Part shown: positions 1-42,355 of the stretch, piece by piece
Numbering within the stretch: the stretch's first letter is position 1
Layout: the number at the start of each line of letters is the position of its first letter
Source: Chiloscyllium plagiosum
Taxonomy: Eukaryota
Assembly: GCF_004010195.1 (NCBI RefSeq)
Contig: NC_057719.1
Location: forward strand, 36,157,842 to 36,200,196
Length of the DNA stretch: 42,355 nucleotides
Direction: 5' to 3'
The notes under the pieces: model-generated
Seen by the model: only the letters and a program-made list of their open reading frames with translations
What the model was told of the DNA's origin: nothing
Databases searched by the model: none
Translations under genes and position numbers: made by a program

Positions 1-404
1 GCAATGAACCTGCACTCCAAGGTCTCTTTGTTCAGCAACACTCCCTAGGACCTTACCATTAAATGTATAAGTCCTGCTAAGATTTGCTTTCCCAAAATGC
101 AGCACCTCGCATTTACCTGAATTAAACTCCATCTGCCACCTCTCAGCCCATTGGCCCATCTGGTCCAGATCCTGTTGTAATCTGAGGTAGCCCTCTTCTC
201 TGTCCACTACACCTCCAATTTTGGTGTCATCTGCAAACTTACTAACTGTACCTCTTATGCGCGCATCCAGATCATTTATGTAAATGACAAAAAGTAGAGG
301 GCCCAGCACCAATCCTTGTGGCACTCCGCTGGTCACAGGCCTCCAGTCTGAAAAACAACCCTCCACCACCAGCCTCTGTCTTCTACCTTTGAGCCAGTTC
401 TGTA
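1..404 (-). mobile_element. CR1 LINE ORF2 reverse transcriptase fragment, runs off the left edge
   Basis: Minus-strand translation WRPVTSGVPQGLVLGPLLFVIYINDLD...SKFADDTKIGG...WAERWQMEFN..KCEVLHFG matches CR1 RT motifs. Confidence 0.95.
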
Positions 405-570
405 TGTGGCACTGGAAAAGCACCGCCAGTCAGGCTGCATCCGAGCAGGAGGAGCGTTGACATTTCAAGCATAAGCTCTTCATCAGGAATGTGGGGAGGC
501 CCAAGGGGGCTGAGAGATAAATGGGAAGGTGGGGGAGGAAAAAGTAAGCATGAAGGTGGAGGTAGTGGAA
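405..570 (-). mobile_element. Penelope-like terminal repeat fragment with hammerhead-like core
   Basis: Same repeat as 5758-5830. Reverse complement of 459-486 is CTGATGA-AGAGC-TTAT-GCTT-GAAA-TGTC. Confidence 0.75.
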
Positions 571-3500
571 GAAAAATTCAATGTCGCTAGATTGCATTCA
601 TATTTAGTGATAAGGTATCATTTACAAAACCCACGTATTTTTATTTTGCCGTGTTTTTAATTGTGAACTGGAATTAGAAGAGAATTGTTTTGAAAACAAG
701 AATTGCTGAAGTGTAGCTGAATGTTATGAAAACGAGTAACCTGACACATTGCAAGCATTGTGTACGGAGCTGCTTGTTTCTGCAGTAGTTGAAGTGTAGT
801 TTGTTGACAAGCTGGAGCCAAAGGGTGTATACAAATGAAGATTTAGATGGAAACTAGCAATTAATAGGTGTATGGATTGGTGATCAATTAACAGTGACAA
901 AGACTTTTGTGTGCTATAACTATGTGATTGGCTCGCACCTAGCATGAACAGCATGGGGCTGTGAATAGAATCTTTAGATCTACACCAGTTCAGGAGCTCC
1001 TGTACACCTTAAGGGTGATATCTTTGAATTTCCTGTTGCACTGTATTGCTGTTGAGAGGATGTTGTAAAGAGGATGTACTCACTGCATCGGGAGCTTTTG
1101 TCTTTTACCGGAGCCACTGTCTCCTGTGTCTTCCTTCTTTAAAATAAAATCTTTCTAACTTTTACTTCAATCAGTGATATTTGCACAGGAATATTTCTGA
1201 ACTTTTCTGCCTGCTAATCATGAAGGCTTCCACTCTCTCAGCCACTGAGGCTCCTGCTTTCTTAAAGTACGGGCACCTTTTTATTTATCTGCATTGTTCT
1301 AGATGTGACTATTTTTCCTCTCACAGTGAGGCAAGGTAACCCAATGAGAAACTTCACGACCAAACACCTTGGGGCATTTAGCAACATAAAAGGAGCTACG
1401 CAAGTGCTTCTACTCTATTATTCATTCGTAATTAGGGCTCAAGAAGGAAAAATAAGTTGTTTAGAGCCACTGAGATGAAATCAAATGTAATCCATTCAAA
1501 AGAAACTTTAGGTCAATAATTTTAATCAAAAGAAAATGCAATAGGCAATGTAATAAAATCAGCCCAAGGATTCCTGCTCACACATCCATGAAGTGTTATT
1601 AAAAACTTGACAGATCACATGGTTTTTGGGAACTTAACAGTTGCTGCATTAAAAAGAAAGCATTTTCAATTTGTACTTTATATTCTTCTTGTTTCATATT
1701 TTAACTTCTTTCTGACAATTCCCTTACAGTTTTATGGAACTTTATTTTGGCTTTATTTATTGACTTTCTTTCCTGGATGAACTTGATAGCACCAGCTACA
1801 AAATCTGTATTGATGACTTAGACGTGGGGATGCTCTTCCAGCAGCCAGTAATTTCTGGTACGTGTTCTTCCTGTTCTGCTGCTGTGCCTGAGTGTACTTA
1901 CCAGGTCAACTTAACTTTAGGTTGTGTGCCTAACTTCACTAAAATGTTCTTTGAAGTGTATTCCTGGCCTTATATGTGAACCTGATATTGTTGCTCTAGT
2001 CCATTACTTTTCATGTTTCATGGATCTCTGCAGTTGGCATTTTGACATTCCAAGATCCTCCTGTGGTCTCTGATTTAAGCAATACATTGGGCACTGGCTT
2101 TGGAAAATATTTTTGTGTGTTACCCAACAGCAAGTTTAGCAGGCTGTCTTCTGATTTTATTCTGTGTAATATAAGCGAAGGCTTTTACCTTTGTCTATGC
2201 AGCACTAGAAATCACTTTGTAATTTGTTTGCCTGGCCTCCTTTATGCATCCACTTGAATTGACAATTGTGAGTTTATGGACCTTATTTTAACTCTGTGTA
2301 AGTAAGGACGTTTTTGTCTGTGCCAACTGACTATAATATAACAGCGCAAGCATGAATTGGGCCTGACTCATTCAAGTCAAACACACAATGTAACCGGCCT
2401 ATGTTGAAGAGCAAGCCTGCAAAAAGTATTGAAAATGCAGGTCATAGGTCTCCGAGAATATGCAAGCAAAAACCATTAAGGACATGTCCCAGTCCTGCAA
2501 GCTTATTTGTGATGTTAAAACAACATGTGACACCAAGGGATGAATGAACTTGAAGTAAAATGAAGAAAACAGATGAAAAGCAAATGTTTACCGTGAAGTG
2601 CGAATTTTTAACTTGTTGACAATGGATGATAAAAATGTTGTTTTATTGGAGCAAATGGAACACAGACAATTTTTTCTCCTGTACTTTGGGTTGGGGTTGT
2701 GTCCTGGATCAGGATGATGGCATGACCTCTGAAATACGTTCAAAGAATGACGATCTAATCAAAGTGACCACAAGAAAGGTAGAATGAAGCAGGGGAGTAG
2801 TGGGATGGTGGTTGGGAGGTGGAAATGTTGGCTGCAATTTACATTTCTTTCCAATCCACACTGCACCTGAACTGGTATAGGATGCCATTTTACAGTCTCC
2901 TGTGGGGATTTGAGACTGACCATTCACATCACAACATAGAAAATTCCACTTTAACCATGCGATGTCTGATGGGGTCAGCAGTAGAAATTCTTGGCAGACA
3001 CAGTTCTGGCCTAATAAGTGTGCTCACAGATTTTCTGAGGCTATGTTTTCAAAGTTATAGTGCTACAGTTAGAGAATGTGAAGGGGATGGGTTTCTATTT
3101 ATAATTCTGTCCAAAATGGGATAGTAGTGGAGAAGGGAAGGAAATTCCTATGCTATGGAAAGCAATGAGCAAACACCAACGGTTTATAACTGTGCAATGA
3201 GCCTCTAGGAAGCAGGAAATCCAGCAGATATTGTCATCTATCAAGATGATCTTGATCTGGGAAATGGGGCAGGATGTTGGTGGACATCTGGCAGATGGAG
3301 TGTAAGTGAGGTCCAGACATTAAAGTATCTTAGGCATGAAACTGATGGCATTAGGCAGATTGTACACTCACTGTACCTCCAAGTTAAATTCTCCTACTTT
3401 ATCATATTGCCTATTTTTGGGTAATCATCCACATAGTATTCTCATGTTTACATTTTGGCTGAATCATTCCAACAGTTTAAGGAATCCCACCTCAATCTAA

Positions 3501-5232
3501 TATTAATACACTTCCGAAGTGGATTTTGTTATAATTGTGAGATTTGTTAATGATCTGATTGTGGTTTTGATGTTTCAGATTCTTTTCATGCCCCAAAGAA
3601 TATTTCACTTCCCCAGATTTTGAAATATTTTAATGTGTAGCATGGTCAGGGATTGAGAAAAATTACTCTATTTACCTTCCTTATTCCTGGAATATGGTAG
3701 AATAATACCATGGTAGATTTGATTTGCATATCAATTTATTAATATGCAAAGTTAAGGAACAAGGAAATAACAGCATGGCTGACAAACTTACCTAGCCCCA
3801 CTAGTAACTAGGAAGAATAAAAGACTCACAGCTGCTACAATGTTTTAAACAATATTTTTATCTTTTTCTCATCATCTATGAAGCCTGGTTAGACCTTGCA
3901 AAGACTTCAGGCAAAACATCCGACATTAAAAAAAGTTTGCCAAATGCCTTAAAAATAGTACTTGGGAATAAACAGATTTAAATCAACTGGGGAGCAATCT
4001 GACAATTATTGGAAAAGGCATTGCTGAGGGCATGGCCAGCAATGGAGTTGAAAACATTGCAAATGATGATATTTTCATACTTAACTCTCCTTATATCTCA
4101 CTTCTCCTTCATCTGACACAACTTCATTGTTTACAAGTTGCAAATGATGTTAACTTGTATCCATTATTTGCCTCTCATCCCCACACCCTAATTGTACCCT
4201 TATTTCTTTTTTTCTTCTTTCCCAGAAAGTACAACCTGGCCAGATAGTGCAGGAACACAAAAACAGGATGAAAATTGATAGCAGATAGCCCAGTAGCTGC
4301 CCTTTGGTTTGTTGTGCTGGCTCCAGGGCAGCTGGAATGATAGCCTGCTGAATAATGAAGGTATCCTCATTGCTGTTATGGATCTTTTTAAATTAGGTTA
4401 CGATGCAAGATGTTTCATAAATTGCATTGCATTTATTTACTTATCCACAGAAATCTGATGAGGGAAGGTGAGATCCTATCCAGACCAGAAGGGTAAGCTG
4501 AGTGATTCTGACAGGGGGGGACCTTTTTTCCTCTTAGCGCACAAACTGTGCTGTAAAAGCATTTTTTTTTCCTTTATGTGTCTGGAAGTGCTATCACACA
4601 CAACCAAATGGCTTTCTTCACCACTTAATCACCCTTGGGAATGTTCACCTATTAAACCAGCTCCATTAAGTCACCCATGTTTCCAAACGTTCAATTTACA
4701 TGAAGACATTTGGAGACCAGTCCCTCTCTCTATCTCTTCCTTTGGTGATCTGTATTGCCCTTCATGGGATTTGCATGTAAATTAACCAGTCAGAAAATTG
4801 CTGGAGGTGGTTAATAGGTGGAAAAAATAGCACGGCCATTTGGTGATGGGAAAAAAGTCATATTCAGTTATGTATAAGAGCATATCTGGCTAGTTAAAAA
4901 AGAAATTAAAAAGTGACATGCTTTATTTTTTTAATTAACTTGTTTAGATACGCTTTTGCACGTCCCTGGAATAGATGGGACTTGAACCTCAGCCTTCTGG
5001 GTGAGAGGCAGGGACACTACCCTAAGACACTTGCTTCTAAAGGTGTCCTTAACTTAGCTCAGCTCCAGGTTTCATGTGGCCTAGGGCACCTGGTCAACCA
5101 GCCTGCCAATGTCTTTAAAAAATATTTAAGTGATCCATCCATCTCCTGAGTACTCTTTCTCCTGTCCTGTCTTCATCAAAACCTGAGGTATGTGGGTTGG
5201 AACAGGGTTTACAGCTATTATATGTTCAAGAT

Positions 5233-5360
5233 TGTGTTGCTGGGAAAGCACAGCAGGTCAGGCAGCATCCGAGGAGCAGGATTCTTCCTGACCTGCTGTG
5301 CTTTCCTAGCAACACATTCTCGACTCTGATCTCCACCATCTGCAGTCCTCACTTTCTCCT
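5233..5360. mobile_element. Palindromic PLE terminal-repeat derivative with deleted centre
   Basis: TGTGTTGCTGGGAAAGCACAGCAGGTCAGG ... CCTGACCTGCTGTGCTTTCCTAGCAACACA inverted arms (5233-5316) plus tail shared with 16184-16319 and 34386-34608. Confidence 0.8.
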
Positions 5361-5430
5361 AACTATTTTATATTCCATGATGGTCTGTTCTCATCGACTG
5401 GATTCTGGATTAGTGGTGCTGGAAGAGCAC

Positions 5431-5757
5431 GGTGGCACAGTGGTGGGCGGCATGGTGGCACAGTGGTTAGCACTGCTGCCTCACAGCGCCAGAGACCCGG
5501 GTTCAATTCCCGCCTCAGGCGACTGACTGTGTGGAGTTTGCACATTCTCCCCGTGTCTGCGTGGGTTTCCTCCGGGTGCTCCGGTTTCCTCCCACAGTCC
5601 AAAGATGTGCAGGGTCAGGTGAATTGGCCATACTAAATTGCCCATAGTGTTAGGTAAGGGGTAAATGTAGGGGTATGGGTGGGTTTCGCTTCGGCGGGTC
5701 GGTGTGGACTTGTTGGGCCGAAGGGTCTGTTTCCACACTGTAATCTAATCTAATCTA
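5431..5757 (+). mobile_element. HE1-type tRNA-derived SINE, full length
   Basis: A box TGGCACAGTGGTTAG, B box GGGTTCAATTCCC (~5499-5511), central GTGTGGAGTTTGCACATTCTCCCCGTG domain, CR1-like 3' end and (TAATC)n tail. Confidence 0.9.
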
Positions 5758-5798
5758 AAAAGCACAGCAGTTCAGGCAGCATCCAAGGAGCAGCGAAA

Positions 5799-5831
5799 TC
5801 GACGTTTCGGGCATAAGCCCTTCATCAGGAA
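5799..5831 (-). ncRNA. Minimal type I hammerhead ribozyme motif, intact core
   Basis: Reverse complement TTC-CTGATGA-A-GGGC-TTAT-GCCC-GAAA-C-GTC-GA: both core boxes, 4-bp helix II, GUC triplet; helix I short. Confidence 0.75.
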
Positions 5832-5922
5832 TAAAGGCAGAGAGCCTGAAGCGTGGAGAGATAAGCTAGAGGCATCAGGAGTAAAGGCAGAGAGCCTGAA
5901 GCGTGGAGAGATAAGCTAGAGG
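5823..5922 (+). repeat. 50-bp tandem duplication
   Basis: CATCAGGA(A/G)TAAAGGCAGAGAGCCTGAAGCGTGGAGAGATAAGCTAGAGG at 5823-5872 and 5873-5922. Confidence 0.95.
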
Positions 5923-5944
5923 AGGGGGGGGGTGGGGAGAAAGT

Positions 5945-6750
5945 ACTACAAGATCGAGTGAGCAATTGGTACCCAATCTGATTGTCAGGGACCAGCTCTG
6001 ATTTCCAGAATTCTCAACAGCAAGCTTGTTTGCAGGATAGGAAAATGAATATTAACAAGCTGAGTTGTGGTGTTTGTATGGACAATTATTTGCTTTCTTG
6101 ACATTGAACATAGCAAGAAAAAATGCATCAACCAGATTTTGTTCATAAACATATAATTATCGATTTATTCCAAAACAAAATGCATTTTCTGACATGGCCT
6201 TTTGGTTGAATAAATGTGTAGGCAGCTGGCACATTCTAGAGGTATTAGATCAACACCTTGGTGTGATGTTCTGGAGTGACAAGCACAACAAGCAGATTGA
6301 CTATCTGTACGTGCAACAAAAGCACATCAATAGGTCATTACTGTTAGGGTTCAGCTCAGGTATGAAGCACCTACAATTATAGCAATTATAGCAATTATAG
6401 CATAGCAAGCCAAGATGAGACAATGCATGGATATTGTGAGCAGGCAAGGAGTGAGCACTACAAGATCGAGTGAGCAATTGGTACCCAATCTGATTGTCAG
6501 GGACCAGCTCTGATTTCCAGAATTCTCAACAGCAAGCTTGTTTGCAGGATAGGAAAATGAATATTAACAAGCTGAGTTGTGGTGTTTGTATGGACAATTA
6601 TTTGCTTTCTTGACATTGAACATAGCAAGAAAAAATGCATCAACCAGATTTTGTTCATAAACATATAATTATCGATTTATTCCAAAACAAAATGCATTTT
6701 CTGACATGGCCTTTTGGTTGAATTAATGTGTAGGCAGCTGGCACATTCTA
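5945..6750 (+). repeat. 294-bp direct repeat (5945-6238 and 6457-6750) with 218-bp spacer
   Basis: Copies offset by 512 bp; only one mismatch seen (GAATAAATG vs GAATTAATG). Confidence 0.95.
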
Positions 6751-8373
6751 TAGGTGTAGAAATGGTTGACACACACAATTTTTAATATGGAAAGATAAAT
6801 GATCACACCTTTAAATTACTCAAAATGCACACAAAAACACACTCAGACATAAATACACTTGAGGTTAAGAGAAAATTGATATTTCTCTTCATGGTTTCAA
6901 AAGAAAATGCTTTCTGGCTAAACATGGATTATTCTTGACGGCTATAAAGATAAAGTGTGGGATGTTCCAAAGACTGTCAACCTTAGTCCTACACATGTTA
7001 TCAAGGCACTAATCATGCTTGGTTATCTCTGGGATCTTGGCAGGCATGGCTTGCTAAGGAAATACAATATTGTGAAGTTCTTTCAGTCACGTTTTTGTAG
7101 AAGAAGGACAAGGTTTCACACTGAATTCACCTCAAAGGTGATTCAAAAAGGGAAGCCCAAATTGGACAGCTTGTTCTTAGCAAGCTTTCGCCAACTAAGC
7201 CTAAAATAGAAATTTGAAACCTGCAAACACTGTTTGAATAAAATAGCTATAAAATCCAGTCATAAAAAAAAGAAATGATTTCATGAAGTGAGTTCAAGCA
7301 ACCAAAACAAGCAATTAACAGTATAGTTCCAACATCTTTTCATTGACCTTTTAAGAAAAGTCAGGCTTCTTTAAAATCAAGTCTTCAAAGAAATATTAAA
7401 TATGAATTGACTTTGTAAAAATATTGTGCTAAATTTTAAACAAAAATGAAGGTTTAACCTGCTTCACTATATTCTAAATCTAAACTGCACTGTTGGGCTA
7501 CTGACAAATCTGGCATCTTCTTCGAAGAGGCTGAGGTAGCATCAAAGGCAAAGTTGTTGCCAGGGAATAGTTGTGGGTTTTGGGTAGTTGGCCAAGGTAG
7601 AGGCCTAAGAGTTGGTTATATCCACAAGCAATTGCACATCAAGGACAAAAAGAGTCTCGGTCAAGTTCTAATTTTCAGCATTCTGGATGATTTTTTTGTG
7701 ATTGTTTAATGTGCGCTCTTTCATGGAGAATATATTGTTTGTTGGATTAATGAATAAATAACAAATACTGGTGAAAAATATATGCTTTTTGAGCAAAGCA
7801 TAGTATTGCGTTAAGAGGTTACATGCGATTTGCATTTTTTGATTTTATTTTGTTCTTTCTCATACAAGAAATATTAACTGGCAGTTCAGAATCAATGCAG
7901 GGTGTAGCTTTTATTGTAATTTGATATGGAATATTCTGAATTAATCTGAACAATTAGTTCTTCATAAATCCTTGAACATAAACATTTGTAATAATAATGT
8001 TATCAAACAAAATGTGATAATTTCAAAACATATTTTATTACCACTGGCTGTTCTCCTATCCGCTGTTTAAATTTCTGGAATGAGACTTGGGCTGAATTTT
8101 CCTAATTTGATGCAAGGTGAGATCCATAGCTCCTGGTCTACTATAGCTCAGAACAACTTTTCTCATGTAGTCTTCAGTCTCCCTCACCTCGTTAGTTATG
8201 TAATCAGGCTCTATGTTGCCCTTCCCATGGTACATGGAGCAATAGAGGGAGAGGTGCTCAGCCCTGTCAGGGTCTTTCAGCCTTCATGCTATATCTGGTG
8301 CTATATTTAAAACCCAGCTTCTCATCACTTCAGAGGCTGCAGACTGTGTTGCTCAAACATTATAATTGAAGAC

Positions 8374-9260
8374 ATGGCCAGGAAGGGAAGTTGACACTCT
8401 GTTTCACTGACTGGGTCTTGAGGCACTGGTGGGAGGAAGCAGTGCGTTATTCTGTTGACCACCAAAGGAGGCCACTAGACTCAGCCAGTATTGGCCTGAG
8501 ATAACAGTCCAGGTCAGTATGATGCCTTGGTTAAAAAGGAACACACAATGTTGCAGTAAGTCAATGATCTTCTCCACTCTACAATTGCCACCATCTTCTC
8601 TCTGCTACTGTACGCTAACAAGGCCATTATTCATTGTAATGGTGATGCTACACAGACATCTCAACAAGGCTCATGGGCTAGAAGTTTCACTACTGAGTGC
8701 TGAATGGCTCTCACCTGCCATATCCTCCCAAACTGCTAACCTTGCCTGCCCTCTGTGGTTCTTACTGAGTCACTGAGGACATCTCAGCACCTCACTTGTT
8801 CCTGTATCATCATTGATGGCCCTTCCATCCACAGCCATCATATTCAATCCCTCCCTTTGTCTCATTGCAAGGAAAATTGGCACACAACCAGACCAAATGT
8901 GCCAGGACTGGTGACATTGGCTGCAGACATCAGGCTCCACAATCCATATGAGGGGTACATTCTTGAATTAGCTGGAGAAAACACGACTGCTCATATGGGA
9001 ATGGGGAGGTTCACTGCGCAGGGCTGCACAGCTCTCCCATTAACACAAGGCTAACTTAACCTTACTCTGCACAATTTTTATCCCTGTTAGACAACTATTT
9101 CCTTCCCTTCTGCAGGTTCTAGTGGCATCCTCTGTTAAAAAGAGATCAGTGCTGAAGATCCTCAGCAGCACCACCACATCTGAGGAGGAAGGGACTCTAC
9201 CCTCAGAAGATTCACTGTCAAGACTTTCAGCTTGCACCCTCCACCAGCTCACTTTGGTAG
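8374..9260 (+). pseudogene. Frameshifted Harbinger-type Myb/SANT DNA-binding protein gene (NAIF1/MSANTD-like)
   Basis: Pieces MARKG...PEITVQVSMMPWLKRNTQCCSK.VNDLL (8374-8580) and KLAHNQTKCARTG..ADIRLHNPYEGYILELAGE (8874-8980), then an acidic S/T-rich piece after TTCTGCAG at ~9115. Confidence 0.65.
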
Positions 9261-10058
9261 GTTTCTCTTTCTAGATTAGACCCACAATCTGGTGAGCACA
9301 TCACTGGCACAGCTCTACAGCTGCTGAGGAAGAAACAACCTGCGCCTCTGACACTCAGAGGATTGCGGAGACCAGGCACCTTCTCAGCCCCAGGCAGAAG
9401 ACTATGCCATGGTCTCAGCTCTTACTGATACAGTCAAACTGCCAAAACTGGCAAAGAACAGCAAACAGGTTTGTCAGAGACAGTCAGTAAGTTGAATCAT
9501 CACTGCCATGAGTACAGTGCTGGCTCCAGTTCTCATGTGTTTGGCTTCTCCTCAGAGGGATTGGTGACTGTCATGGAAAGCCAGGTCACTGTCTGCTATA
9601 CGCATGGACCTGCTCTTCATTGCTGCAACAATGAATGCTAGTGTCAATGGCAAGCTGAGAGGAACATGAGGGATCTTGACTTAACTCCAAGTAGCCATTC
9701 CTCTCAGAGTCACAGGATCCTATAGCAAGGAAGATTGGATCCTAGAAAATTCTGCTCCAGACACTCTGGAGATATCTTGCCCCTCCATGATCTCCCTGCC
9801 ACTGATACCAGAGCACACAGAAGTTCCAGTGGAGTAGGGTGAGCCTGTATATGGGCAGGACAGCCTCAGTATGCTTGGGCCCTCGAGGTCCAAATGTCCC
9901 CAGTTACAACTAATCAACAGGGCCAAATACAGAGCAGGAACCCTTCATGCCAGCTGCTTCCCCCATTTAAATGTGTTTGGAGGGTGAGGATGAAGAAAAG
10001 TTACTGGGAGCATATTGGTCACACAGGTGATACATAACTATAAATAATCTTGCACTTT

Positions 10059-10060
<2 letters not shown>

Positions 10061-10090
<30 letters not shown>
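10061..10090. repeat. (TA)15 microsatellite
   Basis: Direct reading. Confidence 0.98.
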
Positions 10091-10094
<4 letters not shown>

Positions 10095-11526
10095 CACTTG
10101 CATTCTTAATATGTCCACTGTAATGTCTTTGTGACTGTCTGACTTGGTTCAGTCATACCCATGTGAGAGGTGAGCAGCTTCTTCAGACATCTCAAAGATG
10201 AAACAGTTAGGGTTAGGGTTAGCATTGCTCATCTCTCACAAGCACTGACTCCTTGGGTACAGGGAGCCTTGGGTGTTGGGTATTCTTAAACTGTGACTTT
10301 GAGGAATGCAGCCAGGCCACTTAATTGCACACAACACTGATATAAAATGTAGTGTTTAGGCTTTGTGCTAAAACCTGGCATTCATCCTTCCACATTTACA
10401 TGCACTCTATGAGTGAGAGAATGGAATCACTGATTTCAATCCATGTCACGTGTGTGGGTAGGTAATGTCTGGGAAATGGTAGAAAGAGGACACCTTTTTA
10501 GTAACAGCTCTCCTGAGCCCTCAGGTCAATCATAATGAAGCCTTGTATTATACTCAGGCACTTTGTGCCATATAGGTCAATATCAATACCTCAGAGATAT
10601 GTAACCTTATCCAAATATGCGTTGCACAACAAAGTGATTACGCTTTATGAGGGGAGTGAAATTCTGACAGTCAGCCGCCCATAGTAATACAACCTGCACT
10701 CCACCCGAAGGTAATGTCAAAGACCATGCTCTTGCATTCTTACATACTTCAGTGTGCAAATGTGCATGCTGGGAAGCTTCATTTCCAGTGATAGCTGCAG
10801 AATGTGTTTCACAGATGCCTAGCCCAAATAATTCTTTGTAAGTGACACATAAATGAGATGAATTGGGAGTTTAATGAGTTGTCAATCAATGAAAATAAGA
10901 TTGTCACTGCTCAAACGTAAGGGGAAATTAGGGAAATTATTTCCTCTGTATTTAGCTTCTTAATTTTTCCATTCTTTACATATTTTCCCACCTTTCTTAC
11001 AATTGACACACCATTCAGGGTTGTGGGGTAACATTTCATCTTGAACATACCATCTTCTAACTCAGCGGTAAGAGACTTAGATTTGTACCATCACTGTCAC
11101 CAGGACACATGCTCACTAAGTAAAATATTTACTTCTGGGTATGTGCTAACTCTCCATATCATGGCACAGTTAAATGTCTACAGCCTACATAGATCTTCAA
11201 TGTTTTCTGATTTGTGGATGAGGGGCTTTGAATTTACTCACCACAAATAGTTGAAGGACATCTGGAATTTTATAGATGTTATTCCATGCGATTCCAACTT
11301 GCACAAATAAGAAGCTGCTGTTCTGAAAGCACTACGTTTGGCAAGGATTGGAATATTATAGGCTATGCTCTTTGGAGATCATCTAATGTTTATATTTTGA
11401 ATAGAAAACCATAAAAAAATGAGGACTCTGGAATAAAAGTTTAACATTAATAATAGCTCTGACAATTTATAAATGTGAATATATATAAAATAACTTTATA
11501 CCATTCTAGTGAAAACACAAACAGAT

Positions 11527-11648
11527 GGTTAGGAATTGGGCGATAGGTTTAGACAGTGGATTTGGATCGGCTCAAGCTTGGAGGGCCGAAGGGCCTGTTC
11601 CTGGGTTGTAAATTTTCTTTGTTCTTTTCTCCTTTGTTCTTTGTTCTA
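11527..11648 (+). mobile_element. CR1-family 3' end fragment
   Basis: GAGGGCCGAAGGGCCTGTTCC stem motif followed by (TTTGTTC)n tail. Confidence 0.7.
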
Positions 11649-12514
11649 AGCACATTTAGTTGTCTATATAAAATCAGTTTCAGCATATATTGTGCGCTGA
11701 CCAGAACGAAACACCAGTTATTTTGGCCGAGAGCAAGCTCAGGCGATTTTACTGAGAGCTGCTCATGTTAAACTGGGTTCAACTGTCTGATGCCCAAGAG
11801 ACTCAAAGTTCAGTCAATTTACAAAAGTTTACTTTGAAGTCTGAGCTTACTTCATTCTACTAAGTGTGCAAAAATATTTGCCAAACTGACATATGCAGTT
11901 GTCAATTAAAATGCTGTGTTCAACTACTCGCTAACTGTTATAGCGGTCTGCATTGAAATTTAACTGAGGTGCTGTCTGAGTTCCAAGTATTATAATACAA
12001 TTAGAATGACAAAGATGTTATAAATATCTCAGGCAGCAGTTGATTTTGAATGTCAGTTCTCTTACTGGGTTCATCTGCTTGCCAAACTACTTCACAGACT
12101 GTCGTATTCTTCTTACTTTGCCTCAATATAATTTTTACTTGGCATACGACAAGCACATTTTTGTTAAAATAATGCAACTTAATAAATGTTTCATGTACTT
12201 TAATGGCAAATCACTGCACAAAGATAAGTTTTGTTTGACTTATGTTTGGCTATTTCAAGGGGACAGTCAATGCAAATGCTGGTACCTTCATATTCCCATT
12301 AACTGGTATTATTTTCAGTTATCAAAAAGTTAGATGTACTTAAATAAGATCAGATATATAGAACTCCAATGTGTCATTTTGAAAGCTAAAGGATTCTGAA
12401 TAAATAACCTGCTGTTTTACGTTTTTCTGTTTTTAAATATAAATCTGATATTAGTTTTCAGATCTCAATAAAGAGCCGGTTTTCATCAATTCTCGAAAAT
12501 GTTTCTTTCCATTT

Positions 12515-13406
12515 GAGTCATAGAGTTATAGAATTGTACAGCATGGAAACAGACTCTTTGGTCTAAATCATCTGCACCGACCAGGCATCCTAAACTTGTC
12601 TCGTACAATTTTCCTCTATCCCTCCAAACTCTTCCAACTCATCTTCCAACTCATCCAGATGTCTTTTAAATGTTGGAATTGTACCAGCCTCCACTACTTC
12701 CTCTGGCAGCTTGTTCCATGCATGCACCACCTTCTATGTGAAAAGGTTACCCCTCAGGTCCCTTTTAAATCTTTTCCCTCTCACCTTAAACCTATACCGC
12801 CTAGTTCTGGACTCACCCACCCAAAGAAAAATACCTTGGTTATTCACCCAATCCATGCCCCTCATGATTTTATAAACCTCTATAAGGTCACCTCTCAGCC
12901 TCCGATACTCTAAGGAAAATAGCCCCAGCCTGTTCAGCTTCTCCCTATAGCTCAAACTCTCCAATCCCAACGTCATCCTCATAAATCTTTTCTGAACTAT
13001 TTCAAGTTTAACAGCATCTTTCCTGTAGCAGAGAGACCAGAAATGGATAGGGTAAATAGGCAAAGTCTTTTCCCTGGGATTGGGGAGTCCAGAACTAGAG
13101 GGCATAGGTTTAAGGTGAGAGGGGAAAGATATAAAAAAGATCTAAGAGGCAGAGGGTGGTATGTGTATGGAATGAGCTGCCAGAGGATATGGTGGAGGCT
13201 GGTACAAATTGCAGCATTTCAAAGACTTTTGGATGGGTATATGACTGGGAAGGGTTTGGAGGGATATGTGCCAGGTGCTGGCAGGTGGGACTAGATTGGG
13301 TTGGGATATCTGGTCGGCATGGACAGGTTGGACCAAAGGGTCTGTTTCCATGCTGTACATCTCTATGACTCTAATTGAATTCAGTATTCCAAAAGTGGCC
13401 TAACCA
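12515..13406 (-). mobile_element. CR1 LINE 3' fragment interrupted by an antisense CR1
   Basis: ORF 12734-13105 FWSLCYRKD...LGLFSLEYRRLRGDLIEVYKIM. Continues at 13373-13406 (LVRPLLEY). Tail at 12515. Confidence 0.9.
13043..13372 (+). mobile_element. CR1 LINE 3' end, nested
   Basis: MDRVNRQSLFPGIGESRTRGHRFKVRG; ends CTCTATGACTCTA. Confidence 0.92.
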
Positions 13407-13960
13407 AAGTTAGTGCTTCCAAATGTATTTTCTGGGTGACGCCATTTTATTGTCTGACACTTTGGAGATTCTGTATTAATTTCTTTTGGGAGACGTGGTG
13501 GACCAGTGTCACATGGTGGTGTTTGACTGTTATCATTAGAGTATATGATTTTGGTTCAAAACAAGCCAAACCCTGAATGGCTGTATTCTTGAGCTTGAAT
13601 TATAAGCACTTCTAATTGTTGTTGGCAAGTGTTGCTAGCAAATAAAACTCAAGTGAAACTGCCAATTACGCTCATGGCTAAAAGCAAAATCTGAACATTT
13701 CTCAGGTTAACTGGGGCCAGGGCTGCATGGCGCAAGCAGAAGTTCATCTGTGGAATTGGCATTGATTATTTCTTTGTATATTGTTAGTCATTTTCTAAGC
13801 AGCAGCAGATACATGGGATCCATCTCACTAAATATCCTCGTCATTTTAAAATTATAAGCTCCCTGTGACATAAGTATATAAAAACTAGAACTATAGTTTC
13901 ACTTTTGTGACATAATTGAACTGTCAAATTTCCAACTCTGGTTGTCACCATTCCTGAAAG

Positions 13961-14238
13961 ATAGAACATAGAACATAGAAGAATACAGCGCAGTACAGGC
14001 CCTTCGGCCCTCGATGTTGCGCCGATCCAAGCCCACCTAACCTACACTAGCCCACTATCCTCCATATGCCTATCCAATGCTCGTTTAAGTGCCCATAAAG
14101 AGGGAGAGTCCACCACTGCTACTGGCAGGGCATTCTATGAACTCATGACTCGCTGAGTGAAGAACCAACCCCTAACATCTGTCCTATACCTACCCGCCCT
14201 GAATTTAAAGCTATGCCCCCTTGTAATAGCTGACTCCA
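13961..14238 (-). mobile_element. CR1 LINE 3' end, same subfamily as 39478-40026
   Basis: (ATAGAAC)n tail; close reverse complement of ~39753-40026. Confidence 0.92.
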
Positions 14239-14362
14239 ATCAATAGATTGATCACATGATGTCAGATGAAATAATAGCTGACCATGTGATGTCTGATTAT
14301 GTGACACATGATCATGACATCATGTTAAAAGGAAACAAAGCAGTCTCTTTTGCGTAGAGTAA

Positions 14363-14662
14363 GATCCCACAAACAAAAATTTGATGAATAACTTGTCAAT
14401 CAGTAGAAGAATGTAGAAAAAGGAACTGGAGAAATTCTTTCATTTACTTTAAAATACACCAATGTGATTTTTTTTACCATGCTGTCACATAATCAGACAG
14501 TTCTCCAGTTTCACGTCCTATCTGTGAGACAACAACTCCAACAAGGTAGCACACACTCACTGCTGGATAGGACTGTTTCCTGAATTAGGTCATGGAGTAG
14601 AATCCAAACCAGTGACCTTCCCAGACAGCTCAAGCTATGTATTCAGTCAGCTCAAGCTGACA
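14363..14662 (-). mobile_element. Old SINE, probably DeuSINE (SacSINE1-like)
   Basis: Degenerate resemblance from memory (GATCCCACAAACA ... GTTTCACGTCCTATCTGTGAGACA ... AGCTGACAC); not verified by search. Confidence 0.45.
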
Positions 14663-15011
14663 CCTTTAAGTAAAGTTTGTGGTCATGGTACTAATGTCAA
14701 GTTAGTCAGTTGAAAACTACTTTTGGGAGTAGAACCATTCTCTGAGAGTATTGACTCCTGGAGTTCCACTTTTTGTTTATACTACTCCTAAAAATAATGA
14801 GAAAATAGCACTTATTTCACCAAACATAAAATCCATAGGTTGTTGTGAATTTCTATGGTCTACTCAGAAATATACACATTGGCTAAGCAATGTTAGTTGC
14901 AGTATAATGGATTAATTTACAATATTGCACACAGAATCATAGAATGGTTATAGTATAGAAGAAGGCCATTTGACTTGGTGTTTCTATGTTGATTCTCTGC
15001 AAGAACAATTT

Positions 15012-15247
15012 CCTCAGGGCAAATCTTTTACACAGAGGGTGGTTTGCATAAGGAATGAACTTCCTGAGGAATTGTGGATGTGGGTACAATTACTACATTT
15101 AAAAAACATTTGGATGAGTACATGAATAGGAAAGAGGGGAGGGATACGGCCTGGAGCAGGCAGGTGGGACTAGTTTAGTTTGAGATTATGTTCAGTATGG
15201 ACTGGTTGGACCAAAGGGTTGTTTTCATGCTGTGTGACTCCATGATT
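15012..15247 (+). mobile_element. CR1 LINE 3' end
   Basis: TTTTACACAGAGGGTGG...GGAATGAACTTCCTGAGG...CATGCTGTGTGACTCCATGA, similar to 13043-13372. Confidence 0.85.
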
Positions 15248-15391
15248 ACACTTCTTCTTTATAGCCCTGGACATTCTTCCTTTACAGATCCTCCTTTGAA
15301 ATCTATGACTGAATCTGTTTCGACCATATTCTTCTTATGTATTTCAAATGTTAACCATTAAAAGATTTTTCCTTATTTTACCGTTACATTT

Positions 15392-15647
15392 GTGGGCGGC
15401 ATGGTGGCACAGTGGTTAGCACTGCTGCCTCTCAGCGCCAGAGACCCGGGTTCAATCTCCGGTTTCCTCCCACAGTCTAAAGATGTGCAGGTCAGGTGAA
15501 TTGGCCATGCTAAATTGCCCGTAGTGTTAGGGGTAAATGTAAGGGTATGGGTGGGTTACGCTTCGGCGGGTCGGTGTGGACTTGTTGGGCCGAAGGGCCT
15601 GTTTCCACACTGTAATGTAATGTAATGTAATGTAATCTAATCTAATC
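15392..15647 (+). mobile_element. HE1-type SINE with ~70-bp internal deletion
   Basis: Near-identical to 5445-5757 but jumps from GGTTCAAT to CTCCGGTTTCC; (TGTAA)n(TCTAA)n tail. Confidence 0.9.
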
Positions 15648-16183
15648 CTTTGCCAACCACTTTAAATTGGAGTCCACTGGATCTAAACCCTTCCACTAAA
15701 GTGAACAATTTCTTCCTAATAACTCTGCCAAGCCACATCATGATTTTGAATACCTCCAGCAAATCTCCTCTCAATCTTTGCTTTTCCAAGCAGAATTACC
15801 TCTGTGTCTCCAATTTATCCATTCATCCTTCAATGCCTTCACATCCTTATGAAACAGTGATGCTAGGGTTCTCCAGAACTCCAACACTCCAGTGGCGTAT
15901 GAGTGAGTTTTTATACAGTGTTATCAGAGCTTCCCTGTTTTTGTATTCTATTCTCCACTTTACAAAATTCTGGATCACATATGCTCTCTCCTACTGCTCC
16001 CTCTCCTTCACTGACTTGAACACAAATATCCCAGGTTTCTCTACTTCTGCATTACTTTTAGAATTGCATCCTTGATTTTATACTGTCTCTCTTTGCATCT
16101 CCTACCAATATGAATCACTTCATGCTCCGTGAGGCATTAAATCTCACCTCCCATTTCAGGAAGATGGTGGAGTATTGCTTTGA

Positions 16184-16319
16184 AAAGCGCAGCAGGTCAG
16201 GCAGCATAAGCCCGAAACGTCGATTCTCCTGTTCCTTTGATGCTGCCTGACCTGCTGCACTTTTCCAGCAACACATTTTTAAGCTCTGATCTCCAGCATC
16301 TGCAGTCCTCACTTTCTCC
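16184..16319 (+). mobile_element. Short palindromic PLE derivative with 14-bp TSD
   Basis: GAGTATTGCTTTGA at 16170-16183 and 16320-16333; retains GCCC-GAAA-C-GTC half of the hammerhead. Confidence 0.88.
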
Positions 16320-16349
16320 GAGTATTGCTTTGACAAACCTGACAAACGT

Positions 16350-16668
16350 TTTGGGGCATGGATTGAACCACTACCACAGCAGCTGGTGGAATTTAAATTC
16401 AATTCATAAAATTTGGAATTGGAAGCTAGTATTAGTAATGGTGACCATGAAACCATTGTCAATTGCCGTATAAGCCCATCTGGCTCACAAGTGACCCGTA
16501 GGGAAGGAAATCTACCATCTTTACCTGGTCTGGTTTACATGTGACTCCAACAGCAGTGAGGTTGATTCTTATTTGCCCTGAATAGCCAATATGAGAAATT
16601 AGAGATGGACAACAAATCCCAACCTTGCCAGTGATGCCCACACGCCATACAAGAATAGAGAAAAATAA
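16350..16668 (+). mobile_element. Old SINE-like interspersed repeat, family not assigned
   Basis: Recognised from memory as a common shark repeat (GGGAAGGAAATCT...TACCTGGTCTGG...GTGACTCCA...GCCAGTGATGCCCACA) with A-rich end. Confidence 0.5.
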
Positions 16669-17949
16669 TTGTCTGCCCATGTGGTCAAATTACCTATGTC
16701 CTTTGTCACTACACTCCTCACATTCACAATGCCTCCAAGTTTGTCTCCTCCACAAATTTTGAAATTGTGCCCTGTATGTCGATGTCCATATTATACATAA
16801 CATCCATCCCTGGCCTATTACATACCTCCTTTCAGTCTAGAAAAGACATCTGGTTACTGGTACTTTCTGTTTCTTGTTAAGTTGCAACAAAAGTAAATGA
16901 CAGATGGATAAGGAACAAGACGTTTTATTGTGAAGTTTATGAGATTATTATATTTGGGACAGTTTTGTTAAATTCGGGATAAGTGTAAGGAAAGTCGCCA
17001 CAGTCCCAGGGGACCATAAGACTGCTGTCTTATTAGAGAGAGATAACTGGTGTTGAGTGTAACCCAAGGGTCACTATGTCTCAAGTGAAAGGCAAGGTTG
17101 AGAAGGTTGAATCTTCATGATGACCTTTGTAGTGAAGGTGGGATAAATGACGATGTTGTGTGACCTGTTCTGTGATCTACTTAGTGTAACCCTGCATGCT
17201 TTCAATGTGGCATACGAAAAGAAGCTCAAAAAGACATTTTAAACTTTATTGGTCTCTGTAAAAATTGTATCAAGTAGACTACTGGATTATATAGTGGGTT
17301 AGCTGAAGACCATAACCTGTAGAATTCATTATCACATGATGCCTTTCAGGGAGAGACAATCACCAAAGATTCTACGTGCCCTCAACTTGATTCTAAGCAA
17401 TGCAAATGAAAAAATGAAATTAGTACAAACAAATCTGTGATGGATATAATTAATAATTCCATGTGGTCCTCAGAATTCATCCAATAAGTTAATAATTTTA
17501 GCATATTCGTACTTCAGGGTCATTAAGATGAATGCAACTTAAAAGATCCTGCTTAAAGTATCTAATAGGAAAGTAAATTGGACAAAGGTTATCTGGGATT
17601 TATCAAGTGCCTCCACTGAAGAAAACAAAACCACTAGAATTTCAACCACTAAGGTTAGGCTACTTATACTGATTGTGTAATGAAAATACCATTACAGAGA
17701 CCCATCTTAATTATACAAAATTGTAATTGTGGGACTCTGCTAAACTGGCCCTCATCAAAGTGCTCATGTGCTTCTCTTTAAGGGAGCAATACTGTTAAAA
17801 TCATGGGCCAACATAACTGGTCTTAACAATACAAAACAAACAAAAGTAGCAAAAGTAAAATCAAAGCAGAAAATCCAAGAGAAATTAAAACAAGAACTTT
17901 TGATCAGATTTGTTTCTTTATAAAAAGAGCCTCTTTAAAAAAAGAGCTC

Positions 17950-18863
17950 TCAGGATGGCAGCCGGTGACTAATGGTGTTCCATAAGGCTCAGTATTGGGA
18001 CCACAACCTTTCACTCTACAGAGGAATCTCGATTATCCAAAGAACGCAGATGGAGTACAATGTGGGAAAGTGTGAGGTCACGCACTTTGGTAGGAAGAAT
18101 AGAGGCATGGACTATTTTCTAAATGGGGAGAAAATTTAGAAGTTTGAAGTGCAAAGAGACTTGGGAATTCTATTTCAGGATTCTGTCAAGGTAAACTTGC
18201 AGGTTGAGTCAATAGTTAGGAATCCAAATGGAATGATGGCATTTATTTTGTGAGGACGTGAATATAAAAGCAGGTATGTACTTCTGAGGCTCCATAATCT
18301 CTGTATGTACCACATTTGGAGTATTGTGTGCATTGTTGGACCCCGTTTCTCAGGAAGGATCTACTGTCCCTGGAGCAGGTTGAGAAGAGGTTCACGAGAA
18401 TGGTCCCAGGAATGAAAAGCCTAACATATGAGGAATGTCTGAGAACTCTGGGTCTGTACTCGATGGAGTTTAGAAGGATGACAGGGGGATTGAATTGAAA
18501 CATACAGAATACTGAATGGCTGGACAGAGTAGATGTTGGGAAGATGTTTCCATTGGTAGGAAAGACTAGTACCCAAAGCCATAGCCTTAGAGTAAAGGGA
18601 AGATTTTTTAGAACGGAGATAAGGAGAAACATCGTCAATCAGAGAGTGGTGAATCTATGGAATTCATTGCCTCAGAAGGCTATGGAGGCCAGGTCATTGA
18701 GTATATTTAAGTCTGAGATAGTTTCTTGGGTATCAAGGGGATCAAGAGTTAAGGGGAGAAAGCGGGAGTATGGGGTTGAGAAACATTTTAGACATGATCG
18801 AATGGCTGAGCAGACTCAGTGGGCTGAATGGGCTAATTTCTGCTCCTTTGTCTTATGGTCTTG
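17950..18863 (+). mobile_element. CR1 LINE 3' fragment, degenerate and internally deleted
   Basis: EYCVHCWTPFLRKDLLSLEQVEKRFTRMVPG; FPLVGKTSTQSHSLRVKG...VNLWNSLPQKA; ends TCTTATGGTCTT. Confidence 0.9.
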
Positions 18864-18994
18864 ACATTAACAATCACTTGTCAGCACAGTACCTGAATAT
18901 TGTTGTAAAAGGGATTGTGAGGCTAACTTGTGATCATTTTATAGATACCATTCTTGCACTTGTCCTGAATGATGAAAAAGCTTCAACAGGATGT

Positions 18995-19322
18995 ACATGT
19001 ATTTGGAAAGGCAAGGACTGATTAGGAATAGTCAGCATAGCTTTGTGCATGGGAAACCATGTCTCATAAACTTGATAGATTTTTTTGAAAAAGTAACAAA
19101 GAGGATTTATGAGGGCAGAGCGGTAGTTGTGATCTAAATGGACTTCAGTAAGGCATTTGATAAGGTTCCCCATGGGAGACTGATTAGCAACGTTAGATCT
19201 CATGGAATACAGGGAGAACTAGCCATTTGGAATCAGAACTGGCTTAAAGCGGGTGGTGGTGGAGGGTTGTTTTACAGACTGGAGGCCTGTGACCAGTGAA
19301 GTGCCACGAGGATCGGTGCTGG
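18995..19322 (+). mobile_element. CR1 RT N-terminal fragment
   Basis: LIRNSQHSFVHGKPCLINLIDFFEKVT...DFSKAFDKVPHGRL...WRPVTSEVPRGSVLG. Confidence 0.92.
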
Positions 19323-19442
19323 GAAGCACCAACGCAGACACAAAACTGCCACTGCTGTGGAAACACATGTCAGGCAGCAGCAAATTGCTGCTGGAAAGAA
19401 GCTGTGTGCAGAAACTGCAGCATTAAAAAAGAAGATATTAAG

Positions 19443-19820
19443 CGAGAAGAAGTTTGAGAGGCAACTCAATTGAGATATACAAGACAATCAAAGGGTTAGA
19501 CAGGGTGGACAGCGACAGCCTGCCTCCCCGGACGGTGATGGCCGGCCTGAGGGGACCCAGCTCCACATTGAGGGGTGATAGGTACAGGACAGATGCCAGA
19601 GGCAGCCTCCCCACCCAGAGAACAGCAGGCGCACGGAACGCACTGCCCGCAACAGCAGTTGACCTGCCAACCTCAAGGGCATCCAAACGGTCATTGGATA
19701 GTCACATGGGCGAAAACAGAACAGTGCAGTCCAGAAGGGCCTCAGATTGGCCCGACAGGCCGGCGCAACACCAAGGGCTGAAGGGCCCCAACTGCGCTGC
19801 AATCTCCCATGTTCCACGTC
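19443..19820 (+). mobile_element. CR1 3' end with T-to-C hypermutation
   Basis: Colinear with 39660-40026; 12 T>C and 0 C>T in 66 aligned nt (19556-19621 vs 39775-39840). Confidence 0.9.
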
Positions 19821-19822
19821 GC

Positions 19823-19897
19823 AAAAGCACAGCAGTCCAGGCAGCATCCAAGGAGCAGGGGAATCGACGCTCCGAGCATGAGCCCTCCACCAGGAAC
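19823..19897 (-). mobile_element. PLE terminal repeat/hammerhead fragment with T-to-C hypermutation
   Basis: Colinear with 5758-5832; 6 T>C and 0 C>T. Confidence 0.85.
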
Positions 19898-20010
19898 CAG
19901 CAACCACACAAGTCACCTTCAAAAGTGAAAGCCACAACTGAGGCACCAGCAGCCAGCCACCCGAAAAGCACCAAAATGGTGAAACATGAGCCGAAGAAGC
20001 CAACAAGCAA

Positions 20011-20118
20011 GGGTGCTGGCAGGTTGGACTAGATTGGGTTGGTATATCTGGTCAGCATGGACGGGTTGGATCGAAGCGTCTGTTTCCATGCTGTACATCT
20101 CTATGACTCTATGACTGT
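20011..20118 (+). mobile_element. CR1 3' terminus, no T>C bias
   Basis: GGTGCTGGCAGGTTGGACTAGATTGGG...CTCTATGACTCTATGAC, as at 13274-13372. Confidence 0.9.
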
Positions 20119-21371
20119 ATAAGTTACCTATCTTTTCATCAACGTTGAATTGACGTCGTAAGAAGCGAGATTATGGATCATAGAGATATTTAATATGAGT
20201 TGATCATTTTAAGTGGACGTTGAGAATGAAATTAAGTGTCAGAGTTTGGGAAGGGCTTGATCGAGAATTTAAACGTCCTCTCAAAATAAACAATGTGAGG
20301 CACGCACATCAGTTAAATTTGATGGGTTGAGTGTCAGTGTGAATTGTGTTGGTAATTGAGCAGTTAACACTGTGGAGGAGGCATTCTGGGCAGATCCAAT
20401 ATCGGTTACTACATGTCCTAAAGGGGATTATCTTGCTCATCTTGGAGCTCAACCGATGTGCACTAGAGAAACAAAACAAAGTTGGCTGAGGGAGTGCCAA
20501 TGTATTTTACTAATGTCTTCAATGTTCACAGAGAAGATGTGTGTATTGTGACAGTGTCTGACATAACAATTGTGGATACACTCAGCAGCTGATAAACCAG
20601 AGCTATTGCAGAGGGACAACAAGGTGAAGGATCCCTCTGTGTGCTTGGCATTCTAATCATTCATTACTCTTATCACTTAATTATTCATACTCGGTCACGT
20701 TTTGATGCTTGACTGAGCATCTTTTGTTTTACAGTGTTATGCATTTGTTACTGGTTGTAGCATATCCTTCATTCTCTGATGAAGTCTCAGGTGCAATGGT
20801 AGTCAAGGTAAAGGAGAAAGATGTTATGTACTGTGGTGCACCATCAGGCACTCTTAGATGTGCAAATAGCACTTGAGGAATTCACACTACATTCAAACTT
20901 TAGATTGTGTCTTTCAGAGGTTATTGTATTAATGGTCCAAATCTAGAAGCATTCTACCTGAAATTGATCAGAGAGAAAAGAGTCAGAAATATACATATAG
21001 ACAAGGAAGAAACCATGGTCTCATTTGATGTAACGGCACTGTTCACGTCTAGTGACAAAGCCCTAGCCAGAGAAACAATAGCCAACCTGCTGAACAGACA
21101 TAACAGACAACAGGACGTTGAACCCATCAACAAAGACGGCATACTTAAACTACTGGACTTGTGCCTCACAACACACTTCACATTCAACAACCAGATATAC
21201 GAACAAATCAACGGAACACCCATGGGATCACCAATCGCGGGACTCATAGCAGAGGCAGTTATGCAAAGGTTAGAACAAACAGCCCTACCACAAATTCAAC
21301 CCAAACTCTGGGGCAGATATGTCGATGACACGTTTGTAATCATTAAAAACACAGAAATAGAAAAAACACAC

Positions 21372-21885
21372 NNNNNNNNNNNNNNNNNNNNNNNNNNNNN
21401 NNNNNNNNNNNNNNNNNNNNNNNNNNNNNNNNNNNNNNNNNNNNNNNNNNNNNNNNNNNNNNNNNNNNNNNNNNNNNNNNNNNNNNNNNNNNNNNNNNNN
21501 NNNNNNNNNNNNNNNNNNNNNNNNNNNNNNNNNNNNNNNNNNNNNNNNNNNNNNNNNNNNNNNNNNNNNNNNNNNNNNNNNNNNNNNNNNNNNNNNNNNN
21601 NNNNNNNNNNNNNNNNNNNNNNNNNNNNNNNNNNNNNNNNNNNNNNNNNNNNNNNNNNNNNNNNNNNNNNNNNNNNNNNNNNNNNNNNNNNNNNNNNNNN
21701 NNNNNNNNNNNNNNNNNNNNNNNNNNNNNNNNNNNNNNNNNNNNNNNNNNNNNNNNNNNNNNNNNNNNNNNNNNNNNNNNNNNNNNNNNNNNNNNNNNNN
21801 NNNNNNNNNNNNNNNNNNNNNNNNNNNNNNNNNNNNNNNNNNNNNNNNNNNNNNNNNNNNNNNNNNNNNNNNNNNNNNNNNNNNN
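21372..21885. other. Assembly gap (N run)
   Basis: Direct reading. Confidence 1.
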
Positions 21886-22027
21886 TCCATCAACAAACAC
21901 ATTGACCTGGACCCAATATACCGGCCACTACAGCGGACAGCTGAAACTGACAATCGGAAGCGGCAGGGACAGGCCACTATAAATGCCGGAGGAAACACCA
22001 CAGAAGATCTTCATAGGAGGCTCCCAA

Positions 22028-22067
22028 GCACTGAGGATGTCACCTAGACAGGGGATGAAACGTTTGC
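22028..22067 (+). ncRNA. Minimal type I hammerhead ribozyme motif in PLE 3' repeat
   Basis: GCA-CTGAGGA-T-GTCACCT-AGAC-AGGGGAT-GAAA-C-GTT-TGC: helix I GCA/TGC, helix II with one mismatch. Confidence 0.75.
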
Positions 22068-22494
22068 AACAAAAACTTCCAGCTCGGCGAACAGAACCAC
22101 AGCAACGAGCACCCGAGCTACAAATCTTCTCACAAATAGTTAGGTTGCGTACAGGGAAAGTAGTCAGGTGGTTTGTCGTGTAGTTGTTTCAGATTAGTTT
22201 CGGGGTGGTAGTTGGGTGGTTGGGTGTGTCCAGCTCAGGGATTAATCAGGTAGTTGGATGTGATAGTCAGGGTGGTAATTGAGTCATCAGAGCTGCAGCC
22301 AGCTAGTTGGGGAGGGTTGGATGATTGATGGTAGTCAAGTCAGTTAATAAGGAGGTGGTCAAGGGGTCAGGGAAAGTTACTGTTTGGGGGCTGGTGCTCA
22401 GTTGTGGGGATACTAAGGTGTTAAATCAGGTTTTAAACTGTCTAACATTTCCTGGGTTTCTGTCAAGGTAAGGGGTGTGGATCTAGCTTAAGTC

Positions 22495-22712
22495 TTTAAC
22501 TCCATCTCAATCTCCTGATTGGTCAATGGGAGGAATGAACCCGGTAGGTAGCAGGGAGGAGTGGAAGGGAGGGGGAGGGTCTGGAAAGGGAGTTAGGGGA
22601 TGGGAAGGGAGGTTATTTGAAATTGGAGAACTCAATGTTGAGTTTTCCAGGCTATAGGGTGCCCATACGGAAGATGAGGTGTTGTTCCTCCAATTTATGG
22701 TTTGGTTCGTTG
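22495..22712 (-). mobile_element. PLE GIY-YIG C-terminal fragment, inverted arm
   Basis: Diverged reverse complement of ~23030-23220 (KLEEQHLIF...LNIEFSNFK). Confidence 0.85.
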
Positions 22713-22719
22713 TCCCTCT

Positions 22720-22814
22720 AGGAGAAAGTGAGGACTGCAGATGCTGGAGATCAGAACTGAAAATGATTCTCCTGCTCCTTGGATGCTGCGCTTTTCCAGC
22801 AACACATTTTCAGC
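22720..22814. mobile_element. Short rearranged PLE terminal-repeat insertion with 14-bp TSD
   Basis: TTCGTTGTCCCTCT (22706-22719) and TTCATTGTCCCTCT (22815-22828). Confidence 0.8.
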
Positions 22815-22819
22815 TTCAT

Positions 22820-23440
22820 TGTCCCTCTTCCAACCTAGTTTACTACATTAGGTGCTCCCAATGTGGTCTTCTCTACATCAGCGAGACCAAATGTAAACTT
22901 AGGGAATGGTTTGCCGAGCATCTCAGATGGGCCCGTAGGGGCCGACTGGACTTCCTGGTCACCACCCATTTTAATTCCCCTTCCTACTGCCTTTTGAACA
23001 TGTCCATCTTTGGCCTCCTTCATTACCACAGCGAATCAGACAGCAAATTGGAGGAACAACACCTCATGTTCTGCCTGGCAGACTACACTGGGGGACTCAA
23101 CACTGAGTTCTCCAATTTCAAATAACCTCTCTTCCCACCCCCCAACTCCCTCCCCAGTCCCTCCCCCTCCCTTTCACTCCTCCCTGCCATCTACTGGATT
23201 CATTCCTCCCATTGACCAACCATGTCGTACTCTACCTGTCTTCACCTAACCCCACTTCACCACCCTGCCCCCACCAACCCTTTATTTGCAGCTTCCCCCC
23301 ACACCCATCCCCAGTCCTGAAGAAGAGTTACACTCGAAATATTAACTTCTCCACCTCCTGATGCTGCCTGGCTTGCTGTGTTCTTCCAGCCTCCTGCTTG
23401 TCCACTTTGGATCCCAGCATCTGCAGTTTTGCTGTCTCTA
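22820..23440 (+). mobile_element. PLE GIY-YIG endonuclease fragment plus terminal repeat
   Basis: SSNLVYYIRCSQCGLLYISETKCKLREWFAEHLR...LEEQHLMF...GLNTEFSNFK; hammerhead-like AGTC-CTGAAGA-A-GAGT-TAC-ACTC-GAAA-TATT-AACT at 23313-23347. Confidence 0.92.
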
Positions 23441-23854
23441 ACCATCTTTGCAACATCCGGGCATATTGCCAATTCACTTGAACCATGCTATTGCATGGTA
23501 GTGCTGCACATTGGGGCACACCAGAAATGAACATTGCAGTGCTGCTGTAAGGAACATATGTGTAGGGACTGGTTTCCAGCTCACAGATTGGACCAGGCTG
23601 TTTCTTAGGGCTACTTGCTTGCTCTCTTCGTGTTCACTTACCTTAAACCTACCTGGATGACGTCAGCATCCCTGCCTTGCCTTTTTGGGCTTTGTTCCTT
23701 GCCTTGCTGTTTAGCACAGTTGAAAAGCCAGGAGGCTTCTTATGGTGTCAGCAGTTCTCACTCAAGCCATGGAAGATCCCAGGGCATTCAAAGGATCCTA
23801 ACACAGTAATTTCAAGGCAGATTTTTGGCACCAGTCCAGAGGCTTGGATACAGT

Positions 23855-24400
23855 CAGGGTCAGCATCCTTTCCTCACACAGTGTGAGGAGCCAATATTGG
23901 ATAACCAACACCCATCTTTGCTGTTTCTGCCCTAATCTGGACTGTGTTCTCTCTGACTGGGGAATTGATGGAGGTGGAAATAAGTCACACAGCTGTGAGT
24001 GCAGGCAGTGGAAATGTGGTGAGGTCCCCCAAGTCAGTGATTAGGAAGCACAGAGGCCTTGCAAGGTGGAGGTTTGGAGGGTATGATAGTGATGTAGCGT
24101 GAGAACTTGAGCCTTGGCGGGAGGTGGGTTCAGTAGTGAAGATAGAGTGAGTGTGAGGTATTGGAGAGAAGAAGGTAGCACTTACTCTGGTGGACTGAAG
24201 AAGGTCATTCTTCCTACAGTTCTGGTCATTCTTGCCAAAGGCCAAGACCATTGACCCAGGTGGCAATCCCAAACCTGGTTTTGGGGCCATCTCTACTAAT
24301 CCATGGGGAAGAGGGCTGCCATCCTCTGCATTACCTCATCCACTAGAATATGCAAGTGCATATCCTCAAAGCAAGGCACCAAATTCCCCTCGTCTGCTGT
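23855..24400 (-). pseudogene. Second decayed Harbinger-type Myb/SANT gene
   Basis: GNLVPCFEDMHLHILVDEVMQRMAALFP...KNDQNCRKNDLLQSTR then GTAAG donor (24181-24185); second piece ENTVQIRAETAKMGVG..LLTLCEERML (23855-23952). Confidence 0.7.
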
Positions 24401-25429
24401 GTCCGGGGCAAGTGTCATGATGTGCAAGGAAGATCCAGATGGATGGTGCTTACCCAGCCATGAAGGGCTAGATGGGAAATTAATGATGTGAGTTTGGAAT
24501 GATGGTGTGAGTAAAGCTGAGGGCTCACGCTCAGAATCTCTCCATGGAACTTGACAAAATTAGCACTCAACCAATTCATAAGATTCGTACCTAAGTGGTT
24601 GATGAGCACAGGCAGTACGTTTCATTTAAAAGCCTCACATTTCAATTTCACACAGTACTTCCCTGAAGCTCTAACAACTGATGCTGGAGGTAATTATTGA
24701 AGAATTCCTTGCATTTGGAAGGAGAGGAAAATCTCAGCAGACCTCCTGTACCTGACCTGAAATAACAATTTCTGTCAACCTGAGATGGGTTTTTGCCCAT
24801 ACCAGGGTAGGAAACTCTGCATCAAGAAACTATGAGCCAGCAACAGTGTCATTTTGAGTTCCCACGTCTCGCCGATATGGCCCTACCAAACACAAACACA
24901 AGCTGCCTAAAACGTGTATTGGTTTGAATTGTGTGTGTTACCAATGCCTCAATTTGCATTCAGTGGGTGTAAAATGGCTGTTTCAAAGCCATCCTGAGAT
25001 GAACACATGGTGATTCTTTAATTGCGTGATCATAAGCCTGTTTTGGTTGGAGCAGGATTTGTTGCCCCTTTATTCATTCTTAATACAATTCAAAATTCTT
25101 GTCATGATATGAAGCACATTAAAGGAGGAGCCAAAAAAATGCAGACCGTATTAAATCCATCACAAAAGCTTGCAGAGCTTATAATCTTCAGCTCAGTGCA
25201 GTGTCACGTAAAATATTGAAGGGGATATGATTATTTCAACAGCTAGTCCATTGCTTTAATCTTCAATGGGAAAATTGTGGAAAATGCCCCCTTAACTTTC
25301 AGAAGTAATCAAGCCAATGTATGGAATATTTCTATATCTTTATTTATTATCTATTAGTAAAATCTACCTCTCAATAGGATGGGTCTTAACTTTTTTTGAT
25401 ATACTAAAACAGGTGATAGCGAATTAGCA

Positions 25430-25531
25430 ACCAAATGAGAAAATGCTGGAAAATCTCAACAGGTCTGGCAGCATCTGTAAGGAGAGAAAAAAGCTGATGT
25501 TTTGAGTCTAACTGACCCTTTGTCAAAGCTC
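25430..25531 (-). mobile_element. 102-bp PLE terminal-repeat insertion with 13-bp TSD and degenerate hammerhead
   Basis: TAGCGAATTAGCA at 25417-25429 and 25532-25544; minus strand AGCT-TTGACAA-A-GGGTC-AGTTA-GACTC-AAAA-CATC-AGCT. Confidence 0.85.
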
Positions 25532-25962
25532 TAGCGAATTAGCAGTCCACTTAGCAATTTTCCAAAACATTATTTTTGTTGACTTTCATGGATATAAAAA
25601 TTGGAAAAGATGTGAAATAGACTGTCGTTTTGTTATCACCAATTTTACTGTATTGATAAAATCAACAGATGTTATTAGCATTGACATAGAAGCCCATGAA
25701 TGTGCAAAAATGAATTGCTAATGTCTCTATTTCTATACAGGTGATATAAGTTGGGAAAACAGTTCACAAGTTTAAACAATTTAGGTGAATTGTTCAATGA
25801 TGTAACGTTATAAATGCCCATAGCATTCTCCTTTTAAATATGTAGCAAAAGTATATTCTTGAGTAGAATCCATTGAAGCAATAAGTGATTTCTTGTGGGA
25901 TTGTAATAGTTTCAGTAAAAGAAAAGTATTTTTACCCAGAACTAAGTTATCTTCTTAAAACT

Positions 25963-26090
25963 AAACAAAATATTACAGATATTGAAAATCTGAAATAATA
26001 ACAGAAAATGCTAGAACTATACAACACATCTGGAAGCAACTCTGGATTATCAGAATTAAAATTTCAGGTCAATAAGCTTTTATCAGATTT
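25963..26090 (-). mobile_element. Old degenerate PLE terminal repeat
   Basis: AACAGAAAATGCTAGAACTATACAACACATCTGGAAGCA resembles 25436-25478. Confidence 0.45.
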
Positions 26091-27340
26091 GGAAAAAAAT
26101 AAACATGCAAAAGGCTTTAAGGAAATAAGAAAGCAGCAAACATGTGACCAAAAGCTAAGTGAGCAACATGTGATTCAGCCAACAACCATGGTTGGAGCAA
26201 TAGGATAGACAGGAGCTCACAACTATACAGGTAAGTAATCCCTCAATCTTTAGGAACCCTTTGATGACCTTGCATCATTATTCAAGATGCCTCCAATAAT
26301 GGAAACTCCTAGGTTACTTTTAATATCTCAATAAGTTGTACTCTGGTTGAAAGTGGGGATTGAAATGCTGTTTTGAGAGAAGAGAAAGTGAAGGTGTTTC
26401 TCTAAACATTAGAATCAATGTAGATGTTAGTTTATTGGCATCTTGATTAGTTAAACATTGCTTGCTTGGTGAGTTTACTAAATGATAAATTGGTGAAAGT
26501 GGAAGGTGATAACAGCTCCCAATAGTGAGGGAAACAGTATCTTATACTAGAGTGTACAGGGAAAGCAAAGTAACAGCTCCAAATCAATCAGAATGAATGA
26601 TTATGAAATTGACAGCTCAAATCTGACAGCTGAGAAGAAACTATAAATCGGAATGTTTTACAGTTCAAAGTCAAATCAGATGTCAACAATGCAACAAAGC
26701 AAAAATAGAATTGGAAAAAGAGGGATGGAAAATAAGTGATGGAAAGGAAAAGTAAAAAATACAATTTTGTTTTTAAAGTTTCCAAGTTTTAATCTGAATG
26801 AGGTGAGGCTGCACACTTGTGGTAATGAATTTAAATTGTCAGAAGTTTGACTAGCAGTCATCACCACATCATAATGAGGCTTGGACTGAAATAGCCGAGC
26901 TAATTTTCTGTGATGAGTTTTTAGTTCATATTTACTGCACAAACATGGCAACTTTATGATATTGAATTCATTTCAACAGGGTGCAAGACAGCAGTACCAT
27001 TCCTACAAAGTTAAAAATGGAGCCGCACAAGTCAGATAATGTGATAACTTTTCAGTATTTCAGTTTAACTGCATCGATGCTGTTTGCGGGAAGTTGAAAT
27101 ATCATTTGTACATTAATAATAGTTACTACCATTTGCCTCACTGCTATTTTGACATAATAGCCTAAATAAATTTGTTTAACACAAAATATAAATATATTGG
27201 TCAACAAACCTTACTTCTACCCTTTATCTGAAATGTAATGTATTAAAAGTAAAATTCAGAGAAAAGAACATCTTTACCTTTTGCTGTGTAATATTATTTA
27301 AATAAAGCTATTATGGATGCCATTTTAATAATTTACAGAA

Positions 27341-27860
27341 GTCACTTTTGGAGTAGTGTGTACAGTTCTGGTCACCTTGCTGTAGGAAGGATATTATTAA
27401 ATTGGAGAGGGTTCAAAAAACTTAACAAGGATGTTGCTGGGACTAGAGGGTTTGACTTATAAGGATAAACTGGATAGGCGGGGACCTTTTTCACTGGAGC
27501 ATATGAGGTTGAGGGGTGACATTTAGAGGTTTATAAAATCATGAGGAGCATCAATAAGGTGAATAGCCAAGGGTGGGTGGATTCAAAGGTAGGAGACATA
27601 TTTTTAAGGTGAGAGAAGAGGATTTAAAGGGACCTGAGGGGGCAACCTTTTCACAAAGGGTGGTTCTTTTATGGAATGAACTGCCAGAGGAAGTGGTAGA
27701 TGCAGGTAAGTTAAAACATTTAAAAAGCACATAAATAGGAAAGGTTTAGAGAGATATGGGCCAAACGCACAGACGTGGGACTAGTTTAGTTTGGAAACTT
27801 GGTTGGCATGAACATGTTGGTTCGAAGGGTCTGTTTCTGTGCTGTATGACTCTGTAATTC
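27341..27860 (+). mobile_element. CR1 LINE 3' fragment
   Basis: GTACAGTTCTGGTCACCTTGCTGTAGGAAGGAT...TGGAATGAACTGCCAGAGGAAG...GTATGACTCTG. Confidence 0.9.
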
Positions 27861-28654
27861 AGTATTTGAACCCATTTGTGTCTGGAGCATTTTATCACAT
27901 CTCTCCACTTCTTTGTTTCTTCCTAACCTGTGAGCGCCATTGACCATATGGTGATGTATTTCTTTGCTGACCACCACTGTCTGGTCATTTGCATAATTTT
28001 GCCACACATATTTGAAATTAATGATGAATACCAAATAAAATCTCAAAGATTGTCAATTATTTTTTGGGAATGTGCTTCAGAATATGCGCCAGTTAGGCAT
28101 ATTTAAGCAAATGCAGTTTTACTTTGCATCATTAACAGGGTGTTTCCATTAAAGGCAGAGCAATGGTATTCCTAAACAGGTTTGAACAAAGCCTTGTGTA
28201 GGTCTAGAGCTATACCTGAAGAACTACATACTCCTAAAGCATGATCTGAACATAAATATTGAAACCCTATAACATTTTATCATGCACCAAAGTCATTGGT
28301 GTTGTTTTAACTTAAGGTGATTTGACAAATGGAATATTATAGAGGCTTGACCATTTTGTTGGTTTGATCTAAGACAAGTGAGCATTCCATATGTTTTTCA
28401 GTGTTAATGAGCACTCACCAATGAAGAGCACGGTACGATCTTACCTGGACCAGCATCAAATAAACAGAAGCTGCATACCTTAAATAAGATGCAATCTCTG
28501 AAACAATTTTGTTTGGTCTGCATATGGGTGGAATAATCTGAAAGATTACTATTGAATAGATAAGGTTATCAACATTTTCAGGCACTGGTGTGAACATATT
28601 GCTACAACGCGTGAGTCCAGGTCAACTATATTCGGGAAAATCAGGTCGACATTG

Positions 28655-29382
28655 AAAGTGTGAGATTATGCACTTTGGTAGGAAGAATAGAGACATGGAC
28701 TATTTTCCAAGTGGGGAAGGGCCTCTCTCTTGAGATTAACATGCAGGTTCAGTTGGCAGTTAGAAAGGCAAATGCAATGTTAGCATTCATTTCAAAAGGG
28801 CTAGAATACATGCAGGAGTGTACTGTGAAGGCACTGGACAGACTGCATTTGGATATTGGAACAGTTTTGGCCTCTACTTCTAAATAAGGATGTGCTGGCA
28901 TTGGAGGGAGTCCAGAGAAGGTTTTCAAGAATGAAGGGATGAAGGTCTTGTCATATGATGACCGGTTGAGGACTCAGGGTGGAGTGTAGAAGGATGAGGG
29001 GAATCTGATTGAAACTTACACAATACTGAGAGGCCTGTATAGAGTGGACATGGAGAAGATGTTTCTCCAGTAGGAGAGACTAAGACCCAAGGGTACAGCC
29101 TCAGAATGAAGGGCTGACCCTTTAGAATGGGGATGAGGAGGAGTTCTTTTAGACAGAGGGTGGTGAATCTGTGGAAGTCATTGCTGCAGAAGGCTGTGGT
29201 GGCCAAGTTGTTGAATGTCTTTGAGACAGAGTTAGATAGGTCCTTGACTGATAAGGGATCAGGGGTTAAGGGGAAAATGCAGCAGAATGGAGATTGAGAA
29301 ACACATTGGCTATGATTGAGTTGTGGAGCAGACTCGATGGGCCAAGAGGCCTAATTCGGTTGTTATATTGTGTTATGGTCTA
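28655..29382 (+). mobile_element. CR1 LINE 3' fragment, degenerate
   Basis: VQLAVRKANAMLAFISKGLEY; colinear with 18060-18863. Confidence 0.85.
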
Positions 29383-30090
29383 ACAGGCGATCCTTAAAGG
29401 TGTTACTCTCTGTCTTCACCAAATGCTATATTATAAAGGTACTTACTCAATATTGAACTAGGAGTGCTCATCACAGATCAACATTAAAAATAATTGCCGC
29501 TAGCAATCCCACTCTAGATTGGCACTTCACCCCATTTAGTACCCTCAACCCAACTCCTAACCACACGTCCTGTCCTGATGTCCCAATTTTTCCATTATTC
29601 CTACACAGAACCAACATTAGAACAACAGCAAGAATAAACTGGGGATATGTTTCCTTCTGACAAATGTTTGAGCTCTGCTGCACAATGCAATATAATTAAC
29701 GTTAGGAAGTAAGATGAGTGACAACAAACTTAAACATCTTCTCTGCAGAAGTGCCTCAAGCGATAGTTTCACCAGATTACCCAAAGTATTTAATACCTTT
29801 GAATAAAATAATAATTACAAACTTCTTAGTAAAGCTATATTTTAAATAGCATTGGTAATCATAAAATTCCATTCATATTATTATATTCACAATTTAACTT
29901 GTTCTTAAAAGTTGTAATAATGCCTTGGTTCTTTCCAGATACAACAAAGCTTCAACAAGTGTAGTGCTTGTTTGTCTTTCACTATTAATGTTTTGGTGAT
30001 TTCCATTTCTGTTGATCCAGCTGTTAACATGATATGCACATCGTCATAAAAACTGTTAAGAGTTGTGCTGGCAATCACTATTTATTTTCA

Positions 30091-31370
30091 AAGTTAAAAA
30101 TCACACATCAGGTTCTAGTCCAACAGATTTATTTGAAAGTACTAGCTTTTGGAGCACTGTTCCTTCATCAGGTATCTGTGGAGCAGGATCATAAAACAGA
30201 GTTTATAGTAAAAGATCACACTGTCATGCATGCAACTGATATGATATATCGAACAACTTAGATAGCTGTTAAGTCTTCCATCTTTTAGAATGGGTTGCAG
30301 GTTTCAATTCAATAATACGTAAATCCCAGAACTTCTTTTGAATCATGTTCTCGACATAACTTAAGGTTTTATAAAAAAAGGTGACATCTCAGCTCAGACA
30401 ATGCATTAAAGGTTTGAGGTTAAAGTCTGTCTGTATCCCAAATTTGAGTCAGACTGGTTCTATTTCCAAAGTAGGAATTTGTAAAATGTTATATGTATTG
30501 ACTGCCTGCATTGACTGTCTGATTGTGTGCTTTTTGAACAAAGTAGAATATATCTGTAATTACAATTCAGCAAATGTAAATTCACCCCATCGACTTATAT
30601 GTGTATGTGTGTGTGCATGTGAGGGAGGGATGGGGAGAGACAGAGACAGAGACAGAGAGAGAGGAAGAAAGAGAGTGTGTGTATAAGGATGTGCGTCTAT
30701 GTGTACTCACACAGTCATGTTCACCCTCTTTCAAGACATGCTCTCTCAGACACATACACACATACATCCACTGAGAAGCGCACTCACGCAAACACACACT
30801 CTCGCATGCACTCACGCTCACAAACATACTCACATACACACACTCTCACTGCGCCCCAAATCCCCCCCTCCACCGCCACACTCTCGCACTCTCACACTCT
30901 CACCCACACATGGGGATGAATTTGCGTTTGCAGAATTGCAATTGCAGATACATTCTATTTTGTTCAAATAACACCCAATCTACAGGTAATCAATCAATAT
31001 AACATTTTATAATTTCCTACTTTGGAAATAGAACCAATCTGACTCAAGATTGGAACACATACAGACTCTAACCTCACAAGTTCATTGCATTGTCTGAGCT
31101 GAGATGTCACTTTTTTTATAAAACCTTGTTATCTCGAGAGAAGTTCTAGGATTTACATATTAATGAACTGAACCCTGCAGTCCATTCTAAATCATGAAAG
31201 GCATGACGTTATGGTCTTTGGCTACAATTCTGTGTCTTATGATCCTGCTCCACAGCTTCACCTGATGAAGGAGCAGCGCTCCGAAAGCTAGTAACCTGTT
31301 GGACTATAACCTTGTGCTGTGTGATTTTTAACTTTGAGCACCCCAGTCCAACAATGGCACTTCCACATCA
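30091..31370. mobile_element. ~1.28-kb non-coding fold-back PLE derivative with a hammerhead motif near each end
   Basis: 30089-~30600 is an imperfect reverse complement of ~30905-31336; centre (GT/GA)n then (CA/CT)n; TSD TATTTATTTTCA (30079-30090) / TATTTAATTTCA (31371-31382). Confidence 0.88.
31259..31292 (+). ncRNA. Minimal hammerhead ribozyme motif, intact core
   Basis: CAC-CTGATGA-A-GGAGC-AGC-GCTCC-GAAA-G-CTA-GT: 5-bp helix II, CUA triplet; mirror copy at 30139-30174 on minus has GAAA>AAAA. Confidence 0.75.
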
Positions 31371-32027
31371 TATTTAATTTCAGTCAACAAAATGGCAGGG
31401 TTGAAGTTGGATTATATCAATTGCACAAACCAATCTTTCAGAAAATGGGCAACACACTTTGTAAAGATAATTGACTTTCTGTCAAACTGACTTCTTGTGG
31501 TGTAATGATAGTTTCTCTACTTCTGAGCCAGGAGGCCTGTGAGTAGTAACATTTCTGAACAGGTTGATTAGAAAAATTCAGAGCTAAGTGCTTCTTGAAT
31601 CAGCATTCCCAGGCGTGATATTTTAGCAGATACTTCCTTTAATGTAGTCCAGTTTCACTCCATGTCTAGCCTACAGTCCACTAAATAGTAGTGCACGAAG
31701 CTAGAAAATACGATAATTTTAACAGTTATATTAATATAGCAGTTATGAACAATTGTTTGGTAGAACCTGGGTAGCAGAAAAGAGAGAAATGTTGCAGAAA
31801 CTTTAAGACTTGCATTCATAATTGCAAGAACACCAAATTTCAAATTATCATTCTAAACAAGAGGAGGTAGTTGTTGATTGGTTGCCAAGTTGACTTTGAT
31901 TGACAAATGGAAATATAATTTAAAAAATCAAAGCCACAGAAACAAAGCAACTGATATTGTATACACCTCACATGCAAGTCTGAATTTAATTCCCAGTAGA
32001 AATTTATTGCAGTTGTTTTATAGAACT

Positions 32028-32340
32028 GGGATGGCACAGTGGCTCAGTGGTTAGAACTGCTACTTCATAGTTCAACTCCACGCTTGGGCAGCTACCTATG
32101 TGGAATTTCATGTTCTCCACGCATTGGTTTCCTCTGGGTGCTCCAGTTTCCTCTCACAGTCCAAAGATGCACCGGTTAGATGGATTTGTTATGCAAAGTT
32201 ATCGTGTAGTGTCCAGGGATGTGCAGTCTAAGTGGATTAGTCATGGTATATTCAGGGATAGGGGGCTGGATACTCTTTAGACGGTTAGTGCAGACTTGAT
32301 GGGCTGAACAGCCTCTTTCTGCTCTGTAAGAATTCTATGA
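32028..32340 (+). mobile_element. Degenerate HE1/V-SINE-related SINE
   Basis: GGGATGGCACAGTGGCTCAGTGGTTAG head, GGTGCTCCAGTTTCCTCTCACAGTCCAAAGATG core, CR1-like tail. Confidence 0.8.
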
Positions 32341-33229
32341 GAAACATGATTTAAAATGAATAATCTTTCACTCTAGTTTGATAGGACGCACAAATTTGTT
32401 TGGCAAGGATCTGAGCAACAGGCTGGCATCAAATGATCATGCTGACGTGGCAACTGCTGTCAAATAAAACATAGTGAAAGTTGGAAATAGTGAACGTTTA
32501 AAATTGATGAGTTTTCTTCAAACATATTGCAGGAAGGCTGCAATGTGTTACTCTAGGGTTGAATACCCAACATCTAAACATCAATAAATGGCTTTATTTT
32601 TCAATAAAACGGAGTTGGTTCTTGCAAGGATGTATGAGCACGAAAAATACTGAATGTGAAAATTGAAAGTTTGCCTGGAATAGACAGATACATTAAAGCC
32701 AAATGTGTAAAATGGAACGAAACCAGAAAGTGTTGAAAACACTCCATGTGTCTGGCAGCATCTGCAGAGAAAATAAAAATCAAGTTAATGATCCAGGTAA
32801 AAGATACCATTTTAATAAAACAAAGTGGGATATTTTGTTGACATTTGCTGTGGGTTTCCAACTTGCCTTTCTTCAAACATATGTGTCTGGACAAATCCAG
32901 CATAAATGTCTTTAGATAATTCATTTTTTTCAAAGTGTATCACTTTTAAAAGCAGAACATGAGTTACTTCAGGGAATGAGGCAGGTACTGCAAATTGTTG
33001 TGGGGACCAAATGAAATTTGTGACTTATCTTATTTTCATACATATAGCAATTGGCTGCATACAGCTTTGATGAAATGGGAACTGTCTCTGACATTACTTG
33101 AAGTCAGCCAGCACCTTTTAAAGGTGAGGTGCACTCTACTTGTAGGCTGGAGGAAATGTTTATGAACAGAAAAATGGTCAAGAAAAGAAAAGATTGCAGA
33201 TCTGACCCTAGCTGCGAATTCTATCACGT

Positions 33230-33363
33230 AGTCATAGAGTCATAGAGATGTACAGCACGAAACAGAGCCTTTGGTCCAACTCGTCCATGCCGACTAGATA
33301 TCTGGCCCATATCCCTCCAAAGTCTTCCTATTCAGATACCCATCCAGATGCCTTTTAAATGTT
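33230..33363 (-). mobile_element. CR1 3' terminus with internal deletion
   Basis: AGTCATAGAGTCATAGAGATGTACAGCA tail. Confidence 0.85.
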
Positions 33364-33700
33364 CTTAATTTCTTTTGTCTTGCTGAGATCCTCATCCCGG
33401 AAATTTGCATGTTGGACTGAAGCTACTTTCCTTCGGTACTCAACTCTCTCATAAGTAGCATAAGGATTACTCAGTTCCTCTCTTTCATTGAGATGCTGAA
33501 AACATTGAAATTTCTGTTTAAAATGAAGAGAATATCATACATGGAGATGCAATGTTATTCAGTCTGATCTGTGAAAGCAGCAGCTTAGAGATCAGCAGTA
33601 CATATATTTTAGACACGACGCTATAGAAAGGGCTTTAAAACGATGAATCATTGGAAAACTGAGTATGAGCCAGGTGAGCTGAGGGGATAGAAAAACACAT

Positions 33701-33830
33701 GAGTTCTGAGGAAGGGTTACTCGACTTGAAATGTTAACTCTGATTTTTCTCCACAGATGCTGCCAGAGTCGCTGAATTTCTCCAGTAATTTCTATTTTTA
33801 TGTCTGATTTACAGCATCTGCAGTTCTTTC
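33701..33830 (+). mobile_element. PLE terminal repeat starting at a hammerhead motif
   Basis: GAGTT-CTGAGGA-A-GGGTT-ACTC-GACTT-GAAA-TGTT-AACTC (33701-33740), perfect 5-bp helix I; tail CAGCATCTGCAGTT. Confidence 0.8.
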
Positions 33831-34385
33831 CAGTTTTACAAAAGTTAACTTAGAGGAGGGGAAAAAAAATCACATACTAGTTCTGCTGCAGATGGCTCAG
33901 ATGTTAACCTCTCTAACCCAAGCTGCCAAAAAGATTCTGAGAGCCAGATTTTCAGAGTCAGGAAGACATTCTCCCATTTCTGCTTCTACTTAAAAAGGGT
34001 TACAATGCTATGAATCACAGAGTGAGAAACTCAAACCCAATGGGGCCACATAAACTTCATGTTGTACTCAGTTGATGCCATTTTAGCTGTACAGATCTTA
34101 ATCAACAGTGTGGGAGTCACAATTTTATGGGGTATATGTAAATGCTGTTGAAGAGTTTAGTTAATTATCATAATTTGAAACATTGTTTTATATTCCTTTC
34201 TCTTTAAACTTCTGAAAATTGTCTGTAGCCATCCATGATTGTTTAAAAAAAAACTGCTGGCGTAGAATACGTTTGAGTAGTTTTAATAGAATCATTTGGT
34301 GACATTTCCCTAACAATTACTTATAATGAATGTTTGGCTGAGCTTCAGAGGTACAATTATCTCAGCTGGGTGCTCTGCATTTACA

Positions 34386-34608
34386 ATTGAGAGTGTGTTG
34401 CTGGAAAAGCACAGCAGGTCAGGCAGCATCCGAGGAGCAGGAAAATTGACTTTTCGGGCTGGAGCCCTTCATCAGGAGTTCCTGGCGAAGGGCTCCAGCC
34501 CGAAAAGTGGATTTTCCTGCTCCTCAGATGCTGCCTGACCTGCTGTGCTTTTCCAGCAACACACACTCAACTCTGTTCTCTAACATCTGCAGACTTCACT
34601 ATCTCCTC
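34386..34608. mobile_element. 223-bp palindromic PLE derivative with back-to-back hammerhead cores and 15-bp TSD
   Basis: TGCTCTGCATTTACA at 34371-34385 and 34609-34623; ~85-bp arms about centre CAGGA-GT-TCCTG; minus core CTGATGA-A-GGGCTCCAGCCC-GAAA-AGTC, plus core mutated to CTGGCGA. Confidence 0.92.
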
Positions 34609-35327
34609 TGCTCTGCATTTACAGTTTAATTGACAGCTTAAAGAGATGTTAATGAATTAGCAGTATGAGCAGAAATTTGTTTTTTTATAAGTGGTTAATT
34701 ACTATAAGAGATCTAAAAGCTTTAATGCTGTCATATGTGAGAGTTACTCACTTTCAAATTGTACAGTGAGAGCTGTATTATGTTTTAGAAGTTTTGGTTT
34801 ACTTTATCTGCGCATGGCTCCTGAGTTCTGCCCATTGTCGATACTGGCAAATGGCCATATAATTAATGTGAATGCTATGTAGGAACATGGGTGGTTGGGC
34901 AGAGATACGATGGATATGATTGATGAGGACTAAAGGACCATTTAATTCTAAAACAGCTGGGACAATGTCCCAGAGAGCTAAGGCAGCCAGCTTTCTGATT
35001 ATCCCTCCTTGGCACCTACTAGCCCCTATTCTTGACTCAAGATATCTGCGTCAGTAGTCAATGTTCAGCCCTGAGATTGAGATGCCATAACAGAAAAAAA
35101 ACGCTAGTACTCTTTTGCCGTCACTGCATTTTTATTTGTCTCATGTCAGCTTTCATCATTTGAGATATTTAATTATTATTATTATGTTGAAAATTCTTTG
35201 CTGGTTTCAGAAAGCCAGATACATAAATTGGCTTGCTGGCTAATTTACCGTTAGGACAAAAAACACAAAAAATGCTCATGAGCATTAATAGTTTTGTGAT
35301 GCTATTCTCAACCGAAATAATACTGAA

Positions 35328-35827
35328 NNNNNNNNNNNNNNNNNNNNNNNNNNNNNNNNNNNNNNNNNNNNNNNNNNNNNNNNNNNNNNNNNNNNNNNNN
35401 NNNNNNNNNNNNNNNNNNNNNNNNNNNNNNNNNNNNNNNNNNNNNNNNNNNNNNNNNNNNNNNNNNNNNNNNNNNNNNNNNNNNNNNNNNNNNNNNNNNN
35501 NNNNNNNNNNNNNNNNNNNNNNNNNNNNNNNNNNNNNNNNNNNNNNNNNNNNNNNNNNNNNNNNNNNNNNNNNNNNNNNNNNNNNNNNNNNNNNNNNNNN
35601 NNNNNNNNNNNNNNNNNNNNNNNNNNNNNNNNNNNNNNNNNNNNNNNNNNNNNNNNNNNNNNNNNNNNNNNNNNNNNNNNNNNNNNNNNNNNNNNNNNNN
35701 NNNNNNNNNNNNNNNNNNNNNNNNNNNNNNNNNNNNNNNNNNNNNNNNNNNNNNNNNNNNNNNNNNNNNNNNNNNNNNNNNNNNNNNNNNNNNNNNNNNN
35801 NNNNNNNNNNNNNNNNNNNNNNNNNNN
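35328..35827. other. Assembly gap (N run)
   Basis: Direct reading. Confidence 1.
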
Positions 35828-37514
35828 TGTTCGGCCTACCATTCCAGGGATCATCAGTGTGAATCTCCGTTGGACATGCTGTAGTGCCAGTATGTCCTTC
35901 CTGAGGTGTGGGGCCCAAAATTGGACACAGTATTCTAAATGGGGCCTAACTAGAGCTTTATAACATCTCAGAAGCACATTGTTGATTTTATATTCCAACC
36001 TTCTTGCGATAAATCCCAACATTATATTCACTTTCTTAATCACGGACTCAACCTGCAAGTTAACCTTCAGACAATCCTGGACTAGCACTCCCAGATCCCT
36101 TTGTATTTTGGTTTTAGGAACTTTCTCACAGTTTAGAAAATAGTCCATGCCTGTTTTCTTTTTTCCAAAATGCAAGGCCTTGCATTTGCTCATGTTGAAT
36201 TTCATAAGCCATTTTCTGGACAACTGTCCTAAACTGTCTAAATCTTTCTGCAGCCTCCCCAGAGTAGTACCCGCCTGTCCACCTAACTTCGTATCATCGG
36301 CGAACTTCGCCAGAATGCCCCCAGTCCCTTTATCCAGATCATTAATATATAAAGCGAACAGCTGCGGCCCCAACACCGAACCCTGCAGGACCCCACCTGT
36401 CATCAGCTGCCATTCCAAAAAAAGAACCTTTTATCCCATCTCTCTACCTTCTGTCAGACAGCGAATCCTCCATCCGTGCCGGTAGCTCACCTCGAACACC
36501 ATGGGCCCTCACCTTACTCAGCAGCCTCCCATGAGGCACCTTATCACAGGCCTTTTGGAAGTCTAGATAGAGAACATGCACTGGGTTTTCCTGGTCTAAC
36601 CTATTTGTTACCTCTTCAAAGAATTCTACAGTTTTGTCAGGCACGACCTCTCCTTACTAAATCCATGCTGATCTGTTCTAATCTAACCCTGCATTTCCAA
36701 GAATTTGGAAATCTCATCCTTAACAACAGATTCTAGAATTTTACCGACAACCGAGGTTAGGCTAATGGGCCTATAATTTTCCATTTTTTGTCTTGATCCT
36801 TTCTTGAACAAGGGGGTTACAACAGTGACTTTCCAATCATCTGGGTCTTTCCCTGACTCTAGTGACTTTTAAAAGACCACAACCAACAACTTCGCTATTT
36901 CCTCAGCCATCTCCCTCAGAACTCTAGGATGTAGCCCATTGGGGCCAGGAGATTTATCCATTTTTAGACTTTTTAGCTTTTCGAGCACTTTCTCTTTTGT
37001 GATAGCTACCATACTCAACTCTGCCCCCTGACTCTTCTTAATTGTTGGGATATTACTCATGTTTACCACCATGAAGACTGACACAAAGTACTTATTAGGT
37101 TCTTCAGCTATTTCCTTATCTCCCATCACTGGTCTTCCAGCATCAATTTGGAGCGGCCCAATGTCTACCCTTGCCTCTCGTTTGTTTCTTATATATTGAA
37201 AAAAACTTTTACTATCATTTTTAACATTACTGGCTCGCCTACCTTCATATTTTATCCTCTCCTTCCTTGTTTCACTCTTTATTATCCTCTGTTTGTTTTT
37301 GTAGCCTTCCTAATCTTCTGATTTCCCAGTGCTCTTGGCCACTTTATAGGTTATTTCTTTCTCTTTGGTACATTTCCTGACTTGCTTTGTCAGCCATGGC
37401 TGTCTAACTCCCCCATCCCACCCGGATAATCTTTCTTTTCTTTGGGATGAACCTCTGTACTGTGTCCTCAATTACACCCAGAAACTCCTGCCGTTGTTAC
37501 TCTACTGTCTTCCC

Positions 37515-37820
37515 CAGTCCAGAACTAGAGGGCATAGGTTTAGGGTGAGAGGGGAAAGATATAAAAGAGACCTATGGGGCAACTTTTTCATGCAGAAGGT
37601 GGTGCGTGTATGGAATGAGCTGCCAGAGGAAGTGGTGGAGGCTGGTACAATGGCAACATTTCAGAGGCATTTGGATGGGTATATGAATAGGAAGGGTTTG
37701 GAGGGATATGGGCCAGGTGCTGGCAGGTGGGACTAGATTGGGTTGGGATATCTTGGTCTGCATGGACGGGTTGGACTGAAGGGTCTGTTTCCATGCTCTA
37801 CATCTCTATGACTCTATGAC
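37515..37820 (+). mobile_element. CR1 3' end nested antisense in the long CR1
   Basis: SRTRGHRFRVRGERYKRDL..WNELPEEVV; ends CTCTATGACTCTATGAC. Confidence 0.92.
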
Positions 37821-38468
37821 TAGGCTCTGCTTCCAGTCGATTTTCCAGTCATGCCCCTGTAATTACCTTTATTTAACTGTAACACCATTACATCCGATTT
37901 TGCCTTCTCTCTTTCAAACTACACACTGAACTCTACCATGTTATGATTGCTTCCTCTTAAGTGTTCCCTTACTTTCAGATCTTTTATAAAATCTGGCTCA
38001 TTACATAACACTAAGTCCAGAATAGCCTGCTCCCTTGTGGGCTCCATCACAAGCTGTTCCAAAAAGCCATCCTATAAGCATTTCATGAACTCCCTTTCTT
38101 TGGATCCACCAGCAACATTATTTACCCAGTCCACCTGCATATTGAAGCCCCCATGATCACTGTGACCTTGCCTTTCTGACGTGCCCTATCTATTTCCTGG
38201 TACATCTTGCGCCCCTGGTCCTGACCACTGCTGGGAGGTTTGTACATAACTCCCATTATGGTTTTATTGCCTTTGTCATTCCTCAACTCCACCCACACAG
38301 ACTCCACATCATCTGACCCTATGTCATTCAGTGGCATACATTTATTTCATACTTAACTAACAAGGCAACCCTGCCCCCTCTGCCCACCTCCCTGTCTTTT
38401 CGATAAGTTGTAAATCTTTGGATATTTAACTACCAGTCCTGAACCCCCTGCATCCACATCTCTGTGAT

Positions 38469-38554
38469 AAAGGACATTTGCCCGAAATGTCAATTTTCCT
38501 GTTCCTCGGATGCTGCCTGGCTGGTTGTGCTTTTCCAGCACCACACTCTTGGCT
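38469..38554 (+). mobile_element. 86-bp PLE terminal-repeat insertion with 14-bp TSD inside CR1
   Basis: CACATCTCTGTGAT (38455-38468) / CACGTCTCTGTGAT (38555-38568); contains GCCC-GAAA-TGTC. Confidence 0.88.
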
Positions 38555-39477
38555 CACGTCTCTGTGATGGTAACCACATCGTAATCATTCATGATGGTTT
38601 GTGCTGTTAATCATCGACTTTGTTATGAGTACTATGAGCTAACTTTCTTATCATTATTAGAGATATTGGAAATCATAAGATGTTCTAAGTTATCCTTCCT
38701 TTTTGCTGCATTCCTAGTCTGCCTTGAGCTTAAGCCCACCTGCACACATGCTATTCTGCTGCTTATCTTTCCATTTAACTCCATACACCCTGTTGCTTTT
38801 GCTTTCCCTCCCCCCCCCCCCCACCGAATCAGAAGTATGAAGTCCTACTGACCACCCTATTTATCCTTTTCGCTAGAACACTGGTTCCAGATCAGTTCAG
38901 GTGGAGAACGTCCGTTTATGTGTCTGATTGTTACATACCTTTATTCTAGTGAATCTTTCTCAAGAGTTTTTAAAAGATATCTACCGCTTGACTGTTCTCT
39001 TGTACCACACGGACTTGTACCTGGCAATGTAAAATAGGCAAGTTAAACATTTAAAGCAAGAGTGCCATCTACAGATAGAAAGACAGTGTGTTTTTATTTC
39101 AAATTTTAAAAAATGAAGACATTTCAGATAGACAAATTTAATGTGTTTTAATTCTGTAATGGATATGGTCCATTTATATGTGTTTCTGGATCTGATTTAT
39201 GAAAACAGAGAATGAGTAAACTTTAATTGAAATCATAATGTTTCTGTCTGCATCATGAGTAGATTTATTTCTTTTTGTCCAGATTTATTTGAAGTTTCAA
39301 ATTCCATTGTTATGGTACTAGCATTAAAACAAAATAAAGCCGGAATAATTATGCCTCTATATTTTCCAGACTGGGTGCACCGGCACATAATTTAGCATTT
39401 GGGCTTCTGAGCCTGCCCACTCCAAACCTGTATCTATCTCTCTCTCTCCTTTTTAGTCTTTCTTTCTCCTTTTACTT

Positions 39478-40026
39478 TTGCAGTTGTATAAGACTCTGGT
39501 GCGGCCGCATCTGGAGTATTGTGTGCAGTTTTGGTCGCCATACTATAGGAAGGATGTGGAGGCACTGGAACGGGTGCAGAGGAGGTTTACCAGGATGTTG
39601 CCTGGTATGGTAGGAAGATCGTATGAGGAAAGGCTGAGGCACTTGGGGCTGTTTTCACTGGAGAAAACAAGGTTTAGGGGTGACTTGATAGAGGTGTACA
39701 AGATGATTAGGGGTTTAGATAGGGTTGACCATGAGAACCTTTTTCCACGTATGGAGTCAGCTATTACGAGGGGGCATAGCTTTAAATTAAGGGGTGGTAG
39801 GTATAGGACAGATGTTAGGGGTAGATTCTTTACTCAGCGAGTCGTGAGTTCATGGAATGCCCTGCCAGTAGCAGTGGTGGACTCTCCCTCTTTATGGGCA
39901 TTTAAGCGGGCATTGGATAGATATATGGAGGATAGTGGGCTAGTGTAGGTTAGGTGGGCTTGGATCGGCGCAACATCGAGGGCCAAAGGGCCTGTACTGC
40001 GCTGTATTTTTCCATGTTCTATGTTC
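39478..40026 (+). mobile_element. Young 5'-truncated CR1 LINE, open ORF2 C-terminus
   Basis: QLYKTLVRPHLEYCVQFWSPYYRKDVEALERVQRRFTRMLPG...WNALP uninterrupted to stop at 39948; ATGTTCTATGTTC tail. Confidence 0.95.
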
Positions 40027-40415
40027 ATTTTCTGATGTCATGGGGAAGCCAGAGCAGAGTGGGCTGGTTGTTGGCTGCAGAGTTGGCTGTGCCCAGAGTG
40101 AGGACTCTTGGTGGTTGCAGCTGGTCACTGTGGCAGAGGCACTGTCCAGAGCAGGGACTCTTGGCGGCAGTATGCCCAAAGCGCAGTATGCCCGAACCAG
40201 GGTTGTCGTTGTTATAGTCAGGACACCTTGTAGCAGCTTGAGGCCCAGGACACGTTGCAGCAGCATTGGAGCTGTGTTTGAAGACCCTTTCTACAGAAGA
40301 TGAACTCGATGTAATTTCTTTTTATTCTTTTTGTAACTCAAAATGGCACCAGATTTTGGGGACAAAACACTTTTCACTGCATCTTTTTAGACATATATGA
40401 CAATAAATAACTCAA
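40027..40415 (+). mobile_element. Probable SINE-like repeat with Rex1/RTE-like tail
   Basis: GC-rich internally repetitive body ending CTTTTCACTG...ATGACAATAAA; family recalled, not verified. Confidence 0.4.
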
Positions 40416-41094
40416 AAATGCAAATACAATTATATAGGGTATCCTTGAGAATTATATAAGTATTCTTATCTTTACCTAAGTTTTACTTAGTTAGCATCTT
40501 TCCTTGAGCAGTCTGTTCTTTTCATGATGAGCTTACATAGACGATACTTAGGCAGGCTATCGAATGATGTTCAGATTTTTTCGGAAGTCTATGTCATCAC
40601 TTGCAAGATCTAATCCATTCTTGCTTAGACTATACATGTGGTAAGATTTGGAAAACTCTCATGGCAGTATTGAGTTGAAAAGCAAAATGACTACTGGTGC
40701 TGTGAAAATTAAAGATCCATATAAGAAATTAACATGTTGAGCAAGTTTATAAAAGAAGTTTATGACATGATTACAGTATTTTGTTTTGCTCCTGAAAGAA
40801 TAGCTGGTTCGGTAACATTTATTTCAACTGAACATTCGAAAATAAACTTTCTGAAGAGTATTTACATCAGAGTAGTGCCAATTTGTGCATCAAATTCACA
40901 GGAACTCCTTGCTTGTTTAAAATGTTTTTCTCCCATTTCTTTCACTGGCAGCTCTTGAGGGCAGGACTTCTTCTCATTGTGGGCTGGGGTTCCACTCTGT
41001 TCCAATTAAATCTGTTCCCAGTATATTATCTGTGCCCAGCAGCCAAGTTTGGAGTTAGCAGGCTCAAGGTCAACTTTTCCATTGGGGCAGGGAA

Positions 41095-41265
41095 TACATG
41101 TGCTGATGAGGTGAATTGGCCATGTTAAATTGCCCATAGCGTTAGGTACATTAGTCAGGAGCAAATGTAGGGACTAGGTCTGGGTGGGTTGCTCTTCGGA
41201 GAGTCGGTGTGAACTTGTTGGGCCGAAGGGCCTGTTTCCATACTGTATGAAATCTAATCTAATCT
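41095..41265 (+). mobile_element. HE1-type SINE 3' half
   Basis: AGGTGAATTGGCCATGTTAAATTGCCCATAG...GGGCCGAAGGGCCTGTTTCC, (TCTAA)n tail. Confidence 0.88.
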
Positions 41266-41834
41266 CTGTAAAATTCAGCCCAACAGCTAGACTTTAACAA
41301 TATATAGCCAGAAGGCATACTGAATTTGACAGTTTAATCTATATTAATACTTGGGACACAGAGGTGGAGAGAAGTCTTGCTGAAAATCAGAGACGACAAA
41401 TAGTGTTAGAGATAGCTCCCGCTGTACCTTGGTGTAAAGATCAGGGCAGAAATACTTGGTTAAATAACATCCTGTTTTCAGATCCAACATGGTATCTTCA
41501 CAAGATGGCATTTCAACCAAATTAATGGAAATACTGGGAGCATATGTCAGTTGTATGAAGATAAGGAGATAATGGTGCCAGTCAAATTGTAACAGTATTT
41601 TCAACCCGCCTGCTAACATCCTGTCTTACTTTTGCATAATTGGACATGCATTCATCAACAGGAAGGACATAGCCTAATCAATATTGCTTAATAAGATTAA
41701 ATTTTATTGACTCTTGCTGATCTGGCAGAATTGTCCAAATCTGTGTTTGCTTCCTCTTCTGCTGGTGGCAATGGCTCACCAAGTTTACAAATCCATCTCT
41801 TGTGTTCCTCCTGTCACTAATTAACACATTATTC

Positions 41835-42355
41835 GCAGCAGAGAGTGGCGGGAGCTGGGCGGAAGTTCAGACGGAGCGCAAAGCCGGTCGGGAAGGTAAG
41901 TGATTACTATTAGAGTGGGTGTGTTCTAAACCCCAGGTCCTCCAAAGTAGGGTCTCCCTCCCTCCCTCCCTCCTCTAACCTTAATTAAGAGTCCACAGAC
42001 GTGCCACAAAAAGAGGGTCAAAGGAAGTTTAGATCGAAGAGTGAGGCTTCAGCTCAGAACTCTTTGACAAGGAGGTTGAGTGAAGTGATTACACCACAGT
42101 TGAAGAGGGTGAAGACATGACTGCCCAGCTGGTTCAGTGCGCTACGTGCTTGATGTGGAAGGTCAACGACTCTGGTGTGTCTGGCTCGTATATGTGTGGA
42201 AAATGTGTGCACATTCAGCAATTGACCGAGCATATTGCAGCGCTGACGAAAGAACTCGAAGACCTTAGGCTCATCCGAGAGAACGAGATCTTTCTGGACA
42301 AGACCTTCAGCGAGGTTATTACACCAATCATGCCAGAAGAGAGCAGAAGAGAGCA
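41835..42355 (+). mobile_element. 5' end of a CR1 LINE (5'UTR and ORF1 start), runs off the right edge
   Basis: CpG-containing leader followed by ORF1; 5' boundary approximate. Confidence 0.8.
42117..42355 (+). CDS. CR1 ORF1 N-terminus (zinc finger/leucine zipper), partial
   Basis: MTAQLVQCATCLMWKVNDSGVSGSYMCGKCVHIQQLTEHIAALTKELEDLRLIRENEIFLDKTFSEVITP: CxxC..CxxC plus heptad leucines; open to window end; absent from the ORF track. Confidence 0.85.
   Translation, partial: MTAQLVQCATCLMWKVNDSGVSGSYMCGKCVHIQQLTEHIAALTKELEDLRLIRENEIFLDKTFSEVITPIMPEESRRE

What the first reader, a model, noticed from the sequence alone, without database searches (positions are those of the whole stretch)
19323..20011. 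Candidate ADAR-hyperedited RNA written back into the genome
Seen: the CR1 piece here has 12 T>C, 0 C>T and 7 other differences over 66 nt against the in-window relative (19556-19621 vs 39775-39840). The adjacent unrelated PLE piece has 6 T>C and 0 C>T against 5758-5832. The non-repeat stretch to 20010 is also T-poor, while the flanking CR1 pieces look normal. Known: neutral decay favours C>T, and clustered A>G on one strand is the ADAR A-to-I signature. Inference: a minus-strand transcript spanning two repeats and unique sequence was hyperedited, reverse transcribed and integrated. Caveats: three A>C changes also occur, which could indicate a base-calling bias toward C, and the comparator is a related subfamily rather than the true source.
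Basis: partly seen in the sequence, partly recalled or inferred. Interest (0 to 1): 0.9.

Follow-up and report, generated by a model that had tools for sequence, protein, structure and literature searches.

The report
Hyperedited RNA fragment copied into genome
A 688-base piece of junk repeat DNA in this animal genome has about half of its adenosines changed to guanosine on one strand, most likely because an RNA copy was heavily edited by the enzyme ADAR and then reverse-transcribed into the germ line, although one standard ADAR signature is missing.

Summary
Window 19324-20011 is an insert from a composite of LTR-retrotransposon, CR1 and Penelope-like relics. Against that donor, 63 of 71 substitutions are T>C (minus-strand A>G), with no A>G or G>A. 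Outgroups show T is ancestral at 51 of 63 sites. Edits fill 19467-19971 (63 of 121 sites, 52%) and stop inside the insert. The flanking CR1 is unedited and older. Exact C-bearing contigs occur in three runs from three studies, so it is not a base-calling error. Best reading: an ADAR-hyperedited antisense RNA was reverse-transcribed into a break in an old CR1, replacing about 870 bases between two copies of an 8-mer. Against: 5'-U, A and C sites fit human ADAR1 rates, but 5'-G sites are edited 14 of 28 versus 1.2 expected. The duplex partner is unidentified and the left junction is unconfirmed by reads. Precedents are somatic retroviral; ten paper searches found no germline non-viral case. This scan noted a similar case in another genome (e1-7810917).

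The parts
18986..19323 (+). Left part of the target CR1-type LINE relic (RT region), not edited
   Evidence: RVT_1 weak hit for 19138-19296 (E=0.0017); 85% identical to L002 and L026; 25 private changes in 295 sites, only 2 of 80 ancestral T read C. The CR1 label is recalled from sequence features.
19315..19322 (+). 8-mer GGTGCTGG at the left junction; its first six bases and 19325-19330 form a 6-bp stem across the junction
   Evidence: Identical to 20012-20019; random-position frequency 1.4e-4 for the 8-mer match and 4.8e-3 for the stem
19324..20011 (-). The insert, 688 bp; the edited strand is the minus strand; it has no retroelement tail or terminus of its own
   Evidence: 89% identical to L002 over 19324-19978. 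The Logan donor contig (X1 record 7) matches to exactly 20011 and then diverges.
19324..19440 (+). LTR-retrotransposon relic with a Cys-rich, gag-knuckle-like frame; unedited (0 of 20 donor T read C)
   Evidence: Homologues lie upstream of the RT piece in the same orientation in L037, L040, L047, L048. No relevant Pfam hit; the gag label is by eye and recalled.
19441..19819 (+). 3' piece of a CR1-type LINE; 51 of 102 donor T read C
   Evidence: 15 of 34 and 36 of 68; 86-87% relatives genome-wide for the donor version
19820..19897 (-). Penelope-like repeat fragment with a decayed hammerhead-like core on the minus strand; 6 of 11 donor T read C
   Evidence: The CUGAUGA and GAAA core is visible in the in-window copies and CUGAUGA in the donor, but edited in the insert. 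No Rfam match in L001, L002, L033, so the label is recalled.
19898..20011 (+). LTR-retrotransposon RT relic plus a short tail shared with two old paralogues; 6 of 13 donor T read C up to 19978
   Evidence: Homologous stretch in L035 lies between RVT_1 and RT_RNaseH_2 hits. L033 and L034 are 81-82% paralogues.
19467..19971 (-). Hypermutated zone: 63 of 121 adenosines (52%) read as G against the donor
20012..20116 (+). 3' end of the target CR1, starting with the second copy of the 8-mer; not edited
   Evidence: 0 of 31 ancestral T read C, 4 private changes in 102 sites. X7 record 23 runs exactly across this junction, 30 letters into the flank.

Best explanation
A composite of dead retroelement pieces was transcribed on the strand antisense to its CR1 and LTR-element parts. 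About 500 nt of that RNA sat in a long duplex and was deaminated by ADAR to near saturation; its 3' about 140 nt stayed unedited. A fragment of the RNA was then reverse-transcribed (inosine read as G) from a DNA end inside an older CR1 copy in the germ line. The most likely route is repair of a double-strand break: the ends were trimmed back to the two natural copies of an 8-nt microhomology, about 870 nt of the CR1 were lost and the cDNA filled the gap. Insertion with an 8-bp target-site duplication into an already deleted CR1 is the less likely route (my odds about 60:40 for break repair). SHOWN: the insert, the donor, the direction and strand of change, confinement to the insert, presence in independent DNA data, the junction sequences. 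INFERRED: transcription and its strand, the duplex, ADAR as the enzyme, reverse transcription and which polymerase did it. The product is almost certainly functionless.
For: 63 of 71 substitutions are of one type on one strand. Polarised against outgroups, changes private to the insert are 49 T>C, 1 T>G, 1 G>T at 486 sites. The 52% level matches the 50-60% ceiling for long dsRNA (PMC3113232, passage). 5'-U sites are edited 27 of 33 (p=7e-5). With published hADAR1 coefficients scaled on the 93 non-G sites, observed vs expected counts are U 27/25.5, A 14/17.2, C 8/6.3, a log-likelihood gain of 10.9 over a uniform rate. Edits cross three unrelated repeats and stop sharply within the insert. Flanks are unedited and carry 4-8% private change vs 0.4% non-T>C change in the insert, so editing came before or with insertion into an older element. 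Exact C-bearing contigs of 415, 287 and 204 letters occur in runs X1, X3, X7 from three studies. The donor is independently real: X1 record 7 differs from the window at 12 places in 19840-20011, the same number as L002 does in 19840-19978. An intact relative has 879 nt between the same two anchors that are 698 nt apart here.
Against: 5'-G sites are edited 14 of 28 vs 1.2 (hADAR1) or 1.0 (hADAR2) expected, P<1e-5; over all 121 sites the ADAR models fit worse than a uniform rate (log-likelihood -97.2 and -103.7 vs -83.8). Three of the 14 can be put down to donor-side changes; 9-11 remain. Strong 5'-G depletion is reported for all metazoans tested, a set that includes elephant shark (PMC5625713, passage). 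PMC3197674 notes relatively more GAA and GAG sites in ultra-editing, but still a deficit. No 3'-G enrichment. The one duplex I can point to, a 250-nt hairpin with a young CR1 end in the donor path, does not predict the edits: 36 of 68 inside, 27 of 57 outside, pairing test p=0.45, and that path may itself be an assembly chimera. No listed read contig spans the left junction or 19324-19436 (table cut at 32 pieces). The donor is a sister, not the exact template: 5 of the 63 sites look like donor-side C>T and 7 cannot be polarised.
Confidence: 0.62

Rival explanations
1. Same insertion, but the adenosines were deaminated in DNA. A plus-strand RNA was copied into minus-strand cDNA, ADAR edited the cDNA in the persisting RNA:DNA hybrid, and second-strand synthesis fixed dI as G. 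The unedited 143 nt would be the last cDNA made.
For: Needs no dsRNA partner and explains the even density across CR1, Penelope-like and LTR pieces. The plus strand is the sense strand of the CR1 and LTR parts. Full-length ADAR2 edits the DNA strand of a 90-bp matched hybrid in vitro (PMC5389660, passages).
Against: In that paper only three sites of the 90-bp hybrid reacted, RNA duplexes reacted faster, and GA sites were again the poorest (19-27% vs 94% for TAG), so the 5'-G anomaly is not explained. A review calls in-vivo editing of retroviral hybrids unknown (PMC12925331). The left junction, which would prime on a minus-strand RNA, shows 2-4 nt of homology with the donor; the right shows about 1 nt.
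Confidence: 0.13
2. Not ADAR. A polymerase or reverse transcriptase put G opposite T/U at about half of the sites (for example under dATP shortage), or an uncharacterised adenosine deaminase acted on a single strand.
For: The 5'-G depletion that defines ADAR sites is absent. Predicted pairing does not track the edits.
Against: The other three 5' classes fit hADAR1 quantitatively. The level equals the ADAR ceiling. The sharp start at 19467 after 0 of 22 sites suits a structure boundary. Other error types are absent (2 non-T>C private changes in 486 sites). There is no excess at sites preceded by C on the plus strand (15 of 27), which a slippage model would favour; that expectation is recalled, not from a call.
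Confidence: 0.18
3. The C version is ancestral or a C-rich subfamily, and the donor drifted C>T.
For: At 5 of 63 sites outgroups have C, and most non-T>C differences are donor-side.
Against: Outgroup majority is T at 51 of 63 sites. Donor-only changes number 8 at 486 sites vs 49 insert-only T>C. Only one C-type locus appears among the 40 scored candidates of each genome search (lower bounds).
Confidence: 0.03
4. Sequencing or assembly artefact.
For: This assembly does contain gap-filling errors involving the donor sequence, and the left junction has no listed read support.
Against: Exact C-bearing contigs cover 19437-19852 (X1, one 1-nt gap), 19566-19852 (X3) and 19838-20041 (X7); at most one of these three samples can be the assembly's source. 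An artefact could at most affect the left junction, not the substitutions.
Confidence: 0.04

Closest known systems
[quoted passage not shown]
   Same: Clustered A>G on one strand, near 50% of adenosines, reaching DNA through reverse transcription.
   Different: Those are infectious retroviruses in culture or somatic cells, edited on their own genomic RNA. Here the sequence is a non-viral mosaic of dead repeats, antisense to its coding parts, 500 nt long, inherited in several individuals, and without the element's own ends.
APOBEC DNA editing of LTR retrotransposons in vertebrate genomes (PMC4866542, term search and one passage; PMC2873906, passages)
   Same: A deaminase footprint on a retro-intermediate fossilised in the reference genome and detected by source-copy comparison.
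   Different: That is G>A from C-to-U on cDNA. PMC4866542 filtered for G-to-A and its main text has no mention of ADAR.
Endonuclease-independent L1 insertion at double-strand breaks (PMC1920257, abstract); Pol theta RNA-templated repair (PMC8195485, abstract)
   Same: Tail-less retro-derived insert with deletion of target DNA, here about 870 nt, with microhomologies at the ends.
   Different: The abstracts mention no editing. Here both copies of the microhomology are retained, and the polymerase is unknown.
Endogenous MMTV Mtv61 5' end (PMC12548423, passage)
   Same: A germline retro-sequence with an A>G excess whose context does not match ADAR.
   Different: A mild excess (131 A>G of 479 mismatches) in a provirus, against 63 of 71 here.

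Membership tests
ADAR hyperedited RNA | Dense A>G on one strand with few other changes | tested here: met
   63 of 71 substitutions; insert-only changes 49 of 51
ADAR hyperedited RNA | Level up to the 50-60% ceiling of long dsRNA | tested here: met
   63 of 121 = 52%; ceiling from PMC3113232
ADAR hyperedited RNA | 5' neighbour order U > A > C | tested here: met
   27/33, 14/30, 8/30; fits hADAR1 coefficients
ADAR hyperedited RNA | Strong depletion of G 5' of edited A | tested here: not met
   14 of 28 vs 1.2 expected; 13 of 26 on outgroup-confirmed sites
ADAR hyperedited RNA | 3' neighbour preference (G in amniotes, A in the other group of PMC5625713) | tested here: inconclusive
   3'-G 15/27, A 18/30, C 15/30, U 15/34; the 3'-G test gave p=0.83
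ADAR hyperedited RNA | Edited zone coincides with a double-stranded region | tested here: inconclusive
   The donor-path hairpin covers only 19568-19819 and does not predict edits; the true donor locus is not assembled
ADAR hyperedited RNA | Source is transcribed on the edited strand | not testable with these tools
   No holder on record as RNA; the laid runs were contigs without strand
Classical target-primed retrocopy (CR1/L1-type) | 3' tail of the mobilising element at the insert end | tested here: not met
   The insert ends inside the LTR-element relic, 470 nt short of the CR1 tail of the donor path
Classical target-primed retrocopy (CR1/L1-type) | Target-site duplication without target loss | tested here: inconclusive
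   An identical 8-mer flanks both ends, but both copies are native to the intact CR1 and about 870 nt between them are missing; no empty allele seen
Endonuclease-independent insertion at a break | No tail, target deletion, junction microhomology | tested here: inconclusive
   No tail and an apparent deletion are met; that deletion and insertion were one event needs the pre-insertion allele
APOBEC-edited retroelement | G>A / C>T clusters | tested here: not met
   0 G>A and 1 C>T against the donor

The most novel reading that the evidence does not exclude
The adenosines were deaminated on DNA during integration (ADAR acting on the cDNA of an RNA:DNA hybrid in the germ line), or by an adenosine-deaminating activity that, unlike known ADARs, tolerates a 5' G. 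Either would be a natural A-to-G base editor leaving heritable 50% hypermutation in a vertebrate genome, and genomes rich in active LINEs should hold a searchable fossil record of it.
Probability: 0.2. Interest if true: 0.9.

Novelty: new variant of a known kind. Interest (0 to 1): 0.63.

Why it matters
It is a clean single-event case of RNA-editing-type change becoming inherited DNA: some 55-60 substitutions at once, with the unedited source still in the genome as a control. A 2016 review says roles of ADAR editing in Alu subfamily evolution had not been determined (PMC4982230, passage), and the large vertebrate screen for edited retroelements filtered for G-to-A only (PMC4866542). This locus gives a template for the mirror screen (A/G-collapsed source-copy alignment). 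Such copies would escape ordinary repeat annotation as falsely 'old' elements, would bias divergence-based dating, and would record which RNAs were double-stranded in past germ lines. The 5'-G anomaly makes the enzyme and substrate question testable. The insert itself is unlikely to have a function.

Tried and rejected
Donor as a young 28-copy retro-family: rejected as read from the assembly. All 26 anchored copies among L003-L029 are identical to L002 from at least 258 nt left of the insert start to their end; 14 stop at the same base, 13 of them at an N gap; and seven run on into upstream ORF2 of a young CR1 (read by eye). That is the pattern of one collapsed path pasted into gaps. The T version is nonetheless real and deeper than the flank in reads (82 vs 8.05 in X1; 259.6 vs 12.3 in X3; the tool warns that depth is not a copy number).

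Donor-internal hairpin as the editing substrate: not supported.

CpG decay as the cause of low editing at 5'-C sites: rejected, since no G>A accompanies it.

The 196-codon open frame at 19442-20032 has no Pfam match; loss of T removes stop codons, so it is taken as a by-product.

Rfam found nothing in L001, L002, L033. Pfam on 120 of the 247 open frames of 55 codons or more found only three RVT_1 hits and no host gene.

Presence in related organism B (X8): inconclusive. No contig covers 19817, and 19969 and 19971 read T only, but a share of depth 31.3 is non-T at 19901-19905.

Empty or pre-deleted allele: none among the fetched loci or the 15 joints shown of 289.

A genome-wide screen for similar clusters could not be run because the genome is not available as a file, and only one of eight wanted stretches around donor relatives could be fetched.

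Five of six look-ups of earlier findings by words or place gave nothing or only e1-7810917 as relevant; one search listed 8 of 20 hits, 7 of them on other subjects.

Full report
Setting. The window lies on contig C10 of a 3.56-Gb animal assembly. It is made almost wholly of retroelement relics; Pfam found only RVT_1 in 120 of 247 open frames tested. The repeat types look like those of cartilaginous fishes; that and the labels CR1, Penelope-like and Gypsy-type are recalled from sequence features and were not established by a call.

Observation.

The donor. Searching the genome with 19323-20011 returned a sequence 89% identical over 19324-19978 (L002) and shorter identical versions. Against it the window has 63 T>C, 8 other substitutions, a 2-nt gap, and no A>G, G>A or A>C. 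Edits run from 19467 to 19971: 63 of 121 sites there, 0 of 22 before. By part, counting all donor T: gag-like relic 0 of 20, CR1 piece 51 of 102, Penelope-like piece 6 of 11, RT relic 6 of 13. The many donor 'copies' in the assembly are not trustworthy as copies. All 26 anchored ones are identical over the shared part, 14 end at one base, 13 of these at an N gap. The donor sequence itself is real: a read-derived contig in run X1 differs from the window at 12 places over 19840-20011, as L002 does over 19840-19978, and stands at about ten times flank depth. Its true locus is not assembled.

Direction of change. Outgroup majority is T at 51 of the 63 sites, C at 5, and other or absent at 7. At 486 sites with a clear outgroup state, changes private to the insert are 49 T>C, 1 T>G and 1 G>T; changes private to the donor number 8 and are mixed. 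So the template was a close sister of today's donor and roughly 55-60 of the differences are true edits.

Not an artefact. Contigs identical to the window version cover 19437-19852 in X1 (one 1-nt gap), 19566-19852 in X3 and 19838-20041 in X7, from three samples in three studies. The last crosses the right junction by 30 letters, one short of the tool's bridging rule. No listed piece crosses the left junction; the table showed 32 pieces of more than 350,000. Whether the related organism B carries it is unresolved. Among the window and 50 fetched loci (190 kb, 7157 alignments) no other dispersed repeat shows such a skew.

Junctions and age. Both flanks belong to one CR1 subfamily in colinear order. 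The same 8-mer, GGTGCTGG, ends the left flank and starts the right one (chance 1.4e-4). Both copies are native to that CR1, and an intact relative has 879 nt between anchors that are 698 nt apart here, so the 688-nt insert stands in place of about 870 nt. The flanks are unedited (0 of 31 and 2 of 80 ancestral T read C) and carry 4 private changes in 102 sites and 25 in 295, against 2 non-T>C changes in 486 for the insert: a young insert in an older element. The insert has no tail; the nearest CR1 tail in the donor path is 470 nt beyond its left end. I favour one break-repair event, with ends trimmed to the microhomologies and then patched with cDNA, because the alternative needs a later insertion to hit an earlier deletion joint exactly. 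This resembles endonuclease-independent L1 insertion (PMC1920257, abstract); Pol theta can copy RNA (PMC8195485, abstract). A 6-bp stem across the left junction (chance 0.5%) would fit fold-back priming, but that is speculation.

Is it ADAR? For: the type and strand of change; the 52% level against the 50-60% ceiling (PMC3113232, passage); the sharp internal boundary; and 5' neighbour rates of U 27/33, A 14/30, C 8/30, which match hADAR1 coefficients (supplement 2 of PMC3113232) at 25.5, 17.2 and 6.3 expected. Against: 5'-G sites are edited 14 of 28 against 1.2 expected, and with them included the ADAR models fit worse than a uniform rate. Three can be explained by donor-side changes; 9-11 remain, mostly plus-strand TCA. 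5'-G depletion is reported across metazoans including elephant shark (PMC5625713, passages) and in ultra-edited human RNA, though there GAA and GAG are relatively commoner (PMC3197674, passages). There is no 3'-G preference. The only duplex I could model covers half the zone and does not predict the edits. No RNA evidence was obtained. I therefore do not file this as a proven ADAR product; it works like one on three of four motif classes.

Verdict on mechanism. ADAR editing of minus-strand dsRNA followed by reverse transcription, 0.62. Non-ADAR misincorporation or another deaminase, 0.18. ADAR on the cDNA of an RNA:DNA hybrid, 0.13 (possible in vitro: PMC5389660, passages). Artefact 0.04. Donor-side drift 0.03.

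Comparison and novelty. ADAR-type clusters fixed in DNA are known from retroviruses (PMC12925331, passage; PMC8025556, passages), and APOBEC G>A fossils from vertebrate genomes (PMC2873906, passages; PMC4866542, term search and one passage). One endogenous MMTV has a mild A>G excess without ADAR context (PMC12548423, passage). Ten full-text searches (listings seen, most hits not opened) showed no report of a germline, non-viral hyperedited insert with its source; the library lacks most subscription papers, so this is not proof of absence. An earlier unchecked note of this scan describes an edited hairpin fossilised in a LINE in another genome (e1-7810917); it agrees in kind and is not independent support. 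I rate this a new variant of a known kind, interest 0.63.

Noticed in passing
L002-L029 (for example G000:C20:61325002-61325618, C9:3656713-3657365): One collapsed sequence path appears pasted into many assembly gaps that start at a young CR1 3' end: 26 anchored copies are identical over the shared part, 14 end at the same base, 13 at an N gap. Repeat-family calls in this assembly can be gap-filling artefacts.
   Followed up: partly
L089, L090, L091: A second arrangement of the same gag-like relic, continuing into a protease-like stretch and another CR1, is present 98-100% identical at three places. Read depth over 19359-19409 is about 70 times the flank in X1 and X3, so this composite looks recently amplified.
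   Followed up: partly
L033 (C30), L034 (C19): Two old paralogues (81-82%) share the donor's RT-relic-to-short-tail arrangement and are followed by the same CR1 subfamily, which suggests an old duplicated composite.
   Followed up: no
window 5936-6243 and 6448-6755: A 308-nt direct duplication, 98% identical, 512 nt apart, with no other match in the window; recent tandem duplication or an assembly duplicate.
   Followed up: no
window 34387-34607, 16172-16322, 38439-38563, 5229-5361: Penelope-like fragments occur repeatedly as closely spaced inverted or partial palindromic pairs; copies at 5750-5840 and 34395-34485 keep a hammerhead-like CUGAUGA and GAAA core on the minus strand. They are natural dsRNA substrates.
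   Followed up: partly
window 19247-19250: The target CR1 has an 11-nt deletion relative to the copy at 302-400, another small loss in the same element.
   Followed up: no
L024:515-836 and 1686-2122: A simple tandem repeat with a 12:2 T>C skew between unit blocks, the only other skewed alignment in the survey.
   Followed up: no
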